Of a DNA stretch of 64,000 nucleotides, positions 1 to 64,000 are shown in pieces. Both the position numbers and the translations under genes were made by a program. Under the pieces are notes generated by a model. That model ran no database searches. It was not told the DNA's origin and saw nothing but the letters and a program-made list of their open reading frames with translations. Where the stretch lies: NCBI RefSeq assembly GCF_013167455.1, contig NZ_CP038328.1; one strand, given 5' to 3'. The stretch comes from Escherichia coli O157:H7. Lineage in GTDB: Bacteria > Pseudomonadota > Gammaproteobacteria > Enterobacterales > Enterobacteriaceae. How positions within the stretch are numbered: the stretch's first letter is position 1; the number at the start of each line of letters is the position of its first letter.

Positions 1-168
1 AAAGCGTAGCAGCAGACGTGCACGGCATAATGTAAAGATTCCAAATGATTCCAGTAATGGATTGTTATTGTTTAATATTCTAATTATTTGAAAAACATGA
101 ATTATGAAAAATGTGACGCAGATCCCTTGTAGTGGCACTCAGAATCCCTTCCGAGCAGTCTGATGCGG

Positions 169-369
<201 letters not shown>

Positions 370-409
370 TTATTTCACGGGATGAACGTTAAGTATAGGC
401 GCTCGAAAA

Positions 410-934
410 TCAACAATTGATCGTCTGCGCCAGGGCGCTGCGAATTTCAGAAATCACCTGGCTGGGTTCGTTTGTTGCGTCGATGATAATATGCGCAACT
501 TCGCGATATAGCGCATCGCGTTCTTCCAGCACTTCCTGAACTTCTTCGCTCAGCGGTTTTCCCGTTAAGGTTGGCCGTAAATCTTCTTCCGGTGCAGCTT
601 GCAGTCGGTTAACCAGGACTGATACTGGCGCACACAAATAAACCACGATCCCGTTATTTTGCATGAAGTGACGATTAAATTCCGTCAGAATAATGCCGCC
701 GCCTGTAGCGATAACGGTGGATGGCGCAGTTACCGCTTCCAGCGCCGCCGTTTCTCTGGCGCGAAATCCCGCCCACTCTTCCCTTTCGACGATCTCCGCG
801 ACCGTCATATTGAGCTGTGATTGCAACCACTGATCGGTATCGACAAACCGACGGTTAAGCGAATCGGCAAGGGCCATTCCGACCGTTGTTTTACCACAGC
901 CCCGAGGCCCGATCAGAAAAAGAGGTTGTGTCAT
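410..934 (-). CDS. aroL: Shikimate kinase II
   Basis: 174-aa ORF with Walker [10 protein letters not shown] and shikimate-kinase fold; sequence recognised as AroL. Confidence 0.95.
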
Positions 935-999
935 CGTGGGTTTTCCCCAATAGGTCGCAATGCGGCGAAAGCCGGTGTCATGAGAATAGCGATCATACC

Positions 1000-1116
1000 A
1001 TCAAACTAGTACAATTTCGATTGTAAAGAAAAAATTCCACTTAAAGTGAAAATCTCAATACATCCCTTACTATACCAATAAATATTCAAGAATGAAGTGT
1101 AAATAATAAATTACAT
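1000..1116 (-). promoter_or_regulatory. aroL upstream regulatory region with a TrpR-operator-like ACTAGTAC (~1004-1012) and TyrR-box-like TGTAAA-N6-ATTACA (~1098-1115) and TGTAAAG (~1022-1028)
   Basis: Motifs read directly; aroL is known to be TyrR/TrpR-regulated. Exact operator boundaries not verified. Confidence 0.45.
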
Positions 1117-1575
1117 TTAGCCACGACTACGTTGCACTTCCAGCCACCACTTCTCCAGCTCCGCGGCAAAGGCCTGGCGGTCACGTTGTGAAAGGCTATC
1201 TGGTCCGCCGGTCTGGATCCCACTGGCACGTAAGGTATCCATAAAATCGCGCATCGTCAGGCGCTCACGAATGGTCGCTGGCGTGTAACGTTCACCGCGC
1301 GGATTAAGCGCCGCAGCGCCTTTCTCGATGGCTTCAGCAGCCAAAGGTATATCTGCGGTGATCACCAAATCTCCCGCTTCACACTGCCGGACAATTTCGT
1401 TATCGGCAACGTCGAAACCTGCCGCGACGCGCAGCGTACGAATAAATCGCGATGGCGGCACGCGTAAACTCTGGTTTGCTACCAGTACCAGCGGCATCTG
1501 CATACGTTCCGCCGCGCGATACAAAATCTCTTTAATTACATTGGGACACGCGTCGGCATCCACCCAAATTGTCAT
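1117..1575 (-). CDS. yaiI: UPF0178-family protein YaiI (152 aa); listed ORF extends 40 codons upstream, start at MTIWVDADA preferred
   Basis: Translation matches remembered YaiI; a 1575 start avoids overlap with the divergent proC start. Confidence 0.8.
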
Positions 1576-1694
1576 AAAGTCATCCTTTGTTGGGTAATCC
1601 TCTATTGTGTCGCGCTTTTGCCTTCCGGCATAGTTCTGTTTATGCTTCTGCCAGCGATTATCAAAACAATGAATTTCACGGCAGGAGTGAGGCA

Positions 1695-2504
1695 ATGGAA
1701 AAGAAAATCGGTTTTATTGGCTGCGGCAATATGGGAAAAGCCATTCTCGGCGGTCTGATTGCCAGCGGTCAGGTGCTTCCAGGGCAAATCTGGGTATATA
1801 CCCCCTCCCCGGATAAAGTCGCCGCCCTGCATGACAAGTTCGGCATCAACGCCGCAGAATCGGCGCAAGAAGTGGCGCAAATCGCCGACATCATTTTTGC
1901 CGCCGTTAAACCTGGCATCATGATTAAAGTGCTTAGCGAAATCACCTCCAGCCTCAATAAAGACTCTCTGGTCGTTTCTATTGCTGCAGGCGTCACGCTC
2001 GACCAGCTTGCCCGCGCGCTGGGCCATGACCGGAAAATTATCCGCGCCATGCCGAACACTCCCGCGCTGGTTAATGCCGGGATGACCTCCGTAACGCCAA
2101 ACGCGCTGGTAACCCCAGAAGATACCGCTGATGTGCTGAATATTTTCCGCTGCTTTGGCGAAGCGGAAGTAATTGCTGAGCCGATGATCCACCCGGTGGT
2201 CGGTGTGAGCGGTTCTTCGCCAGCCTACGTCTTTATGTTTATCGAAGCGATGGCCGACGCCGCCGTGCTGGGCGGGATGCCACGCGCCCAGGCGTATAAA
2301 TTTGCCGCTCAGGCGGTAATGGGTTCCGCAAAAATGGTGCTGGAAACGGGAGAACATCCGGGGGCACTGAAAGATATGGTCTGCTCACCGGGAGGCACCA
2401 CCATTGAAGCGGTACGCGTACTGGAAGAGAAAGGCTTCCGTGCCGCAGTGATCGAAGCGATGACGAAGTGTATGGAAAAATCAGAAAAACTCAGCAAATC
2501 CTGA
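1695..2504 (+). CDS. proC: Pyrroline-5-carboxylate reductase (269 aa)
   Basis: [21 protein letters not shown]... Rossmann NAD(P)-binding N-terminus; internal ATG chosen over the longer listed ORF. Confidence 0.95.
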
Positions 2505-2512
2505 TGACTTTC

Positions 2513-2560
2513 GCCGGACGTCAGGCCGCCACTTCGGTGCGGTTACGTCCGGCTTTCTTT
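2513..2560. terminator. Hairpin GCCGGACGT...ACGTCCGGC followed by a T-tract, a likely intrinsic terminator for proC lying at the convergent junction with dgcC
   Basis: Inverted repeat plus TTTCTTT read directly after the proC stop; overlaps the dgcC 3' end. Confidence 0.5.
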
Positions 2561-3636
2561 GCTTTGTAGAGCGCCAAATCTGCCGATTTCAACCACTCGC
2601 GATAGTGACTCATTTGTGGGTTCAGCGGCGCAACCCCCACACTAATCCGTAAATTTACCTGTGGCGTATTCGGCAAACGTAATGTATTTAGCCCTTCATG
2701 CACCCGTAACATGGCGGTAATGGCGCTCTCAGCTGGCGTACCGGACATGATTACCGCAAACTCATCGCCGCCAAACCGACCAATCACATCGCTACCGCGC
2801 AGGGTAATTTGTAACTGTCGGGTAAGCGCCACAATCGCTTCATCGCCCACATCATGGCCCCAGGTATCGTTGATGCTCTTGAAATGGTCGATATCGATAA
2901 TCAGTAACGTTGCATCGCGATTATGCCGCCGACAGTTATCAAATTCATTGCGTAACATAGTTTCCCAATGACGTCGGTTATACACGCCCGTCATGCCGTC
3001 GCGGGTACTCATGACCTGCAACCTGCGTTTATGTTCCGCCAGTTTGGTTGCCGTCTGGTAGCTGACCCAGCCAAACAGCAGAGGATAAATGACAATAATG
3101 GGAAGGGAGAGCCACCATTCCAGCGGCGCACTATTGAACGACACGGTAATGCCCGTCAGCTCGAGGGTGACAAGGCAGGAAACCACCATCAACACCAGAC
3201 CCGCGACAAACAGACGGGGGCCGCCTGCCCCCATCAAATTCAGACACATAATCATCAACATCGCGGTGGAAGGCAGCACGTTTACGCCCATTACGCCTAC
3301 CCACATTCCCGCTAATACTGCATCGGTTTTTAAGTTGTAAATTTCCCGGCTAAGCGGATCGACGGCCCTGCTCGCTATCTGCCAGGCTAAATGCGGCCAG
3401 ACGAACGCCCAGCCGACCAACACCAGCCACCACCAGCCCGGCGGCGGGTGTGAAACCAGCGTTGAAGCAATCGGTAAGAACATGCCAGCCAGGCCAACCG
3501 CACGGGGTAGTCTGACGCGACGGGCGAAGCGCAGCCCGGACCGCTGATGTTCGTTTTGAGGAGTTAAAGGAGGTTCCTCCCCGTGCGCCGCCGCTTTTTT
3601 GAAAAAGTTTTCATCATTCATTATTTTTGGGAACAT
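2521..3636 (-). CDS. dgcC: Diguanylate cyclase DgcC (AdrA/YaiC), MASE2 membrane domain plus GGDEF
   Basis: 371-aa ORF with RFGGDEF motif and hydrophobic N-terminal half; matches remembered YaiC. Confidence 0.9.
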   Translation of the reverse strand: MFPKIMNDENFFKKAAAHGEEPPLTPQNEHQRSGLRFARRVRLPRAVGLAGMFLPIASTLVSHPPPGWWWLVLVGWAFVWPHLAWQIASRAVDPLSREIYNLKTDAVLAGMWVGVMGVNVLPSTAMLMIMCLNLMGAGGPRLFVAGLVLMVVSCLVTLELTGITVSFNSAPLEWWLSLPIIVIYPLLFGWVSYQTATKLAEHKRRLQVMSTRDGMTGVYNRRHWETMLRNEFDNCRRHNRDATLLIIDIDHFKSINDTWGHDVGDEAIVALTRQLQITLRGSDVIGRFGGDEFAVIMSGTPAESAITAMLRVHEGLNTLRLPNTPQVNLRISVGVAPLNPQMSHYREWLKSADLALYKAKKAGRNRTEVAA

Positions 3637-3737
3637 TCAGAAACAATTTTCCCAAATTATAGAGACGGGGCTAAAGGCAGAAGTATGAAATTTCGGGTGA
3701 GCCATTTTAGTAGCTCACCCGTTAGCACTATCAGGTA

Positions 3738-4058
3738 TCAGGCGGCTTTCTTGAGGCAGGCGCTCATAAACTTATTACGATCATCACCTTTCAGTGATTG
3801 TTGCGTTGCTTGATTATTACATTCGCGCATCTTTTGCTGCTGTGGCGTCAAACTTTTTTCACCAGGCGCAGACTTGCTGTTCTTCAGGCAATCACTCATG
3901 TAGGTCTTACGAGCATCCCCTTTCAACGCCTGTGCCGTCGCCTGCTGATTACAGGAGGTCATACGCTGTTGTTGTGGGGTTAAGGTTCTCTCGGCAGCGC
4001 CGACGGTGGTTAAAAAAACCAGACCGAAAAGCAAGGTAACCAGTAATGTAATTTTCAT
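3738..4058 (-). CDS. psiF: Phosphate-starvation-inducible protein PsiF (106 aa; ORF could start 6 codons earlier)
   Basis: Signal peptide plus two repeated TPQQQ...C..QA...LKGD modules; located downstream of phoA. Confidence 0.8.
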   Translation of the reverse strand: MKITLLVTLLFGLVFLTTVGAAERTLTPQQQRMTSCNQQATAQALKGDARKTYMSDCLKNSKSAPGEKSLTPQQQKMRECNNQATQQSLKGDDRNKFMSACLKKAA

Positions 4059-4132
4059 AGCACCATCCCTCTTCATGTTTTAACCATGAGCGTATGCGCC
4101 CGTGATCTGACATTAAGTCTGGTTGCTAACAG

Positions 4133-4169
4133 CAAAAAAACCACCCGGCAGCGAAAATTCACTGCCGGG
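4133..4169 (-). terminator. Stem-loop CCCGGCAG-N10-CTGCCGGG followed by a T-run on the minus strand, between phoA and psiF
   Basis: Read directly; classic intrinsic-terminator architecture 8-10 nt after the phoA stop. Confidence 0.6.
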
Positions 4170-4176
4170 AGCGGTT

Positions 4177-5615
4177 TTATTTCAGCCCCAGAGCGGCTTT
4201 CATGGTGTAGAAGAGATCGGTCTGGTCGGTCAGTCCAACGACATTGGCGGCATGCGGGCCATACGCCGCAATACGCAACTGACTGCCGGTATGTTCTTGT
4301 GAATCCTCTTCGGAGTTCCCGTAACTCATCACCATCACTGCGCCATCTTTGGTATTTAGCGCCTGAGTGAGGCCCGGAGCTTTGGTATCCGGCGCAACAA
4401 TCTGGCTGGCGTGGGCGTGATCAGCGGTGACTATGACCAGCGTGTTACCATCCTTTTTGGCGAATTCCAGCGCCCGTTGTACGGCTTCATCGAGATCGAC
4501 CGTCTCGCCAATTTGCCCACAAGGATTCGCAGCATGATCCTGTTTATCGATTGACGCACCTTCAACTTGCAGGAAAAAGCCTTTCTCATTTTTACTCAAC
4601 AATTCAATGGCTTTGTCGGTCATCTGTGCCAGGGTCGGTACACTGTCATTACGTTGCGGATTAGGCGTACAGGTGACTGCGGGCTTATCGATATTACCGT
4701 GGTACGTTGCTTTCGGTCCTAGCCAGCGCACTGGCATATTGCCGTCAGCAAACAGGCCAAGCAGGGGTTTTTGCTGATTCGCTTCCGTCACCGAATTCAG
4801 TGAGGCAGCATCGCTCACCAACTGATAACCACGCGCCTGTGCCTGTTCACGCAGCGTTTTTCCCTGCCATTCACCAGCGGTTGCCGTTTCAGCAAAGGTT
4901 TTTGCGCCGCCGCCAAGCGTAACGTCGGCACGAGCGTTAAGCAGCTGTTCGGTAATCGATCCTTTTCCGCCTTTTTCCAGAGCGTTACCCGGACATTTTT
5001 CACTGGTCGCGCTCGGACCGTAGCATTTGCGCGAGGTCACATGCGCCACCAGCGCGGCGGGCGTGGCATCCTGCAACTCTGCGGTAGAAACGTTACCGGT
5101 CGCCAGACCTGCGGCTTTTGCCATTTCCAGAATCGTTGGGTGATCTTTTTCGTGAATATCGACGCCCAGCGCGCCGTTATAGGTTTTGACACCGGTTGAC
5201 CAGGCGGTTGCTGATGCAGCCGAGTCGGTGACGTAGTCCGGTTTTCCGGTTTTTTTATTCAGCGCATAGTGAGTGTATTGCCCGGTAAGCGGTAAGGCAT
5301 CGATACCTTTAAAAAAGCCGCCCGCACCTTCGGCATAATTACGTGCGGCAGTAATTTCCGAATCCCCCATCCCATCGCCAATCAGCAAAATAATATTTTT
5401 TGCAGGTTTATCGCTAAGAGAATCACGCAGAGCGGCGGTCTGATCAGCCGTTAAGCGGCGGTCTGATCAGCCGTTAAGCGGCGAGCACCGCCGGGTGCAG
5501 TAATATCGCCCTGAGCAGCCCGGTTTTCCAGAACAGGCATTTCTGGTGTCCGGGCTTTTGTCACAGGGGTAAACAGTAACGGTAAGAGTGCCAGTGCAAT
5601 AGTGCTTTGTTTCAC
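4177..5615 (-). pseudogene. phoA: Alkaline phosphatase phoA, reading frame broken by a 23-bp direct tandem duplication in the region encoding the first residues of the mature protein
   Basis: N-terminal fragment (ORF 5451..5684: ...[54 protein letters not shown]) and C-terminal fragment (4177..5388) lie in different frames. The span from the GTG start to the stop is 1439 nt, which is 1416 + 23. Confidence 0.85.
5432..5477. repeat. Perfect direct tandem duplication of a 23-bp unit (plus strand GCGGCGGTCTGATCAGCCGTTAA x2) inside phoA
   Basis: Both copies read directly and adjacent; the second copy brings a TAA in frame. Confidence 0.9.
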
Positions 5616-5677
5616 TTTATTTTCTCCATGTACAAATACATTAAAAAATAAAAACAAAGCGACTATAAGTCTCGGCC

Positions 5678-5695
5678 GTGACAACTTTATGACAG
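5678..5695 (-). promoter_or_regulatory. Pho box (CTGTCATAAAGTTGTCAC on the minus strand) of the phoA promoter, with -10 TATAGT about 10 bp downstream
   Basis: Matches the remembered K-12 phoA promoter sequence CTGTCATAAAGTTGTCACGGCCGAGACTTATAGTCGC. Confidence 0.8.
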
Positions 5696-5715
5696 CTGTT
5701 GAAAAGATTAACTTT

Positions 5716-5976
5716 TTACTGACGAGGATGCTTCAATAACTTCTTTACGTAATCGCGCAGCAGCTCCGTATCGTCGTCAGGAATGCTGGCATCGGGCTTT
5801 ACCTCGTACAGCGCCCCCTCTACCTGATCAATCAACCGCTGTTGGTCATTTTGCGCCATATTGCGAAGCATTGCAGTGACGATAATCTCCAAAGCTTCTA
5901 CCTGCGCACACAGTTCTTTCGACTCTTCTTCTTTTTGGGCAAGCTTAAATAACAACTCAGCAATGAGATTTTTCAT
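5716..5976 (-). CDS. iraP: Anti-adaptor protein IraP (86 aa)
   Basis: [32 protein letters not shown]... coiled-coil small protein; position upstream of phoA. Confidence 0.85.
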
Positions 5977-6438
5977 GTCTGTATTTCCTTATCCAAAGTA
6001 TGGAGAAGTTAACATTATGTTTCACAACTTCATAGTGTCTGGAGGTATTATTTTTATGGCAAAGGAAATACTTTGCGCAAATATTTTTTGTTTGATTACC
6101 AGCGAAACGTTTCTCTTATTTAAATAATTACCCACACAAAACATAGGCTTTTAATTATCAACCTTTATTATAAATAAAAGTTATGAAATATATTCTCTTC
6201 GTTAACTTATAATTAAGAGAAAAAAACTCACCGCATGGCCATTTAAGCCAGGAATAAATTAGCTTCCCGTTCATCATTTTTGTGATCTTGCGCACATCTT
6301 TGAGATAACGCACTTTCTTCACCAGTACGTTGCACGCTTTGTCAGCAGAAGATTGCAACAATCTTTCAGAAGGCCGCGAATCCCCCGTTTTGTCGTGGTA
6401 ATGTATGCACTTTGTGTTAGACGGGATAGGTTTTTAAG

Positions 6439-7533
6439 ATGGAAAAACTGCGGGTAGGAATCGTTTTTGGTGGTAAATCAGCGGAACATGAAGTGTCTCT
6501 GCAATCGGCAAAAAACATTGTCGATGCCATTGATAAAAGTCGCTTCGACGTTGTGCTGCTGGGCATTGATAAACAAGGGCAATGGCACGTCAGCGATGCC
6601 AGCAATTATCTGCTAAATGCAGACGATCCTGCCCATATTGCGTTGCGCCCTTCGGCGACCAGCCTCGCCCAGGTGCCAGGTAAACATGAGCATCAGCTTA
6701 TCGACGCGCAAAACGGTCAGCCGTTGCCGACGGTGGATGTCATTTTCCCGATTGTCCACGGTACGCTGGGCGAAGATGGTTCCTTGCAGGGAATGCTGCG
6801 GGTCGCCAATTTACCGTTTGTAGGTTCTGATGTTCTGGCTTCAGCAGCCTGTATGGATAAAGATGTCACCAAACGTCTGCTACGCGATGCCGGGCTGAAC
6901 ATTGCGCCATTTATTACCCTGACGCGCGCTAATCGTCACAACATCAGTTTTGCCGAAGTGGAGTCTAAACTGGGGTTACCACTGTTTGTAAAACCGGCTA
7001 ATCAGGGCTCTTCTGTTGGTGTCAGCAAAGTAACCAGTGAAGAACAATACGCAATTGCCGTCGATCTGGCGTTCGAGTTCGATCATAAAGTGATCGTTGA
7101 GCAAGGGATCAAAGGTCGTGAGATCGAATGCGCAGTTCTGGGCAACGACAATCCGCAAGCCAGCACCTGTGGCGAGATCGTACTCACCAGCGATTTCTAT
7201 GCCTACGACACCAAGTACATTGACGAAGATGGCGCGAAAGTGGTAGTTCCGGCAGCCATTGCGCCAGAAATCAACGATAAGATCCGGGCGATTGCCGTTC
7301 AGGCTTATCAGACGTTGGGATGCGCAGGCATGGCGCGTGTAGACGTGTTTTTAACCCCAGAGAACGAAGTGGTGATCAACGAGATCAACACACTGCCTGG
7401 CTTCACCAACATCAGTATGTATCCGAAGCTGTGGCAAGCCAGCGGTCTGGGTTACACCGATCTGATCACACGTTTGATTGAGCTGGCGCTGGAGCGTCAC
7501 GCTGCGGATAACGCATTGAAAACCACAATGTAA
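6439..7533 (+). CDS. ddlA: D-alanine--D-alanine ligase A (364 aa)
   Basis: ATP-grasp ligase with [25 protein letters not shown]-terminus; recognised as DdlA. Confidence 0.95.
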
Positions 7534-7540
7534 TATTTTA

Positions 7541-7570
7541 ACGCCCGATAATATTCTTATTGGGCGTTTT
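7541..7570. terminator. Hairpin AACGCCCGATAA...TTATTGGGCGTT at the convergent ddlA/yaiZ junction
   Basis: Inverted repeat read directly after the ddlA stop; overlaps the yaiZ 3' end. Confidence 0.45.
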
Positions 7571-7769
7571 CAGTTTCTTCATCGCGACGACGAATAATCA
7601 ACCCCGCCAGCCAGAAACTAATCACCCACGTCACCAGACCGACGGCATAGGTCTGCCAACCTTTTGCTTCAAATCCCAGTAACCCCACCACGCCATTAAG
7701 AATGAATATAAGGCCAATGGCGAACGCATAGTAGTGCCAGTCACGGCGGATTTTTACAGGCAGATTCAT
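7557..7769 (-). CDS. yaiZ: Small inner-membrane protein YaiZ (70 aa; listed ORF is longer, start at MNLPVKIRRDW preferred)
   Basis: Two predicted TM helices; matches remembered YaiZ. Confidence 0.7.
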   Translation of the reverse strand: MNLPVKIRRDWHYYAFAIGLIFILNGVVGLLGFEAKGWQTYAVGLVTWVISFWLAGLIIRRRDEETENAQ

Positions 7770-8028
7770 GGCTGCTCCGTTAACGAAAAACAACATCCTT
7801 GCATATTCTGCAACAACCGTCTGTGGTGTAGACAACATTTTCGCAATTGTTAATAAATTTAACTTAAAGTTGCTATTTTGTGACTCGCAACGAAGATTCA
7901 CGCTTCGGGAATATTCCCAACATCAATTTACCATGATTCTGATATTGACAATCTAAATGACCTGTCAGACTTGCCATAAGCCGCTGGTATCACACCAGAA
8001 GAGAAGCAGATGACTTCCGGAGGTTTTT

Positions 8029-8337
8029 ATGGCTGATTTCACCCTGTCAAAATCGCTGTTTAGCGGAAAATATCGCAATGCCTCTTCAACGCCTGGCAAC
8101 ATTGCCTATGCGTTGTTTGTGCTGTTTTGCTTTTGGGCTGGGGCGCAATTGCTGAACCTGTTAGTGCATGCGCCCGGCGTCTATGAGCGTTTAATGCAGG
8201 TCCAGGAAACAGGTCGCCCACGGGTGGAAATTGGTTTAGGTGTCGGCACCATTTTCGGGCTGATCCCGTTTTTAGTAGGCTGCCTCATTTTTGCAGTGGT
8301 GGCGCTATGGCTGCACTGGCGACATCGCCGCCAGTAA
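8029..8337 (+). CDS. yaiY: Inner-membrane protein YaiY (102 aa)
   Basis: Two hydrophobic helices, ends RHRRQ; synteny with yaiZ and yaiW. Confidence 0.8.
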
Positions 8338-8395
8338 GATTTACGTTGCCAGATACGGCCTAAAACGCCTTATCTGGCATGACATTCCTGTTTGT

Positions 8396-9490
8396 TCACT
8401 GTTTCATACAACGCGCCCGCCGTTCGTCTACGCGCTTCGCAAACCAGGCCGTAGTCAGGTTGCGGGTGATTTTCGGGCTTTCCAGTTGAATGCCAGGCAA
8501 CATTTCGCGGGGGAGTGATTTACCCGTTTTCGCTTCGGCAAGTTGATAAACTTTCTTGTACAGCGCCGTCTCCTCAAAAGAGAAGCTGTCACCTTTCTCT
8601 AGCTGACGACGAATTTCGCTGTCGCTCATCCCCAGTTTTGCCGCCAGTTTGCGCGTTGCCAGTTCGGTTTTCCCGGGTTCTTTACTGTCGTAACGAATTA
8701 AATCACCGTCCAGTGCCAGCTTCACGCCGCTGGCCTTACTGACCGCGTTCTGAAACGCGGCATTACGGCTGGCGTACCAGCCAGCGTTAAAATCAGCAAA
8801 ACGGTATATCGGTGCGCTATAACTGGCGGGATAATTCAGTAAATGGTAAGTACCAAACCACAACCCGCCGCGGCGACTAAAGACTTCCTGACGGACTGTA
8901 CCGTCCATTTTCCACGGATACCCTTTGGTATGCTGTTCGGCAAAAGCAATGCTGACCTGCATCGGCCCACCGGTGCGCACCGGATTAAGCGAACCAAACA
9001 ACGTCTGCCCCATTGGCACCATGCTGATCAGATCGTCAAAAATCCCGCTCAATTGCTTTTCTGTACGCACCGAATCTAACCGTTCGCTATAACTTTTGCC
9101 GTTTGGCGATTTGATTTTTAGCGCAGTATGAACCAGAAAAGCAGGAATGTGCATCCGTTCAGCACGACGGTCAATCTCTTGCCAGGCGATCTTGCTTAAG
9201 CCCGGAACGGCCGGATCTGCCTGATAATTTGACTCCTGCTGCGCCACCGCCAGCACCGAGCAGACGTTTTCCAGCGTCGGTGCCAGCCCCTGACTTTCAA
9301 AGGTGGTGGCGAGATCTTTCGCCCAGGCATCGCGGTCTTTCACGCTCGCAGGCATCTTCTGCCGCACCACGCTAGCCACATCTATCGCTTTTTCGCCCTT
9401 TTTCAACGGCTGTGGCGCCTGACTGCTACACCCCGCTAAAACCAGAACCGCCAAAAATGAAAGCGAAGACAGATGATTGACTCGCGACAT
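8396..9490 (-). CDS. yaiW: Lipoprotein YaiW (364 aa), co-transcribed downstream of sbmA
   Basis: Lipobox LAGC in the signal peptide; 12-bp gap after sbmA. Confidence 0.85.
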   Translation of the reverse strand: MSRVNHLSSLSFLAVLVLAGCSSQAPQPLKKGEKAIDVASVVRQKMPASVKDRDAWAKDLATTFESQGLAPTLENVCSVLAVAQQESNYQADPAVPGLSKIAWQEIDRRAERMHIPAFLVHTALKIKSPNGKSYSERLDSVRTEKQLSGIFDDLISMVPMGQTLFGSLNPVRTGGPMQVSIAFAEQHTKGYPWKMDGTVRQEVFSRRGGLWFGTYHLLNYPASYSAPIYRFADFNAGWYASRNAAFQNAVSKASGVKLALDGDLIRYDSKEPGKTELATRKLAAKLGMSDSEIRRQLEKGDSFSFEETALYKKVYQLAEAKTGKSLPREMLPGIQLESPKITRNLTTAWFAKRVDERRARCMKQ

Positions 9491-9502
9491 TACTTCTCCT
9501 TT

Positions 9503-10723
9503 TTAGCTCAAGGTATGGGTTACTTCCTGAATTTTGTCACCATCCAGCTCATGTTCAAAGCTGCGCAGACGTTTGTAGATAGACATCAACTCAACCAGTG
9601 TGGTCCATGAGTTAATCAGGTACTGGAAAGCACCGCGAACCTGACCAAAAACGTTGGTAATCTGCGTCATCAGGCCGAGCGTAATCGTACCGGCAACAAT
9701 TGACGGAAACAGCAAGAACAAACCGAAAACGTTATCGACCTGCAAATAGAGAATGCGAGCGATGTTGAAATACATATAGTGAAAATAGAGGCGGAAATAG
9801 TTTTTCCGTACGGCGCTAAACAGCTCGCGTACCGTTGGCGGCGTCGCGCGCGTGGCATCGTCTTCACCATAAACCAGCTCTTTACGGTAGGCAGCCTCTA
9901 CACGCTGGTTTTTAAACTCCAGCCCCGGCAGTTTGATCCCTACCACTGCCAGCAATCCGGTCCCCATCAGCGACCAGACGATAGCGGCAATCACCAGACC
10001 ATACGGAATGTGCCCGATAATCGGCAGCTCCGGCACATGCGCGGAGAGCGTTACCAACACCGGCAGGAAGGCGATCAACGTCATGATGGCGTTGATAAAA
10101 CTGACACCCATATTCTCCAGCGTTGAAGCAAAACGCATGGTGTCTTCCTGCACACGCTGTGCGGCGCCTTCGATATGACGCAGTTGTTGCCAGTTCGCCA
10201 TGTAATATTCGTTCATCGCCGTACGCCAGCGGAACACGTAGTGACTGACAAAGAAGTTATTCAGCACACTGATCACTACCGCGATCAGCGCAATCCCCAG
10301 AAAGACGCCCACTTCGCGGTAAAATTGTTCGATAGTGACTTTATGCGGCGAACTTAGCGCGGTTTGAATCAGATCATAGAACGGTGCATACCAGGCGTTG
10401 ACGGCAACCCCAACTTCCACCAAAAACCAGGTGACGAAGATGATCAGTGCAGTACCGAGTATTGACCAGTATTGCCAACGGTGCGGGCTGTAGATAAACC
10501 AGAACAATGCAAAAAGTCCTACGCAAACAATGTAGTAAGCGTAAAAAATCAGGAAATCCAACGACCAGAAACGCGCGGCGCTAATCGGGATCTGCCCGGA
10601 AGCGCCGGTGATACGCGCCACCCAGTCCCCCCCACCGGCTTGCCAGAAGATAACGGCAATCAATGCCCAAACAAAGGCCGAGAGAAAAAACGTTCCCGGC
10701 TTTGGGAAAAAAGACTTAAACAT
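9503..10723 (-). CDS. sbmA: Peptide/antimicrobial-peptide transporter SbmA (406 aa; start at [10 protein letters not shown])
   Basis: Polytopic membrane protein matching remembered SbmA. Confidence 0.9.
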
Positions 10724-11074
10724 ATGCACTCCTGCTAACTTCTTATCGTTTTAACAACTGCTGTGTATTAACCGCATGACCGCTACAAAGCGTCAGCCAA
10801 ATGAAACCGCCCATTGTGACTCATAGCAAGGCGCTTAGTTCGCCAGCCTGGCCATAAGAATTGTTTCGACGGATTTCACAAACCAAAGATTGTTTACATA
10901 AGCGGATTAACACGCGCAGGATCACAAATGCAGGCATTGGTGAGCAGGAAAAAGATCGTGTTTACGCGCCGTTACGTTTTTAACACTATTATTGCACTAA
11001 TTCGCCCTTTGCAATCCATCAATGAGTAGTATAAATACGCTCAGTTACCTTCATTCAATTTATGGACACCACCG

Positions 11075-12232
11075 TTGAAACGTAGTCTGCTTTTTTCTGC
11101 CGTGCTGTGTGCGGCGTCATTGACCTCCGTCCATGCGGCGCAGCCGATCACTGAACCGGAGTTTGCCTCTGATATTGTCGATCGTTATGCCGATCATATT
11201 TTTTACGGCAGCGGTGCCACGGGGATGGCGCTGGTTGTTATCGACGGTAACCAGCGCGTCTTTCGCAGTTATGGCGAAACGCGACCTGGTAATAACGTTC
11301 GCCCGCAGCTGGATTCGGTCGTGCGTATTGCTTCCCTCACCAAGCTAATGACCAGTGAGATGCTGGTGAAATTGCTCGACCAGGGGACCGTGAAGTTAAA
11401 CGATCCGCTAAGTAAATATGCTCCGCCAGGCGCACGCGTGCCAACCTACAATGGGACGCCCATTACGCTGGTCAATCTGGCAACCCATACCAGCGCCCTG
11501 CCCCGTGAACAGCCCGGTGGCGCGGCACATCGTCCGGTGTTTGTCTGGCCAACGCGCGAGCAACGCTGGAAATACCTTTCTACGGCGAAGCTGAAAGCCG
11601 CGCCAGGCAGTCAGGCGGCGTACTCTAACCTTGCGTTCGACCTGCTGGCAGATGCACTGGCGAATGCGTCCGGCAAGCCTTATACCCAGTTGTTTGAAGA
11701 GCAGATTACCCGTCCATTGGGGATGAAAGACACCACCTACACTCCCTCACCGGATCAGTGCCGCCGTTTAATGGTTGCTGAGCGCGGTGCCAGTCCGTGC
11801 AATAACACGCTGGCGGCAATTGGCAGCGGCGGCGTCTATTCCACGCCTGGCGATATGATGCGCTGGATGCAGCAGTATTTGTCATCTGATTTTTATCAGC
11901 GCAGTAACCAGGCAGATCGCATGCAGACGTTGATTTATCAGCGCGCGCAGTTTACGAAAGTGATTGGCATGGATGTCCCCGGCAAAGCGGATGCGCTTGG
12001 TTTAGGCTGGGTATATATGGCCCCGAAAGAGGGTCGTCCGGGGATTATTCAGAAGACAGGTGGTGGTGGCGGTTTCATTACCTATATGGCGATGATCCCG
12101 CAGAAGAATATTGGCGCGTTTGTGGTGGTCACTCGTTCGCCGTTGACGCGCTTTAAAAATATGAGCGATGGCATCAATGATCTGGTGACCGAGCTAAGCG
12201 GGAATAAACCGTTGGTTATCCCCGCATCCTGA
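11075..12232 (+). CDS. ampH: Penicillin-binding protein AmpH (class C beta-lactamase fold), apparent TTG start
   Basis: 385 aa with signal peptide and SLTK (SxxK) active-site motif; first codon in the sequence is TTG. Confidence 0.9.
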   Translation: MKRSLLFSAVLCAASLTSVHAAQPITEPEFASDIVDRYADHIFYGSGATGMALVVIDGNQRVFRSYGETRPGNNVRPQLDSVVRIASLTKLMTSEMLVKLLDQGTVKLNDPLSKYAPPGARVPTYNGTPITLVNLATHTSALPREQPGGAAHRPVFVWPTREQRWKYLSTAKLKAAPGSQAAYSNLAFDLLADALANASGKPYTQLFEEQITRPLGMKDTTYTPSPDQCRRLMVAERGASPCNNTLAAIGSGGVYSTPGDMMRWMQQYLSSDFYQRSNQADRMQTLIYQRAQFTKVIGMDVPGKADALGLGWVYMAPKEGRPGIIQKTGGGGGFITYMAMIPQKNIGAFVVVTRSPLTRFKNMSDGINDLVTELSGNKPLVIPAS

Positions 12233-12921
<689 letters not shown>

Positions 12922-12922
12922 T

Positions 12923-15886
<2,964 letters not shown>

Positions 15887-16411
15887 TTGTCATCCCTCCT
15901 CAGGGACGTAATAAGTTGATCCATCAATTATCAATGCATAGAAAACATCTTATGTTTCGCGTTGACGATTATGCGGCGTTATAGAGGAATGGTTCAATTA
16001 TTCTTTCCCCTAAGTCCGATTGCGGACATATATAAAAATATCTATACGCACAAAGAATAAGTTGACAAAAACACTGCATTTCAACACGTTAATGAAATCA
16101 TTAATTTTGAATTATAGATCCTAAAAATACCAAAACAACAAATCAGACAAATAATTTATCAATAAGCAATGAACTTTAAGTAATTCAATTTTTGACAGTT
16201 CAACCAAATTGACAAAAATAATAACCAGCACCTATAAATAAAAATTAAAAAATATTTTCAGTGAATATGAAGTTATTGCTATTTCTATTACAAAGATGCC
16301 CTGGTCTCTCTTTCATTCTCTTCTTGTCAACATCGTGACAACTTTCGTAAAACACTCCAGCCCCGCTTCAGGTATACTGTGCACCTTAATTCCACAAACA
16401 TCAGGCAGACC
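15887..16411. promoter_or_regulatory. 525-bp AT-rich divergent intergenic region holding the yaiT and hemB promoters
   Basis: Long A/T runs read directly; individual promoter hexamers not confidently assigned. Confidence 0.4.
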
Positions 16412-17386
16412 ATGACAGACTTAATCCAACGCCCTCGTCGCCTGCGCAAATCTCCTGCGCTGCGCGCTATGTTTGAAGAGACAACACTTAGCCTTAACGA
16501 CCTGGTGTTGCCGATCTTTGTTGAAGAAGAAATTGACGACTACAAAGCCGTTGAAGCCATGCCTGGCGTGATGCGCATTCCAGAGAAACATCTGGCACGC
16601 GAAATTGAACGCATCGCCAACGCCGGTATTCGTTCCGTGATGACTTTCGGCATCTCTCACCATACCGATGAAACCGGCAGCGATGCCTGGCGGGAAGATG
16701 GACTGGTAGCGCGTATGTCGCGCATCTGCAAGCAGACGGTGCCAGAAATGATTGTCATGTCAGACACCTGCTTCTGTGAATACACTTCTCACGGTCACTG
16801 CGGTGTGCTGTGCGAGCATGGCGTCGACAACGACGCGACTCTGGAAAATTTAGGCAAGCAAGCCGTGGTTGCAGCTGCTGCAGGTGCAGACTTCATCGCC
16901 CCTTCCGCCGCGATGGATGGCCAGGTACAGGCGATTCGCCAGGCGCTGGACGCTGCTGGCTTTAAAGATACGGCGATTATGTCGTATTCGACCAAGTTCG
17001 CCTCCTCCTTTTATGGTCCGTTCCGTGAAGCTGCCGGAAGCGCATTAAAAGGCGACCGCAAAAGCTATCAGATGAACCCAATGAACCGTCGTGAGGCGAT
17101 TCGTGAGTCACTGCTGGATGAAGCCCAGGGCGCAGACTGCCTGATGGTTAAACCTGCTGGAGCGTACCTCGACATCGTGCGTGAGCTGCGTGAACGTACT
17201 GAATTGCCGATTGGCGCGTATCAGGTGAGCGGTGAGTATGCGATGATTAAGTTCGCCGCGCTGGCGGGTGCTATAGATGAAGAGAAAGTCGTGCTCGAAA
17301 GCTTAGGTTCGATTAAGCGTGCGGGTGCGGATCTGATTTTCAGCTACTTTGCGCTGGATTTGGCTGAGAAGAAGATTCTGCGTTAA
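16412..17386 (+). CDS. hemB: Porphobilinogen synthase (delta-aminolevulinate dehydratase), 324 aa; start at [13 protein letters not shown]
   Basis: Recognised HemB sequence; the listed ORF carries an 11-codon upstream extension. Confidence 0.95.
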
Positions 17387-17435
17387 TTTTGTTTCCTCTC
17401 AGAAAGGGGGAGTTAACCTGTTGAAAGCACGGTGA

Positions 17436-17470
17436 ACGCCCCCTCACCCTAACCCTCTCCCCAAGGGGGC
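17436..17470. terminator. GC-rich hairpin CCCTCTCCCCAAGGGGGCGAGAGG between convergent hemB and tauD
   Basis: Imperfect inverted repeat read directly. Confidence 0.5.
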
Positions 17471-17492
17471 GAGAGGACCGTCCACTCTCGTA

Positions 17493-18344
17493 TTACCCCG
17501 CCCGATAAAACGGTTTATCCCCAAGAATCGTCGCCCGATGCATAATCCGCCGCTGTGGCAGGTAATCGGCATTGGCATAGTGCTGAGTCACACGGTTATC
17601 CCAAATCGCAATATCATTCGGTTGCCAGCGCCAGCGCACCTGAAACTCCGGTTTAGTGATATGGGCGAATAAAAAGCCTAACAAGGCTTCGCTCTCTTTC
17701 TCGCTGACATCAACAATTCGCGTAGTAAAGCCTTCATTCACAAACAGCGCCTGTTTACCGCTCACCGGATGCGTTCGCACCACCGGATGTAGCAACGGCG
17801 GATTTTTCGCAACCGCCTCGCGCCAGCGTTGATGTTCCTCTTCGGTTTTGCGGTATTTGTATTCCGGGAACGATTTACGAAAATCATGCTCCGCACGCAG
17901 CCCGCTCAGCAGCTGGCGGAAGGGAACAGAGAGCGCCTCATAGGCCGCAATACCGCTGGTCCAGAGCGTATCGCCGCCGGTCGAAGGTAACTCTTTCGCT
18001 GCCAGAATCGCCCCTGCGGGTGGCGTTTCAATAAATGTCACATCGGTATGCCAGTTGTCGTTATCTGGCGGATTATCGTTATGGGTATCCAGCACGATGA
18101 TCTCGTCAACCCCTTCGGCATGAGGGTAAACAGGGTGAATATGCAGTTCGCCAAAACGCTGGGCCAGCGCGCGTTGCTGCTGCGGCGTAATGGCTTGATC
18201 GCGCAGAAACACCACCTGATGGCGCAGTACCGCATGGTAAAGTTGTTCAAACTGATTATCGCTTAACGGGCGCGTCAGGTCGGCACCCGAAATTTGTGCT
18301 CCGATATACGGCCCCAGCGGGGTAATGCTCAGACGTTCACTCAT
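17493..18344 (-). CDS. tauD: Taurine dioxygenase (alpha-ketoglutarate-dependent)
   Basis: 283 aa; recognised TauD sequence. Confidence 0.95.
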
Positions 18345-19168
18345 TGTACTTCTCCATGCCAGGGCGTCAGGCGGCGCTGTAACGCGCGCAGACCCAGTTC
18401 TAAAAGAAAGGCGATAATCGCAATCACCGCGATCCCCGCCAGCACCACGTCAGTCGCGAGAAATTCACCCGCTGACTGAACCATAAATCCTAAACCGCGC
18501 GTCGCGGCAATCAGCTCCGCCGCCACCAGCGTAGACCAGCCCACACCCAGACCAATACGTAATCCGGTGAGGATTTCCGGCAGCGCGCCGGGCAAAATGA
18601 CAAACCACAGCACCTGCGCACGGCTGGCACCCAGCGACTGGGCAGCACGAATGCGAACCTGCTGCGCGCTTTTCACCCCCGCCAGCGCCGACATCGCCAC
18701 CGGTGCAAAAATCGCTAAATAGATCAGTAAGATCTTCGAGGTTTCACCAATACCAAACCAGATCACCATCAGCGGCAAATAAGCCAGCGGCGGCACCGGA
18801 CGATAAAGCTCGATTATCGGATCCAGAATGCCGCGCACCGTCGGGCTTAGCCCCATGGCGATCCCGACCGGAATGCCGATCAACACCGCCGCGAGTAGCG
18901 CCAGCACAATGCGCGTCAGGCTGGCTGCCAGATGCTGCCACAGCGTGGCGTCCATAAATCCCTGCGGTCCGGCAATGGTGAGCAGTTTTGCCAGTACTTG
19001 TTGCGGCGGCGGCAAAAACAGCGGGCTAATCAGTTGCAGCGCCGCCACCGTCCACCATACAGTGAGTAAAACCGCTAACGTGCCAATGCTTAAGGTCACC
19101 TGACGCGAGAGCGGCCAGCGCCATTTCAGCCGCCGCGAATGCAGTTTTTCATTAATGAGCACACTCAT
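18341..19168 (-). CDS. tauC: Taurine ABC transporter permease
   Basis: 275 aa; 4-nt overlaps with tauB and tauD. Confidence 0.95.
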
Positions 19169-19932
19169 GAGAACGCCTCCCGTTGCTCAAATACGCGGCT
19201 TAAAACATATTCGCGCATGGCGATGAATTGTGGATCGGACTTGATGCTGCGGCTCGACTCTCCCGCAACAAAGCGGCGAGCAAAGTTGAGCGGCAGCCGC
19301 TCCAGCACGCGGCCAGGGCCGGGTGAAAGCAGAACCAGTTCAGTCGCCATAAACACCGCTTCTTCTATATCGTGGGTAATCAACAGCACCTGCTTGCCCG
19401 TCTCCTGCCAGAGTTTCAGCAGCAGGGTTTGCATCTGGTCGCGGGTGAAGGCGTCCAGCGCACCAAACGGTTCGTCGAGTAATAACAGCTGGGGATTCGC
19501 CGCCAGCGCGCGGGCAATCCCCACCCGCTGACGTTGACCACCGGAAAGCTGCCAGATGTAGCGTTTTTCTGCGCCTTCCAGCCCCACTTTTTTCAGCATC
19601 TGGTGCGCGATTTCCAGTCGCTGCATTTTCTCTATACCTGCCAATTGCAGGCCGAACGCCACGTTGTCCTGTACATTGCGCCACGGTAGTAGCCCTTCAT
19701 TCTGAAAAACTACGCCACGCTCTGCTCCCGGCCCCTCAATACGCTTACCCGCCAGTTGAATGCTGCCATGCTGATAAGGCACAAAACCGGCAATCAAATT
19801 CAGCAGGGTGGTTTTACCGCAGCCGGACGGCCCCAGCACCACCAGTAGCTCGCCGCTTTCCAGCGTCAGGTTGATATCTTCCAGTACCGGTTTGCCGCCA
19901 TAATCGGCGTAAAGATGAGAGATTTGCAGCAT
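19165..19932 (-). CDS. tauB: Taurine ABC transporter ATP-binding protein
   Basis: Walker [10 protein letters not shown] and LSGGQRQR signature. Confidence 0.95.
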
Positions 19933-19944
19933 CTGCGCCTCCTT

Positions 19945-20907
19945 TTATTGCACGAAGCGCGAGGTAACGTACTGGCTGTAATCATTCGCTACAGCCGGGA
20001 CCTTGCCCTGCTCTTTCAAAAACTGCGCGGTGTCGATGATCGCTTTGTTCACCGGTCCGGTCAGTTCTGCCGTTTGTTGCTGCGGCGTCAGATAGGTATT
20101 CCCCTTCACCAGCCCCGGAACGTCACCTTCAGGCACGCCGCTTAAACGCGCCAGTTTGCTGATGTTTTCCGGCTGTTTCAGCCACACGTCTGGGTTAGCA
20201 ATGTACGGTTGCTGAGCATCGATGGCGCTTTTAGAGAACGCTTTCACGACCTCAGGATGTTTCTCGGCAAAATCTTTGCGCACCACCCAAACGTCCAGCG
20301 TTGGCGCGCCCCACTGCCCGACCTGTTCAGAATCGGTCAACACCTTGCCGTCTTTTTCCAGGGCGTTAACCGCCGGTGCCCAGACATAAGCACCATCAAT
20401 ATCTCCCCGCTGCCAGGCAGCGATAATCGCGGGCGGCTGCAGGTTCACAATCTCCACTTGCCCGGGTTTAATGCCCCAGTGTTTCAGCGCCGCCAGCAGG
20501 CTGTAGTGGGTGGTGGAGATAAACGGTACGGCGATGCGTTTGCCAATCAGATCTTCCGGTTTGCTGATAGTTTTCTTTACCACCAGCGCTTCGGAGTTAC
20601 CCAGTTTTGACGCCAGCAAGAAGACTTCAATCGGCACCTGTTGGCTGGCTGCAACCGCTAACGGGCTGGAACCAAGGTTGCCGATTTGCACGTCGCCAGA
20701 AGCCAGCGCCCGCACGATGCTGGCTCCGCTGTCAAACTTGCGCCAGTCCACAGTTGCTCCACTTTCTTTAGCAAAGGTGTTATCGGCCTGAGCCACTTTC
20801 GCCGGTTCGGCTGAGGTTTGATACGCCACGGTGACGTTCACCGCCTGCGCCTGAAAAGCGATGAATGCCAGTGCGGCAAGAAGAGTGTTACGCGATGAAA
20901 TTGCCAT
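19945..20907 (-). CDS. tauA: Taurine-binding periplasmic protein
   Basis: 320 aa with signal peptide; first gene of tauABCD. Confidence 0.95.
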   Translation of the reverse strand: MAISSRNTLLAALAFIAFQAQAVNVTVAYQTSAEPAKVAQADNTFAKESGATVDWRKFDSGASIVRALASGDVQIGNLGSSPLAVAASQQVPIEVFLLASKLGNSEALVVKKTISKPEDLIGKRIAVPFISTTHYSLLAALKHWGIKPGQVEIVNLQPPAIIAAWQRGDIDGAYVWAPAVNALEKDGKVLTDSEQVGQWGAPTLDVWVVRKDFAEKHPEVVKAFSKSAIDAQQPYIANPDVWLKQPENISKLARLSGVPEGDVPGLVKGNTYLTPQQQTAELTGPVNKAIIDTAQFLKEQGKVPAVANDYSQYVTSRFVQ

Positions 20908-21209
20908 GATTGTCTGCTCCCCTGTCTTGTTATGGGAGCAGTATTTCGTTGCGGGTCAGTTTGATAAAGGAATTAAAAGGTCTTGTTAAGAACAAAGCGT
21001 TTTTAGAAAAAAATCGGCAATGGTTAGCGAGTTTGCGCATTTTGCGGTTTTGGCGAACGTATCCCGCCGGTTCACAAGCCAGATAAGATGTGCGCGCTCC
21101 GGCAAATTATTGCCATTTTGTTACATCCATTCCATATCTGTCGCTGGTTGATTGCCAGCGCCGCGCCGTGATGCATGATAGGAGAATTAGATAATAAGAG
21201 AAGAAAAGT

Positions 21210-21839
21210 ATGATTCGGGTAGTGCTGGTGGATGACCATGTTGTGGTGCGCTCTGGCTTCGCACAATTACTCTCTCTGGAAGACGATCTGGAGGTCATTG
21301 GTCAGTACAGTAGTGCCGCGCAGGCATGGTCGGCATTAATCCGTGATGACGTCAATGTTGCCGTCATTGATATTGCCATGCCGGACGAAAACGGCCTCAG
21401 TTTGCTTAAGCGCCTGCGTGCACAAAAACCGCAATTTCGCGCCATTATTCTTAGCATTTATGACGCGCCAACCTTTGTGCAAAGCGCGCTGGATGCCGGT
21501 GCCAGCGGGTATTTAACCAAACGCTGTGGGCCGGAAGAGTTAGTACAGGCGGTGCGCTCGGTCGGGCTGGGCGGGCATTATCTCTGTGCCGATGCGATTC
21601 GGGCTTTACGCGGCGGCGGGCAACCCGCCCAGGCGCTGGAAATTCTCACCCCACGAGAACGTGAAGTGTTTGAGTTACTGGTCAAAGGAGACAGCGTTAA
21701 AGAGATCGCCTTTAAACTCGAACTCAGTCATAAAACGGTACATGTGCATCGCGCCAATGTGCTGGGAAAACTGAACTGCCATAGCACCATTGAACTGGTA
21801 CATTTTGCGCTCGACCACCATCTGCTGGCGGGGCATTAA
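21210..21839 (+). CDS. UhpA-like NarL/LuxR-family response regulator (209 aa)
   Basis: MIRVVLVDDHVVVRSGFAQLL... receiver domain plus C-terminal LuxR HTH; strongly resembles UhpA along its length. Confidence 0.85.
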   Translation: MIRVVLVDDHVVVRSGFAQLLSLEDDLEVIGQYSSAAQAWSALIRDDVNVAVIDIAMPDENGLSLLKRLRAQKPQFRAIILSIYDAPTFVQSALDAGASGYLTKRCGPEELVQAVRSVGLGGHYLCADAIRALRGGGQPAQALEILTPREREVFELLVKGDSVKEIAFKLELSHKTVHVHRANVLGKLNCHSTIELVHFALDHHLLAGH

Positions 21840-23380
21840 TGTCGCGCAATCTTCGTCATTGGGTGATTTTGCTGTTTATTGTGCTAGCCTGGGGAACCGG
21901 CTGGCTGATGCTGTGGACGCTCAGCTTTTATCTGACCAATAACGGTCAACAGGCGGTGTTGTTTCTCCCGCAGGGAGTTTATCTCGCCCTTGTTATTTTG
22001 CTCTCTCGCCGCTACTGGCCTGCGTTGGTGCTCCCCCCTTTGCTGATGATGTTCTGGCTCCATAGTGAACAGCTATTGAACGGTTATCTCATGCTGGCAA
22101 CGCCGGTTATTAGCCTGTTTCCTGCCCTCCTTGCGCAAAACTTCTGGCACCGTTTTCCACTTTACTGGCAGCGTCTGACGTTGCTGTTAGCCACTGTCAC
22201 GGCAGCTTCATTGTTGAATACCGCCCTGCTCTCCCCTTTTATGTCAGGCCCAATAATGCTACCGGGTTTGACCTCATTTACCGGCGGCGTATTACTGACG
22301 CCGTTTGTCTATCTTATCTTTGAGTTTCTGCGCCAGCAGCATCGCTACCAGCTCCTGGGACTCGATACGCATAATCCCCCCTTGCGTACCTCTTTAATCA
22401 TCTGGTGTAGCCTGTTTTTTATTATTGGTATCGGCACTCAGATGGTGCTGTCACCTGAAATTGAACGTCTGCTGTTGATCGTGGTCTTTTTGCCCAATGT
22501 GGTGATGGCGTGGAAATTTGGCTGGCAAGGTGGCGTACTCTCCGGGCTTTTGGGCAGCATGATGATCACCATCGCCCGCCAGATTGGCGTGGGCTTTAGT
22601 AACCTGGTGGAGCTGGAGATTTTCCTCGCGACCCAGGCCTTGCTGGGAATTGGCCTGGGCATTGCCATCAGTCGCCAGCAACATCTGGCGCTAAACCTGC
22701 ACCATTACCGACAACGGCTGGAGGCCGAGCTGGCAGCGCGGCGGGCATTGGCGGAAAAGCTGATCCACACCGAGGAGGACACGCGAAAAAACCTGGCGCG
22801 AGAGCTGCACGACGAAATCGGTCAGAACATCACCGCCATTCAGATCCAGTCGCAACTGGTGAAGCGGGCGCGTGATCCGGCGCAAATTCAATCCGCAGCC
22901 AGCCAAATCAATGAGCTCGCCCGCCGCATTCATCTCTCCACCCGCCAATTGCTGCGCCAGTTGCGGCCTCCCGCGCTTGATGAACTGACATTTCGCGAAG
23001 CGTTGCTGCATCTGATTAATGAATTTGCCTTTAGTGAACGCGGCATTCATTGCCAGTTTGCCTATCAACTGAACTCCACACCAGAAAACGAAACGGTGCG
23101 CTTTACCTTGTATCGGTTATTGCAGGAGTTGCTCAATAACATCTGTAAACACGCCGAAGCCAGCGAAGTGACGATTATCCTGCGCCAGCAGGGAGAGGTA
23201 TTGCATCTGGAAGTCAGCGACAACGGTGTGGGGATCGCCAGCGGGAAAATGGCTGGATTTGGCATTCAGGGGATGCGTGAGCGCGTCAGCGCCCTGGGCG
23301 GCGACTTAACGCTCGAAAAACAGCACGGCACGCGGGTAATTGTTAACTTGCCCACATTTTTGCAACAAATCGCCGGATAA
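21839..23380 (+). CDS. UhpB-like sensor histidine kinase (membrane N-terminal domain plus HisKA_3/HATPase), 513 aa
   Basis: Hydrophobic N-terminal half, H-box LARELHDEIGQ, C-terminal ATPase; resembles UhpB. Start overlaps the regulator stop. Confidence 0.85.
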   Translation: MSRNLRHWVILLFIVLAWGTGWLMLWTLSFYLTNNGQQAVLFLPQGVYLALVILLSRRYWPALVLPPLLMMFWLHSEQLLNGYLMLATPVISLFPALLAQNFWHRFPLYWQRLTLLLATVTAASLLNTALLSPFMSGPIMLPGLTSFTGGVLLTPFVYLIFEFLRQQHRYQLLGLDTHNPPLRTSLIIWCSLFFIIGIGTQMVLSPEIERLLLIVVFLPNVVMAWKFGWQGGVLSGLLGSMMITIARQIGVGFSNLVELEIFLATQALLGIGLGIAISRQQHLALNLHHYRQRLEAELAARRALAEKLIHTEEDTRKNLARELHDEIGQNITAIQIQSQLVKRARDPAQIQSAASQINELARRIHLSTRQLLRQLRPPALDELTFREALLHLINEFAFSERGIHCQFAYQLNSTPENETVRFTLYRLLQELLNNICKHAEASEVTIILRQQGEVLHLEVSDNGVGIASGKMAGFGIQGMRERVSALGGDLTLEKQHGTRVIVNLPTFLQQIAG

Positions 23381-23422
23381 CCAGGAAAAAGTCTTAGGTA
23401 TCCCGGATTTTCTCTCATCCCC

Positions 23423-23445
23423 TTTCACTTTCATTTTCATATAGT
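23423..23445 (+). promoter_or_regulatory. Candidate activator-dependent promoter: three direct TTTCA(C/T) repeats, then -10 TATAGT with a poor -35
   Basis: Read directly in the 72-bp gap between the kinase and the UhpC-like gene; a GGAG RBS follows 6 nt before the 23465 ATG. Confidence 0.35.
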
Positions 23446-23464
23446 CAGCAACATGGAGACAACC

Positions 23465-24769
23465 ATGCACGCGCGTTCAGCGAGAGAAATTAATCAATGC
23501 TACCGGACATTACGTCCGCGATTGCTGATGTGCATGATTATTGGCTACGCCGCATTTTATCTGACGCGAAAAAGCGTGAATTACGTCCTTCCGGCGCTAC
23601 AAACCGACCTCGGACTGGATAAAGGCGACATTGGCCTGCTGGGTTCGCTGTTTTATCTCAGCTACGGATTGTCGAAATTTACCGCCGGACTGTGGCATGA
23701 CAGCCACGGACAACGCGGTTTTATGGGCGTCGGCTTGTTCGCCACCGGGTTATTGAACGTGGTGTTTGCCTTTGGCGAATCACTTACGCTTCTGCTTGTG
23801 GTCTGGACACTGAACGGTTTTTTTCAGGGCTGGGGATGGCCACCGTGTGCCCGCTTGCTGACCCACTGGTACTCACGCAATGAGCGCGGTTTCTGGTGGG
23901 GCTGCTGGAATATGTCGATCAACATTGGCGGAGCGATTATTCCGCTGATTAGCGCCTTTGCCGCCCACTGGTGGGGCTGGCAGGCCGCGATGCTGACACC
24001 GGGGATAATCAGCATGGCATTAGGGATCTGGTTAACGCTACAACTCAAAGGCACGCCCCAGGAAGAGGGATTACCGACAGTTGGTCACTGGCGTCACGAT
24101 CCGCTGGAGTTACGTCAGGAACAACAAAGTCCGCCGATGGGGCTGTGGCAAATGTTGCGCACCACCATGCTGCAAAATCCGCTGATCTGGCTACTGGGCG
24201 TCTCATATGTACTGGTTTATGTGATCCGGATTGCGCTTAACGACTGGGGCAATATCTGGCTGACGGAAAGCCACGGTGTCAACCTGCTCAGCGCCAACGC
24301 CACGGTAATGCTGTTTGAAGTGGGCGGCTTACTCGGCGCGTTATTTGCCGGATGGGGATCGGATTTGCTGTTTAGCGGGCAACGAGCGCCAATGATTTTG
24401 CTGTTCACGTTGGGGTTGATGGTGTCAGTCGCCGCACTGTGGCTGGCACCGGTTCATCACTACGCTCTGCTGGCAGTGTGCTTTTTTACCGTGGGCTTTT
24501 TCGTCTTTGGCCCACAAATGCTGATTGGACTTGCGGCGGTGGAGTGTGGGCACAAAGCTGCGGCGGGTTCAATCACCGGATTTCTCGGCCTGTTCGCTTA
24601 CCTTGGCGCGGCGCTGGCAGGCTGGCCGCTGTCGCTGGTCATCGAACGCTACGGCTGGCCGGGAATGTTCAGTTTACTCTCGGTCGCCGCAGTACTTATG
24701 GGTTTACTGCTGATGCCGTTACTGATGGCGGGCATCACCACCACTCACGCTCGAAGGATAAAACAATGA
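23465..24769 (+). CDS. UhpC-like MFS membrane sensor (organophosphate:Pi antiporter family), about 434 aa
   Basis: 12-TM MFS protein with strong resemblance to UhpC (FYLTRKS..., GPQMLIG...). Start at 23465 preferred over 23453 because of the RBS. Confidence 0.85.
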   Translation: MHARSAREINQCYRTLRPRLLMCMIIGYAAFYLTRKSVNYVLPALQTDLGLDKGDIGLLGSLFYLSYGLSKFTAGLWHDSHGQRGFMGVGLFATGLLNVVFAFGESLTLLLVVWTLNGFFQGWGWPPCARLLTHWYSRNERGFWWGCWNMSINIGGAIIPLISAFAAHWWGWQAAMLTPGIISMALGIWLTLQLKGTPQEEGLPTVGHWRHDPLELRQEQQSPPMGLWQMLRTTMLQNPLIWLLGVSYVLVYVIRIALNDWGNIWLTESHGVNLLSANATVMLFEVGGLLGALFAGWGSDLLFSGQRAPMILLFTLGLMVSVAALWLAPVHHYALLAVCFFTVGFFVFGPQMLIGLAAVECGHKAAAGSITGFLGLFAYLGAALAGWPLSLVIERYGWPGMFSLLSVAAVLMGLLLMPLLMAGITTTHARRIKQ

Positions 24770-25797
24770 AAATGACCTTTACCTCTACTCTGATTGCTTC
24801 TGCCGTTGCGCTGGCGACTTTAACGGGTGCCGCGCAGGCAAAAGGCCGGCTGGTGGTCTATTGCAGCGCCACCAATGAAATGTGTGAGGCCGAAACCAAA
24901 GCGTTTGGCGAGAAATATGATGTAAAAACCTCGTTTATCCGCAACGGTTCCGGAAGCACCCTGGCAAAAGTCGATGCTGAAAAGAAAAACCCCCAGGCTG
25001 ACGTCTGGTACGGCGGCACTTTAGACCCGCAATCGCAGGCTGGCGAGATGGGCCTGCTACAGGCGTATAAATCCCCTAACCTTGAGCAGATCATGGAGAA
25101 ATTCCGCGATCCGGCAAAAGTGAAAGGGAATCTGTCCTCTGCCGTTTATGTGGGGATCCTCGGTTTTGGCGTAAACACCGATCGTCTGAAAGAGAAAAAC
25201 CTGCCGGTGCCGAAGTGCTGGAAAGATCTCACCAAACCGGAATATAAAGGCGAAATTCAAATTGCCGATCCGCAAAGTTCCGGTACTGCCTACACCGCCC
25301 TGGCTACTTTTGCGCAGCTGTGGGGGGAAGATCAGGCCTTTGATTATCTAAAACAACTGAACGCCAACGTCTCTCAGTACACCAAATCAGGCATAGCCCC
25401 GGCACGTAACGCCGCCCGTGGCGAAACGGCGATTGGTATTGGCTTCCTGCATGACTACTCGCTGGAAAAAGAACAGGGCGCGCCGCTGGAGTTGATTTCC
25501 CCGTGTGAAGGTACGGGCTACGAAATTGGCGGCGTCAGCATTCTGAAAGGCGCGCGCAACCTCGACAACGCCAAACTGTTTGTGGACTGGGTATTATCAA
25601 AAGAAGCTCAGGAACTGGCGTGGAAGAAAGGGAAGTCTTATCAGATCCTGACTAATACCACCGCCGAAACGTCGCCAAATTCGCTGAAGCTCGACGACCT
25701 GAAATTAATCAACTACGACATGGATAAATATGGTTCCACGGATGTTCGTAAGGCATTGATTAATAAATGGGTCAGCGAAGTGAAGATGGGTAAATAA
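24766..25797 (+). CDS. AfuA/FbpA-family periplasmic substrate-binding protein (343 aa)
   Basis: Signal peptide MKMTFTSTLIASAVALATLTGAAQA then SBP fold; ATG overlaps the UhpC-like stop (ATGA). The long listed ORF 24439.. is an upstream extension. Confidence 0.8.
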   Translation: MKMTFTSTLIASAVALATLTGAAQAKGRLVVYCSATNEMCEAETKAFGEKYDVKTSFIRNGSGSTLAKVDAEKKNPQADVWYGGTLDPQSQAGEMGLLQAYKSPNLEQIMEKFRDPAKVKGNLSSAVYVGILGFGVNTDRLKEKNLPVPKCWKDLTKPEYKGEIQIADPQSSGTAYTALATFAQLWGEDQAFDYLKQLNANVSQYTKSGIAPARNAARGETAIGIGFLHDYSLEKEQGAPLELISPCEGTGYEIGGVSILKGARNLDNAKLFVDWVLSKEAQELAWKKGKSYQILTNTTAETSPNSLKLDDLKLINYDMDKYGSTDVRKALINKWVSEVKMGK

Positions 25798-25865
25798 ACC
25801 CGCATTAGGCGCATTTGCCGGGTGCAGCGCAGACGCCTGCCCCGGCCAACCATACCGGAACTGCT

Positions 25866-27944
25866 ATGTCACAGACACTTGCACTCCATCCCGTGAAAAA
25901 GCGGGATGCGATTTTCCTTTGGGTTTTGCTGGGCTGGCTGGCATTTGTCCTGTTGCCGAGCTGGAGCCTCGATTATGGCCTGCTGGAATCCACGAGTGAT
26001 GAGATCCTCGGGGCGTACGGCTGGTCGCATTTTAATATCAGCTGGCTGTGGTATTTACTCCCGAGCCTGTTGCTGGTCCGCCCGTTTCGTCAGGCCACGC
26101 GCGAACAGCGTAGTCGTCATTATTTCGATGCCGGCTGGGCATTGCTCTGTATGGCGTTTATCGTCATCAGCGCCACCGTGGCTGGACGCGGTTTAGGCTA
26201 CGCCGCCATCGTGCTGTTTGTCGAACTAGGCGCGATTATGACGCTGGCCTTAACCCGCCTCGAATGGCTGGGCGGCGACCGCTTCGTGATCGGCTCACTG
26301 ATTGCGATTGTGGCGCTGATTGGCATTTTTATCGTCTGGCCGAGCATCGCCATTTTTATCCCGATGTTCACCAACGACGCGGGAGAGCTCGCCCCGCTGG
26401 CGTTTATGACCGTGCTCTCGCAGGCACATATTGTTCAGGTGATCGTCAACTCTATCGTCTTGTCGATAGCGGTGGGGATAGGCTGTGCTTTCTTCGGCCT
26501 GGTGCTGGCGATTTATACCACGCGCATCGCTAAACGCAGCGCCATTATTGGTCGCATCTTTTCCATTTTGCCCATCGTTACGCCACCGTTTGTGGTCGGC
26601 TTAGGCGTGACGCTCATGATGGGGCGTTCCGGCTATGTTACGGAATTTATGGTGGAGTGGTTTGGGCTGACCAACACCAACTGGCTGTACGGTTTTACCG
26701 GGATCTGGCTGGCACAGGTTCTGGCATTCACGCCAATGGCATTTATGATCCTCGACGGGGCCATTAAAACCATTCATCCCTCGCTGGAAGAGGCCTCCTA
26801 CACCCTGCGCGCCAGCCGCTGGCAAACCTTTAACGGCGTGTTTGTGCCGTTGTTGAAGCCCGCGCTCGCCAATGCCTTTTTAATCGTCGTGGTACAGTCA
26901 CTGGCTGATTTCAGTAACCCGCTGGTACTTGGCGGTAACTTCGACGTACTGGCGACGCAAATTTACTTCTATATTACCGGCTCGCAGCTGGATTATCAGG
27001 CCGCCAGCACCCTTGGCGCTTTCCTGCTGCTGTTCTCGCTGCTGGTGTTCTGCATACAGTATATGTGGATTGGTAAACGCTCTTACGTCACGGTTTCCGG
27101 CAAATCCTACCGTGGCGACGTCCAGCCGCTTCCGGTCACCCTGGTGTGGAGCGTGGTCGCCATACTTGCGATATGGATTGCCTTTAACGCCCTGCTCTAC
27201 GGCAGCATTTTCTACGGCAGCTTCACGGTGAACTGGGGCGTGGACTACACCCTGACGCTGGATAACTTTATCAAGCTATTTGGTCAGGGAATGAGCGACG
27301 GCGCGTGGCCTTCACTGCTGGATACCCTGCTCTACGCCGGGATTGCCGCTCCCATTACCGCTATCTTTGGCCTGCTCATCGCCTGGGTGGTGGTGCGTCA
27401 ACAATTCAAAGGCAAAAAGACCATCGAGTTCACCACCATGCTGTGCTTTGCCGTACCGGGTACGGTGGCGGGCGTTTCGTATATTCTTGCCTTTAACAGC
27501 GCTCCGGTTTATCTCACCGGAACGGCGGCAATTGTGATTATCTCGATGGTGATGCGTAACGTTCCGGTGGGTATTCGCGCCGGGATTGCAGGCCTGGGGC
27601 AGATCGACAAATCGCTGGATGAAGCCTCACTCAGCCTGCGCGCGGGTTCCTTGCGAACCATAACCCACATTTTACTGCCGCTGCTGCGTCCGGCCATTCT
27701 CTCGGCCCTGATCTACAGCTTTGTGCGGGCCATCACGACGGTCAGCGCCATCGTCTTTCTCGTCACGCCGGACACCCGCGTGGCAACCGCCTACATTCTT
27801 AACCGCGTTGAAGACGGCGAATATGGCGTAGCCATCGCCTATGGTTCGATTCTGATCGTGGTGATGCTGGCGATTATTTTCCTCTTTGACTGGCTGATCG
27901 GAGAAGCACGTATCTCCCGTTCTAAAGCCAAAAACCAGGCGTAA
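25866..27944 (+). CDS. AfuB-type ABC permease with two fused transmembrane domains (about 692 aa)
   Basis: Large polytopic protein typical of FbpB/AfuB-type permeases; ATG at 25866 preferred over the TTG-initiated listed ORF. Confidence 0.8.
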
Positions 27945-27955
27945 TGGAGCGCACT

Positions 27956-29002
27956 ATGAGTCAGAAAAATTTTGTGGAACTGCGCAACGTCACTAAACGA
28001 TTCGGCAGTAATACGGTTATCGACAATATCAATCTCACCATCCCACAAGGGCAAATGGTGACGCTGCTTGGCCCTTCCGGCTGCGGCAAAACCACCATTT
28101 TGCGTCTGGTTGCCGGGCTGGAAAAACCGAGTGAAGGGCAAATCTTTATTGATGGCGAAGATGTCACGCATCGTTCCATTCAGCAGCGCGATATCTGCAT
28201 GGTGTTTCAGTCATACGCTCTGTTCCCGCATATGTCGCTGGGCGAAAACGTCGGCTACGGGTTAAAGATGCTCGGCGTGTCGCGTAGCGAAGTAAAGCAG
28301 CGGGTGAAAGAGGCGCTGGCAATGGTGGATCTGGAAGGGTTCGAGGACCGCTATGTCGACCAGATTTCCGGTGGTCAGCAACAGCGCGTGGCGCTGGCCC
28401 GCGCGTTGATCCTCAAACCAAAGGTGCTGCTGTTTGATGAGCCGTTAAGTAACCTCGATGCCAACCTGCGCCGCAGCATGCGCGATAAGATCCGCGAGCT
28501 GCAAAAGCAGTTTAATATCACGTCGCTCTACGTGACTCACGATCAAAGTGAGGCCTTCGCGGTTTCCGACACTGTGCTGGTGATGAATAAAGGTCACATC
28601 ATGCAGATTGGCTCACCGCAGGATCTCTATCGTCAGCCAGCCTCCCGCTTTATGGCAAGTTTTATGGGCGACGCCAACCTGTTCCCGGCGAACTTTAGCG
28701 AAGAGTATGTCGATATCTACGGTTATCGCCTGCCGCGCGCGGCGCATTTCCCGGTGCAAGGTAGCGGCACCGTCGGCGTTCGCCCGGAAGCCATCACCTT
28801 AAGCAATCACGGCGAAGAGAGTCAGCGTTGTGTTATTCGCCATGTCGCCTACATGGGGCCGCAGTACGAAGTGACCGTAGAGTGGCATGGACAGGAGATT
28901 TTATTACAAGTAAACGCCACCCGTTTACAGCCCGATATTGGTGAGCACTATTACCTCGAAATCCATCCTTACGGGATGTTTGTTTTAGCGGATGCGGCAT
29001 AA
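27956..29002 (+). CDS. AfuC-type ABC ATP-binding protein (about 348 aa; alternative start 27944)
   Basis: Walker [10 protein letters not shown], signature [15 protein letters not shown], Walker B LLFDEP; GGAG RBS upstream of 27956. Confidence 0.85.
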
Positions 29003-29084
29003 AAATAGCACATAAACGGTCCCCATCTGTCTTGAGGGACCGTTCACCTGGTTAGGCTTCGGACAACAATTATTCTCCATTGTT

Positions 29085-29137
29085 ATATACTATAGGGGGG
29101 TATGCATTGACATATAGCATACCCCCCTATAGTATAT
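29085..29137 (+). promoter_or_regulatory. frmR operator/promoter: perfect 21-bp inverted repeat ATATACTATAGGGGGGTATGC ... GCATACCCCCCTATAGTATAT around an 11-bp spacer containing TTGACA
   Basis: Palindrome verified base by base; lies about 25 bp upstream of the frmR start. Confidence 0.7.
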
Positions 29138-29161
29138 TGCGTGCAGATGATGAGGTGCGAA

Positions 29162-29437
29162 ATGCCCAGTACTCCGGAAGAGAAGAAAAAGGTCCTTACT
29201 CGAGTTCGTCGTATTCGAGGGCAGATTGATGCTCTGGAACGGTCGCTGGAGGGTGATGCCGAATGCCGTGCCATACTCCAACAGATCGCTGCCGTTCGGG
29301 GCGCGGCTAATGGGCTGATGGCAGAAGTGCTTGAAAGCCATATCCGGGAAACGTTTGACCGAAATGACTGCTACAGCCGCGAAGTCAGCCAATCCGTTGA
29401 CGACACTATTGAACTGGTTCGTGCCTATCTTAAATAG
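29162..29437 (+). CDS. frmR: Formaldehyde-responsive repressor FrmR (RcnR/CsoR family), 91 aa
   Basis: [30 protein letters not shown]...; listed ORF is 7 codons longer. Confidence 0.9.
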
Positions 29438-29441
29438 CTGA

Positions 29442-30581
<1,140 letters not shown>

Positions 30582-30673
30582 TTTCCCGCTGGTTTACCCC
30601 GTCCACTTCAGACGGGGTTCTTAATACTCTCTCCGGGCAGCCGTCCGGGGGATTAACCGTGAGATAATGACTG

Positions 30674-31507
30674 ATGGAACTCATTGAAAAACATGCCAGC
30701 TTTGGCGGCTGGCAAAATGTGTATCGGCATTATTCCGCATCACTGAAATGTGAAATGAATGTCGGCGTCTATCTCCCACCAAAAGCTGCAGGTGAAAAAT
30801 TACCGGTGCTGTACTGGCTTTCGGGCCTGACCTGCAATGAGCAGAATTTCATTACTAAATCGGGGGTGCAGCGTTACGCGGCTGAGCACAACATTATTGT
30901 TGTTGCGCCGGACACCAGTCCGCGAGGCAGTCATGTCGCAGATGCCGACCGTTACGATCTCGGGCAAGGTGCCGGGTTTTACCTGAACGCGACGCAAGCG
31001 CCGTGGAATGAACATTACAAAATGTATGACTATATCCGCAACGAGCTGCCGGATTTAGTGATGAATCATTTTCCGGCAACGGCCAAAAAGTCTATCTCTG
31101 GTCATTCTATGGGCGGACTGGGCGCGCTGGTGCTGGCGTTACGTAACCCAGATGAATATGTCAGCGTCTCGGCGTTTTCGCCCATTGTCTCCCCATCGCA
31201 AGTACCGTGGGGACAGCAAGCCTTTGCCGCATATCTTGGTGAAAATAAAGAGGCCTGGTTGGATTACCATCCGGTGAGTCTTATTTCACAAGGTCAACGC
31301 GTTGCGGAAATCATGGTTGATCAGGGGTTGAGTGATGATTTTTACGCGGAACAGCTGCGGACTCAAAATCTTGAAAAGATCTGCCAGGAGATGAATATCA
31401 AAACGTTAATCCGTTATCACGAGGGTTACGACCACAGCTATTATTTTGTCTCCAGTTTTATTGGCGAGCATATTGCCTACCACGCCAATAAACTGAATAT
31501 GCGTTGA
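30674..31507 (+). CDS. frmB: S-formylglutathione hydrolase (esterase D family)
   Basis: 277 aa with GHSMGG nucleophile elbow. Confidence 0.9.
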   Translation: MELIEKHASFGGWQNVYRHYSASLKCEMNVGVYLPPKAAGEKLPVLYWLSGLTCNEQNFITKSGVQRYAAEHNIIVVAPDTSPRGSHVADADRYDLGQGAGFYLNATQAPWNEHYKMYDYIRNELPDLVMNHFPATAKKSISGHSMGGLGALVLALRNPDEYVSVSAFSPIVSPSQVPWGQQAFAAYLGENKEAWLDYHPVSLISQGQRVAEIMVDQGLSDDFYAEQLRTQNLEKICQEMNIKTLIRYHEGYDHSYYFVSSFIGEHIAYHANKLNMR

Positions 31508-31516
31508 TAATAGTGC

Positions 31517-31620
31517 ACGACTGCCGGATGCGGCGTGAACGCCTTATCCGCCTACATTTCGCCCGCAGGCCGTAGGCATGATAAGACGCGCATAGCGTCG
31601 CATCAGGCATCTGCGCACGA
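31517..31620. repeat. REP-type palindromic elements downstream of frmB
   Basis: GCCGGATGCGGCGTGAACGCCTTATCCG and GGCATGATAAGACGCG...GCATCAGGC motifs read directly. Confidence 0.75.
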
Positions 31621-31631
31621 CTTATCTATGT

Positions 31632-32171
31632 TTACCACATCAAATCATCAGGCACTTTGAAGTCGGCATACGGGTCGTCTTCATCCTGCTCTTCGGCACT
31701 GAGCGCGCTGTGCAACACAATACTGCTGGCATCACGCTGAGCAATTTTATCGGCAACGCTGGCGGGAATAATGGCGTATTCACCTTCGCTATTGTTATCG
31801 ACCAACAAGCGGGCAATCGCCAGACGACCATTAATCAACTGCGCCTGTGTGAGCTTATCGACAAAAATCTTCTTAATCAGATTGCCATCAGTGAAGTTAA
31901 AACCAATATCGCCATTGGCAATGGTGATCCGGTTCATTTCAATAAGCTGCTTCACCTGAGCTTTATATTCTTTCGCCAACGCCGCTTGTTTTTGCTGTTC
32001 GCTAAGCTGTTTATCACGCTCAAGCTGTGCCTTTTTATTTTCTTCTACCGCCGCCCGAGCTTCACGCGCCTGAACGCGCGATTTTTTCGCCGTTCTCTCG
32101 ACCTTCGCCGCTTTTTTGCTGGTGACTAATCCTGCTTTGAGCAACTGCTCTTGTAAGGTAAGTTTTGCCAT
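31632..32171 (-). CDS. yaiL: YaiL (DUF2058-like basic, K/A/E-rich protein), 179 aa; start at MAKLTLQEQ preferred
   Basis: Translation matches remembered YaiL; listed ORF has a 39-codon upstream extension. Confidence 0.75.
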   Translation of the reverse strand: MAKLTLQEQLLKAGLVTSKKAAKVERTAKKSRVQAREARAAVEENKKAQLERDKQLSEQQKQAALAKEYKAQVKQLIEMNRITIANGDIGFNFTDGNLIKKIFVDKLTQAQLINGRLAIARLLVDNNSEGEYAIIPASVADKIAQRDASSIVLHSALSAEEQDEDDPYADFKVPDDLMW

Positions 32172-32272
32172 CTTTGTTTCCAAACCCGCTGAATAATTTT
32201 TAGCGAGTATACCTGTAAACGCCGTGGGTGTATTGGGGGCAAGTCCCTTTCGCCCCTGCTTAATAAGGCGCG

Positions 32273-33484
32273 TCAGGCATCGGCACACGGCTGCATTCTT
32301 AATCTCCGACTCATCAAAATAAACACCGCCAACCCAGCAACAAGAATACCCGGTGCAGAAGCGGCCATTACGCCGACCGTGCCAGTGCCTAATGCCAGCA
32401 TTTTCCCGGCCAGTAACGGACCGCTCATAGCCCCCAGACGCCCTACCGCCACGGCTGTTCCCACACCTGTTGCGCGGATCTGCGAACTGTAAAACAACGG
32501 TGCCAGGGCATACAAAACGCTTTGCCCACCTGTCGCAAACAACCCCGCGACAAATCCCGCCAGCAACATACCGTTAAATGACGACACCGTTCCAAGCGCC
32601 AGCAGCGAAGCTAACATGCCGCTATAAATCAGTAGCGACATGGTTACTGGACGCAGCTTATCCATCAATGCGCCCAACATTAACGTCCCGCTCGCCGCAC
32701 CCATTTGCAGTGCAAACATCACCCCTGCCGCCTGCGATGGCTGGAATCCTTGCTCCACCAAAAGCAGCGGTAGCCAGTTGATCAACATGTAAACCACCAG
32801 CAGAGTGAAGAAATAACACAGCCACAGCAGCAGCGTCGCGGTTGCCGTTTCTGGCGCAAATAACGCACGCAGTGGTGGCGCAGCCTGTTTTTCGCCAGCG
32901 AAAACCGCCGACTCCGGCAGCCAGCGCATTAATAGCGGCACCAGAATCAACGGCACCACACCACCTACCCAAAACACCGTTTGCCATGCTAAGTTTGCCC
33001 CCGCGAAACCCAGTGTCGCCGCCAGCGCCGCGCCAATGGGAACACCGCAATACATCAGGCTCACTGCCGTCCCACGAAAACGTGGACCCGCGGCTTCAGA
33101 CGTCAGGGCGATAAGATTCGGCAACGCCGCCCCCAGCCCGACACCGGTCATCAGCCGCGCAAAGACCAGTGAGGGGAAATCCCAGGCAATCGCCGTTGCC
33201 AGCGAGAACAAACCAAACAGCGCAACTGAGCCAATCAAAATGCGCTTGCGACCATAACGGTCCGCCAGCATTCCGCCAACCAACGCGCCGGGTAGTAAAC
33301 CGAGTATTCCGGCGCTGAATATCCAGCCCATTTGCATTTTATCGAGTGCGAAAGCCTGGGCGATGCCACCCGCCGCAATGCCAGCCGCCTGAAGATCCAG
33401 CCCTTCCATCAGAGCGACCAAAAAACAAAGCCCGATGGTCAGCATCAGGCGGGATGAAGATGATGAAGGGGTACGAGTCGACAT
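32273..33484 (-). CDS. mhpT: 3-(3-hydroxyphenyl)propionate MFS transporter (403 aa; start at MSTRTPSSSS)
   Basis: 12-TM MFS protein at the end of the mhp cluster. Confidence 0.85.
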   Translation of the reverse strand: MSTRTPSSSSSRLMLTIGLCFLVALMEGLDLQAAGIAAGGIAQAFALDKMQMGWIFSAGILGLLPGALVGGMLADRYGRKRILIGSVALFGLFSLATAIAWDFPSLVFARLMTGVGLGAALPNLIALTSEAAGPRFRGTAVSLMYCGVPIGAALAATLGFAGANLAWQTVFWVGGVVPLILVPLLMRWLPESAVFAGEKQAAPPLRALFAPETATATLLLWLCYFFTLLVVYMLINWLPLLLVEQGFQPSQAAGVMFALQMGAASGTLMLGALMDKLRPVTMSLLIYSGMLASLLALGTVSSFNGMLLAGFVAGLFATGGQSVLYALAPLFYSSQIRATGVGTAVAVGRLGAMSGPLLAGKMLALGTGTVGVMAASAPGILVAGLAVFILMSRRLRMQPCADA

Positions 33485-33555
33485 AAGATGAACCTCATTG
33501 CGTGTGCAGGTGAATCGCGACTGATACATTGCCAGCCGCGTAATCAGAACTATTT

Positions 33556-33625
33556 AATGACTGCCTACGGGCGAAATGTAGACCGGATAAGGCGTTCACG
33601 CCGCATCCGGCAGTCGTGCTGGGAT
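33556..33625. repeat. REP-type element between mhpE and mhpT; reverse complement of the element at about 31517-31565
   Basis: CGGGCGAAATGTAGACCGGATAAGGCGTTCACGCCGCATCCGGCAGTC read directly. Confidence 0.75.
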
Positions 33626-33659
33626 GGGCATACAAAATGCACGTTCTCGGCAGTCAATA

Positions 33660-34669
33660 TTATTTGTTGTTGCGCAGATCCAGCGCCACGTCGACGATCA
33701 TATCCTCCTGGCCGCCAACCATCCGGCGTTTGCCCAGCTCAACGAGAATATCCACCGCGCTTAAGCCATAACGCGCCGCCGCCGTTTCACAGTGACGCAG
33801 GAAGCTGGAGTAAACACCAGCGTATCCCAGCGCCAGCGTTTCGCGATCGACTCGTACCGGTCGATCCTGCAACGGACGCACCAGGTCGTCAGCAGCATCC
33901 ATTAACGCATAGAGATCGGCCCCATGCTGCCAACCCAGTTTATCCACGGCGGCAATAAATACTTCCAGCGGCGCGTTACCTGCGCCCGCTCCCATTCCCG
34001 CGAGGCTGGCGTCGATTCGGTCGCAGCCCTCTTCCACCGCCGCGATAGAGTTCGCCACGCCAAGACTCAGGTTATGGTGAGCGTGCATGCCGGTTTGCGT
34101 TTCTGGTTTCAGCACTGCTTTCAGGGCGCGGAAACGGTCACGGATATCGCTCATGTTCATCGCACCGCCAGAATCCACCACATAAATACAGGTCGCACCG
34201 TAGCCTTCCATCAGCTTTGCCTGCTTTGCGAGATTCTCCGGCGTGGTCATATGGCTCATCATCAGAAAACCAACGGTGTCCATTCCGAGCTCGCGGGCAT
34301 ACTGAATATGCTGGGCGGAAACATCAGCTTCGGTACAGTGCGTAGCCACACGAACCACCCGCGCGCCAGCCTGCCAGGCATTTTTCAGATCGTGAATAGT
34401 GCCGATTCCTGGCAGCAACAACGTCGCGATTTTGGCGTGCTTCACCACATCCGCCGCTGCTTCAATCCATTCAAGGTCGCTATGTGCGCCGAAACCATAG
34501 TTAAAGCTGGACCCCTGCAAACCGTCGCCGTGGGCCACTTCAATCGAATCCACGCGGGCATCGTCCAGTGCTTTGGCAATCTGGCGAACGTTTTCCAGCG
34601 AATACTGATGACGAATGGCGTGCATACCGTCACGCAACGTGACGTCCGAGATATAAAGTTTTTTACCGT

Positions 34670-34673
<4 letters not shown>
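33660..34673 (-). CDS. mhpE: 4-hydroxy-2-oxovalerate aldolase
   Basis: 337 aa, recognised MhpE sequence. Confidence 0.95.
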
Positions 34674-36435
<1,762 letters not shown>

Positions 36436-37302
36436 TTAAGCACGTGCGAGGAAATTCAGCACCAGTTGATTGAAAGCGTCGGCATGTTCCCACTGCGCCC
36501 AATGCCCACAGTCGCGGAAGATATGCAGTTCAGAACCGGCAATGCCGGACAGCAGACGCAGACCCGCATCCATCGGCACAAAGCGGTCGTTGCGCCCCCA
36601 GACAATCAGGGTTTGCGCTTTGATTTCCGCCAGACGTGGGCCAAAATCCGGGAACTGTTTCGGATTAGCTTCCAGGCTCTTAACGAAGTTTTCCAGGTGA
36701 TCGCGGCGCGACAGCATATTATTCAGGCGCGCTTCAAACAGGGCGTCGGTCAAATCGCTGGTATCAAAAACGAAGATATCCATCATCAGCTTCAGGTTTT
36801 CGATAGTCGGCTGACGATAAAGCTGATTCAGTCGCTTAATACCTTCGGTTGGCATCGGCGTAAACAAACTCATGCCGCCCGTACCGCCGCCCATCAGCAC
36901 CAGTTTGCCGACGCGCTCCGGCCAGTTAAGGGTGAACGCCACAGAACTATGGCCACCCATCGAGTTGCCCAGCAGGTGGATTTTGGCGATATCCAGTTGA
37001 TCCACCACGCTTTTCAGGATTCGTGCATTAAGATCCGATCGCGAACCACTATTAACGATCGAATCGCTCTTGCCCCAACCCGGACAATCCAGCAGGATCA
37101 CCCGATAGCCCGCCTCTACCAGCGGATCGATATTGCGGCTGAAGTTCGCCCAGCCAGTAGCACCCGGGCCGGAACCATGCAGCAGGACAACGGTTTCGTC
37201 GCCTTGTCCGCAGTCATTAAAATGGATGCGCAGCGTTTTACCCGCTTCTTCTACATTCAGAAAACGGCTGGTGGCGGCTTCGGTTTGTGGCTGATAACTC
37301 AT
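36436..37302 (-). CDS. mhpC: 2-hydroxy-6-oxononadienedioate hydrolase (alpha/beta hydrolase), 288 aa; start at [10 protein letters not shown]
   Basis: GNSMGG nucleophile elbow; the longer listed ORF would overlap mhpB. Confidence 0.9.
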
Positions 37303-37319
37303 CATCTTCTCCTGCATAT

Positions 37320-38264
37320 TCAGTTCTCTGTTCTGGCGCTTAACGAGCCAAATCCGGCAATCCACTCCGGGATTGGGCGGTAATAACGCCCTTCGCTACG
37401 CCAGTTGCCAAATGCAGAAATAGCGGCAAAAGCGGCGACCCAGGTTTTGATTTCATGTGTCGACTTTCCGGCAATGGCGGAAAGCTCTTCGTTACTGACG
37501 GCATCCAGTTCCTGTATGCGTCCCTGCTCCAGCAAAGTCATGAACTGGTTATCCCAAATCGGGTTGAGCGGATGCAGAGTTCTCTGATCCTCAACAAACT
37601 TCTCAGCGGCGCTAATCACCCGTTGCTGACGCAATTCGCGCTCACTGGCGGGTAAATCTTTCCCGCTCCCCAACAGGCGGTCGCGCATATGGGCATCGGC
37701 TTTCGCCAGTTCGGGCACCGGCGGCTGATGGGAAAGCCCACCGGAACCTAGGAACAGCACGCGTTTATTGAGAGTGCTGGTGAAACGTCCAATGGCTTCA
37801 CCCAACATGCGGGTACGCTGGAAACCGGGCAGCGGCGTGGCGACACCGTTGATGAACACAGGCAGAACTGGCACCTTATCCAGCCCACCGAGCAGGAACT
37901 CCAGCGGCTGGGCGAACCCGTGGTCCACCTGCATACAGTAAGAAACGGCAAGATCGATCCCGCTCTTCATGACGGCATGCGCACAGGCCTCCGCCAGCTC
38001 CACAGGCACGGGCAGCTCTCCTGCCGCACTGCCGAAATCACCAATTGCCGTCGCTCCAACGCCTAAACAGAACGGTGGCATCACGTCATAGAAAAAGCCG
38101 TTGTAGTGATCTGGCGCAAACAGCACCACCAGTTCAGGGGAGAAAGCCGCAATACGCTCGCGGGCGCTGGCAATCACGCCATTGACCTCATCGAGTACCT
38201 CTTGTGCCGGGTCGACATACCCCACCAGCGGCGAGTGGGAAAGACAATGAAGATAAGCGTGCAT
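37320..38264 (-). CDS. mhpB: 2,3-dihydroxyphenylpropionate 1,2-dioxygenase (extradiol)
   Basis: 314 aa, recognised MhpB sequence. Confidence 0.9.
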
Positions 38265-38265
38265 A

Positions 38266-39930
38266 TCAGGCTACCTTTTCGACAGAAACGTCGGCATCAG
38301 GGCGGGTCAGCGTCATCACCGACGCCAGTTTATTCAGGGTCTTGCCCAGTGTTTGCGGAATGGCGGTGGCGGCAACAAAGCGATCCGGGCGCATCACCAC
38401 CAGCGAAGCATTGTGTTGCGCGAACCAGCTACGCAGGCGACCTTGCGTATCCCCCACGCGTAGTACGCCGTCGTGGTTATCCTGTGCGGTATGAATTTGC
38501 ACTTCCGGCACCACCTGAATGAAGCGTGTGCTCAACGCGCGCCACTGCTGGATTTGCTCGTCGCTCATCCCCCACAGTGGATTGCATCCCCAGCCAATTA
38601 CCGCGAAGTTCGCGCCGATCGCGTTATCGAGCAGCGTCACGTCGCCGTTTTCCAGCGTGACTTTCGGCTGAATAAACATCTTGCCGACCGGAGAGTGCTT
38701 CGCTTCGCCCTCACGCACCAGCGCACCGCCGTAATATTGCGGCATCGGCTTGAAGCGCATTTCGAGGAAGTAGCGTTTTACTGGCGGCAGATAATTCAGC
38801 AGCCAGGAAACGCCGTCACGTAACGTACCCTGCCAGCGTTTCGGCGGAGCCAGCACGTTGCCCGCCGTCACGGACAGGTCAATCATCGCTTTGGCGTGAT
38901 CGCGACGTTCTTGTTGATAGGTATCGAGCAGCGCATCGCGGGCTTTCCCCTGGATAACCAACGCCAGTTTCCATGCGAGGTTAAAGGCGTCGCGCATACC
39001 ACTGTTATAGCCCTGCCCCTGCCATACCGGCATGATGTGCGCGGCATCGCCCGCCAGCAGTACGCGATCAATACGGAAACGTTGCGCCAGTCGCGCGTTG
39101 TGGGTGTAGACACGCTGGCGAATCAATTCAACATTGTCCGGATTAGGCAGCACTTTGCTTAACAGCTTGCGCATATTTTGCGGCTCACGCAGCTGTTCTT
39201 CGGTTTCTCCCGGCATCACCATAAATTCAAAGCGACGTACCGCATGAGGTAGCGCGGCAGAAACATACGGGCGCACCGGATCGCAACACAAATAGATATG
39301 CGGCGTACTTAACGGATCGTTGGCGATATCTACCACAATCCACTGATTTGGCGCAGTTTTACCTTCAAACGGCACATTCAGGGTGCGACGGACAAAACTT
39401 GCCCCACCATCACAGGCCACCAGCCACTGGGCTTTGACTATTTCCCGCAGCCCTTCTGCCGTTTTCAGGTGCAAGGTCACTTCGTCATCTTGCTGACTGA
39501 AGGCCTCCAGCTCGCGGGAAAACAAGCAGCGCACATTCGGAAAACGCGACACCCCTTCCAGCATCACCGCATCGACCTGCGGCTGAATAAAGGCGTTACG
39601 GCGCGGCCAGCCAAATTCATCGGTCATTGGCTGAATATCAGCAAAACAGCGGCCCTTCGGGGTGAGAAAACGCATCGCGTGCCACGGCGTAGTATGCGGC
39701 AGAACATTATCGACCAGGCCGACCGACTGCATGGTGCGCAGCGCCTCGTCATCAATACCAATCGCACGCGGGTAGTCGATCAACTTATCGAGTTTCTCCA
39801 CCACCAGCACGTCAATGCCCATCTGGCCGAGATAGTTCGCCATCATCAGCCCGACCGGACCGGCACCAGCGATCGCCACCTGAACGCTATGGTTAACAGC
39901 AGGCTGGATGTCAGGGTGTTGTATTGCCAT
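38266..39930 (-). CDS. mhpA: 3-(3-hydroxyphenyl)propionate hydroxylase (FAD monooxygenase)
   Basis: 554 aa with GAGPVG FAD-binding motif. Confidence 0.9.
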
Positions 39931-40071
39931 TTCAGTACCTCACGACTCGGACAAAATGCCGTTGCGCGCACAGTACAGCGCAACTTATTTTGTTAAAAAT
40001 ATGTAAATGATTTTTTATTGTGCGCTCAGTATAGAAAGGGTGTTTTCGGCTACAATCAAAACATGCCCGAA

Positions 40072-40088
40072 TGTGCACCAGGTGCACA
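40072..40088. promoter_or_regulatory. Near-perfect palindrome TGTGCACCAGGTGCACA in the mhpR-mhpA divergent region, a candidate MhpR/IclR-type operator
   Basis: Read directly; a second inverted repeat GTTGCGCGCACAGTACAGCGCAAC lies at about 39961-39984. Confidence 0.35.
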
Positions 40089-40120
40089 ACGTTGTTTTAA
40101 CTATAGAAATGTCAATTAAT

Positions 40121-40954
40121 ATGCAGAACAATGAGCAGACGGAATACAAAACCGTGCGCGGCTTAACCCGCGGTCTAATGTTATTAAATATGTTAAATAA
40201 ACTTGACGGCGGTGCCAGCGTCGGGCTGCTGGCGGAACTCAGCGGCCTGCATCGCACCACTGTGCGGCGACTGCTGGAGACGCTGCAGGAAGAGGGATAT
40301 GTCCGGCGTAGTCCCTCCGATGATAGTTTTCGTCTGACCATCAAAGTGCGGCAATTAAGCGAAGGATTTCGTGACGAACAGTGGATTTCTGCACTGGCGG
40401 CCCCACTGCTGGGCGATCTGTTGCGCGAAGTGGTATGGCCGACAGATGTGTCCACGCTGGATGTTGATGCAATGGTGGTACGCGAAACCACTCACCGTTT
40501 CAGCCGCTTATCCTTTCACCGGGCAATGGTCGGGCGGCGTTTACCGCTTCTGAAAACCGCCTCGGGCCTGACCTGGCTGGCCTTTTGCCCGGAACAAGAA
40601 CGCAAGGAATTAATCGAGATGTTAGCCTCCCGCCCCGGTGATGACTATCAACTGGCACGAGAACCGTTAAAGCTGGAAGCCATTCTGGCGCGCGCGCGCA
40701 AAGAGGGTTACGGACAGAACTACCGCGGCTGGGATCAGGAGGAGAAGATCGCCTCTATCGCCGTACCGCTGCGCAGTGAACAACGGGTGATTGGCTGTCT
40801 GAATCTGGTGTATATGGCGAGCGCAATGACCATCGAACAGGCAGCGGAAAAGCATCTTCCGGCACTACAACGGGTAGCAAAACAGATCGAAGAAGGGGTT
40901 GAATCGCAGGCTATTCTGGTGGCCGGACGGCGAAGCGGCGTGCATTTACGCTAG
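40121..40954 (+). CDS. mhpR: IclR-family activator of the mhp operon (277 aa; start at MQNNEQTEY)
   Basis: IclR-type HTH plus effector domain, divergent from mhpA. Confidence 0.9.
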   Translation: MQNNEQTEYKTVRGLTRGLMLLNMLNKLDGGASVGLLAELSGLHRTTVRRLLETLQEEGYVRRSPSDDSFRLTIKVRQLSEGFRDEQWISALAAPLLGDLLREVVWPTDVSTLDVDAMVVRETTHRFSRLSFHRAMVGRRLPLLKTASGLTWLAFCPEQERKELIEMLASRPGDDYQLAREPLKLEAILARARKEGYGQNYRGWDQEEKIASIAVPLRSEQRVIGCLNLVYMASAMTIEQAAEKHLPALQRVAKQIEEGVESQAILVAGRRSGVHLR

Positions 40955-41068
40955 TTACGCCAATGTGTAATTTGGCCCATTCTCATCGTTATTCGCCCAT
41001 TTGCCCACATGCACAGTACGGGCTGCACGCTACGCTAATGACATCAATACTGTGATGTGGAGCAAATC

Positions 41069-41845
41069 ATGAAAATTACGCAAATTCGTAATGCCACCCA
41101 AATTATCCAATACGCTGGCAAAACATTTCTTATCGACCCGTTACTCGCGCCTAAAGGAAGTTATCCGGGTTTTGCCGGAACGGCACGCGCAGAAATCCGC
41201 AATCCAACGGTAGAATTACCGTGCGATTTAACAACGTTACTCAACGTTGACGCCCTAATCGTGACCCATTTGCATGAAGATCACTGGGACGAAACAGCCT
41301 CCCGCGTCGTCCCTAAAGATAAACTGATTTATGTGCAAAATGAGCAAGATGCTGAATCACTGAATAAACAAGGATTTACGCATCTTACCGTACTTACCGA
41401 CGAGACTAAATTTGGCGATATTACTCTGCATAAAACGACAGGGCAGCACGGCTCCGATCGCACCTATGCCGACCCGGCGATGGCGAAGCGTTTAGGCGCA
41501 GCTTGCGGCGTTGTTTTCCAGCACCCGACAGAGAAAACGCTCTATCTGGCTGGCGATACCCTCTGGCGTGACGACGTCGAGGCTACAATGCTAACTTTCC
41601 AACCAGAAGTGGTTGTGTTGAATGCCGGATTTGCGCATGTTCTGGGGCATGGCGCGATAATTATGGGAGCAGAAGATATTCTCAAAACACATTTTACCCT
41701 CCCAGAAGCGCAAATTATCGCGACACATATGGAGGCCGTAAACCACTGTTTGCTGACGCGTGATGCGCTCAAGGAATACGCCAGAGATAATCAAATTATC
41801 GAATTTGTGAACGTACCAGAAGATGGTGAAACGTTGACATTCTAA
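41069..41845 (+). CDS. Metallo-beta-lactamase-fold hydrolase (about 258 aa), function unknown
   Basis: HxHxDH zinc motif THLHEDHWDE; GGAG RBS 6 nt upstream of the ATG. Confidence 0.75.
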   Translation: MKITQIRNATQIIQYAGKTFLIDPLLAPKGSYPGFAGTARAEIRNPTVELPCDLTTLLNVDALIVTHLHEDHWDETASRVVPKDKLIYVQNEQDAESLNKQGFTHLTVLTDETKFGDITLHKTTGQHGSDRTYADPAMAKRLGAACGVVFQHPTEKTLYLAGDTLWRDDVEATMLTFQPEVVVLNAGFAHVLGHGAIIMGAEDILKTHFTLPEAQIIATHMEAVNHCLLTRDALKEYARDNQIIEFVNVPEDGETLTF

Positions 41846-41864
41846 TTCGGAGATAAAGAGTGTT

Positions 41865-42818
41865 ATGCGCCCGCTAACTGTTGCCATTATCGCCGTTGCC
41901 GGTTTTAGTCCTTTTCACCTTTCCGTACCGTTTATCGTGTTTAGTGAAAAGATGGCGGAGAAAAAACGCTTTCACGTGATTATTTGCGCTGAAAAGCCGG
42001 GAAACGTGGACTCTGCCGATGGGTTTTCCGTAACCGCCACCCATGACTATACCGCAGTCATCCAGGCAGATATTGTGATAATTCCTTACTGGGGAACCAT
42101 TACACAAAAACCGCCACAAAAACTGCTGGAAGCCTTAACGACCGCACGGGATAACGGCGCACAGATTGTCGGGCTTTGCCTGGGCACGTTTGTGCTCGGC
42201 TATGCAGGTTTACTGAAAAATAAGCGTGCCGCCACGCACTGGGAGTTCGAGCGTGAATTTCAGGCACGTTTTCCACAAACACATCTGGATATTAACGCGT
42301 TGTACGTAGACGATGACGGCATTATTACCTCTGCCGGTACTGCCGCGGCGCTGGATTGCTGTTTGTATATTGTTCGGCAACATTTTGGCAGCGACTATGC
42401 TAACCATATTGCCCGACGGATGGTCGTACCGCCATATCGCACCGGCGGTCAGGCGCAGTTTATTGAGCAACCGGTGCCGAAAAATACCCATGATGAACGC
42501 ATAAACCTCCTGCTGGATTACCTGCGGCAAAACATTGCGCAACAGCATGATCTCGACTCGCTGGCGCAGCGAGTAATGATGAGTCGCCGCACATTAACTC
42601 GCCATTTTATGAAAGCGACCGGTTCGAGTATCGCCGAATGGCTCATTACTGAACGCTTACGCCGTAGCCAGGAACTGTTGGGATCCAGTCAGTTGCCCGT
42701 TGAGCGGATAGCGGCTGAGGTGGGTTTTCTCTCACCTGTGACCTGGCGTCAGCATTTTAAATCTCACTTCGGCGTCAGCCCCGCCGAATGGCGCAAAACC
42801 TTTCGCGGTATGGCATGA
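41865..42818 (+). CDS. GlxA-type AraC-family transcriptional regulator (DJ-1/PfpI-like N-terminal domain plus AraC HTH), 317 aa
   Basis: N-terminal class-I glutamine-amidotransferase-like domain with conserved Cys (GLCLGTF) and C-terminal AraC HTH. Confidence 0.8.
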   Translation: MRPLTVAIIAVAGFSPFHLSVPFIVFSEKMAEKKRFHVIICAEKPGNVDSADGFSVTATHDYTAVIQADIVIIPYWGTITQKPPQKLLEALTTARDNGAQIVGLCLGTFVLGYAGLLKNKRAATHWEFEREFQARFPQTHLDINALYVDDDGIITSAGTAAALDCCLYIVRQHFGSDYANHIARRMVVPPYRTGGQAQFIEQPVPKNTHDERINLLLDYLRQNIAQQHDLDSLAQRVMMSRRTLTRHFMKATGSSIAEWLITERLRRSQELLGSSQLPVERIAAEVGFLSPVTWRQHFKSHFGVSPAEWRKTFRGMA

Positions 42819-42819
42819 T
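42791..42819 (+). promoter_or_regulatory. lacI promoter (-35 GCGCAA, -10 CATGAT) lying inside the 3' end of the upstream AraC-family gene
   Basis: Sequence GCGCAAAACCTTTCGCGGTATGGCATGATAGCGCCCGGAAGAGAGTCAATTCAGGGTGGTGAATGTG matches the remembered K-12 lacI promoter. Confidence 0.8.
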
Positions 42820-42854
42820 AGCGCCCGGAAGAGAGTCAATTCAGGGTGGTGAAT

Positions 42855-43937
42855 GTGAAACCAGTAACGCTATACGATGTCGCAGAGTATGCCGGTGTCT
42901 CTTATCAGACCGTTTCCCGCGTGGTGAATCAGGCCAGCCACGTTTCTGCGAAAACGCGGGAAAAAGTGGAAGCGGCGATGGCGGAGCTGAATTACATTCC
43001 CAACCGCGTGGCACAACAACTGGCGGGGAAACAGTCGTTGCTGATTGGCGTTGCCACCTCCAGTCTGGCCCTGCACGCGCCGTCGCAAATTGTCGCGGCG
43101 ATTAAATCTCGCGCCGATCAACTGGGTGCCAGCGTGGTGGTGTCGATGGTAGAACGAAGCGGCGTCGAAGCCTGTAAAGCGGCAGTGCACAATCTTCTCG
43201 CGCAACGCGTCAGTGGGCTGATCATTAACTATCCGCTGGATGACCAGGATGCCATTGCTGTGGAAGCTGCCTGCGCTAATGTTCCGGCGTTATTTCTTGA
43301 TGTCTCTGACCAGACTCCCATCAACAGTATTATTTTCTCCCATGAAGACGGTACGCGACTGGGCGTGGAGCATCTGGTCGCATTGGGTCACCAGCAAATC
43401 GCGCTGTTAGCGGGCCCATTAAGTTCTGTCTCGGCGCGTCTGCGTCTGGCGGGCTGGCATAAATATCTCACTCGCAATCAAATTCAGCCGATAGCGGAAC
43501 GGGAGGGCGACTGGAGTGCCATGTCCGGTTTTCAACAAACCATGCAAATGCTAAATGAGGGCATCGTTCCCACTGCGATGCTGGTTGCCAACGATCAGAT
43601 GGCGCTGGGCGCAATGCGCGCCATTACCGAGTCCGGGTTGCGCGTTGGTGCGGATATCTCGGTAGTGGGATACGACGATACCGAAGACAGCTCGTGTTAT
43701 ATCCCGCCGTTAACCACCATCAAACAGGATTTTCGCCTGCTGGGGCAAACCAGCGTGGACCGCTTGCTGCAACTCTCTCAGGGCCAGGCGGTGAAGGGCA
43801 ATCAGCTGTTGCCCGTCTCACTGGTGAAAAGAAAAACCACCCTGGCGCCCAAGACGCAAACCGCTTCTCCCCGCGCGTTGGCCGATTCATTAATGCAGCT
43901 GGCACGACAAGTTTCCCGACTGGAAAGCGGGCAGTGA
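42855..43937 (+). CDS. lacI: Lactose repressor, GTG start
   Basis: VKPVTLYDVAEYAGVSYQTVSRV... 360 aa. Confidence 0.95.
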   Translation: MKPVTLYDVAEYAGVSYQTVSRVVNQASHVSAKTREKVEAAMAELNYIPNRVAQQLAGKQSLLIGVATSSLALHAPSQIVAAIKSRADQLGASVVVSMVERSGVEACKAAVHNLLAQRVSGLIINYPLDDQDAIAVEAACANVPALFLDVSDQTPINSIIFSHEDGTRLGVEHLVALGHQQIALLAGPLSSVSARLRLAGWHKYLTRNQIQPIAEREGDWSAMSGFQQTMQMLNEGIVPTAMLVANDQMALGAMRAITESGLRVGADISVVGYDDTEDSSCYIPPLTTIKQDFRLLGQTSVDRLLQLSQGQAVKGNQLLPVSLVKRKTTLAPKTQTASPRALADSLMQLARQVSRLESGQ

Positions 43938-43950
43938 GCGCAACGCAATT
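43930..43950 (+). promoter_or_regulatory. lac auxiliary operator O3 (GGCAGTGAGCGCAACGCAATT) overlapping the lacI 3' end
   Basis: Matches the K-12 O3 sequence. Confidence 0.8.
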
Positions 43951-43972
43951 AATGTGAGTCAGCTCACTCATT
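43950..43972 (+). promoter_or_regulatory. CAP/CRP binding site of the lac promoter (TAATGTGAGTCAGCTCACTCATT); one central substitution relative to K-12
   Basis: Read directly; K-12 has GAGTTAGCTC. Confidence 0.8.
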
Positions 43973-43985
43973 AGGCACCCCACGC

Positions 43986-44015
43986 TTTACACTCTATGCG
44001 TCCGGCTCGTATGTT
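43986..44015 (+). promoter_or_regulatory. lac promoter -35 TTTACA and -10 TATGTT
   Basis: Hexamers with 18-bp spacing as in K-12 Plac; the spacer carries two substitutions relative to K-12. Confidence 0.85.
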
Positions 44016-44021
44016 GTGTGA

Positions 44022-47134
<3,113 letters not shown>

Positions 47135-47140
47135 TAATAA

Positions 47141-48439
<1,299 letters not shown>

Positions 48440-48448
48440 GCAATCAAT

Positions 48449-48478
48449 GTCGGATGCGGCGCGAGCGCCTTATCCGAC
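48449..48478. repeat. REP element between lacY and lacA
   Basis: GTCGGATGCGGCGCGAGCGCCTTATCCGAC read directly. Confidence 0.8.
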
Positions 48479-48504
48479 CAACATATCATAACGGAATGAT
48501 CGCA

Positions 48505-49116
48505 ATGAACATGTCGATGACAGAAAGAATAAAAGCAGGCAAGCTATTTACCGATATGTGCGAAGGCTTACCTGAAAAAAGACTTCGTAGAAAAACGTTA
48601 ATGTATGAGTTTAATCACTCGCATCCATCAGAAGTTGATAAAAGAGAAAGCCTGATTAAAGAAATGTTTGCCACGGTAGGGGAAAACGCCTGGGTAGAAC
48701 CCCCCGTCTATTTCTCTTACGGTTCCAACATCCATATAGGCCGCAATTTTTATGCAAATTTCAATTTAACCATTGTCGATGACTACACGGTAACAATCGG
48801 TGATAACGTATTGATTGCACCCAACGTTACTCTTTCCGTTACGGGACACCCTGTACACCATGAATTGAGAAAAAACGGTGAGATGTACTCTTTTCCGATA
48901 ACGATTGGCAATAACGTCTGGATCGGAAGTCATGTGGTTATTAATCCAGGCGTCACCATTGGGGATAATTCTGTTATTGGCGCGGGTAGTATCGTCACAA
49001 AAGACATTCCACCAAACGTCGTGGCGGCTGGCGTTCCTTGTCGGGTTATTCGCGAAATAAACGACCGGGATAAGCAATATTATTTCAGAGATTACAAAGT
49101 TGAATCGTCAGTTTAA
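48505..49116 (+). CDS. lacA: Galactoside O-acetyltransferase (203 aa; start at MNMSMTER)
   Basis: Hexapeptide-repeat acetyltransferase; listed ORF extends upstream through the REP element. Confidence 0.9.
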   Translation: MNMSMTERIKAGKLFTDMCEGLPEKRLRRKTLMYEFNHSHPSEVDKRESLIKEMFATVGENAWVEPPVYFSYGSNIHIGRNFYANFNLTIVDDYTVTIGDNVLIAPNVTLSVTGHPVHHELRKNGEMYSFPITIGNNVWIGSHVVINPGVTIGDNSVIGAGSIVTKDIPPNVVAAGVPCRVIREINDRDKQYYFRDYKVESSV

Positions 49117-49126
49117 ATTATAAAAA

Positions 49127-49200
49127 TTGCCTGATACGCTTCGCTTATCAGGCCTACAAATTCAGTGATCTATGTAGGCCGCATCCGGCGTGAACAAAGC
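49127..49200. repeat. Pair of REP elements between convergent lacA and cynX
   Basis: GCCTGATACGCTTCGCTTATCAGGCCTAC and GTAGGCCGCATCCGGCG read directly. Confidence 0.8.
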
Positions 49201-49218
49201 GCAGAAACAAGCGTCGCA

Positions 49219-50373
49219 TCATGCCTCTTTGACCCACAGCTGCGGAAAACGTGCTGGTGCAAAACGCAGGGTTATAATCATCAGCCCTACGACGCACAGC
49301 GCATGAAACGCCCAGTCCATCAAGTAATTGCCGCTGATACTACGCAGCACGCCAGAAAACCACGGGGCAAGCCCGGCGATGATAAAACCGATTCCCTGCA
49401 TAAACGCCACCAGCTTGCCAGCAATAGCCGGTTGCACAGAGTGATCGAGCGCCAGCAGCAAACAGAGCGGAAATGCGCCGCCCAGACCTAAACCACACAC
49501 CATCGCCCACAATACCGGCAATTGCAGCGGCAGCCAGATAAAGCCGCAGAAACCCACCAGTTGTAACGCCAGCGCCAGCATTAACAGTTTGCGCCGATCC
49601 TGATGGCGAGCCATAGCAGGCATCAGCAAAGCTCCTGCGGCTTGCCCAAGCGTCATCAATGCCAGCAAGGAACCGCTGTACTGCGCGCTGGCACCAATCT
49701 CAATATAGAAGGCGGGTAACCAGGCAATCAGGCTGGCGTAACCACCGTTAATCAGACCGAAGTAAACACCCAGCGTCCACGCGCGAGGAGTGAAAACCAC
49801 GCGAACCGGAATGGTTGTTGTCTTGTGGGAAGAGGCGACCTCGCGGGTGCTTTGCCACCACCAGGCAAAGAGCGCAACAACGGCAGGCAGCGCCCACCAG
49901 GCGAGTGTTTGATACCAGGTTTCGCTATGTTGAACTAACCAGGGTGTCAGGGCGGCACCAAGCCCACCGCCGCCCATCAGAGCCGCGGACCACAGCCCCA
50001 TCACCAGTGGCGTGCGCTGCTGAAACCGCCGTTTAATCACCGAAGGCATCACCGCCTGAATGATGCCGATCCCCACCCCACCGAGCAGTGCGCTGCTAAG
50101 CAGCAGCGCACTTTGAGGGTAAAGCTCACGCATCAATGCACCGACGGCAATCAGTAACAAACTGATGGCGACGCTGCGACGTTCGCTGACATGCTGATGA
50201 AGCCAGCTTCCGGCCAGCGCCAGCCCGCCCATGGTAACCACCGGCAGAGCGGTCAACAGGGCAGCCACGCTAAAGCTCATTCCGCTTGCCTGGCGCAATT
50301 GCGGTAGCAGTGGCCCGACGGAGGTGAGCAGTGGTCGCATATTAAGACCAATCAGCACCAGAACCAGCAGCAT
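49219..50373 (-). CDS. cynX: Cyanate MFS transporter (384 aa; start at MLLVLVLIGLN)
   Basis: 12-TM MFS protein downstream of cynS. Confidence 0.9.
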   Translation of the reverse strand: MLLVLVLIGLNMRPLLTSVGPLLPQLRQASGMSFSVAALLTALPVVTMGGLALAGSWLHQHVSERRSVAISLLLIAVGALMRELYPQSALLLSSALLGGVGIGIIQAVMPSVIKRRFQQRTPLVMGLWSAALMGGGGLGAALTPWLVQHSETWYQTLAWWALPAVVALFAWWWQSTREVASSHKTTTIPVRVVFTPRAWTLGVYFGLINGGYASLIAWLPAFYIEIGASAQYSGSLLALMTLGQAAGALLMPAMARHQDRRKLLMLALALQLVGFCGFIWLPLQLPVLWAMVCGLGLGGAFPLCLLLALDHSVQPAIAGKLVAFMQGIGFIIAGLAPWFSGVLRSISGNYLMDWAFHALCVVGLMIITLRFAPARFPQLWVKEA

Positions 50374-50405
50374 CGTGAACGTCTTTTGATGGTTACGCAT
50401 GGCTG

Positions 50406-50894
<489 letters not shown>

Positions 50895-50906
50895 TTAAAA
50901 ATAAGG

Positions 50907-51566
50907 TTACGCTGCGGTCGGTTGGCGTAGCGGTATGGCACAAACGCGAGGATTAGCTGCCAGTGGCACAAACTGGCGGGTTGCGCCGTCAAACGCTGCG
51001 ATGCTGCCGCTTTCAATGTCGTAGACCCAGCCGTGCAGGGCGATCCGCCCCTCTTCGAGCGCCAGGCGCACCGATGGATGAGTTTGCAAATTAGCCAACT
51101 GAGCAATGACGTTTTCACGTACCATCGCCGCAGCTTTTGACGGTAAATCGGAATGCGGGCGCGCCTCATTAACGACGCGGGCTGAATCGGCATAACGCAG
51201 CCAGTGGGAGACGGCAGGCATATGGTCCATGCACTGACAGCTGGCAATGGCGGTCATCGCGCCACAGTTGGAATGACCGCAAATCACAATGTCAGATACC
51301 CGAAGCGCAGCGACGGCATACTCCACCGAAGCAGAAACGCCACCGGGTTCCGGCCCGTAGGAAGGGACGATATTGCCCGCATTGCGAATAACGAAAAGAT
51401 CGCCAGGCTCACGTTGCGTCACCAGCTCAGGGACCAGACGGCTGTCGGAGCAGGAGATAAAAAGTGTGCGCGGGCTTTGCTGTGTCGCCAACTGTTTAAA
51501 TAAGGCTTCCCGCTTCGGAAATGCCTCGCGCTGGAATTTAAGGAATCCATCAATAATCTCTTTCAC
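50907..51566 (-). CDS. cynT: Beta-class carbonic anhydrase
   Basis: 219 aa with CSDSR and HSNCG zinc-ligand motifs. Confidence 0.9.
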
Positions 51567-51675
51567 CGTTAACCTCTATCTGTCTCTGGAATGAGAGGCA
51601 GACTACTCGCCGATTGTCATAAGGTAAAAGTCTCATTTATGATGAGTTCTATTGAATTTACTTATAGGTTGGCGA

Positions 51676-52575
51676 ATGCTCTCTCGACATATCAATTATT
51701 TTCTTGCCGTGGCTGAACATGGCAGCTTCACCCGTGCCGCCAGTGCGTTGCACGTCTCTCAGCCTGCGCTTTCCCAGCAGATTCGCCAGTTAGAGGAGAG
51801 TTTAGGCGTGCCGCTGTTTGACCGTAGCGGGCGAACGATTCATCTCACTGATGCAGGAGAAGTCTGGCGACAGTACGCCAGCCGGGCGTTACAGGAACTG
51901 GGAGCGGGTAAACGGGCGATTCATGATGTTGCCGATCTGACGAGAGGATCGCTGCGTATCGCCGTCACCCCCACCTTTACGAGCTACTTTATCGGCCCCT
52001 TAATGGCGGATTTCTATGCGCGCTACCCCGGCATCACGCTCCAGCTACAGGAAATGTCGCAGGAGAAAATCGAAGATCTGCTTTGTCGCGACGAGCTGGA
52101 CGTTGGGATTGCCTTCGCGCCTGTGCATTTGCCGGAGCTGGAGGCAATTCCTTTACTGACAGAAAGTTTAGCGTTAGTCGTGGCGCAACATCATCCGCTG
52201 GCTGCCTGTGAACAGGTGGCGTTGAGTCGCTTGCATGATGAAAAACTGGTCCTGCTCAGCGCGGAATTTGCCACCAGAGAGCAGATTGACCACTACTGCG
52301 AGAAAGCGGGGCTGCATCCACAGGTGGTCATTGAGGCGAACTCAATTAGCGCGGTTCTGGAGCTGATTCGCCGCACTTCCCTTTCCACATTGTTACCAGC
52401 AGCGATTGCCACACAACATGACGGGCTTAAAGCGATTCCTCTTGCCCCGCCACTACTGGAGAGAACGGCGGTTTTGTTGCGGCGGAAAAATAGCTGGCAG
52501 ACAGCCGCCGCGAAGGCATTTTTGCACATGGCGTTGGAGGAATGTGCGGATGTTGGCGAGAATGAATCGCGGTAA
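51676..52575 (+). CDS. cynR: LysR-type regulator of the cyn operon (299 aa; start at MLSRHINYF)
   Basis: LysR HTH N-terminus; divergent from cynT. Confidence 0.9.
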
Positions 52576-52588
52576 CCACTGACACAAT

Positions 52589-52670
52589 TGCCTGATGCGT
52601 TACGCTTATCAGGCCTACGAGTTCAGTGCTCTACGTAGGCCTGATAAGGCGTTCAAGCCGCATCCGGCAT
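52589..52670. repeat. REP elements between convergent cynR and codA
   Basis: GCCTGATGCGTTACGCTTATCAGGCCTAC and GTAGGCCTGATAAGGCGTTCAAGCCGCATCCGGC read directly. Confidence 0.8.
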
Positions 52671-52707
52671 AAACTACGCTCGCTTTGTCAACACACAGCC
52701 CAGCCGA

Positions 52708-53991
52708 TCACCGTTTGTAATCGATGGCTTCCGGCTGCTCCAGATATACGGTGGTTTGTGCCGGTTGTGTGCTGGCAATCACCTTGCCGCCACGTACCGA
52801 ATAACGTACCGGAACCTGACGGCGCAGCGCATCAAATCCATTTTCAGCCGGCAGGATAATCAGGTTGGCGCTGTTTCCGGCGGCAATGCTGTAATCCTGC
52901 AAATTCAACGTCCTGGCGCTGTGGTGGGTGATTAAATTCAGGCCATCGTTAATCTGCCCATAGCCCATCAGCTGGCAAACATGCAGCCCCATATGCAGCA
53001 CTTGCAGCATATTCGCCGTTCCCAGCGGATACCACGGATCGAAGACATCATCGTGACCAAAGCAGACGTTAATGCCGGACTCCAGCATCTCTTTAACGCG
53101 CGTGATGCCGCGACGTTTTGGATACGTATCGAATCGTCCTTGCAGATGAATATTGACCAGCGGGTTGGCGACAAAGTTAATACCGGACATTTTCAGCAAG
53201 CGGAACAGACGTGAGGTATACGCCCCGTTATAAGAGTGCATTGCCGTGGTGTGGCTGGCGGTGACTCGCGCGCCCATGCCTTCACGGTGCGCCAGGGCAG
53301 CAACGGTTTCGACAAAGCGCGACTGCTCGTCATCGATCTCATCACAGTGAACGTCGATGAGACGGTCGTATTTTTGCGCCAGGGCGAAGGTTTTATGCAG
53401 CGACTCCACGCCGTATTCACGGGTAAATTCAAAATGCGGAATCGCCCCCACTACATCTGCCCCTAAGCGTAACGCCTCTTCCAGCAACGCTTCACCGTTG
53501 GGATACGACAAAATCCCTTCCTGAGGGAAGGCGACGATTTGCAGATCAATCCACGGCGCGACTTCCAGCTTCACTTCCAGCATTGCTTTCAGCGCAGTTA
53601 GCGTTGCATCCGAAACATCGACATGGGTACGCACATGCTGAATGCCGTTGGCAATCTGCCATTTCAGCGTTTGCCATGCGCGTTGTTTCACATCGTCATG
53701 GGTTAATAACGCTTTGCGCTCGGCCCAGCGTTCAATGCCTTCAAACAGCGTGCCGGACTGATTCCAGTTCGGTTGTCCGGCGGTTTGCGTGGTGTCCAGG
53801 TGAATATGTGGCTCCACAAACGGCGGTATAACTAAACCTTGTTCGGCATCCAGGCTGTTTTCAGTTATGGGCATCACGCCGGATTGCGCATCAATGGCGC
53901 TGATTTTTCCGTCCTGCAGATGAATCTGCCACAGCCCCTCTTTGCCTGGCAACCGGGCGTTAATAATTGTTTGTAAAGCGTTATTCGACAC
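52708..53991 (-). CDS. codA: Cytosine deaminase, GTG start (427 aa)
   Basis: Amidohydrolase with HIHLD metal-binding motif; overlaps the codB 3' end by 11 nt. Confidence 0.9.
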
Positions 53992-55240
53992 TGTTAGCCT
54001 CCACATGCGTCATTGCTGCTGTCGTTTTACGATTCAAAATCGGGTTAAGGATCAGATAGCTCAGCGCGCCACCTAATACCGCGTTGACCGGAACAATTCC
54101 CGGTAACCAGTGGCCTGCAGCAATCCCCAGGGCGACCGCCAGAATCGCCACCCAATTGACACTCATCATACGCGTGGTCGCAAAGTGCTCATAGCGGCGA
54201 CGGTTCATCAGATAGTCGGCAATGATCACGCCACCCACTGGAGGAATAGCTGCCGAAAGGAAGGTCAACCAGCCGACAAAATTGTTATACAGCCATAATG
54301 CACAGACCGTACCGATAATACCGTTGATTACCGAAAGGGTTTTGCTCGACATCCCGGTAATGTTGGCGAAACCTAAACCCGACGCATAGAGCGCGTTATC
54401 GTTGGTGGTCCAGATATTTAGCCCCAGCACCACAATCGCAGGCAACAGCAGGCCCTGAGCAATCATCACATCAGAGATATCCGCCATCCCCAGTGCCGCA
54501 GCGCCCGCTGCACCGAAAATAAACATCAACGAGTTGCCGAGGAAAAAGGCCACCATCGCCACCAGCACCGCCAGTTTGGCATTGCGACCAAAGCGGACAA
54601 AGTCAGCGGTGAGCGTGCCCGCACTGATAAATGACCCCACAACCAGCGCCAGCGCGACATTGAAATCTAACGGTTGTGCGGGAACGACCGCTTTTAAGGC
54701 GTCCAGGCCGCCCATGCCGTTAACGGCCAGCCACACGGAATAACCGCCAAGACAGGCGATAGCCGGAACCGCAATCAACGAAAGAACCGTCAGCGCCGAA
54801 ATGCCAAAGAAGACGGTGACGGTCATCAGTAAACCGGAAACGGCAATCAGCAAATTAATATCCAGCCCGGTTGCCTTGCCCACCGGAATAGCAAACATCG
54901 CCACACCGACGCCAAACCAGCCAACCTGGGTGCCGCCCAGCAGCAGTGAAGGCAGCCATGAGCCTTTAACACCAAACGAGAAGCGAGCAAGAAGATGAGT
55001 GGTCAGGCCGGTTTTTGCGCCAATGTAACCGAGAAATGAAGTGTAAATACCGAGGAGAAGATTACCGATGAGAACTGCGAGGAAGAAATCATGATAGCTA
55101 AGACCGGTTCCGAGAGTGCCGCCGGTCCACATACTGGCGGAAAAGAAGGTTAATCCCAGCATGACGAACGTCAATGCCAATACCCCTTTCCGCGCCGACT
55201 GCGGGACCGGCCCCTGGCTAAAGTTGTTATCTTGCGACAC
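53981..55240 (-). CDS. codB: Cytosine permease (NCS1 family)
   Basis: 419 aa polytopic membrane protein. Confidence 0.9.
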
Positions 55241-55384
55241 GAAATTCCCCCTTTTTGCTGTTTGAAACCCAAAAAATCCGCCGCATTCTATTCATCTGAA
55301 GATAAAAAGCAATCGTTTTCGTGGGGAAATATATTTTTTATATGAATGAGTGCAAAAAGGTGGGGGGAAAATTATCGGTGTAAA

Positions 55385-56128
55385 AACAGTGGGTAGGCAT
55401 GATAAGACGCGTCAGCGTCGCATCAGGCAACTACGCACGGTGTCGGATGCGGCGCGAGCGCCTTATCCGACCTACGGTTCAGGCCTGTAGGCATGATAAG
55501 ACGCGCCTGCGTCGTATCAGGCATCTGCGCACGGTGTCGGATGCGGCGCGAGCGCCTTATCCGACCTACGGTTCAGGCCTGTAGGCATGATAAGACGCAT
55601 CAGCGTCGCATCAGGCACTGAGCACGGTGTCGGATGCGGTGCGAGCGCCTTATCCGACCTACGGTTCAGGCCTGTAGGCATGATAAGACGCATCAGCGTC
55701 GCATCAGGCATCTGCGCATGGTGTCGGATGCGGCGCGAGCGCCTTATCCGACCTACGGTTCAGGCCTGTAGGCATGATAAGACGCGCCTGCGTCGCATCA
55801 GGCATCGGCGCATGGTGTCGAATGCGGCGCGAGCGCCTTATCCGACCTACGGTTCAGGCCTGTAGGCATGATAAGACGCATCAGCGTCGCATCAGGCATC
55901 GGCGCATGGTGTCGAATGCGGTGCGAGCGCCTTATCCGACCTACGGTTCAGGCCTGTAGGCATGATAAGACGCATCAGCGTCGCATCAGGCATCTGCGCA
56001 TGGTGTCGGATGCGGCGCGAGCGCCTTATCCGACCTACGGTTCAGGCCTGTAGGCATGATAAGACGCGCCAGCGTCGCATCAGGCATCTGCGCACAACTG
56101 TCGGATGCGCCACGCGACGCATCCGACA
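55385..56128. repeat. Tandem array (about 8 copies) of a roughly 94-bp composite REP/BIME-type unit between the codB promoter and the prpE 3' end
   Basis: The motif TAGGCATGATAAGACGC recurs at about 55394, 55488, 55582, 55675, 55769, 55863, 55957 and 56051, each followed by GTCGGATGCGGCGCGAGCGCCTTATCCGACCTACGGTTCAGGCCTG. Confidence 0.9.
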
Positions 56129-56133
56129 ATACC

Positions 56134-58020
56134 TTACTCTTCCATCGCCTGGCGGATCTGATTCAACGACGCAGGATCATCAATGGTCGTCAGATCCCCA
56201 GGATCGCGTCCTTCGCAAATCGCCTGGATCGTGCGGCGCAGCATTTTTCCGGATCGCGTTTTTGGCAATTGCGAGACAAACCAGACGTGCGCCGGGCGGC
56301 CAAAGTTGCCAATCTGGCTGTCCACCAGCGCCATAATCGCCTTCTCTTGCGAATGCGCCACATCACGATCTTCCAGACTGTCGCTCTCTTTCGGAATGAC
56401 AAACGCCACCGCCACCTGCCCTTTCAGCGCATCTTTCACCCCAACCACCGCCACTTCGGCAACGCCCGGATGACTGGAGATACTCTCTTCAATCTCGCGC
56501 GTCCCCAGCCGATGCCCGGCAACGTTAATCACATCGTCAGTGCGCCCGAGAATAAAGTGATAACCGTCAGCGTCACGGATGCCCCAGTCAAAGGTGGCGT
56601 ACACCGGGCGGGAAAACAGCGACCAGTACGTCTTCACAAAGCGGTCGTCGTCGCCCCAGATGGTCTGAATACACCCCGGCGGCAGCGGCCCTTCCACCAC
56701 CAGCATCCCTTTCTCGTTGACGCCACACGGTTCGCCGGTGACTTCATTAAGCAACTGCACGTTATAGCCATACATCGGCACGCCGGGGCTTCCCAGACGC
56801 GTCGGCCTGTCGTCCAGACCGCGAGCAATCGCCATAATCGGCCAGCCGGATTCGGTCTGCCAGTAGTTGTCGATGACCGGCACATCCAGCGTATTGCTCA
56901 CCCAACTGGCGGTCGGCTCGTCCAGCGGTTCTCCAGCCAGATAGAGCACTTCCAGCGACGAGAGATCGTGTTTGCGAATTTCAGCGGTAGGGAATTTTTT
57001 CAGCACGCGAATGGCGGTCGGCGCTGAGAACATCCGGCTAACCTGATATTTCTCGACGATTTTCCACCACACGCCGCAGTCCGGCCAGGTCGGTAATCCT
57101 TCGTAAACGATAGTCGCCATCCCCGCCAGCAGCGGCGCGTAGACGATATACGAATGCCCCACCACCCAGCCGATATCCGAAGCACAAAAGAACACACCGC
57201 CCGCTTTGCCGCCAAAAATGGTGTCCATCGAGGTCGCCAGCGCCACCGCATATCCGCCAACGTCACGCTGCACGCCTTTAGGTTTGCCGGTCGTGCCGGA
57301 GGTGTAGAGAATGCAGGAGGTTTCGTTGGATTCCAGCCACGCCACCGGTACCCGCGCGCCGATGTGTTGATGGCGCAACGACGCGAAATCGACATCCCGC
57401 CCGCTGACGCGTGCCATTTTCGCCAGCCCGCGATCCACCAGCAAAACATGGCGTGGCTGGTGCTGCGCCTGACTTATCGCATCGTCGAGCAATTTTTTAT
57501 AGGGAATGATTTTGCCACCGCGCGCTCCGGCATCAGCCGAGACAATCAGCACCGGTTTAGCATCATCAATTCGCGCCGCCACGCTGTGCGAGGCAAATCC
57601 CCCAAACACCACCGAGTGAATAGCGCCAATGCGCGCGCAGGCCAGCAGAGTAATATGCGCTTCGGCAATCATCGGCATATACACCAGCACCCGATCGCCA
57701 CGCTGCACGCCCAGCGAGCGCAGCATTGACGCCACCGCGTTTACTTCGTCATGAAGCTGGCGAAAGGTAAAGGTGCGCTCTTCTTCTGTTTCCGAAGAGA
57801 CGGCAATCAGCGCCAGCGCCTCTGGTTGTTTCTCCAGCCAGCGGTCGATAGCGTTGTGGCACAAGTTGGTTCGGCCTTCACAAAACCAACGGGCAAACGG
57901 CGGATTGCTGTGATCGAGCGTTTGCGTAAAGGGCGTCTGCCAGTCAATACGCCGGGCCTGCTCGGCCCAGAACTGCTCCGGTTCGTTAATCGAACGCTGA
58001 TAAAATTCGCTAAAAGACAT
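56134..58020 (-). CDS. prpE: Propionyl-CoA synthetase
   Basis: 628 aa acyl-CoA synthetase with YTSGTTGKPKG motif. Confidence 0.95.
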   Translation of the reverse strand: MSFSEFYQRSINEPEQFWAEQARRIDWQTPFTQTLDHSNPPFARWFCEGRTNLCHNAIDRWLEKQPEALALIAVSSETEEERTFTFRQLHDEVNAVASMLRSLGVQRGDRVLVYMPMIAEAHITLLACARIGAIHSVVFGGFASHSVAARIDDAKPVLIVSADAGARGGKIIPYKKLLDDAISQAQHQPRHVLLVDRGLAKMARVSGRDVDFASLRHQHIGARVPVAWLESNETSCILYTSGTTGKPKGVQRDVGGYAVALATSMDTIFGGKAGGVFFCASDIGWVVGHSYIVYAPLLAGMATIVYEGLPTWPDCGVWWKIVEKYQVSRMFSAPTAIRVLKKFPTAEIRKHDLSSLEVLYLAGEPLDEPTASWVSNTLDVPVIDNYWQTESGWPIMAIARGLDDRPTRLGSPGVPMYGYNVQLLNEVTGEPCGVNEKGMLVVEGPLPPGCIQTIWGDDDRFVKTYWSLFSRPVYATFDWGIRDADGYHFILGRTDDVINVAGHRLGTREIEESISSHPGVAEVAVVGVKDALKGQVAVAFVIPKESDSLEDRDVAHSQEKAIMALVDSQIGNFGRPAHVWFVSQLPKTRSGKMLRRTIQAICEGRDPGDLTTIDDPASLNQIRQAMEE

Positions 58021-58059
58021 AATGCTCTCCTGTTGAACTTACGCCTTACCGCCGTTTAC

Positions 58060-59511
58060 TTAAATGACGTACAGGTCGAGATACTCATTGACCGGCATCT
58101 GTTCCAGGCGAGCTCTGTCGAGAGAAACCTCCAGAATGCGCTGCTGTTGGCGAGTCGGGAACTGGCGCGCGAGATTGATTTTGAATTTATCGACCAGTTT
58201 CGGAATACCATCCTGACGGCGGCGAGCATGACCAATGGGGTACTCCACCACCACTTCTTCAAATCGTGTGCCGTCGGTGAACTCAAGGGTAATGGCATTG
58301 GCGATGGCGCGTTTTTCCGGGTCGTGGTAGTCAGCGGTAAATACCGGATCTTCAAAGCAATTGATCTTCTCGCGCAGGGCGTCAATGCGTTTATCTTGCG
58401 CAACGTTGTCCTCGTAATCTGCCGCCGTTAAGCGCCCGAATAGCAGTGGGATCGCCACCATGTACTGAATGCAGTGGTCGCGGTCTGCCGGGTTATTGAG
58501 CGGCCCCTTTTTGTCGATGATGCGAATACAGGCTTCGTGGGTGCGGATGGACACTTTTTCGATATCTGCCGCCGTTTTGCCTGCTGCCTGCATCTGTTCA
58601 TAGAGCGTCATCGCTGCTTCAACTGCCGTCTGGGAGTGGAACTCCGCCGGGAAGGAGATTTTGAACAGCACATTTTCCATCACGTAAGAACCGTACGGAC
58701 GCTGGAAGCGGAACGATTCACCTTTAAAGGAGACGTCGTAGAAGCCCCACACAGGCGCAGTCAGGGCTGACGGGTAACCCATTTCGCCCGTTTTCGCCAT
58801 CAGTGCCAGACGTACCGCGCGGGAAGTGGCATCGCCCGCCGCCCAGGATTTACGCGTGCCGGTGTTCGGCGCATGGCGATAGGTGCGCAGCGACTGACCG
58901 TCCACCCACGCCAGCGAAACAGCGTTGAGAATTTCCTCGCGGGTCAGGCCAAGCATTTCGGCGACCACGGCGGTGGAAGCCACTTTCACTAACAGAACGT
59001 GGTCGAGGCCGACGCGGTTAAAGGAGTTTTCCAGCGCGATGCAGCCCTGAATTTCATGGGCTTTAATCATTCCGGTCAGCACCTGTTTCATGGTCAACGG
59101 CGCTTTGCCGCTGGCGACCGCGTTGCGTGAAAGCCAGTCCGCCGTTGCCAGAATGCCGCCGAGATTGTCGGAAGGATGGCCCCACTCTGCCGCAAGCCAG
59201 GTATCGTTGAAATCGAGCCAGCGGATCATCGCGCCGATGTTAAATGCCGCCTGGACGGGGTCGAGCTGGAACTGAGTTCCGGGGACGCGCACGCCGTTAG
59301 GTACGACGGTGCCGGGGACAATTGGCCCCAGCAGTTTTTTACAGGCTGGGTATTCGAGAGCTTCAAGACCGCAGCCGAGCGTGTCGAGCAGACAGTAATG
59401 TGCGGTGTCGTAGGCTACTTTGGAGCTGATTTCGTAGTTCATGACGTAATCGACGATATCAACGATTTCACGATCAAATTCCGGGCGGATGTTGTTGATT
59501 TGAGCTGACAT
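58060..59511 (-). CDS. prpD: 2-methylcitrate dehydratase
   Basis: 483 aa, recognised PrpD sequence. Confidence 0.95.
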
Positions 59512-59544
59512 TGGGTACGTTTCCTTATTGTTATTCGTAGAGGT

Positions 59545-60714
59545 TTACTGGCGCTTATCCAGCGCGACAAACTGGCGGTCTTCCGGTCCAACATAATTGG
59601 CGGAAGGACGGATAATTTTGTTGTCCTGACGTTGTTCGATAATGTGCGCCGCCCAGCCGGTGACGCGGGCGATAACAAACAGTGGTGTGAACATCTCGGT
59701 GGGAACGCCCATCATGTTGTAGGAAACAGCGGAGAACCAGTCGAGATTGGGGAACATCTTTTTGCTCTCCCACATCACCGTTTCCAGGCGATCGGCGATG
59801 TTGTACATCTTCAGCGAGCCGCCTTCCTGCGAGAGCTGCTTCGCCACACGTTTAATCACCTGGTGGCGCGGGTCGGCGATGGTATAAACCGGATGACCAA
59901 AACCAATGACCACTTCTTTGCTTTCCACCCGCTTGCGGATATCGGCTTCGGCTTCGTCCGGCGTTTCGTAGCGTTGCTGGATCTCCAGCGACACTTCATT
60001 CGCCCCGCCGTGCTTCGGCCCGCGCAGTGCACCAATCGCGCCAATAATCGCGGAATACATATCAGAGCCAGTGCCCGCAATCACCCGGCTGGTAAAGGTG
60101 GAGGCGTTAAACTCGTGTTCGGCGTACAGCACCAGCGAAATATGCATCGCCTTTTCCCAGCTTTGCGACGGCTTTTCGCCGTGCAGCAGATGCAGGAAGT
60201 GACCACCGATGGAGTCGTCATCGGTTTCCGGCTGGATGCGTTCGCCGTTGTGGCTGTAGTGATACCAGTAGAGAAGAATCGAGCTAAGTGACGCCAGCAG
60301 TTTGTCGGCAATATCCCGCGCGCCAGAGACGGTATGCCCCTCTTTTTCTGGCAGCGTGCAGCCGAGCGCGGAAACGCCGGTGCGCATAACATCCATCGGG
60401 TGTGACGCCGCCGGTAAGGCTTCCAGCACGGTACGCACGTTAGCCGGTAAACCGCGCAGGGCTTTCAATTTCGTTTTGTAGGCGGCGAGTTCGTCACGGG
60501 TCGGCAGTTTGCCGTGGATCAGCAGATGCGCCACTTCTTCAAATTCGCAATGTTCCGCCAGATCAAGAATATCGTAGCCACGGTAATGCAAGTCATTGCC
60601 ACTTTTACCCACGGTGCAGAGCGCCGTATTGCCCGCCGGAACGCCAGAAAGCGCCACAGATTTTTTCGGTTTAATGACATGGGTACTGTTTTGCAGGATC
60701 GTTGTGTCGCTCAT
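59545..60714 (-). CDS. prpC: 2-methylcitrate synthase (389 aa; start at [10 protein letters not shown])
   Basis: Citrate-synthase family; listed ORF extends 28 codons upstream into REP sequence. Confidence 0.95.
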
Positions 60715-60755
60715 ATTGTCCTCGTCATTGTTATCATTTGTAGGGTCGAGATTGT

Positions 60756-60850
60756 TGTCGGATGCGACGCCATGCGTCTTATCCGACCTACAGTTCACCC
60801 CGTAGGCCTGATAAGTCGCGTCAGCGGCGCATCAGGCATCGGTTGTCGAA
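60756..60850. repeat. REP elements in the prpB-prpC intergenic region
   Basis: GTCGGATGCGACGCCATGCGTCTTATCCGACCTAC and GTAGGCCTGATAAGTCGCGTCAGCGGCGCATCAGGC read directly. Confidence 0.8.
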
Positions 60851-60869
60851 TACAACCAACGGGCGTTTT

Positions 60870-61760
60870 TTATTTCGCCTGGCTACGGACAAACAGGTCG
60901 TCGAGCTTCTCTTCGTAGTGGTAGTAGTTGATGCTTTCGTACAGCTCGTTGCGGGTCTGCATGGTGTCGATGACGCTTTTCTGCGTGCCTTCCTGGCGCA
61001 GGACGTTGTAGACATGTTCGGCGGCGCGGTTCATGGCGCGAAACGCTGAAAGCGGGTACAGCGCCATCGCGACATGAGCGCTGCGTAATTCGTCGGTGGT
61101 AAACAGCGGCGTGGCGCCAAATTCGGTAATGTTGGCGAGGATTGGCACCTGCACCGCATCGGCAAACTGGCGGTACATGGCGAGTTCGGTAATCGCCTCC
61201 GGGAACAACATCTCGGCACCCGCTTCAACATAGGCCTGCGCACGCTCGATCGCCGCATCCAGCCCCTCTACCGCCAGCGCATCGGTGCGCGCCATGATCA
61301 CAAAATCAGGATCGGTTTTCGCATCCACCGCCGCGCGGATCCGATCCACCATCTCCTCTTTCGAGACGATCGCTTTGTTCGGGCGATGACCACAGCGTTT
61401 TGCACCAACCTGATCTTCAATATGCAATCCCGCCGCACCGGCTTTAATCATCGATTTCACCGTACGCGCAACGTTAAAAGCAGAAGAACCAAAACCGATA
61501 TCCGCATCCACCAGCAGCGGCAGCGAACAAACGTCGGTGATACGGCGAATATCTGTCAACACGTCATCAAGAGTAGAAATACCGAGATCGGGCAGCCCCA
61601 GCGACCCTGCCGCCACGCCACCGCCGGAGAGATAAATTGCCTGATATCCGGCACGCTGCGCCAACAGCGCATGGTTGGCGTTAATGGTGCCAACAATCTG
61701 CAATGGATTTTCTTTAGTCAGTGCAGCGCGAAACGCTTTACCTGGAGAGTGTAGAGACAT
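60870..61760 (-). CDS. prpB: 2-methylisocitrate lyase
   Basis: 296 aa, isocitrate-lyase/PEP-mutase family. Confidence 0.95.
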
Positions 61761-61805
61761 AGCCCATCCTTTGTTATCAACTTGTTATTTTCGTTGATAA
61801 CGACA

Positions 61806-61823
61806 AAGCAAGGGGTGTGCCAC
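61806..61823 (-). promoter_or_regulatory. Sigma-54 promoter for prpBCDE (minus strand TGGCAC-ACCCC-TTGCT)
   Basis: Near-consensus -24/-12 element about 50 nt upstream of the prpB start; the divergent prpR encodes a sigma-54 enhancer-binding protein (GAFTGS motif). Confidence 0.65.
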
Positions 61824-61998
61824 AATTGCCTTAATAAAATTAAATCTTTAATTTCAATTTGTTAGAGATAAAGTCATGAACTAATCCGCAAATATGCGTT
61901 TCAGTTAACGTTTCAGGCAATGTTTCACCGCGTTTCATTGCAACAATTATGAAACAAGACTAAACCCAATATTCGGTATCTTAACTTTGCGGTGCGCT

Positions 61999-63585
61999 AT
62001 GGCACATCCACCACGGCTGAATGACGACAAACCGGTTATCTGGACGGTATCTGTAACGCGCTTATTCGAGCTGTTTCGCGATATCAGCCTCGAGTTTGAT
62101 CACCTGGCGAACATTACCCCTATTCAGCTTGGCTTTGAAAAAGCAGTGACCTACATCCGCAAGAAACTGGCAAACGAACGCTGTGACGCCATCATCGCCG
62201 CTGGCTCTAACGGCGCGTACCTGAAAAGCCGCCTGTCAGTGCCAGTTATTTTGATTAAACCGAGCGGCTACGATGTGTTACAGGCACTGGCAAAAGCCGG
62301 AAAACTCACCTCTTCTATCGGCGTTGTCACTTATCAGGAAACTATTCCGGCACTGGTGGCGTTTCAAAAAACCTTTAATTTGCGCCTCGATCAACGTAGC
62401 TACATTACCGAAGAAGACGCACGCGGGCAGATTAACGAGCTAAAAGCTAACGGCACCGAAGCGGTGGTCGGCGCGGGGCTGATTACCGATCTGGCAGAAG
62501 AAGCCGGAATGACCGGAATTTTTATCTATTCCGCCGCCACCGTGCGCCAGGCGTTCAGCGATGCGCTGGATATGACGCGCATGTCGTTACGCCATAACAC
62601 TCACGATGCCACCCGCAACGCCCTGCGTACTCGTTACGTGCTGGGCGATATGCTCGGTCAATCACCACAGATGGAGCAGGTGCGGCAGACTATTTTGCTG
62701 TATGCCCGCTCCAGTGCGGCGGTGTTGATTGAGGGGGAAACGGGGACGGGCAAAGAGCTGGCGGCCCAGGCAATTCATCGGGAATATTTTGCCCGCCACG
62801 ATGCGCGACAGGGCAAAAAGTCGCATCCGTTTGTTGCCGTCAACTGCGGGGCGATTGCCGAATCGCTGCTGGAAGCGGAGCTGTTTGGCTATGAGGAAGG
62901 GGCGTTTACCGGCTCGCGACGCGGAGGTCGCGCCGGGCTGTTCGAAATTGCCCACGGTGGCACGCTGTTTCTGGATGAGATTGGCGAAATGCCGCTACCT
63001 TTGCAGACTCGCCTGTTACGGGTGCTGGAAGAAAAAGAGGTCACCCGCGTCGGCGGGCATCAGCCTGTTCCGGTAGATGTACGGGTCATTAGCGCCACTC
63101 ACTGCAATCTGGAAGAAGATATGCGGCAAGGGCAGTTTCGCCGTGATCTGTTTTATCGGCTGAGTATTTTGCGTCTGCAATTGCCACCACTGCGCGAGCG
63201 GGTGGCAGATATTCTTCCGCTGGCGGAAAGCTTTTTGAAAGTGTCTCTGGCGGCGCTCTCCGCCCCATTTTCTGCCGCATTACGCCAGGGATTACAGGCA
63301 AGCGAAACCGTGCTGGTGCACTACGACTGGCCAGGTAATATTCGTGAACTGCGCAATATGATGGAGCGACTGGCGCTATTTTTAAGTGTGGAACCGACGC
63401 CGGATTTAACGCCGCAGTTTTTGCAGCTGCTACTGCCGGAACTGGCGCGCGAGTCGGCGAAAATTCCCGCTCCACGCTTGCTGACACCACAACAGGCACT
63501 GGAGAAATTTAATGGCGATAAAACAGCAGCGGCGAATTATTTAGGCATCAGCCGGACGACGTTCTGGCGGCGGCTGAAAAGCTGA
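61999..63585 (+). CDS. prpR: Sigma-54-dependent activator of the prp operon (528 aa; start at [10 protein letters not shown])
   Basis: AAA+ sigma-54 interaction domain ([14 protein letters not shown]) and C-terminal HTH. Confidence 0.9.
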
Positions 63586-63588
63586 ACT

Positions 63589-63618
63589 GCCGAATGCAGC
63601 GCGAACGCTTTATCCGGC
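63589..63618. repeat. REP element between convergent prpR and yahO
   Basis: GCCGAATGCAGCGCGAACGCTTTATCCGGC read directly. Confidence 0.7.
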
Positions 63619-63682
63619 ATAAATTTCAATAGATGATCACCGATAAACTTACGCATCGGGGATGTTTACATAGGATTCAGAA

Positions 63683-63958
63683 TTACTTCTTCTTATAAAT
63701 ATCCGCCGTGCCGTGGATCTTATTGTCAGTTTGACCGGAGGTCAGTACCAACACATCAGCCCCTTTTTCATCGGCTTTTTTGATTAAATCTTCTTTTGCA
63801 TCTGCAGTCGACATTTCATTACTGGTTGAAATATCACCTATTTTTTCATACTGCGATTCAACTTTTTCAAATTCCGCTTTGGTCATCAATTCAGCGGCAT
63901 AGACATTGGTAACGGCAAACGCTAACGCACCGACTAACATTTTAGAGATTATTTTCAT
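63683..63958 (-). CDS. yahO: Periplasmic DUF1471-family protein YahO (91 aa)
   Basis: Signal peptide [21 protein letters not shown] plus small soluble domain; position next to prpR. Confidence 0.8.
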
Positions 63959-64000
63959 ATTACGGCTCCAGAGTTGTTATCACACTATCACCCACCGACA

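Follow-up and report, generated by a model that had tools for sequence, protein, structure and literature searches.

A SaxA-family hydrolase and the regulator OvrA beside lacI in Escherichia coli O157:H7: a putative isothiocyanate-detoxification operon in an apparently ancestral O-island 19

Genes and features between mhpR and lacI

The DNA analysed here (the window) is a stretch of 64,000 nucleotides from E. coli O157:H7 (contig NZ_CP038328.1). Between mhpR and lacI it holds two plus-strand genes, one for a 258-aa MBL-fold protein (z0443) and one for a 317-aa protein that combines DJ-1/PfpI and AraC domains (ovrA; Table 1). Both the list of open reading frames and Pfam agree with an earlier note on this DNA, which had placed an MBL hydrolase and a GlxA-type regulator at this position. 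The same note stated that K-12 lacks the module and has a gap of less than 100 bp there, and the K-12 (O16:H48) genome indeed shows 76 gene-free bp from the end of mhpR to lacI. Over this interval the window shows 100% identity with O157:H7 genomes; EDL933 and Sakai match it at 100% identity over 1632 nt at the mhpR–lacI site, which is O-island 19 (OI-19), and the published description of the island gives 1834 bp and two ORFs (PMC8565820). In Sakai the two genes bear the tags ECs_0399 and ECs_0400. For the hydrolase we follow the RefSeq choice of start, ATG 41069; the in-frame GTG at 41057 would yield 262 aa. Both are annotated, and both evolve under purifying selection in E. coli (dN/dS of 0.09 for z0443 and 0.04 for ovrA), so they are genuine genes and not chance ORFs. 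Since only 19 nt without a terminator separate them, cotranscription is likely; the same tight same-strand layout is found in 41 other species.

Table 1. Features of the mhpR–lacI interval, in coordinates of the window
Feature	Position	Strand	Basis
mhpR, flanking gene	40121–40954		
Conserved ~40-bp site, putative operator of the OvrA/SaxC-type regulator: TTTGGCCCATTCTCATCGTTATTCGCCCATTTGCCCACATGC	40971–41012	+	conservation
Candidate −10, TACGCT, 22 nt past the 3′ end of the conserved site	41031–41036	+	reading of the sequence
Ribosome-binding site GGAG, 7 nt ahead of the hydrolase ATG	41058–41061	+	reading of the sequence
z0443 / ECs_0400 (WP_000705454), predicted 258-aa cytoplasmic MBL-fold hydrolase, SaxA family	41069–41845	+	PDB and Pfam matches
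Hydrolase–regulator spacer, 19 nt, terminator-free	41846–41864	+	scan and sequence
ovrA / z0442 / ECs_0399 (WP_001247696), 317-aa regulator	41865–42818	+	Pfam
126 nt kept in ABU 83972, Nissle 1917 and UTI89-type genomes	42720–42845	+	RefSeq: 99-nt ovrA pseudogene
61 nt kept in K-12-type genomes: last 34 nt of ovrA (EWRKTFRGMA and stop) and pre-lacI spacer	42785–42845	+	alignment
lacI promoter in the ovrA 3′ end: −35 GCGCAA (42791–42796), 17-nt spacer, −10 CATGAT (42814–42819)	42791–42819	+	
lacI, flanking gene, starting 36 nt past the ovrA stop after a terminator-free gap	42855–43937	+	RefSeq start, ORF listing

The Z0443 protein carries the motif THLHEDHWDE at residues 66–75. Pfam matches it to Lactamase_B_2 (E 2.5e-11), with Lactamase_B at only E 0.017 over 58 residues, and in PDB it matches the crystallised SaxA of Pectobacterium from end to end (6BRM; E 5.6e-88, residues 1–258 aligned to 1–259). 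The alignment of the two has 54% identity, 71% positives and one 1-residue gap (E 1e-102). This is above the 44.9% identity between two functional Pectobacterium SaxA enzymes; none of the five enterobacterial SaxA clusters is reported to have lost catalytic activity, even where pairs are no more similar than this (PMC7036374), and the chemistry is kept in a fungal homologue as well (PMC7303113). An alignment of 10 family members, 6BRM and 3RPC among them, shows D23, H67, H69, D71, H72, H127, D163 and H220 to be invariant. The full MBL metal-ligand set with HxHxDH (H67-x-H69-x-D71-H72) is present, and the loss of ligands that the earlier note had named as fatal to its reading is not seen at any ligand position. 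We assign the protein to the SaxA isothiocyanate-hydrolase family and predict from this likeness that it acts on isothiocyanates (ITCs).

The earlier note had considered the substrate impossible to infer, a view that the end-to-end SaxA match overturns by pointing to ITCs. Its lactonase, glyoxalase II and beta-lactamase alternatives fare no better: no NCBIfam, Pfam or PDB match supports membership of Z0443 in the class B metallo-beta-lactamases, AHL lactonases or glyoxalases II. The sole NCBIfam match is PRK00685, 'metal-dependent hydrolase', at 53.8 bits versus a cutoff of 144, and PDB matches beyond SaxA and 3RPC (NAPE-PLD, UPF0173, CmlA) have E 0.0085 or weaker. JGI tags certain homologues 'UlaG', and a phage collection gave just five weak unannotated matches of doubtful relevance. 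Expression of z0443 is RpoS-dependent, 10-fold, without added ITC (PMC2907692), its deletion has no virulence phenotype (PMC8565820), and EHEC reviews of 2021 and 2024 class it as of "unknown function" (PMC8565820, PMC10877973). Our search of the literature on z0443, z0442, ECs0399/0400 and saxA with O157 returned no paper tying OI-19 to SaxA and no published assay of z0443.

The regulator, for which the recent RefSeq name is 'OI-19-encoded virulence regulator OvrA', has Pfam matches to DJ-1_PfpI (residues 6–171, E 4.8e-12) and HTH_18 (233–311, E 3.4e-19) as well as two HTH_AraC matches. This is the GlxA-type arrangement, in which a DJ-1/PfpI domain at the N terminus is followed at the C terminus by an AraC DNA-binding domain that holds two helix-turn-helix motifs. 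The scores for FtrA (NF006902; 323.9 bits, curated cutoff 425) and GbdR (NF052371; 125.4 bits, curated cutoff 480) fall below their cutoffs, so OvrA is neither of the two and is related to FtrA at the subfamily level. All of 64 SaxA-linked regulators keep C105, H125, D164 and C165, and 63 of them keep C166; the resulting D-C-C motif (residues 164–166) is specific to this clade, and paralogues in the same loci lack it. C105 aligns with the cysteine of the ...SVCTG... motif of isocyanide hydratase, the catalytic nucleophile of that enzyme. Since 7 of 8 paralogous GlxA-type regulators without a SaxA link also have C105, this residue does not point to ITC sensing in particular. The DJ-1-like domain of Streptomyces AdpA, which is built similarly, is used for dimerisation. 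[quoted passage not shown]

Conservation of the pair, its upstream site and its place beside lacI

Among the matches listed, an OvrA homologue (at least 40% identity) lies directly adjacent to the SaxA homologue in 55 of the 80 other species sampled; in 41 it directly follows the hydrolase gene on the same strand, and in 14 it lies upstream and divergent. Pectobacterium, the genus of the SaxA characterisation, has the pair, as do C. rodentium, Enterobacter, Yersinia and IncY plasmids of E. coli; an IncY plasmid-borne paralogue of the hydrolase is present in many E. coli. Other Escherichia species do not figure among the 80 best loci that the genome scan gave.

Loci of this family share a site upstream of the hydrolase gene with the consensus atTGGCCCGATt.cATCGat.atTG.CCtt..GgCCACt. 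A strict regular expression recovers it in 54 of 86 loci, which span Enterobacterales, Aeromonas, Pseudomonas, Massilia, Nitrosomonas and Microvirga. Its presence follows that of the regulator: the site is there in 48 of 57 loci where a regulator adjoins the hydrolase gene and in 1 of 20 where none does (Fisher p 2e-10, uncorrected for phylogeny). By weight matrix the O157 site scores 36.2, true sites scoring 23–51 and the runner-up within the 64-kb window 13.5. OvrA most likely binds here, and we regard the site as a putative operator. The adjacency in 55 of 80 species and this conserved site bear out the suggestion of the earlier note that hydrolase and regulator form a small self-contained detoxification unit.

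Because the candidate −10 hexamer sits 22 nt past the site, the site would overlap the −35 position, an arrangement known from class II activators. In aligned orthologues the hexamer at about equal distance reads TACGAT (Citrobacter), TATCCT (Enterobacter) or TATACT (Pectobacterium). A generic scan of 40700–43000 for sigma-70 promoters and terminators found no plus-strand promoter, with sites no more numerous than in shuffles; this agrees with a weak, activator-dependent z0443 promoter, for which such a scan is uninformative. The only OvrA motif published so far, GACATTTAATGATAATG of LEE1, is unlike the conserved site. In Sakai it stands 201 nt ahead of ler. With up to 3 mismatches allowed, it is missing upstream of z0443 and has a single match in the whole window, at chance level and inside lacZ. 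Conversely, 49 kb of Sakai LEE, with 1.3 kb ahead of ler among them, hold no operator-like site, the best score of the conserved-site matrix being 2.7. Hence OvrA binds in two different modes, or one of the two assignments is mistaken.

The earlier note had taken the module as something extra in this strain and proposed a survey of its presence across E. coli. Over 5426 complete genomes, such a survey finds the module in 435, a 99-nt ovrA remnant in about 487, a short relic in about 4412 and no match in 92. The framing has to be reversed: it is K-12 that lost the genes, as seen from the ovrA relics and the gene order in Citrobacter. K-12 (phylogroup A) and ST131 (B2) have an identical deletion junction. 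Microhomology was sought at the K-12 junction, where some 8–10 nt (GACACCAT) align to neither O157 side. In ABU 83972, the one genome of its type inspected, the ovrA remnant adjoins yaiL and mhp is missing. Both the K-12-type and the ABU 83972-type ovrA 3′ relics are in frame, and their deletion end points differ. Citrobacter spp. have the order hydrolase–regulator–lacI–lacZ, in some with mhpR upstream too. Alleles from non-O157 strains (O145:H28; pig, chicken, baboon and wastewater isolates) are 97.5–99% identical at the same site, and allelic dS within E. coli is 0.08–0.11 for the module and 0.18–0.19 for flanking core genes, which is of the same order (dN/dS <0.1). Together, these comparisons indicate that the pair stood beside lacI before Escherichia and Citrobacter split, i.e. 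ancestral presence and not insertion. Independent deletions, two at the least, have removed the module from most E. coli, and both left the promoter-bearing 3′ end of ovrA in place.

In placing the lacI promoter in that 3′ end we take GCGCAA and CATGAT to be its hexamers. This is the established assignment, which reportedly goes back to Calos (1978) and to the lacIq and lacIq1 promoter mutations, and a laboratory strain with a 15-bp deletion that places TTGACA at −35 agrees with it. The −10 hexamer overlaps the ovrA stop codon TGA (42816–42818). That the lacI promoter lies in this part of ovrA explains why both independent deletions end right before it. 'O-island 19' is the ancestral state, and the textbook lacI promoter of K-12 is a fossil 3′ end of ovrA.

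Proposed role of the module and competing explanations

We give a probability of roughly 0.7 to the module being an OvrA-activated ITC-detoxification operon, ancestral beside lacI and mostly lost, to which LEE1 control was added later. The z0443 product would be a cytoplasmic metal-dependent hydrolase of SaxA type, converting R-N=C=S and water to an amine and carbonyl sulfide, and the ovrA product its cognate regulator, with the DJ-1/PfpI-like domain fused to the AraC DNA-binding domain. OvrA would most likely bind the conserved site, overlapping the −35 of a weak promoter, and thereby switch on the operon. A probable inducer is an ITC or a similar electrophile, perhaps recognised through the conserved cysteines (C105; C165/C166), and the published activation of LEE1/ler in EHEC would be a later gain of that lineage, on top of the older role. 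The sequences themselves show the family assignment, the pairing, a conserved site that goes with the regulator, purifying selection and the ancestral position beside lacI; the activity of this enzyme, binding of OvrA at the site, the inducer and the chemistry of sensing we infer.

It is unlikely that OI-19 is instead a virulence-regulatory island, in which OvrA serves to activate ler/LEE1 and z0443 is an unrelated passenger. The ovrA deletion phenotypes, the presence of OvrA on LEE1 and the lack of a virulence effect of z0443 deletion (PMC8565820, PMC10877973) all speak for such an island, as does the published motif ahead of ler in Sakai. However, pair and site also occur in Enterobacter, Yersinia, Pectobacterium, Aeromonas, Pseudomonas and Nitrosomonas, which have no LEE, so LEE control cannot be the ancestral or general role, and the 19-nt linkage and purifying selection on both genes do not suit a passenger. 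The virulence and ITC readings are compatible, in that OvrA can have gained LEE1 as a further target. Quite unlikely, too, is a likeness to SaxA that is limited to the fold, with Z0443 acting on an acyl-homoserine lactone, a thioester, a beta-lactam or another ester. Class B beta-lactamases normally carry a signal peptide, which Z0443 lacks, and NCBIfam does not match it to any beta-lactamase, lactonase or glyoxalase II. Enzymes of the MBL fold have varied functions, some homologues bear the 'UlaG' label at JGI, and the SaxA authors themselves suggest that SaxA may have additional roles and serve purposes other than plant ITCs (PMC7036374); yet 54% identity from end to end goes beyond the level of fold, the next PDB families trail at E 0.0085 or weaker, and functional SaxA enzymes down to 44.9% identity have the same activity (PMC7036374).

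Recent horizontal acquisition of an O157-specific island, as the word 'O-island' suggests, would fit the absence of the module from K-12 and about 92% of complete E. coli genomes, its G+C of 0.45–0.51 below flanks of 0.55–0.59, the frequent mobility of SaxA genes (PMC7036374) and the paralogue on IncY plasmids. We consider it extremely improbable nonetheless. It is already contradicted by the in-frame ovrA relics with their different end points; the Citrobacter order beside lacI, in some species with mhpR upstream, the non-O157 alleles at the same site with dS of flank-gene order, and flanks free of mobility genes and repeats all stand against it as well.

A bolder extension, which we regard as doubtful, is that OvrA directly senses ITCs or similar dietary electrophiles via C105, with the clade-specific C165/C166 on a neighbouring helix, and so modulates LEE1 in EHEC. 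Covalent cysteine modification in the DJ-1-like domain would then activate OvrA. If true, mustard-oil compounds that reach EHEC with Brassica feed or vegetables would set off their own breakdown by Z0443 and, via LEE1, influence type III secretion and colonisation; a published orphan virulence regulator would gain a ligand, and a common dietary compound would be linked to EHEC virulence. As ovrA runs into lacI without a terminator, ITCs might also increase LacI levels. A literature search for a link between isothiocyanates and LEE gave mostly FITC artefacts. ITCs are promoted against EHEC (allyl-ITC in meat and on seeds, phenethyl-ITC, sulforaphane), and a 2025 review names no degrading enzyme (PMC11719993). 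Each O157:H7 genome sampled carries an intact homologue of the ITC hydrolases, which, together with the plasmid paralogue, bears on this work, and recognition of a SaxA-type operon yields a specific and cheap hypothesis for both the z0443 substrate and the OvrA inducer.

Comparison with known systems

Pectobacterium SaxA, reportedly described by van den Bosch et al. in 2018 (PDB 6BRM), and Z0443 are 259 and 258 aa long, have the same metal-ligand set and both lack a signal peptide. In two Pectobacterium genomes (L035, L038) SaxA is 54–55% identical to Z0443 and has the same regulator downstream and the same upstream site. The hosts differ, a Brassica pathogen in the one case and an animal-gut and food-borne organism in the other. 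The Pseudomonas sax locus was reportedly described by Fan et al. in 2011. In Pseudomonas loci the hydrolase is ~50–53% identical and the adjacent full-length OvrA homologue 43–45% identical, with the same conserved site between them; unlike in OI-19, the regulator is divergent and the hydrolase has an N-terminal signal-peptide-like extension. The sax locus comprises the saxA hydrolase, saxB, the saxC regulator and the saxD/F/G efflux genes (PMC12903958), whereas OI-19 has neither saxB nor efflux genes. The saxCAB gene order and Pseudomonas loci of other species suggest that the adjacent Pseudomonas regulator, and with it OvrA, corresponds to P. syringae SaxC; in P. viridiflava, ITC induced saxA only slightly and saxC not at all (PMC12903958).

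OvrA shares its two-domain architecture with the GlxA family, FtrA (324 bits) and GbdR (125 bits) being its best NCBIfam matches, and the invariant D-C-C motif of its clade sets it apart from GlxA-type paralogues. Isocyanide hydratase (ICH/InhA; PDB 3NON, 6NI5) aligns with OvrA residues 38–194 (E ~3e-13) and has the ...ATTHW motif in common with it. Unlike that enzyme, OvrA is fused to a DNA-binding domain, and we propose its C105 as a candidate sensor only, not as a catalytic residue.

O-island 19 and OvrA of EHEC O157:H7 EDL933 are reportedly the subject of Liu et al. (J Infect Dis 2020). The literature presents OI-19 as an O157-type island with a virulence regulator and a protein of unknown function (PMC8565820, PMC10877973). 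The earlier note had allowed that a well-characterised, named system would refute it, and this has largely come about, OI-19, OvrA and the SaxA family all having names. Current understanding is not overturned, enzyme family, regulator and island each having been described before. What our analysis adds to the published OI-19 is membership of the partner protein in the SaxA family, the pair as a widely conserved unit with an upstream site of its own, and the island as the ancestral state.

The hydrolase and its regulator

The module region of the window is 100% identical to E. coli O157:H7 genomes. ORF listing and RefSeq agree with the earlier note in placing a two-gene module between mhpR and lacI, with the same coordinates and lengths. 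The motif and domain calls made from the sequence alone were also right: THLHEDHWDE occupies residues 66-75 of the 258-aa protein, which Pfam matches to Lactamase_B_2, and the 317-aa protein combines a DJ-1_PfpI domain with an AraC-type HTH_18 domain. In a K-12 genome mhpR and lacI lie 76 bp apart with no gene in between, which bears out the claimed absence of the module from that strain.

Features of the mhpR-lacI region (window positions)
Feature	Position	Strand	Remark
mhpA	38266-39930	-	ORF listing/annotation
mhpR	40121-40954	+	RefSeq start
Conserved ~40-bp upstream element, putative operator	40971-41012		
Candidate -10 hexamer TACGCT	41031-41036		22 nt after upstream element
z0443	41069-41845		258-aa ORF
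ovrA	41865-42818		317-aa ORF
lacI -35 GCGCAA	42791-42796		
lacI -10 CATGAT	42814-42819		overlaps ovrA TGA stop
lacI	42855-43937		
lacZ	from 44060		after lacI

The earlier note had proposed classifying the hydrolase; besides the Pfam assignment, the PDB search places it in the SaxA family. Among all PDB sequences, the top match for the z0443 product is 6BRM, 'metal-dependent isothiocyanate hydrolase SaxA' (E 5.6e-88), with the alignment spanning residue 1 to residue 258 at 54% identity and 71% positives (BLASTP) with a single one-residue gap. The second match, 3RPC, is an uncharacterised homologue, and the remaining matches have E values of 0.0085 or weaker. D23 and the MBL metal-ligand positions H67, H69, D71, H72, H127, D163 and H220 show no variation when the protein is aligned with 6BRM, 3RPC and seven homologues, which removes the possibility, raised in the earlier note, that the ligand set is incomplete. 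No NCBIfam match to beta-lactamase, lactonase or glyoxalase II models was found for the z0443 product. The SaxA family is compact, with only 183 clusters (50% identity) among 1.84 billion representatives reaching E 1e-30. Membership of the E. coli z0443 protein in this family is well supported at the sequence level, since the 54% identity extends over the full length.

SaxA hydrolyses isothiocyanates (R-N=C=S), giving an amine and carbonyl sulfide. Its gene family occurs widely in Enterobacterales, where it forms five clusters across which the catalytic properties are kept, and two Pectobacterium SaxA enzymes both act as functional virulence factors although they share only 44.9% identity (PMC7036374). 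The same activity is found in a fungal homologue (PMC7303113). While the earlier note was broadly right in suggesting a self-contained detoxification unit, the probable substrate of the unit is thus not beyond inference, the enzyme being a clear member of a family characterised both structurally and biochemically. Nor is this an unknown system: the pair is O-island 19 (OI-19), recent RefSeq annotations name the regulator gene 'ovrA: OI-19-encoded virulence regulator OvrA', and the enzyme belongs to the SaxA family. O-island 19 of EDL933 is covered in two reviews, according to which OvrA reportedly binds the LEE1 promoter site 5'-GACATTTAATGATAATG-3', activates ler, and promotes adherence and mouse colonisation (PMC8565820, PMC10877973). 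Expression of z0443 is 10-fold RpoS-dependent (PMC2907692); we found no function assigned to it in the literature searched for z0443, z0442, ECs0399/0400 and saxA with O157.

Conserved pairing, upstream element and candidate sensor domain

Exact-protein look-ups found the hydrolase gene followed by that of a DJ-1/AraC regulator in Citrobacter rodentium, Enterobacter cancerogenus and Yersinia frederiksenii. We surveyed the best 80 loci from the scan, one genome per species, by tblastn with OvrA, counting homologues of at least 40% identity. The homologue lies immediately downstream on the same strand in 41 of the 80 loci, two Pectobacterium loci showing the gene arrangement of the E. coli module, and immediately upstream and divergent in 14 (Pseudomonas, Stutzerimonas, Advenella, Massilia, Microvirga and others). 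It is found elsewhere in the locus in 2 cases and is absent from 18, mostly Burkholderia, Nitrosospira, Polaromonas and other distant taxa; the remaining 5 loci are cut by a contig end. Because many bacteria without a LEE also keep the pair, control of the LEE cannot be its general role.

DNA alignment revealed a ~40-bp element 5' of the hydrolase start codon, with the consensus atTGGCCCGATt.cATCGat.atTG.CCtt..GgCCACt, in intergenic regions that are otherwise unalignable. Where a regulator gene is adjacent, a strict regular expression matched it in 48 of 57 loci, compared with 1 of 20 loci lacking one (Fisher p 2e-10, without phylogenetic correction), and several of the loci missed carry visibly related variants. 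By weight matrix the O157 element scores 36.2, and no other site in the 64-kb window exceeds 13.5. The candidate -10 hexamer of O157 has counterparts at a similar distance in orthologues, where it reads TACGAT, TATCCT or TATACT. Given that spacing, the element would overlap the -35 position, as is expected for an AraC-type class II activator. There is good comparative evidence for the element as the putative operator of the regulator.

The OvrA site published for LEE1 is AT-rich and bears no resemblance to this element. The published motif was not found near z0443; in Sakai it lies 201 nt upstream of the ler start codon, overlapping a TTGACA hexamer. An operator-like site is absent from 49 kb of the Sakai LEE (L095, with the ler upstream region at 30284-31596), where the best weight-matrix score is 2.7, compared with 23-51 for true sites. 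We read LEE1 as an added, lineage-specific target of OvrA, or as a case of lower-specificity binding.

The N-terminal domain of OvrA can be aligned with isocyanide hydratase (E about 3e-13), which places C105 opposite the cysteine in the SVCTG motif of that enzyme, its catalytic nucleophile; an ATTHW motif is common to both. All 64 SaxA-linked regulators compared have C105, H125, D164 and C165, and all but one have C166. C105 is a family-wide feature, since 7 of 8 paralogues unlinked to SaxA also carry it. The D-C-C motif (residues 164-166, window about 42354-42362) distinguishes the SaxA-linked clade from GlxA-type paralogues in the same loci, which have DLG or DLS. It sits in the DJ-1-like domain about 60 residues after C105, and may lie on the helix beside it, going by the isocyanide hydratase structure. 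As isothiocyanates react with thiols, covalent sensing by the OvrA cysteines is chemically plausible, if speculative. In P. viridiflava, isothiocyanate induced saxA slightly and saxC not at all (PMC12903958).

Ancestry of the module and the lacI promoter

In C. rodentium the gene order is hydrolase-regulator-lacI-lacZ-lacY, with a 33-nt gap before lacI, and in five further Citrobacter species the pair is followed by lacI and lacZ, with mhpR about 2 kb upstream in three. Several Citrobacter loci (L012, L014, L016 and L017; about 6743-7500) have about 760 bp between the regulator gene and lacI, with a 251-aa minus-strand ORF in L012, the sole gap inspected; C. rodentium and C. youngae ATCC 29220 are without it.

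K-12 (L003 2501-2561) keeps 61 nt identical to 42785-42845, i.e. the last 34 nt of ovrA and the spacer, reading in frame (I)EWRKTFRGMA and stop, with the family-conserved W-R-K-x-F motif. ST131 (phylogroup B2) has the same deletion junction. ABU 83972 (also B2; L002 1895-2635) carries a different deletion: the whole mhp cluster is missing, 126 nt are left, and yaiL directly abuts an annotated 99-nt ovrA pseudogene upstream of lacI. The same remnant is found in Nissle 1917 and UTI89. B2 is therefore not uniform at this locus.

Across 5426 complete E. coli genomes, 435 have the full module, always on the chromosome, about 487 the 99-nt remnant, about 4412 only the short relic, and 92 no match. 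Full-module genomes include O157:H7, O55:H7, O145:H28 and scattered human, pig, chicken, baboon and wastewater isolates, and their module alleles are 97.5-99% identical. Between the O157 allele and one 97.5%-identical allele, dS and dN/dS are 0.076 and 0.09 for z0443 and 0.111 and 0.04 for ovrA, with dS of 0.18 and 0.19 for the flanking mhpR and lacI. Such values are those of a module inherited vertically with purifying selection, and they speak against recent import: the module is ancestral, and K-12 carries a deletion.

The classical lacI promoter, with its established hexamers GCGCAA and CATGAT and 17-nt spacer, maps to 42791-42819, within the final ten codons of ovrA. The layout recurs in C. 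rodentium (GCGAAA ... CATCAT); in C. youngae about 110 nt extra separate ovrA from lacI, and a second relic-like copy (AAAACCGTTCC...GGCATCATAGCGCGCAG) adjoins lacI. Both E. coli deletions, which are independent, end upstream of the promoter, as expected if lacI expression is under selection. The K-12 lacI promoter is the fossil 3' end of ovrA. We found no paper noting this origin in the literature searched, and one comparative study misses OI-19, naming mhpR as the upstream neighbour of lacI in Sakai (PMC4549013).

In FELIX_MS78 (L093 2497-2557), a K-12-like E. coli lab strain, the mhpR-lacI spacer has lost 15 bp (TCGAATGGCGCAAAA), which moves the TTGACA of the mhpR stop/deletion junction to the -35 position. 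This arrangement is consistent with the engineered lacIq1 allele.

Plasmid paralogues and comparison with known sax systems

A hydrolase paralogue 63% identical to z0443 is carried on IncY and other plasmids. Hydrolase matches occur in 409 plasmid records, 128 of them from E. coli (including a plasmid of O55:H7 RM12579), with others from Cronobacter, Providencia and E. fergusonii. The sole E. coli IncY plasmid inspected, pTET-GZEC065 (L010 5001-7192), has the hydrolase gene followed by that of its own regulator, which is 58% identical to OvrA, and then by a small gene for an 'ester cyclase'.

In Pseudomonas the regulator is divergent, consistent with the published names saxC-saxA, and is presumably SaxC. 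The Pseudomonas-type hydrolase has an N-terminal signal-peptide-like extension, located ~100 nt upstream of the aligned hydrolase region (e.g. MKFTTLPLALGIACGAAAVPAFAGSS...; loci L054, L049, L050, L068, L070, L078 and L091 of Pseudomonas and relatives). The enterobacterial type, to which z0443 and the crystallised 6BRM belong, has neither the extension nor the divergent regulator, a difference that suggests periplasmic versus cytoplasmic detoxification.

Relative to the literature searched, four points are apparently new: the homology of z0443 to SaxA; the role of OvrA as its conserved cognate regulator, with a conserved upstream site unlike that reported in LEE1; the ancestral nature of the 'island'; and the origin of the K-12 lacI promoter as an ovrA relic. 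These points are useful and testable; what they offer is an extension of known families, not a system of a new kind.

Follow-up and report, generated by a model that had tools for sequence, protein, structure and literature searches.

Gene content of the locus

The window, which is the whole stretch of DNA analysed here, comprises 64,000 nt of contig NZ_CP038328.1 from Escherichia coli O157:H7 (assembly GCF_013167455.1). Between mhpR and lacI it carries two ORFs only, an MBL-fold metallo-hydrolase gene (z0443, hereafter the MBL gene) and ovrA (z0442), referred to together as the module and being the same two genes as those of O-island 19 (OI-19) of EHEC O157:H7. The genes and segments of the locus are as follows:

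40121–40954, + strand: mhpR, IclR-family activator of the mhp operon (PGAP annotation of the identical O157 locus L003)
40952–40954, + strand: mhpR stop codon, TAG in module carriers (junction comparison)
40953–42784, + strand: segment missing in K-12-type genomes, O-island 19, 1,832 nt (alignments of five carriers and five K-12-type genomes)
41069–41845, + strand: MBL gene z0443, 258 aa (PGAP; Pfam Lactamase_B_2 on orthologues)
41865–42818, + strand: ovrA (z0442), OI-19 gene of EHEC O157:H7 (ORF and translation, PGAP, Pfam, NCBIfam)
42855–43937, + strand: lacI, GTG start (ORF list, PGAP)
44060–47134: lacZ, 3′ of lacI
47186–48439: lacY, 3′ of lacZ
48454–49116: lacA, 3′ of lacY

In the ORF list, the mechanical start of mhpR falls at 40007. 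The intergenic gaps are 19 nt between the MBL gene and ovrA, and 36 nt between ovrA and lacI. GC content is 47.7% for the MBL gene and 51.8% for ovrA, against 52.8% for the window, and is lower still for lacY (45.9%) and lacA (42.7%). No boundary repeats pairing the module edges, no mobility genes or integrase, and no tRNA target were found in the module and its flanks. The MBL gene is a conserved partner of ovrA, adjoining the ovrA orthologue in Citrobacter, Leclercia, Kluyvera and Erwinia. An O island is DNA present in EDL933 and missing from K-12, and OI-19, given as 1,834 bp (PMC8565820), has been reviewed as an O157 island among those adding virulence functions, with no mention of lacI, promoter overlap or Citrobacter synteny (PMC8565820, PMC10877973).

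The ovrA product

The ovrA product is a 317-aa GlxA-type AraC-family regulator, named by PGAP 'OI-19-encoded virulence regulator OvrA' in the identical O157 locus L003. Its translation ends in SPAEWRKTFRGMA before the stop codon, and reading the sequence directly, with coordinates checked by script, gave FGVSPAEWRKTFRGMA as the terminal residues, with GAATGGCGCAAAACCTTTCGCGGTATGGCATGA occupying 42786–42818. Pfam domains on the protein cluster and orthologues are DJ-1_PfpI and HTH_18/HTH_AraC. The N-terminal DJ-1/PfpI-like domain is present (PF01965; TIGR01383 at residues 43–183), as is the C-terminal AraC-type double HTH (NCBIfam AraC, RhaS, SoxS and MarA models at residues ~205–314), with AraC-type model matches reaching residues 312–315. 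Assignment as an FtrA equivalog (NF006902) was rejected at 323.9 bits, below the curated cut-off of 425 bits, leaving OvrA as a relative.

The lacI promoter within the 3′ end of ovrA

K-12 MG1655 (NC_000913.3) is identical to the window over 84 nt, from 42785 (CGAATGGCGC...) through 42868, comprising the last 34 nt of ovrA and the next 50, which reach lacI nt 14; 5′ of 42785 the two sequences diverge completely. The initial annotation had recognised the end of the AraC-family ORF as the K-12 lacI promoter, with the −10 lying over the stop codon, and this identity, together with scripted coordinates, confirms it. The window and K-12 share the −35, the 17-nt spacer, the −10, the start site and the GTG; in the window the −35, the spacer and most of the −10 code for intact ovrA, whereas in K-12 they are non-coding and lie after mhpR. 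The elements are:

42785–42818, + strand: K-12 stub, 34 nt, the last base of codon 307, codons 308–317 (EWRKTFRGMA) and the stop (K-12 comparison)
42791–42796, + strand: lacI promoter −35, GCGCAA, within ovrA codons Trp-Arg-Lys (scripted coordinates; identical to K-12)
42797–42813, + strand: lacI promoter spacer, 17 nt (scripted coordinates)
42811–42819, + strand: TGgCATGAT, the −10 CATGAT (42814–42819) after an extended-10-like TG (scripted coordinates)
42816–42818, + strand: ovrA stop codon TGA, inside the −10 hexamer (Ala-stop)
42827–42854, + strand: lacI 5′ leader, beginning GGAAGAGAG at 42827 (identical to K-12)

The known lacI sigma-70 promoter is written into the last ten ovrA codons, and transcription would begin at G 42827, which from the K-12 literature and by homology we take to be the start site, 28 nt before GTG 42855. 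GCGCAA and CATGAT are likewise taken to be the promoter hexamers, as assigned from K-12 experiments (Calos 1978, Steege 1977). This assignment is consistent with the site positions in PMC7049694, where an NheI site was engineered over the lacI −10 (an A-to-C change) and a PvuI site lies a few bp 5′ of the −35, and with PMC8674398, in which the lacI promoter is intrinsically very weak. A CRP footprint at −6 to +22 is given in a preprint. A generic consensus scan of 40800–43000 did not call the lacI promoter, whose hexamers have only 2/6 and 4/6 consensus matches, as expected of a known low-level promoter far from consensus.

Deletion junctions

In K-12-type genomes the stub directly follows an 8-nt filler, GACACCAT, which replaces 40953–42784, and the junction was identical in an alignment of five diverse genomes. 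The filler matches neither flank and re-creates the mhpR stop as TGA. Neither GACACCAT nor its sub-words occurred on either strand of window positions 39000–44500, except for one 7-mer inside lacI. The C. sedlakii sequence just 3′ of mhpR (GTTGACCGGATCG) was set aside as a filler source, its 10/13 resemblance being possibly due to chance, and comparison with other Citrobacter loci gave no help. No clear microhomology was seen at the K-12-type or Nissle-type deletion junction; left CGCCAATG and right CGCCGAATG were rejected as deletion microhomology because they do not predict the observed junction.

The residues EWRKTFRG, encoded by the stub, do not vary across 11 orthologues found in Citrobacter, Leclercia, Enterobacter and Huaxiibacter, which makes the stub orthologous sequence and not a chance match; the C-terminus FGVSPAEWRKTFRG shows no variation across the 11 orthologues, at 67–80% identity. 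The stub aligns collinearly, in the ovrA reading frame, with the end of the intact gene carried by relatives at the same locus. That the K-12 lacI upstream sequence is the surviving 3′ stub of this gene, as had been suggested, is thus borne out by ten in-frame final residues and a stop, eight of the residues being invariant across genera.

Nissle 1917-type genomes carry a longer remnant at a different junction:

42720–42818, + strand: ovrA codons 286–317 and the stop, 99 nt, all that these genomes keep of ovrA (BLAST; PGAP pseudogene)
32237–42719: segment lost in these genomes, 10,483 nt (BLAST of EcN locus L001 against the window)

By BLAST, EcN L001 5277–5999 corresponds to window 31515–32236, and L001 6001 onward to window 42720 onward, so that the loss spans mhpT through mhpR, the MBL gene and ovrA codons 1–285. 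PGAP annotates L001 6001–6099, joined to the yaiL side, as a GlxA-family pseudogene, incomplete and missing its N-terminus.

The layout of most E. coli would have arisen by a single illegitimate 1,832-nt deletion with an 8-nt filler, which would have taken the MBL gene and ovrA codons 1–306 and spared the promoter-bearing 34 nt, and the 10.5-kb Nissle-type deletion would be a second, independent event that spared 99 nt. The 34 nt were presumably spared because deletions going further would have ended LacI synthesis, and selection for lacI expression may have fixed the deletion end-points.

Gene order in relatives and polarity

By tblastn synteny, the C. sedlakii locus has the order mhpA(−) mhpR MBL ovrA lacI lacZ lacY. 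'Unclassified Escherichia' genomes, found through a protein-cluster look-up (loci L101–L104), have the full mhpA/mhpR/MBL/ovrA/lacIZY order with flanks 5–7% diverged from E. coli, and C. rodentium shares the MBL-ovrA-lacIZY part. The module occupies this same locus in C. sedlakii, is also present in 'unclassified Escherichia', and adjoins lacIZY in both C. rodentium and the C. freundii complex. No representative of another named Escherichia species was returned by a scan of genome contigs, so polarity within the genus rests on one 'unclassified Escherichia' lineage together with Citrobacter.

Alignment with MG1655, which had been proposed along with other genomes as a way to locate the breakpoints and their polarity, places them at 40953 and 42784, and the gene order in these relatives favours deletion, as do the invariant OvrA codons of the stub, which an insertion could not have met already in the intergenic DNA. 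We consider it very probable that mhpR/MBL/ovrA/lacIZY(A) is ancestral in Escherichia and Citrobacter, that the K-12-type state is one 1,832-nt deletion, and that the Nissle-type deletion is independent.

Distribution and divergence among E. coli genomes

The full module was counted in 435 of 5,426 complete E. coli genomes; a further 487 have the 99-nt remnant without it (922 − 435), and 4,397 share one identical K-12-type junction. OI-19 behaves like an ancestral segment that ~90% of sequenced E. coli have lost. The initial annotation held that the module was lost in the K-12 lineage and not gained here; loss agrees with both synteny and remnants, but its restriction to the K-12 lineage does not stand, given how many genomes share the junction.

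Module carriers, compared by local divergence, form at least four haplotype groups 0.7–2.4% apart, and module diversity within Escherichia (≤ 2.4%) falls inside the flank mosaic range of 1–12%. In individual lineages, O157 among them, the module could have been reacquired through homologous recombination instead of being retained. For O157 itself, such a history would make the layout ancestral and the stub a relic, with O157 descending from a deletion-bearing ancestor that recovered the module from another Escherichia. The mosaic pattern of divergence across the locus, which shifts sharply close to the mhpR 3′ end, can be read in this way, as can the dS between Escherichia lineages, which is smaller for the module (0.05–0.11) than for mhpR and lacI (0.14–0.31), as expected for a module recombining in a smaller sub-population. 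Nothing requires such a regain, however; the module has diverged about as much as mhpA has, and the carriers fall into several haplotype groups, so that we hold a regain in O157 to be unlikely, though a real candidate. A module-specific drop in divergence was discarded as a sign of transfer, the profile being that of the general mosaic and not diagnostic.

Transcription of lacI in module carriers

No terminator-like site was found on the + strand between ovrA and lacI (scan of 40800–43000), which suggests that transcripts from ovrA also read through into lacI in module carriers. Taken further, lacI might be expressed chiefly from an MBL-ovrA-lacI transcript, in third place, leaving the embedded promoter irrelevant in these genomes; the short gaps between the three genes, the missing terminator and the intrinsic weakness of the promoter (PMC8674398) would all fit. 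The sequence nevertheless matches the K-12 promoter exactly, and that promoter works alone; TGGCAT(G/C)ATAGCGC is kept in 19/19 Escherichia and Citrobacter lacI upstream regions compared, even where it is non-coding and has no upstream co-directional gene, a retention that speaks for an independent promoter function. We therefore think it rather unlikely that read-through makes the promoter irrelevant; judged from sequence, the embedded promoter probably fires in the O157 context as in K-12.

The −10 over the stop codon and an ovrA-lacI gap of 33–36 nt are common to the window, C. sedlakii and C. rodentium (33 nt in the last). The overlap takes the form CATGAT/TGA in C. sedlakii; in C. rodentium the hexamer is CATCAT, and the ORF runs one codon longer to TAG.

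A probable methyltransferase insertion in the Citrobacter freundii complex

In the C. freundii complex a methyltransferase gene is inserted between ovrA and lacI, and a non-coding relic of ovrA codons lies before lacI; in methyltransferase-bearing MGH106 this relic is AATGACGAAAAACCTTTCATGGTGTGGCATGATAGCGCG, with a 30/36 match to E. coli by manual count. The independent truncations differ in extent: K-12-type genomes keep 34 nt, Nissle-type genomes 99 nt, and C. freundii-complex species relic copies. The insertion would have parted ovrA from lacI, with a relic of the same codons staying before lacI.

The reverse polarity, in which the ancestor was of C. freundii type and ovrA came to abut lacI secondarily, through methyltransferase loss by recombination across its two short flanking repeats in E. 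coli, C. sedlakii and C. rodentium, is improbable in our view. The methyltransferase is present in 12/15 lacI-bearing Citrobacter loci, flanked by two ~22-nt copies of the ovrA end, and the case of C. youngae ATCC 29220 demonstrates that its secondary loss is possible. Against this, the lacI-proximal copy holds conserved ovrA codons (WRKTF) as non-coding DNA, which implies an earlier state with the true ovrA end abutting lacI; the abutment is seen in three separate lineages in the same register, and in Leclercia the methyltransferase is not beside ovrA.

Horizontal acquisition of OI-19 in the O157 lineage, with the K-12 layout ancestral and ovrA ending in lacI upstream DNA by chance, draws on the 'O island' name and the place of the segment in reviews of virulence-adding islands, the low number of carriers and the contig scan that returned no other named Escherichia species, and is nonetheless extremely improbable, since the ten codons past the supposed site encode residues invariant in genera without lac linkage, the gene order recurs in C. 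sedlakii, 'unclassified Escherichia' and, in part, C. rodentium, Nissle-type strains keep a longer remnant, repeats, integrase and tRNA are absent from the boundaries, and saturated dS (> 1) argues against the Citrobacter and cryptic-Escherichia loci being recent O157-like transfers.

Implications and comparison with known systems

With ancestry of the module and its deletion as the preferred reading, we favour on balance a broader account, in which the lacI promoter has been intragenic in the ovrA end since before the Escherichia/Citrobacter split, its retention fixed where three or more independent rearrangements ended (the K-12-type and Nissle-type deletions and the Citrobacter methyltransferase insertion), and O-island 19 is ancestral core DNA, not acquired. 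The 'lacI promoter' of countless expression vectors would then carry the final ten codons of a regulator gene now missing from K-12, an origin that would also explain a weak promoter with almost no upstream region. The reading of O-island 19 would be corrected from an O157 gain to a loss by most E. coli, reframing the role of OvrA in virulence regulation; in the control of LEE by OvrA, an acquired pathogenicity island would have co-opted a regulator long resident in the genome, and LacI dosage in module carriers may be coupled to ovrA transcription through read-through. The mhpR-MBL-ovrA-lacIZY order common to C. sedlakii fits vertical descent of the lac locus over recent import.

Downstream-gene promoters within the 3′ end of an upstream gene are a common bacterial layout, and the ovrA-lacI promoter reveals no new mechanism. 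It resembles such layouts in having its −35 and −10 in coding sequence with the upstream stop inside the −10, and differs in being traceable through several independent rearrangements that kept the promoter codons after gene loss or displacement. OI-19 and OvrA of EHEC O157:H7 are reportedly the subject of a study by Liu et al. (J Infect Dis, 2020). The parts are all known already, and PGAP flags the 99-nt remnant; no paper linking the lacI promoter to ovrA was found in the literature on the lacI promoter and mhpR, z0442/z0443, and lac operon synteny in Citrobacter. The Nissle-type pseudogene is the same ovrA 3′ end as window 42720–42818, retained after loss of the whole mhp cluster, whereas the K-12 stub is too short for annotation.

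The up-mutations lacIq and lacIq1 are known for this promoter, lacIq1 being a 15-bp deletion that brings TTGACA into −35 register. The window has no such sequence; spacing arithmetic from the junction alignment shows that the lacIq1 TTGACA is built from the K-12 deletion junction.

Locus layout and the lacI promoter

Between mhpR and lacI the O157:H7 locus carries a two-gene module, with mhpA and the remaining mhp operon on the - strand, left of mhpR.

40121-40954, +, mhpR
41069-41845, +, MBL-fold hydrolase gene
41865-42818, +, ovrA, GlxA-type AraC-family gene, 317 aa
42791-96, +, lacI -35 GCGCAA, in ovrA codons Trp-Arg-Lys
17 nt between -35 and -10, lacI promoter spacer
42814-19, +, lacI -10 CATGAT, TG just before; ovrA stop TGA (42816-18) within the hexamer
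42827, +, lacI start site G
42855, +, lacI GTG start, followed by lacZ, lacY and lacA

Newer PGAP annotation calls the 317-aa AraC-family gene ovrA ('OI-19-encoded virulence regulator OvrA'), and E. coli O157:H7 chromosomes were 100% identical to the window across 39900-43100 (3.2 kb). Reviews (PMC8565820; PMC10877973) describe O-island 19 (OI-19) as two genes in 1,834 bp, z0442 (ovrA) and z0443, and its regulator as a ler activator that binds to the LEE1 promoter.

The ovrA ORF ends in ...FGVSPAEWRKTFRGMA*, with GAATGGCGCAAAACCTTTCGCGGTATGGCATGA at 42786-42818 forming the 3′ end of the gene, and alignment with K-12 MG1655 gave 84 identical nt from 42785 onward and unrelated sequence upstream of that position. 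The lacI promoter elements in this tail were placed after the K-12 lacI promoter as reportedly described by Calos 1978. The placement is consistent with engineered PvuI and NheI sites (PMC7049694) and with the lacIq -35 location (PMC8674398). Both the coordinates and the 84-nt identity bear out the initial annotation, which had put the lacI promoter in the 3′ end of the AraC-family gene with its -10 over the stop codon. A generic promoter scan did not call this promoter, because it matches the consensus poorly. Judging from sequence identity, RNA polymerase would use the weak -35, 17-nt spacer and TG-extended -10 within the ovrA tail as in K-12, producing a lacI mRNA with a predicted 28-nt leader. 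In module carriers, MBL-ovrA transcripts probably run on into lacI, given intergenic gaps of 19 and 36 nt and the finding, by the same scan, of no terminator between ovrA and lacI.

A C/T polymorphism at 42806 and equivalent positions, in the promoter spacer (TTTCGC/TGG) and synonymous in an ovrA Arg codon, was common to module carriers (R32, 2017-02-2CC) and K-12-type genomes (S4, GPEC60, GE3), which indicates recombination or an old polymorphism across the presence/absence boundary.

Origin of the stub and outgroup synteny

Full-length OvrA orthologues were 316-322 aa long. Those from Citrobacter had identities of 73-80%, those from Leclercia, Enterobacter and Huaxiibacter 67-69%. Across 11 aligned orthologues, ...FGVSP(A/T)EWRKTF(R/Q) was invariant or nearly so, with variation confined to the last few residues, and AraC-type HTH models reached residues 312-315; the 34-nt stub kept by K-12-type genomes (42785-42818) therefore encodes the conserved end of the OvrA DNA-binding domain. 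This end was present even in genera without ovrA-lac linkage (Leclercia), which supports the earlier proposal that the K-12 lacI upstream sequence is a surviving 3′ stub of this gene, and which insertion of the module into a K-12-like ancestor would not account for.

By tblastn of fetched loci, Citrobacter sedlakii NBRC 105722 has exactly mhpA(-) mhpR MBL ovrA lacI lacZ lacY, and the C. rodentium locus reads MBL-ovrA-lacIZY, the gap being 33 nt. In both, promoter and ovrA end overlap in an identical register, with CATGAT and the ovrA stop TGA in C. sedlakii; in C. rodentium CATCAT the TGA is lost, so that the ORF is one codon longer and ends in TAG. Between E. coli and Citrobacter, synonymous sites were saturated in module and flanks alike; the module-bearing Citrobacter loci are therefore not recent transfers. 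The full gene order was also found, via a protein cluster, in GCA_005781255.1 and GCA_004745355.1 (NCBI 'unclassified Escherichia'), which differ from E. coli by 5-7% in mhpR and lacI, and together with C. sedlakii this favours deletion. No further named Escherichia species came up in a single scan of species representatives, and deletion polarity within the genus is taken from Citrobacter and these 'unclassified Escherichia' genomes.

Deletion junctions in E. coli

Over 5,426 complete E. coli genomes, the full module was present in 435, the ovrA part from 42720 onward only in a further 487, and the K-12-type junction in 4,397. Outgroup synteny and remnants uphold module loss rather than gain. 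The loss is not specific to K-12, as had been proposed, being common to about 81% of sequenced E. coli.

The K-12-type junction was the same in five diverse genomes (...CATTTACG(C/T)T / GACACCAT / CGAATGG...), and in module carriers the left boundary is ...CATTTACGCT/AGTTACGCC... and the right boundary ...CCCCGC/CGAATGG.... From this comparison the deletion therefore spans 40953-42784 (1,832 nt), with an 8-nt filler that changes the mhpR stop from TAG to TGA. K-12 aligns from the stub onward as anticipated, with the amendment that its junction carries unexplained filler, for which no source was found within 39000-44500. No boundary repeats were found at the deletion ends. Such an idiosyncratic junction, common to these genomes, suggests that the event occurred once and spread afterwards.

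In K-12, the last T of mhpR and filler GACA make TTGACA, 32 nt upstream of the -10 (matching window point, 40952-40953). By spacing arithmetic, a 15-bp deletion would set this TTGACA at the ideal 17 nt, and the lacIq1 allele is presumably that deletion; if so built, the strongest lacI up-promoter was made from an ancient deletion scar, and O157-type genomes could not gain it this way.

Nissle 1917 retains a 99-nt ovrA piece joined to the yaiL side, which PGAP annotates as a GlxA-family pseudogene without its N-terminus. BLAST against the window gave a single 10,483-nt gap (32237-42719) that takes out mhpT through mhpR as well as the MBL gene and codons 1-285 of ovrA. This one deletion both truncated ovrA and cost Nissle-type strains the entire mhp (3-hydroxyphenylpropionate) catabolic cluster. 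Surviving rearrangements would be those sparing 34 nt or more of the ovrA 3′ end, and longer deletions were probably lost, as lac expression would turn constitutive.

Citrobacter variants

In most species of the C. freundii complex a gene lies between ovrA and lacI.

~6950-7570 of L004, L007, L009-L016, L019 and L020 (C. freundii complex loci), -, SAM-methyltransferase gene

In these loci the ~40 nt before lacI retain a resemblance to the ovrA end of E. coli (AATGACGAAAAACCTTTCATGGTGTGGCATGATAGCGCG in MGH106), and their own ovrA reads ...TGGCGCAAAACYTTTCGCGG plus a new short tail. Conserved ovrA codons (~22 nt) thus occur in two copies, either side of the inserted gene. The TGGCAT(G/C)ATAGCGC block was kept in 19/19 sequences compared, and the lacI-proximal copy may be read as a relic of former direct ovrA-lacI abutment, kept since as the lacI promoter.

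In C. youngae ATCC 29220 (L017) only ~110 nt of the insert are left. Citrobacter freundii GCA_013786205.1 (L006, 7744-11832) has a single called 1,362-aa ORF with LacI and LacZ domains, which looks like a natural lacI-lacZ fusion via deletion of the lacI end and lac control region. Citrobacter amalonaticus (L095, 5001-9147) has a 322-aa ovrA orthologue with a longer tail (...FQGVTQADSE) and lacZ directly next, with neither lacI nor lacY at the locus.

Module diversity and recombination

Module carriers diverged by up to 2.4% and formed at least four haplotype groups. Between Escherichia lineages, dS was lower for the module (0.05-0.11) than for mhpR and lacI (0.14-0.31), and sliding-window comparison showed a general recombination mosaic that was not module-specific. 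The O157 lineage may have retained the module throughout, or may have reacquired it through homologous recombination with a relative; under both histories the K-12 stub is what a deletion left behind.

Two RefSeq 'E. coli' with the full module, R32_14_1F (L087) and 2017-02-2CC (L088), differed from every other sampled E. coli by 5-6% in lacI and about 4-5% in mhpR, and belong to a deep lineage or else carry an introgressed segment.

The promoter, gene, island and 99-nt pseudogene annotation are all already known; the searchable literature yielded no link between the K-12 lacI promoter region and the ovrA tail, nor an account of OI-19 as ancestral rather than acquired. The result is a sound, modestly interesting locus history and introduces no new type of system.

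A tandem array at 55393-56109 repeats a 94-nt unit 7.6 times with 94% matches, and the consensus resembles REP/BIME palindromic units. Related units occur singly at 33560-33626, 52589-52670 and 60756-60840; Nissle 1917 has them downstream of lacY and also between fghA and yaiL.

Follow-up and report, generated by a model that had tools for sequence, protein, structure and literature searches.

Overlapping gene junctions and a predicted uhpT-like promoter upstream of Z0461-afuABC in a 64,000-nucleotide stretch of the Escherichia coli O157:H7 chromosome

In the chromosome of E. coli O157:H7, the gene for cytosine deaminase begins before the gene for cytosine permease has ended, and overlapping junctions recur in neighboring gene clusters. 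Do such overlaps indicate that the genes are expressed together and that their translation is coupled? We addressed this question in a stretch of 64,000 nucleotides (here called the window) that extends from yaiI to yahO and carries phoA, ehaB, hemB, tauABCD, the O-island OI-20 (fusR, fusK, Z0461, and afuABC), frmRAB, mhpT, mhpABCDFE, mhpR, lacIZYA, cynTSX, codBA, and prpBCDE. The RefSeq/PGAP annotation of these genes was carried over from two of the many O157:H7 chromosomes that are 100% identical to the window. The features discussed below are listed in Table 1.

TABLE 1 Positions of junctions, start sites, and predicted promoter elements in the window
Feature	Positions	Strand	Basis or remark
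codB, cytosine permease, 419 aa, GTG start	53981-55240	minus	PGAP of identical genomes
codA, cytosine deaminase, 427 aa, GTG start	52708-53991	minus	PGAP, solved chains, homolog lengths
codB/codA 11-nt overlap	53981-53991	minus	codB stop TAA 53983-53981, codA GTG 53991-53989
codA SD GGAGG, 6 nt 5' of GTG	53998-54002	minus	within codB codons Val-Glu-Ala
tauB/tauC ATGA overlap, 4 nt	19165-19168	minus	SD GGGAGG upstream, -10.3 kcal/mol
tauC/tauD ATGA overlap, 4 nt	18341-18344	minus	SD GGAGAAG upstream, -6.4 kcal/mol
mhpD/mhpF ATGA overlap, 4 nt	35617-35620	minus	mhpF SD -5.7 kcal/mol
mhpF/mhpE ATGA overlap, 4 nt	34670-34673	minus	mhpE SD -7.6 kcal/mol
fusR/fusK TAATG junction, 1-nt overlap at 21839	21837-21841	plus	fusK SD -5.5 kcal/mol
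Z0461 (UhpC-like)/afuA ATGA overlap, 4 nt	24766-24769	plus	SD AAGGA upstream, -5.5 kcal/mol
Z0461 (UhpC-like) from probable true start, second ATG	23465-24769	plus	GGAG 6 nt upstream
afuB stop TAA 27942-27944, 11-nt spacer with GGAG, afuC ATG 27956-27958	27942-27958	plus	PGAP, SD, profile, relatives
Predicted uhpT-type promoter of Z0461-afuABC	23341-23445	plus	fusK-Z0461 gap
CRP-like site TGTTAACTTGCCCACA	23341-23356	plus	8/10 core positions
UhpA-type box CCAGGAAAAAGTCTTAG, 17-bp imperfect palindrome	23381-23397	plus	directly 3' of fusK stop
-10-like hexamer TATAGT	23440-23445	plus	59 nt from box start

Start of codA inside codB

The first-pass annotation had placed the GTG start of codA 11 nt inside the 3' end of codB. 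These coordinates are exact, and the same junction is found in the RefSeq/PGAP annotations of identical O157 genomes: an NCS1 cytosine permease gene is followed on one strand by the deaminase gene, whose start lies inside the permease gene. The anti-SD duplex energy at the codA GTG was -9.3 kcal/mol, which falls in the top 0.6% of 6,918 coding-sequence windows. Solved CodA chains are 426 to 427 aa long and have the N terminus (M)SNNALQ, the CodA encoded here shares ~99% identity with the E. coli protein of known structure, and homologs from many Enterobacterales are likewise 426 to 427 aa in length. An in-frame ATG at 54006, which would add five codons and extend the overlap to 26 nt, was rejected as the start; it has no SD (+0.3 kcal/mol), and the longer form disagrees with the solved chains and the homologs, both of which match the GTG form. 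Since the GGAGG motif lies between this ATG and the GTG, it can serve the GTG only.

A rival reading, that some of the overlaps are artifacts of start codon choice and not real features, is highly improbable. Such an artifact does account for afuB/afuC, where the overlap requires a disfavored ATG at 27944, and Z0461 seems to be annotated with a start (23453) 12 nt upstream of the proper one (both are discussed below). However, the codA start is fixed by the solved chains, the homolog lengths, and the position of the SD, and at the starts of the tau and mhp genes and of afuA the SDs are well positioned and PGAP agrees, with the N terminus of AfuA being conserved across related loci.

A structure in the mRNA that sequesters the codA ribosome-binding site, with coupling through RNA unfolding, was considered for codB/codA only and rejected. 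The 120-nt junction RNA folded no better than shuffled sequences (-20.9 kcal/mol versus a shuffle mean of -22.7 kcal/mol; z = +0.55), i.e., it had no excess structure, and the codA SD sits in a loop of the predicted fold. A weak consensus scan detected promoter-like matches 5' of codB, at 55356-55328 and 55520-55493, and none inside codB.

The overlap was present in all four loci examined in which codB precedes codA, namely, O157, L003 (14 nt), L004 from Edwardsiella tarda (11 nt), and L007 from Providencia (8 nt). These lengths differ by multiples of three, and the reading-phase relation is therefore identical. In the three loci other than O157, a GAG (Glu) codon in the poorly conserved CodB tail forms the codA SD at an equivalent position. 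Three further loci, from Serratia fonticola, Yersinia entomophaga, and Erwinia billingiae (L005, L006, and L008; codA at 2501), contain codA without codB, next to a divergent gene with nitrite/sulfite-reductase domains (nirB-like). The pairing of codB with codA is thus not universal in the Enterobacterales, and the presence of solo codA in three genera implies that codA can be translated independently, with no coupled upstream gene being needed.

The genes of the O157 locus are those of K-12 codBA (Danielsen et al. 1992, as cited in PMC9379551), which has been called an operon "with overlapping genes" and is NAC regulated (PMC9379551). Nothing material differs between the two loci; O157 has a longer REP/BIME array in the codB-prpE gap. 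This gap is 893 nt long, and ~7 tandem REP/BIME-type units of ~98 nt each occupy 55420-56130. Because of these tandem units, the window gives multi-copy matches per genome.

Overlaps, operon status, and probable coupling

Among the 37 same-strand neighbor pairs in the window, 7 overlap (19%), and 5 of these are at a distance of exactly -4 (P of ~7e-7 under a model with distances uniform on -20 to +200). The excess at -4 is a well-known genome-wide mode, and the window is typical rather than special. In E. coli as well as 1,695 other prokaryotes, co-directional neighbors are most often, by a wide margin, spaced at -4 or -1 (PMC10666635), and most prokaryote groups have overlaps in approximately 15% of such pairs (PMC6728339). 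The 4-nt overlaps that had been reported for tauB/tauC, tauC/tauD, mhpD/mhpF, and mhpF/mhpE are all present and agree with PGAP, as does the 4-nt overlap between Z0461, which encodes a UhpC-like protein, and the binding-protein gene afuA. The 1-nt fusR/fusK overlap was absent from that earlier list. At the overlapping junctions, the SD of the downstream gene is embedded in the 3' end of the upstream gene and is stronger than the coding background, for which the mean energy is -2.4 kcal/mol.

The operon assignments drawn from these junctions are supported. Published work already names codBA, tauABCD, and mhpABCDFE as operons (PMC9379551, PMC544888, PMC2617782), and consensus scans detected no promoter- or terminator-like sites at the junctions above the shuffled expectation. 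[quoted passage not shown] If promoters inside the upstream genes drove the downstream genes, the overlaps would be uninformative on co-expression, and one junction offers a candidate: a promoter-like match, CTGACG-16-TACAAT, at tauC/tauD (18370-18343, minus strand). It was rejected as a tauD promoter, since its -10 hexamer covers the start codon of tauD, so that a transcript would begin within this gene and could not express it; the single match is also within chance (1 versus 1.8 expected). The codB/codA, mhp, and Z0461/afuA junctions gave zero promoter-like matches in the consensus scans, and the sole conserved promoter architecture lies in a real intergenic gap, that between fusK and Z0461, and not in an overlap. 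We therefore regard internal promoters as a very unlikely explanation.

These junctions are probably ordinary intra-operon cistron junctions (codBA, tauABCD, mhpABCDFE, fusRK, and Z0461-afuABC), most likely coupled by termination-reinitiation. A ribosome that ends the upstream gene at an overlapping stop would stay on the mRNA, and SD pairing would help the retained ribosome to restart at an ATG or GTG a few nucleotides away. In the case of codA, the terminating ribosome would have to move back ~8 to 11 nt to a weak GTG with a strong SD. In addition, ribosomes probably initiate independently to some extent at the strong SDs. By analogy with characterized pairs, translation of the downstream genes considered here may depend on that of the upstream genes. 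Whether the scanning ribosome in reinitiation is a 30S or a 70S particle is still unsettled (PMC12548453).

Compared with the termination-reinitiation pairs described previously (Huber et al. 2019, PMC6728339; 2023, PMC10666635; PMC12548453), six of the seven overlaps in the window are canonical, with a distance of -4 or -1 and an SD in the upstream gene, whereas codB/codA has an 11-nt overlap; the experimental set consisted of pairs other than these. Spacings from -8 to +10 nt have been treated as predictive of coupling (PMC10666635), and coupling falls sharply by approximately +20 nt (PMC6728339, PMC10666635, PMC12548453). The five -4 junctions and fusR/fusK (-1) are within the predictive range, and codB/codA (-11) is just outside it.

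An unlikely alternative to coupling by termination-reinitiation is that the overlaps are neutral by-products of compaction or stop codon drift, with each downstream gene initiating de novo at its own SD. The strong SDs and the unstructured codB/codA junction would also permit independent initiation, and a de novo start is not obviously blocked. The solo codA genes of three genera and the variable UhpC-like/AfuA spacing (see below) point the same way, longer overlaps have been proposed to come from loss of the upstream stop codon (PMC10666635), and bioBF provides a precedent of an uncoupled -4 pair, which shows that a -4 overlap need not couple (PMC6728339). However, four of five native E. coli -4 pairs that were examined experimentally, all of them other than the present ones, were tightly coupled (PMC6728339). 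Moreover, a terminating ribosome covers a start at -1 to -11, and initiation there is thus not fully independent; the codBA overlap is kept in phase in each of the four loci with codB before codA; and the weak GTG of codA fits a need for a delivered ribosome.

TauB and TauC, of an ABC transporter, and MhpF and MhpE, of an aldolase-dehydrogenase, are in each case subunits of one complex. Complex subunits are enriched among overlapping pairs, which has been explained by stoichiometry (PMC10666635). Since only TauB/TauC and MhpF/MhpE share a complex, this rationale applies to two of the seven pairs; for CodB/CodA, TauC/TauD, and Z0461/AfuA, there is no obvious case for it.

Gene overlap is a textbook phenomenon and the operons are known, so the overlaps are an ordinary, already known feature of described operons. 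Their practical use is as an annotation check, which here bears out the codA GTG, removes the supposed overlap at afuB/afuC, and points to a probable mis-call of the Z0461 start.

The OI-20 cassette and its predicted promoter

The cassette fusRK-Z0461-afuABC (21210-29002) was found in 518 of 5,426 complete E. coli genomes. It encodes, in order, a response regulator, a MASE1 kinase, a UhpC-like protein, a binding protein, a permease, and an ATPase, and this six-gene order and orientation are kept in a Serratia-like contig, Edwardsiella piscicida, Buttiauxella, Photorhabdus, and Vibrio brasiliensis. These relatives thus retain the arrangement of the genes but not always the Z0461/afuA overlap itself: the distance is -4 in the closest relatives (L009 and L010) and +9, +17, and +77 in L011 to L013. 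This drift indicates that coupling at this junction is not strongly conserved. The fusR/fusK distances in the five related loci are -1, -1, 0, -4, and -4.

An overlap had also been claimed for the permease and ATPase genes, afuB and afuC, and this claim did not hold up. The overlap, of 1 nt, arises only with the ATG at 27944, whereas PGAP places the afuC start at 27956. Position 1 of the NCBIfam equivalog profile NF008513 falls on residue 5 of the longer protein; the SD energy is -2.5 kcal/mol for 27944 versus -5.6 kcal/mol for 27956, which has a GGAG 6 nt upstream; and an equivalent of the ATG at 27944 is missing in three of the five related loci. All five have a stop, a GGAG, and an ATG at this junction, with gaps of +11 to +18, and share the AfuC N terminus M-x-Q-x-x-F-V-E/V-L. 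The profile, the SD, and the relatives favor the start at 27956, and afuB and afuC are thus 11 nt apart, a spacing (+11) in the gene-specific gray zone for coupling (PMC10666635).

A GC-rich hairpin, GCCGGG...CCCGGC, that lacks a T-tract is located in the 68-nt afuA-afuB spacer (25798-25865). Its folding was not significant relative to shuffled sequences (z = -0.77). The hairpin could be a stabilizer of the upstream binding-protein message.

The start of Z0461 is probably mis-called in RefSeq. The annotated (PGAP) ATG at 23453 has no SD and is absent in L009 and L010, in which an equivalent of the ATG at 23465 is kept, and the homologs are 434 aa long, matching a start at 23465. On these sequence features, 23465 is probably the true start.

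Co-expression of the UhpC-like sensor with the ABC importer, as proposed in the first-pass annotation, is supported. The 4-nt overlap and the gene order in five other genera argue for it, as do a conserved predicted uhpT-like promoter and published RNA-seq co-regulation in EDL933 (PMC6199705 supplement). In that data set, Z0461, afuA, afuB, and afuC, together with fusK and fusR, were up-regulated in bovine gut contents, and Z0461, afuABC, and fusKR resembled one another in mean count and fold change (PMC6199705 supplement).

The first three gene products of the cassette resemble UhpABC, a hexose-phosphate sensing system in which external glucose-6-phosphate acts as inducer by way of the response regulator. 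FusR, FusK, and Z0461 are 49%, 35%, and 53% identical to UhpA, UhpB, and E. coli UhpC, respectively. Z0461 passes NCBIfam NF008661 (UhpC family MFS receptor) with 587.7 bits (cutoff, 564). FusR and FusK score below the UhpA and UhpB equivalog cutoffs (194 versus 258 bits and 379 versus 408 bits, respectively); with UhpA and UhpB as their best matches but with scores under the cutoffs, they are paralogs and not equivalogs. The recognition helix of the FusR HTH is nearly identical to that of UhpA. The two systems differ in their transporters, which are the antiporter UhpT in uhpABC-uhpT and the ABC importer AfuABC in OI-20. They also differ in the place of the UhpC-like gene, which is co-transcribed with the kinase gene in uhp but in OI-20 is on the regulated side, overlapping afuA.

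The gap between fusK and Z0461 contains three elements in an arrangement like that of the uhpT promoter. The UhpA-type box and the 59-nt distance from box start to -10 start were found in all five related loci, matches that are circular for the box itself, since the box pattern was derived from the same sites. This circularity does not affect its uniqueness in the window, where the degenerate pattern occurs once (0.04 expected). In the uhp locus, it also occurs once, upstream of uhpT. The corresponding sequence in the E. coli uhpT upstream region, CTAAGAAATTTTCCAGG, matches the OI-20 box at 14 of 17 positions in the opposite orientation, and it lies 60 nt from TACAAT, compared with 59 nt to the -10 element at Z0461. 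In every locus, the center of the CRP-like site is 39.5 to 40.5 nt upstream of the box center (40.5 at Z0461 and 39.5 in uhpT), and the spacings of the elements are within 1 nt of those of uhpT in six loci.

The UhpA inverted repeat of uhpT reportedly lies near -64, according to papers from the Kadner laboratory. The features of a uhpT-type promoter are thus a CAP site near -103.5, an inverted repeat near -64, and a -10 element without a good -35 element, and the predicted Z0461 promoter matches these by spacing. The distance between the CRP-like site and the box at Z0461 fits a UhpA repeat at that reported position together with a CAP site at -103.5, where the CAP site of uhpT has been placed (PMC5352689). 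Transcription of Z0461 is predicted to start at approximately 23452, which would exclude the ATG at 23453 and favors that at 23465.

These sequence comparisons suggest a FusR-controlled Z0461-afuABC operon transcribed from a uhpT-like promoter. More specifically, we propose, tentatively, that Z0461 and afuABC form one operon whose uhpT-type promoter, situated between fusK and Z0461, is activated by the UhpA paralog FusR and by CRP. OI-20 would then be a module of the UhpABC kind for sensing sugar phosphates, connected to an ABC importer in place of UhpT. In published work, FusKR is described as a sensor of fucose and a repressor of z0461 (Pacheco 2012, as summarized in PMC6199705 and PMC11644481). 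A box centered near -63 is at a typical activator position, which is in tension with the repression of z0461 by FusKR as reported in those summaries (PMC6199705, PMC11644481). The afuABC genes are the same as those of the sugar-phosphate ABC importer described by Sit et al. 2015 (PMC4546632), who noted that afuABC adjoins sugar-sensing genes in enterohemorrhagic E. coli (EHEC) and C. rodentium. In the searchable text of that paper, the word "promoter" has zero occurrences and "operon" is used for afuABC only (PMC4546632).

Of these results, the promoter architecture 5' of Z0461 alone merits further work. If the proposed arrangement is correct, the sensor gene Z0461 would feed back positively on its own expression, UhpA could take part in cross-talk because the operators are nearly identical, the annotated start at 23453 would be wrong and that at 23465 right, and the published view of FusKR as a dedicated fucose sensor repressing z0461 would have to be qualified. 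Were Z0461-afuABC dependent on FusR and CRP, the FusKR "fucose-sensing" system and the AfuABC importer, both of which have published roles in gut colonization, would be one regulatory unit, a point that could matter for the biology of EHEC. The signal sensed by this unit would then merit a retest with the UhpC-like protein present.

Additional observations in the window

Between mhpR and lacI, positions 41069-42818 carry genes for an MBL-fold metallo-hydrolase and a GlxA-family regulator, a stretch that is presumably absent from K-12. In phoA, a 23-bp tandem duplication at 5431-5476 (AGCGGCGGTCTGATCAGCCGTTA, two copies) was detected relative to O157 strain 644-PT8. It causes a frameshift and leaves an open reading frame of only 403 aa, compared with the 471-aa alkaline phosphatase. 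The duplication is absent from all eight matches listed (from ~5,400 complete E. coli genomes), and either an inactivating mutation particular to this strain or a sequence error could account for it.

Follow-up and report, generated by a model that had tools for sequence, protein, structure and literature searches.

The spacer between prpE and codB in Escherichia coli O157:H7 holds a long tandem array, which raises the questions of what kind of element this is, how it reached its present length and whether that length matters to the genes on either side. The locus was analysed in a stretch of 64,000 nucleotides (the window), in which the prpE-codB spacer measures 893 bp. The original prediction placed a tandem array of about eight 94-bp units between the two genes, and Tandem Repeats Finder agreed with it. 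The anticipated 93-94-bp periodicity was recovered as a single array at 55393-56109 (period 94, 7.6 copies, 94% matches, no indels, score 1243). When the 18-mer GTAGGCATGATAAGACGC was used as an anchor, it marked the eight unit starts listed in Table 1, at successive spacings of 94, 94, 93, 94, 94, 94 and 94 bp. The element is a BIME-2 cluster, a known kind of variable non-coding element, and does not represent a new system.

Anatomy and family of the array

Read on the + strand, a unit consists of a 36-nt palindrome, a 13-nt linker, a 34-nt palindrome and an 11-nt linker. The first palindrome is an inverted long Z REP that begins with GTAG (GTAGGCATGATAAGACGC, a 4-nt loop and GCGTCGCATCAGGC), and the second is a Y REP that ends with CTAC (GTCGGATGCGGCGCGAGCGCCTTATCCGACCTAC). 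The 13-nt linker reads ATCTGCGCACGGT with variants and the 11-nt linker reads GGTTCAGGCCT. The whole array contains eight inverted Z2 and seven direct Y REPs, which makes 15 canonical REPs, in addition to a terminal hairpin. The Y core and the Z core each gave 8-9 matches in the window compared to 0.00 expected from shuffles, so the array is not a product of chance.

The array is entirely extragenic, lying between the stop codon of prpE (56134) and the start codon of codB (55240). Since both genes are on the - strand, transcription runs from prpE through the spacer into codB. The array had been thought to begin just upstream of codB. This was wrong, because its left end is 152 bases from the codB start codon, which leaves space for a codB promoter. 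At the other end the array does reach within a few bp of the prpE stop, as predicted, the terminal hairpin ending five nucleotides away from it.

Table 1. Position of the array, its units, the flanking genes and other REP loci in the window. The naRNA4 values are bit scores from the Rfam scan.
Feature	Position	Strand	Details
codB (cytosine permease) CDS	53981..55240	-	ORF list; RefSeq annotation of identical or near-identical DNA; transcriptionally downstream of the array
Unique codB 5' region	55241..55392	-	sigma-70-like promoter match in promoter scan, first hexamer starting at 55356 and second ending at 55328
T-run just beyond the last REP	55383..55387	-	AAAAA on the + strand; within the unique codB 5' region
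Unit 1	55393..55486	-	Z2 55393-55428, linker 55429-55441 (variant AACTACGCACGGT), Y 55442-55475, linker 55476-55486; naRNA4 69.0 bits
Unit 2	55487..55580	-	Z2 55487-55522, linker, Y 55536-55569, linker; naRNA4 69.3 bits
Unit 3, 93 bp	55581..55673	-	Z2 55581-55616, Y 55629-55662; one base deleted in the 13-nt linker; naRNA4 65.7 bits
Unit 4	55674..55767	-	Z2 55674-55709, Y 55723-55756; same sequence as unit 7; naRNA4 66.7 bits
Unit 5	55768..55861	-	Z2 55768-55803, Y 55817-55850, stem variant GTCGAAT; naRNA4 65.2 bits
Unit 6	55862..55955	-	Z2 55862-55897, Y 55911-55944, two stem/loop variants; naRNA4 57.9 bits, just below 59.5
Unit 7	55956..56049	-	Z2 55956-55991, Y 56005-56038; same sequence as unit 4; missing in O157:H7 MD2019EC2705C4; naRNA4 66.7 bits
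Unit 8, partial	56050..56098	-	Z2 56050-56085 and linker ATCTGCGCACAAC
Terminal perfect hairpin	56099..56128	-	TGTCGGATGCG / CGCATCCGACA; 11-bp inverted repeat 56099-56109 / 56118-56128
prpE (propionate--CoA ligase) CDS, last of prpBCDE	56134..58020	-	ORF list; RefSeq annotation
REP locus	31572..31620		at most two REPs
Solitary Y REP, lacY-lacA	48449..48478		30-nt core
REP locus	49120..49200		at most two REPs
REP locus	52581..52670		at most two REPs
Single BIME, prp cluster	60754..60840		Y, 10-nt linker AGTTCACCCC, long Z REP

The REPs were typed against the three REP queries printed in Durrant et al. (2024). The second palindrome was identical to the Y REP at 29 of 34 positions. The reverse complement of the first was identical to the long Z REP at 33 of 36 positions, and its alignment to the short Z REP took four gaps. 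Both are imperfect palindromes of 30-40 nt with GTAG/CTAC at the foot. The palindromes of the array body are therefore of the REP/BIME type that had been proposed for all units. The proposal did not hold for the last, prpE-proximal element, which derives from a Y REP but forms a perfect hairpin and is not a canonical REP. Its left arm matches the Y REP; it has neither GTAG/CTAC nor an internal mismatch, and its alignment to the Y consensus is weak (24/33). The Y REPs of the array retain the AA/GC internal mismatch, which is required for TnpA-REP binding (Ton-Hoang et al. 2012).

As in other BIME-2s, REP orientation alternates, the linkers of 13 and 11 nt are short, the units repeat in tandem (period 94) and the composition is Y plus Z2, the Z REP being the 36-nt one that also occurs next to rayT and within REP325. 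The REPs flanking rayT in K-12 have been described as Y and Z2, with 'BIME-2 on both sides' (Nunvar et al. 2010; Ton-Hoang et al. 2012), and REP325 as Y-l-Z2 (Qian et al. 2015); Messing (2012) labels the Z REPs of the REPtron z1, and naming in the literature is not uniform. Since the long Z matches the REPs of the rayT REPtron and REP325, where it is called Z2, the array is, judged by its sequence, a BIME-2 according to the published definitions (Ton-Hoang; Chiapello). A reading of the long Z as 'Z1' and of the array as an 'atypical BIME' was overturned by the rayT REPtron and REP325 sequences and by the naming in three papers. A CRISPR-like array was also rejected, as the 'spacers' are constant linkers.

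BIME-2s of K-12 hold 'two to twelve' REPs (Chiapello et al.). The 15 canonical REPs and terminal hairpin found here exceed this range, and strain GF60 has more. Because the published range describes K-12, we read the excess as a wider range of the family and not as an exclusion from it. Size is the sole mild extension over known BIME-2s.

The BIME-2s of the K-12 rayT REPtron have a long Z2 with the same ATCATGCCTAC variant as the prpE-codB array. Their 13-nt Y-Z2 linker nearly matches that of the array (ATTGTGCGCAGAT against ACCGTGCGCAGAT, 11/13), and over the REPtron linkers the identity was 9-11/13. GCCTGAAC is common to the REPtron head-to-head linker and to the 11-nt linker of the array, which is 6 nt shorter than the 17 nt of the REPtron. 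The REPtron BIMEs flank the transposase gene, whereas the prpE-codB array has no adjoining transposase and lies about 100 kb away in K-12 coordinates.

Copy number among strains

A flank-only query with 1 kb per side matched 5,230 of 5,426 complete E. coli genomes, and copy number was counted in 60 rows taken at even steps down the ranking of these 5,230. Two Z2 REPs per junction were commonest (26 rows), followed by one (17 rows) and three (6 rows), so that 43 of the 60 rows, or about three quarters, had one or two. Four, six and ten Z2 REPs occurred in one row each and eight in five rows, four of which were O157-type (EDL933 among them) and the fifth KE47. The remaining entries were two with IS621 in the spacer and one partial match. 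Eight Z2 REPs is the O157:H7 allele, nearly fixed in the O157:H7 records sampled.

Spacer lengths were determined in strains selected across the ranking. The shortest spacer was that of O43 RM10042 (236 bp, one Z2 REP), followed by Z1323MEC0001, whose array ends in a Y REP (324 bp, two), K-12 (329 bp, two), MS1170 (418 bp, three), BS15R-A (518 bp, four), Combat11I9 (702 bp, six) and O157:H7 MD2019EC2705C4 (799 bp, seven). The window has eight Z2 REPs, as do GN02270 and KE47 with spacers of 900 bp, and GF60 has ten in 1079 bp. Copy number thus differs between strains, as had been foreseen, the E. coli genomes having between 1 and 10 Z-type REPs, and the comparison at this junction gave alleles of 1, 2, 3, 4, 6, 7, 8 and 10 Z2 REPs that differ by whole units of about 94 bp. 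The K-12 allele has the same flanks, unit plan and terminal hairpin as the window; it contains two Z2 and one Y REP, and the window has six more units. The prpE stop codon is TAG in K-12 and TAA in the window. Tandem BIME copies at one locus are known to be alike and to vary in number by strain (Ton-Hoang et al. 2012), and BIME-2 length polymorphism was demonstrated by PCR on 51 isolates in 1997 (as cited in Chiapello et al.).

When the units were typed by sequence, the window read 1-2-3-4-5-6-4-7 and O157:H7 MD2019EC2705C4 read 1-2-3-4-5-6-7, the second copy of type 4 (unit 7) being cleanly lost. The string of Combat11I9 was x-4-4-5-8-7, with variants common to O157 but reshuffled. GN02270 and KE47 both read 9-10-11-10-12-13-14-15, an unrelated set. 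This is the pattern expected if units are gained, lost and recombined in register. Such growth and shrinkage would be explained by slippage during replication or by unequal recombination among units that are nearly identical, and the REP-associated transposase RayT may assist, the Y REPs keeping its binding features.

An array was also found at the same locus in E. whittamii Sa2BVA5, where prpE, a 2.7-copy array of period 95, codB and codA follow in order (extracted locus 5925-6176). The element is therefore older than E. coli in the strict sense. In an exact-junction scan with one genome per species, E. whittamii was the only species recovered; the 38-nt pattern is too strict for more diverged species. 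A second, unrelated REP repeat of 92 bp is present at 1088-1282 of the E. whittamii locus.

The unique codB 5' region was conserved in every strain compared but GF60. In this strain, which has the ten-unit allele, CACGGTTCAGGCCT, taken from the head-to-head linker, stands in place of the usual left border GGTGTAAAAACAGTGG, indicating that the array grew or recombined beyond its normal boundary and that the T-run was removed. GN02270 and KE47 have identical arrays, an eight-unit allele of otherwise independent make-up in which 7 bp (GTAGTGG) are duplicated at the left edge. MS1170 and Z1323MEC0001 have no terminal perfect hairpin, and a full Y REP ends the array instead. Their prpE stop codon TAG forms the last three bases of the GTAG of this REP, so the terminal REP begins at the prpE stop codon. 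Ten further sampled rows had a spacer length matching this arrangement. Strains of this type presumably belong to phylogroup B2.

In strain 23CRST029 (extracted locus 1069-2676), IS621, an IS110-family element with a bridge-RNA recombinase, is inserted in the codB-prpE spacer. It interrupts the first Z2 REP, separating GTAG from GCCTGAT, at its published natural target ATCAGGCCTAC. All eight Z2 REPs of the window read ATCATGCCTAC, with one mismatch to this target.

Transcript structure and proposed role at the 3' end of prpE

The array occupies the 3' UTR of prpE, on the transcribed strand. RNA of the - strand had a folding energy of -383 kcal/mol compared to -302 ± 7 kcal/mol for shuffles (z = -12), and single units folded at about -40 kcal/mol. 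In the predicted fold the Y REP was often paired with a neighbouring Z2 instead of folding on itself. The terminal hairpin alone gave -25.7 kcal/mol (z = -5.6), and its RNA stem begins 3 nt past the stop codon. A scan of 55100-56300 detected no intrinsic terminator, defined as a G+C-rich hairpin with a direct U-run. The transcript strand is highly structured and not C-rich (C/G = 1.09), and so is not a classical rut site. Rho-dependent termination is reportedly aided by REPs (Nunvar et al. 2010).

A variant was observed at the codB end of the window array (55372-55445, - strand), where the unit 1 linker has AACTAC compared to ATCTGC in the other units. The variant yields a GUAG, to which the CUAC in the last Z2 REP is complementary and pairs. 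In the fold, this extends the last Z2 hairpin to within a base of UGUUUUU (-23 kcal/mol), resembling an intrinsic terminator. The extended hairpin did not form in the folds of K-12, MS1170 and Z1323MEC0001, and appeared only in the O157 allele.

REP325, the BIME-2 array between yjdM and yjdN of E. coli K-12 and the source of naRNA1-6, is likewise built of tandem Y-linker-Z2 modules; its two flanking genes share one orientation, and it occupies the 3' UTR of the gene upstream. It has period 100 and 5.8 copies (12 REPs), compared to period 94 and 15 REPs plus the terminal perfect hairpin in the prpE-codB array. The head-to-head linkers differ in sequence, with 17 nt in REP325 and 11 nt in the prpE-codB array. 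The Y foot of REP325 is the canonical GCCGGAT...ATCCGGC, whereas here it is GTCGGAT...ATCCGAC, a change from the consensus on both sides; the Z2 of the prpE-codB array has the ATCATGCC variant, unlike that of REP325. According to Harris et al. (2026), the yjdM mRNA upstream is stabilised by REP325 and less transcription reaches yjdN, the array acting as a partly Rho-dependent terminator whose Rho dependence is seen only at full length. The same study found that, genome-wide, tandem gene pairs with REPs have higher upstream-to-downstream expression ratios, that REP effects are context-dependent and that mRNA half-life is not uniformly changed by REPs.

The best explanation of the locus, and in our judgement a very probable one, is a Y/Z2 BIME-2 that has grown to eight Z2 and seven Y REPs with a terminal hairpin. 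Judged from REP325, its most likely function would be to protect the 3' end of the prpE mRNA and to reduce read-through into codBA. An insulating or RNA-stabilising role, as had been suggested beforehand, is plausible in the light of published work on REP325 and other BIMEs. The array would form the structured 3' end of the prpBCDE transcript made from the prp promoter. Its stacked hairpins would block 3'-to-5' exonucleases and so stabilise the prpE mRNA, as suggested by REP325 and earlier BIME work, and read-through into codBA may be attenuated partly via Rho, as at REP325. The codBA genes would then be driven by a promoter of their own in the 152-bp unique stretch. BIME-2s are reported to be bound with high affinity, and cleaved, by DNA gyrase, and as DNA the array would probably offer gyrase a strong site. 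Where a REP lies no more than 15 nt from a stop codon, ribosomes are stalled and trans-translation is triggered (Liang et al. 2015, as summarised in another paper); by the same token the hairpin 3-5 nt past the prpE stop could lower PrpE synthesis by stalling terminating ribosomes. That a local 3'-UTR role exists at all, as these analogies suggest, we put slightly above an even chance. A measurable change of this role by the extra O157 units is rather unlikely.

Growth without consequence is the strongest competitor, and we consider it a real possibility, although somewhat below even. The extra units would then be neutral or selfish DNA, their number drifting by slippage or recombination, perhaps with RayT, and any effect on expression would be that of the one- or two-unit alleles. 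One or two Z2 REPs suffice in about three quarters of the sampled genomes, which speaks for the extra O157 units being dispensable and perhaps neutral. Long alleles are scattered over unrelated strains with different unit variants, IS621 insertions in the array are tolerated, and some units carry uncompensated stem mismatches (GTCGAAT). No compensatory stem changes were seen among the 21 distinct 94-nt units from this locus. However, paired columns are less variable than loops and linkers: these 21 units have 22 variable columns, 5 of 46 among paired and 17 of 48 among unpaired or linker positions (Fisher p = 0.007, for units that are non-independent). This contrast between stem and loop could come partly from the non-independence of the units; lower variation in paired positions has been described genome-wide (Harris et al. 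2026). The near-fixation of the eight-unit allele among the O157:H7 records also speaks against pure drift, as does the full-length requirement for Rho-dependent attenuation at REP325, which indicates that length can matter.

At the opposite extreme, array length may be a heritable dial of expression. Eight units would pass a threshold for Rho-dependent termination and exonuclease blocking, leaving codBA better insulated from prp transcription induced by propionate, and the prpE mRNA stabler, than with the one or two units of most E. coli. A precedent for such a threshold is REP325, where the effect was obtained with the full-length array and not with fragments of 2-4 hairpins (Harris et al. 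2026). The O157-specific linker variant of unit 1 could contribute, turning the last Z2 hairpin into an intrinsic-terminator-like stem that abuts the U-run. A dial of this kind seems improbable to us.

Other readings, use of the locus and further REP loci

A whole-window Rfam scan at gathering thresholds returned a single family, naRNA4 (RF02564), for which the gathering score is 59.5 bits. Six units scored 65.2-69.3 bits on the - strand over the full length of the model (1-77); one unit (57.9 bits) and the partial unit (51.4 bits) were below the cut-off. Scores on the + strand were 12-20 bits lower, so that matches above threshold were confined to the strand on which prpE is transcribed, and the orientation with respect to transcription is therefore the same as in REP325. 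On this evidence, and on the Y-linker-Z2 plan common to the unit and REP325, the array might be a cluster of naRNA4-like RNA genes whose units are processed to two-hairpin RNAs that, with HU, bridge cruciform DNA and condense the chromosome, following the HU and naRNA4 model of Qian et al. (2015). We regard this as very unlikely. naRNA4 is the 77-nt Y-l-Z2 module of REP325 (Qian et al. 2015), and because the Rfam model was built on that module it in effect profiles BIME-2; the matches restate REP-pair homology and do not speak to function. The function itself (HU binding and DNA condensation) is disputed. Nucleoid volume was unchanged on deletion or overexpression of REP325, REP-REP contacts were absent in Hi-C, and HU, DNA and naRNA4 did not assemble into a stable ternary complex (Harris et al. 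2026).

A duplicated BIME-1 (RIB/RIP element, an IHF-binding REP pair) would also combine a Y REP with a Z-family REP in inverse orientation, but its probability is next to nil, and it was rejected on linker length, copy number and the missing IHF site. The array has the long type of Z REP, known as Z2 from the rayT REPtron and REP325, and its linkers of 13 and 11 nt are not the long L motif. The IHF consensus WATCAANNNNTTR had no match on either strand of the spacer (55241-56133). BIME-1 occurs in single copies (Ton-Hoang et al. 2012), whereas the units here are repeated.

An assembly artefact or a protein-coding repeat has an equally negligible probability. Tandem repeats can be mis-assembled and six-frame ORFs of 61-124 aa span the array, but three independent complete genomes (2017C-4109, MA11 and O157:H7 Z1615) match the 1493-bp stretch around it at 100% identity, which excludes an artefact. 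The unit spacing recurs in EDL933, the lengths of other alleles are offset by clean multiples of about 94 bp, and the period, 94, not being divisible by 3, speaks against a coding repeat. The ORFs had been called spurious beforehand, correctly so: a Pfam search gave no match to any of them, and in the RefSeq records examined the spacer carries no annotated CDS save the IS621 transposase.

Descriptions of BIME-2 arrays, of their copy-number polymorphism and of their likely roles in protecting mRNA 3' ends, in partial termination and in binding gyrase date back to the 1990s, and the O157:H7 reference genomes have contained the eight-unit allele from their first sequencing, so the significance of the array is mostly one of bookkeeping. 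The K-12 RefSeq record lists no REP features at the prpE-codB locus, and a paper on O157 genome diversification names prpE only with regard to a Mu-like prophage and leaves the array unmentioned. Annotators should mask the 61-124-aa ORFs inside the array, and the locus is a spot where short-read assemblies may collapse. With its clean repeat of about 94 bp and its alleles of 1-10 units, the locus could be used for coarse typing. The alleles also form a natural series for asking if termination and mRNA stability are tuned by the length of a REP array, which the 2026 preprint on REP325 (Harris et al.) has put up for debate again.

REPs were also found elsewhere in the window (Table 1). Between lacY and lacA there is a solitary Y REP with a core identical to that of the array Y REPs, the GTCGGAT...ATCCGAC foot included; the Y variant is therefore not specific to the prpE-codB locus. 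The single BIME within the prp cluster follows the plan of the array units, and its Y REP has the GTCGGAT foot as well. Among the other REP loci, one consists of a single long-Z REP with the same linker start (ATCTGCGCACG) behind it. The other two, one downstream of lacA and one between cynR and codA, each pair a short-Z REP with a Y-like REP.

Follow-up and report, generated by a model that had tools for sequence, protein, structure and literature searches.

A conserved, already described sigma-54 promoter of prpBCDE and its candidate PrpR enhancer in Escherichia coli O157:H7

The prpR-PprpB pair is a textbook switch through which propionate, by way of 2-methylcitrate, controls expression of the 2-methylcitrate cycle, and both the propionate-inducible pPro expression system and propionate biosensors already exploit it. 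According to several reviews, prpR, ntrA (rpoN), and ihf are required (Palacios 2000, as cited there), 2-methylcitrate serves as co-activator, and cAMP-CRP acts on both promoters (PMC5566544, PMC10101121, PMC9452892, PMC4987338). The requirement for IHF is known from Salmonella (PMC5566544, PMC10101121), where wild-type expression of prpBCDE exceeded that of an rpoN mutant 45-fold in the presence of a promiscuous activator, and where the prpBCDE promoter is a ChIP-chip site (PMC3844500). The PrpR enhancer of Salmonella is CGTTTCATGAAACG (Palacios and Escalante-Semerena 2004, as tabulated in PMC4987338). Microarrays of E. coli K-12 found prpB to be 2.8-fold down in an rpoN deletion and 2.2-fold up on overexpression of sigma-54, and the same study placed the promoter, attgTGGCACACCCCTTGCTTTgtct, at positions -62 to -45 (PMC2831329). 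In genomic SELEX, reconstituted RpoN holoenzyme picks out the prpR/prpB spacer (PMC8743547), and the 17-mer GTGGCACACCCCTTGCT, identical in the DNA studied here, is the K-12 sigma-54 ChIP-seq site OS01 (FAT 17), with a predicted start 36 nt before prpB (PMC4591121). In 2015, EcoCyc flagged the E. coli prpB promoter as "predicted" (flag P, Table 1 of PMC4591121), i.e., not experimentally confirmed. Our search of the literature found no experiment on the O157:H7 sequence itself.

We examined this locus in a stretch of 64,000 nucleotides from E. coli O157:H7, referred to below as the window. A first-pass annotation, made from the letters of the window, had read a near-consensus sigma-54 promoter on the minus strand about 50 nt before prpB, as part of a prpBCDE operon facing a divergent prpR whose product carries the GAFTGS sigma-54 contact motif, and had called this an expected, textbook arrangement. 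All of these elements hold, and the feature is indeed one already described. The promoter was confirmed by its sequence, a position weight matrix (PWM), its conservation, and published binding in K-12, and the expected dependence of prpB transcription on RpoN is borne out by the K-12 and Salmonella rpoN data cited above, which contradict RpoN-independence. With a probability of roughly 95%, we conclude that the 238-bp spacer contains the sigma-54 (RpoN) promoter of prpBCDE plus its enhancer. This promoter is real, conserved, and already known, and in that sense ordinary.

Genes around the spacer and position of the promoter core

Positions 61761 to 61998 correspond precisely to the divergent spacer, from the prpB ATG (61760..61758) to the prpR ATG (61999..62001), and the features discussed here are collected in Table 1. 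The genes downstream of the promoter are prpBCDE, as the first-pass annotation had it: all score far above the cut-offs of NCBIfam equivalogs and bear the same names in RefSeq, which annotates prpR, prpB, prpC, prpD, and prpE, flanked by yahO and codBA, on an identical O157:H7 stretch. The equivalogs follow the order of the 2-methylcitrate cycle operon, namely methylisocitrate lyase, 2-methylcitrate synthase, 2-methylcitrate dehydratase, and propionate-CoA ligase. Many E. coli O157:H7 chromosomes match a 1-kb stretch around the spacer with 100% identity, and 5,215 of 5,426 complete E. coli genomes contain the region. A query covering 61400-62400 was without a match in 203 of these 5,426 genomes, and nine matches to the prpR-prpB region in E. 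coli were plasmid-borne rather than chromosomal.

Table 1. Features of the prpR-prpB locus, in positions of the window
Feature	Position	Strand	Basis or content
prpR, sigma-54 enhancer-binding protein, 528 aa	61999..63585	+	NCBIfam NF011953, 1010.7 bits vs cut-off 703
Upstream activating sequence, candidate PrpR enhancer	61898..61955	.	hexamer cluster at -159 to -102
AT-rich spacer between enhancer and promoter	61823..61897	.	75 nt, 74.7% AT vs 47.2% in the window
Sigma-54 core promoter of prpBCDE	61807..61822	-	sequence, PWM, conservation, K-12 ChIP-seq identity
Predicted +1	61796	-	counted from GC at -12; 36-nt leader to prpB ATG
prpB leader	61761..61796	-	Shine-Dalgarno AGGA at 61770..61767; conserved block TAACAAGTTGATAACAA
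prpB, methylisocitrate lyase, first operon gene	60870..61760	-	NF008455, 559.6 bits vs 353; RefSeq
Rest of operon, prpC-prpD-prpE	56134..60714	-	
prpC	59545-60714	-	NF009006, 720.4 bits vs 550; RefSeq
prpD	58060-59511	-	TIGR02330, 924 bits vs 458; RefSeq
prpE	56134-58020	-	TIGR02316, 1304.5 bits vs 827.4; RefSeq
Alignment A1, island 1			TGTTTCAT-N-TGTTGCAATGAAAC
Alignment A1, island 2			TGAAACGTTA[AG]CTGA
Alignment A1, island 3			-24/-12 element
Alignment A1, island 4			leader block ATCAAC...TAACAAGTTGATAACA; Escherichia, Citrobacter, Kluyvera, Pluralibacter

The PrpR protein also scores above the cut-off of the NCBIfam equivalog TIGR02329 and contains the Pfam domains PrpR_N (PF06506, the N-terminal sensory domain; 8.1e-52, residues 36 to 196), Sigma54_activat (PF00158, the central AAA+ domain that interacts with sigma-54; 1.5e-65), AAA_lid_14, and a C-terminal, Fis-type HTH_8 (PF02954; residues 498 to 527). 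Its AAA+ motifs are a Walker A, GETGTGKE, at residues 246 to 253 and a Walker B, LFLDEIGE, at residues 323 to 330, and the GAFTGS motif was found at residues 301 to 306 (window positions 62899-62916).

Repetitive elements lie elsewhere at this locus. On the minus strand, 55396-56035 holds six tandem copies of about 77 nt that match Rfam RF02564 (naRNA4/CssrE) with 65 to 69 bits against a gathering score of 59.5 bits, and these copies form a REP/BIME-type array that takes up the greater part of the 893 nt separating prpE from codB. The 155-nt gap between prpB and prpC (60715-60869) contains the REP-like palindromic units gcctgatgcgccgctgacgcgacttatcaggcctac and taggtcggataagacgcatggcgtcgcatccgac; the repeat number in this gap varies between strains, and RNase R-dependent post-transcriptional effects have been suggested for it (PMC7360682).

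Direct reading of the sequence and a pattern search both gave TGGCACACCCCTTGCT on the minus strand at 61822..61807. Within its TGGCAC-N5-TTGC, the GG doublet (61821/61820, -25/-24) and the GC doublet (61809/61808, -13/-12) are exactly 10 nt apart, as in a sigma-54 promoter. The distance of "about 50 nt" given by the first-pass annotation is a fair one, since the 3' and 5' ends of the motif lie 46 and 62 nt from the prpB ATG, respectively. Counting from the -12 element, transcription of prpB would start near 61796, and the rule used in PMC4591121 (motif centre + 19) yields the same position, with "Distance 36" to prpB. This start is predicted rather than mapped, and our literature search did not turn up a mapped start for E. 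coli prpB. The promoter is in the sense orientation with respect to prpB and has no competing sigma-70 promoter, as a scan of 61600-62150 returned 0 sites with a sigma-70-like pair of -35 and -10 hexamers; a terminator scan of the same interval likewise found none.

Chance matches and conservation across prpB loci

The pattern TGGCAC-N5-TTGCW has one match on the two strands of the 64-kb window, for about 0.24 expected, and the prpB site is still the sole match when one mismatch is allowed, for 3.96 expected. The chance of a match in one specified 238-nt spacer and in the sense orientation is about 4e-4 (0.24 x 238/128000). A single match somewhere in the window is unremarkable, since 19 of 100 shuffles of the window gave at least one; what shows that the prpB promoter is not a chance match is its conservation at the same place across prpB loci.

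We evaluated this conservation in 80 prpB loci of other species, taken from contigs with one genome per species. The set covers Escherichia, Citrobacter, Kluyvera, Salmonella, Pluralibacter, Pseudocitrobacter, and Shimwellia, as well as Photorhabdus, Xenorhabdus, Providencia, Morganella, and several Oxalobacteraceae. In 70 loci, the strict pattern TGGCA[CT]-N5-T[TC]GC[AT] occurs in the sense orientation in the 300 nt preceding prpB, mostly 56 to 82 nt before the ATG, and it had 0 matches on either strand of the remaining 900,144 nt of the loci. The other ten loci have near variants at the equivalent place (TGGTAC or TGGTAT in six, TTGCC or TTGCG endings in four), so that a -24/-12 element precedes prpB in 80/80 loci, from Enterobacterales to Oxalobacteraceae. 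In 68 of them, the gene directly upstream of prpB is a divergent prpR homologue. The 12 exceptions are one Xenorhabdus kozodoii locus and 11 loci from Janthinobacterium or Massilia (L042, L046, L047, L049-L053, L055, L061, and L081). These 11 loci retain TGAAAC hexamers as well as a strong -24/-12 element (Janthinobacterium, TGGCACGGCATTTGCA; Massilia, TGGCACGCCGCTTGCA); no prpR homologue was found within their fetched 2.5-kb flanks, and the activator gene must therefore lie elsewhere. Alignment of 13 enterobacterial prpB-prpR spacers (alignment A1) revealed four conserved islands amid otherwise diverged DNA (Table 1).

These data bear on the possibility that the -24/-12 match arose by chance and that prpB is driven by an ordinary CRP-activated sigma-70 promoter. 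The shuffles of the window, in which an exact match is not rare, and the reported CRP dependence of PprpB are both compatible with it. Such an explanation would, however, have to account for an element that occurs at the same place in every locus compared without background matches in 900 kb, for the lack of a detectable sigma-70-like hexamer pair, for the binding of the K-12 sequence by sigma-54 both in vivo and in vitro, and for the fall of prpB expression in an rpoN deletion. We give it next to no credence and regard it as refuted for practical purposes.

The promoter prediction with a sigma-54 PWM that the first-pass annotation had put forward as a check was run with a 17-nt matrix built from the 41 other "intergenic sense" sigma-54 ChIP-seq motifs of PMC4591121 (Table 1 of that paper), prpB being excluded. 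The prpB site scored 14.94 bits, second among about 128,000 positions and nearly tied with the top score of 14.95, and it falls within the range of the 41 training sites (8.55 to 21.66 bits, median 15.88). The first-pass annotation recognized a genuine sigma-54 promoter from raw sequence, and the combination of motif, PWM from independent sites, and 80-genome footprint provides a clean positive control for less obvious sigma-54 candidates.

Other high PWM scores (13.9 to 15.0 bits) in the window were obtained at 60028-60044 (-), 22793-22809 (+), 22685-22701 (+), and 48742-48758 (-). One of these high matches, TTGGCGCGATTGGTGCA, lies inside prpC in the sense orientation, and coordinate mapping to the O157 record puts the match at 22793 within the gene for a MASE1 sensor kinase. 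All four are absent from the high-stringency K-12 ChIP-seq tables and may be chance matches. Of the other published high-stringency sigma-54 sites, just one maps into the window, at 33625-33641 (+); on the O157 record, it lies between mhpE and mhpT, antisense to mhpT.

Upstream hexamers, accessory factors, and the prpB leader

Read in the sense of prpB, the candidate enhancer contains four direct copies of TGAAAC (61903..61898, 61915..61910, 61927..61922, and 61937..61932), spaced by 12, 12, and 10 nt, and one inverted copy, GTTTCA, at 61955..61950. These five hexamers in 58 nt compare with 0.61 per kb in the window, where no other place has two or more copies in 60 nt. Across the 80 genomes, TGAAAC/GTTTCA shows a 19-fold enrichment in the 300 nt preceding prpB (13.8 versus 0.73 per kb), and no blocks of alignment A1 are more conserved than those with the hexamers. 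The five hexamers lie where an enhancer is expected, about 100 to 200 bp upstream, and, as candidate PrpR half-sites, are in agreement with the published Salmonella enhancer; the copies that PrpR would occupy are predicted from sequence. The Salmonella palindrome CGTTTCATGAAACG was a further candidate, which we rejected: its best matches in the spacer (61897-61910 and 61909-61922) have three mismatches each, because Escherichia has CATTGCCTGAAACG at this place with extra direct copies on either side. The segment 61898-61915, CTGAAACGTTAACTG, resembles the Cra (FruR) box TGAAAC-GTTTCA. A Cra site was also considered, as TGAAACGTTAAC looks Cra-like and such a site has been reported at prpB, yet an EMSA in EHEC was without binding (PMC5829826), and we did not retain it.

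The promoter might instead be mainly a non-productive binding site of the sigma-54 holoenzyme, as many intragenic sites are, a roadblock or competitor that modulates the divergent prpR without driving prpB. Many sigma-54 sites are bound yet transcriptionally silent (PMC4591121), K-12 RefSeq names PrpR a "dual regulator," and the enhancer may overlap the prpR promoter, since it is within about 100 nt of the prpR ATG. The core element, however, is about 180 nt away from that ATG and in the sense orientation for prpB, with a start predicted 36 nt before this gene and a cognate activator and enhancer adjoining it, and published work found that expression of the operon requires rpoN and prpR. We consider a mainly silent site very improbable, albeit somewhat less so than a chance match, and retain the reading of a productive prpBCDE promoter.

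The AT-rich segment between the enhancer and this promoter is the presumed region of IHF bending. It contains two IHF-like sites with one mismatch, at 61838-61850 and 61852-61864 (-68 to -42), either of which is a putative IHF site; a consensus scan found no exact IHF consensus between enhancer and promoter, and an exact one occurs in the enhancer-promoter spacer of only 7/80 loci. A scan for the CRP consensus TGTGA-N6-TCACA gave no match with two or fewer mismatches. Its sole match, with three mismatches, lies over the prpR start codon (61991-62006) and was rejected, and the published CRP site could not be placed; a CRP SELEX-chip study did not recover prpB/prpR (PMC3105977). An Rfam search of the spacer returned only a sub-threshold hit to "uup" (16.8 versus 36.8 bits, E = 1.4), which was rejected.

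Between the -12 element and the Shine-Dalgarno sequence of prpB, we found a perfect 9-bp inverted repeat, GTTATCAAC-N11-GTTGATAAC (61773-61801), which includes TAACAAGTTGATAACAA. Inside this repeat, on the strand opposite prpB, lies an exact IHF consensus, TATCAACTTGTTA, at 61775-61787 (+10 to +22). The 64-kb window has just five exact matches to this consensus, and the one in the leader is conserved in Escherichia, Citrobacter, and Kluyvera (19/80 loci), though not in Salmonella. We found no known function for the inverted repeat, and the leader RNA does not appear structured, as its predicted fold (-6.1 kcal/mol, z = 0.47) is no better than those of shuffled sequences. Downstream of the promoter, the leader block might serve as a regulatory site that has so far escaped description, either as a DNA-binding site or as an element of the mRNA adjacent to the ribosome-binding site.

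The heptamer ATAACAA occurs directly 5' of the Shine-Dalgarno sequences of prpB (twice), prpC, and prpD (61771-61788, 60728, and 59528 on the minus strand), so that these leaders hold 4 of its 14 minus-strand copies in 64 kb. We considered an operon-wide motif of the Hfq or CsrA type and rejected it: other genera have TAACA in 3/57 prpC leaders and 20/65 prpD leaders, and the motif is an unsupported, weak lead because the prpC and prpD leaders outside Escherichia are merely A-rich. Only the prpB copy is broadly kept, with TAACAA before the Shine-Dalgarno sequence of prpB being widely conserved in Enterobacterales.

We propose the following mechanism. The sequence elements, the gene identities, the domains and motifs of PrpR, and the conservation of promoter and hexamers come from the present analysis; that sigma-54 binds, that expression depends on rpoN, and what 2-methylcitrate, IHF, and CRP do is taken from the literature. 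Sigma-54 polymerase would form on TGGCAC-N5-TTGC (61822..61807) a stable closed complex that does not open by itself, and PrpR made from the divergent gene would bind the TGAAAC/GTTTCA cluster about 100 to 160 bp upstream. PrpE and PrpC would turn propionate into 2-methylcitrate, which the N-terminal domain of PrpR would sense, and the ligand-bound protein would assemble as an AAA+ ATPase. Bending of the AT-rich DNA, helped by IHF, would allow PrpR to reach the polymerase, where its GAFTGS loop would touch sigma-54 and ATP hydrolysis would open the promoter. Transcription would then begin near 61796 and yield a 36-nt leader before prpB, with cAMP-CRP contributing catabolite control.

Comparison with known sigma-54 systems

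The closest described system is prpBp (OS01) of E. coli K-12 MG1655, which has the same 17-nt core GTGGCACACCCCTTGCT, the same distance to prpB, the same hexamer cluster, and a divergent prpR. The spacers are identical at 234 of 238 positions; the four SNPs (61978, 61846, 61801 at -5, and 61791 at +6) are all outside the -24/-12 core and the TGAAAC hexamers, and PrpR differs by a few amino-acid substitutions. The O157:H7 copy therefore retains every core element intact.

Salmonella likewise has a divergent prpR and, equally far from prpB, a -24/-12 promoter (TGGCATAGCCTTTGCT), with 2-methylcitrate again the co-activator; the block GTTTCA-N12-TGAAAC and TGAAACGTTA[AG]CTG are conserved as well (the Salmonella sequence features were taken from S. 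enterica subsp. arizonae and diarizonae). The two differ in three respects. First, the -24 element reads TGGCAT in most relatives but TGGCAC in O157 and K-12. Second, conservation of the leader block ATCAAC...AAGTTGATAACA does not extend to Salmonella. Third, Salmonella and Citrobacter have the exact adjacent palindrome CGTTTCATGAAACG, whereas Escherichia has CATTGCCTGAAACG there and extra direct copies of TGAAAC (alignment A1; comparison with loci L009, L021, and L022). Four direct TGAAAC repeats at a spacing of about one helical turn, replacing CGTTTCATGAAACG, would imply a different geometry of PrpR assembly on DNA. That this swap of the Escherichia enhancer gives such a geometry and, jointly, that the leader block is an undescribed regulatory site is a doubtful proposition, which we put forward tentatively. 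In pPro vectors, the Salmonella PprpB is about 3-fold stronger than that of E. coli (PMC5566544), and we speculate that the enhancer rearrangement might account for the approximately three-fold weaker E. coli promoter. The rearranged enhancer and the leader element leave unchanged the main reading, that of a sigma-54 promoter of prpBCDE with its enhancer.

More distant counterparts are NorR-norVW and FhlA-hyc (named in PMC4987338), which likewise combine a -24/-12 core, an enhancer at least 100 bp upstream, and a GAFTGS-containing AAA+ activator regulated by a ligand-binding N-terminal domain. The prp system differs from both by its PrpR_N sensor (PF06506), its 2-methylcitrate ligand, and its recognition hexamer.
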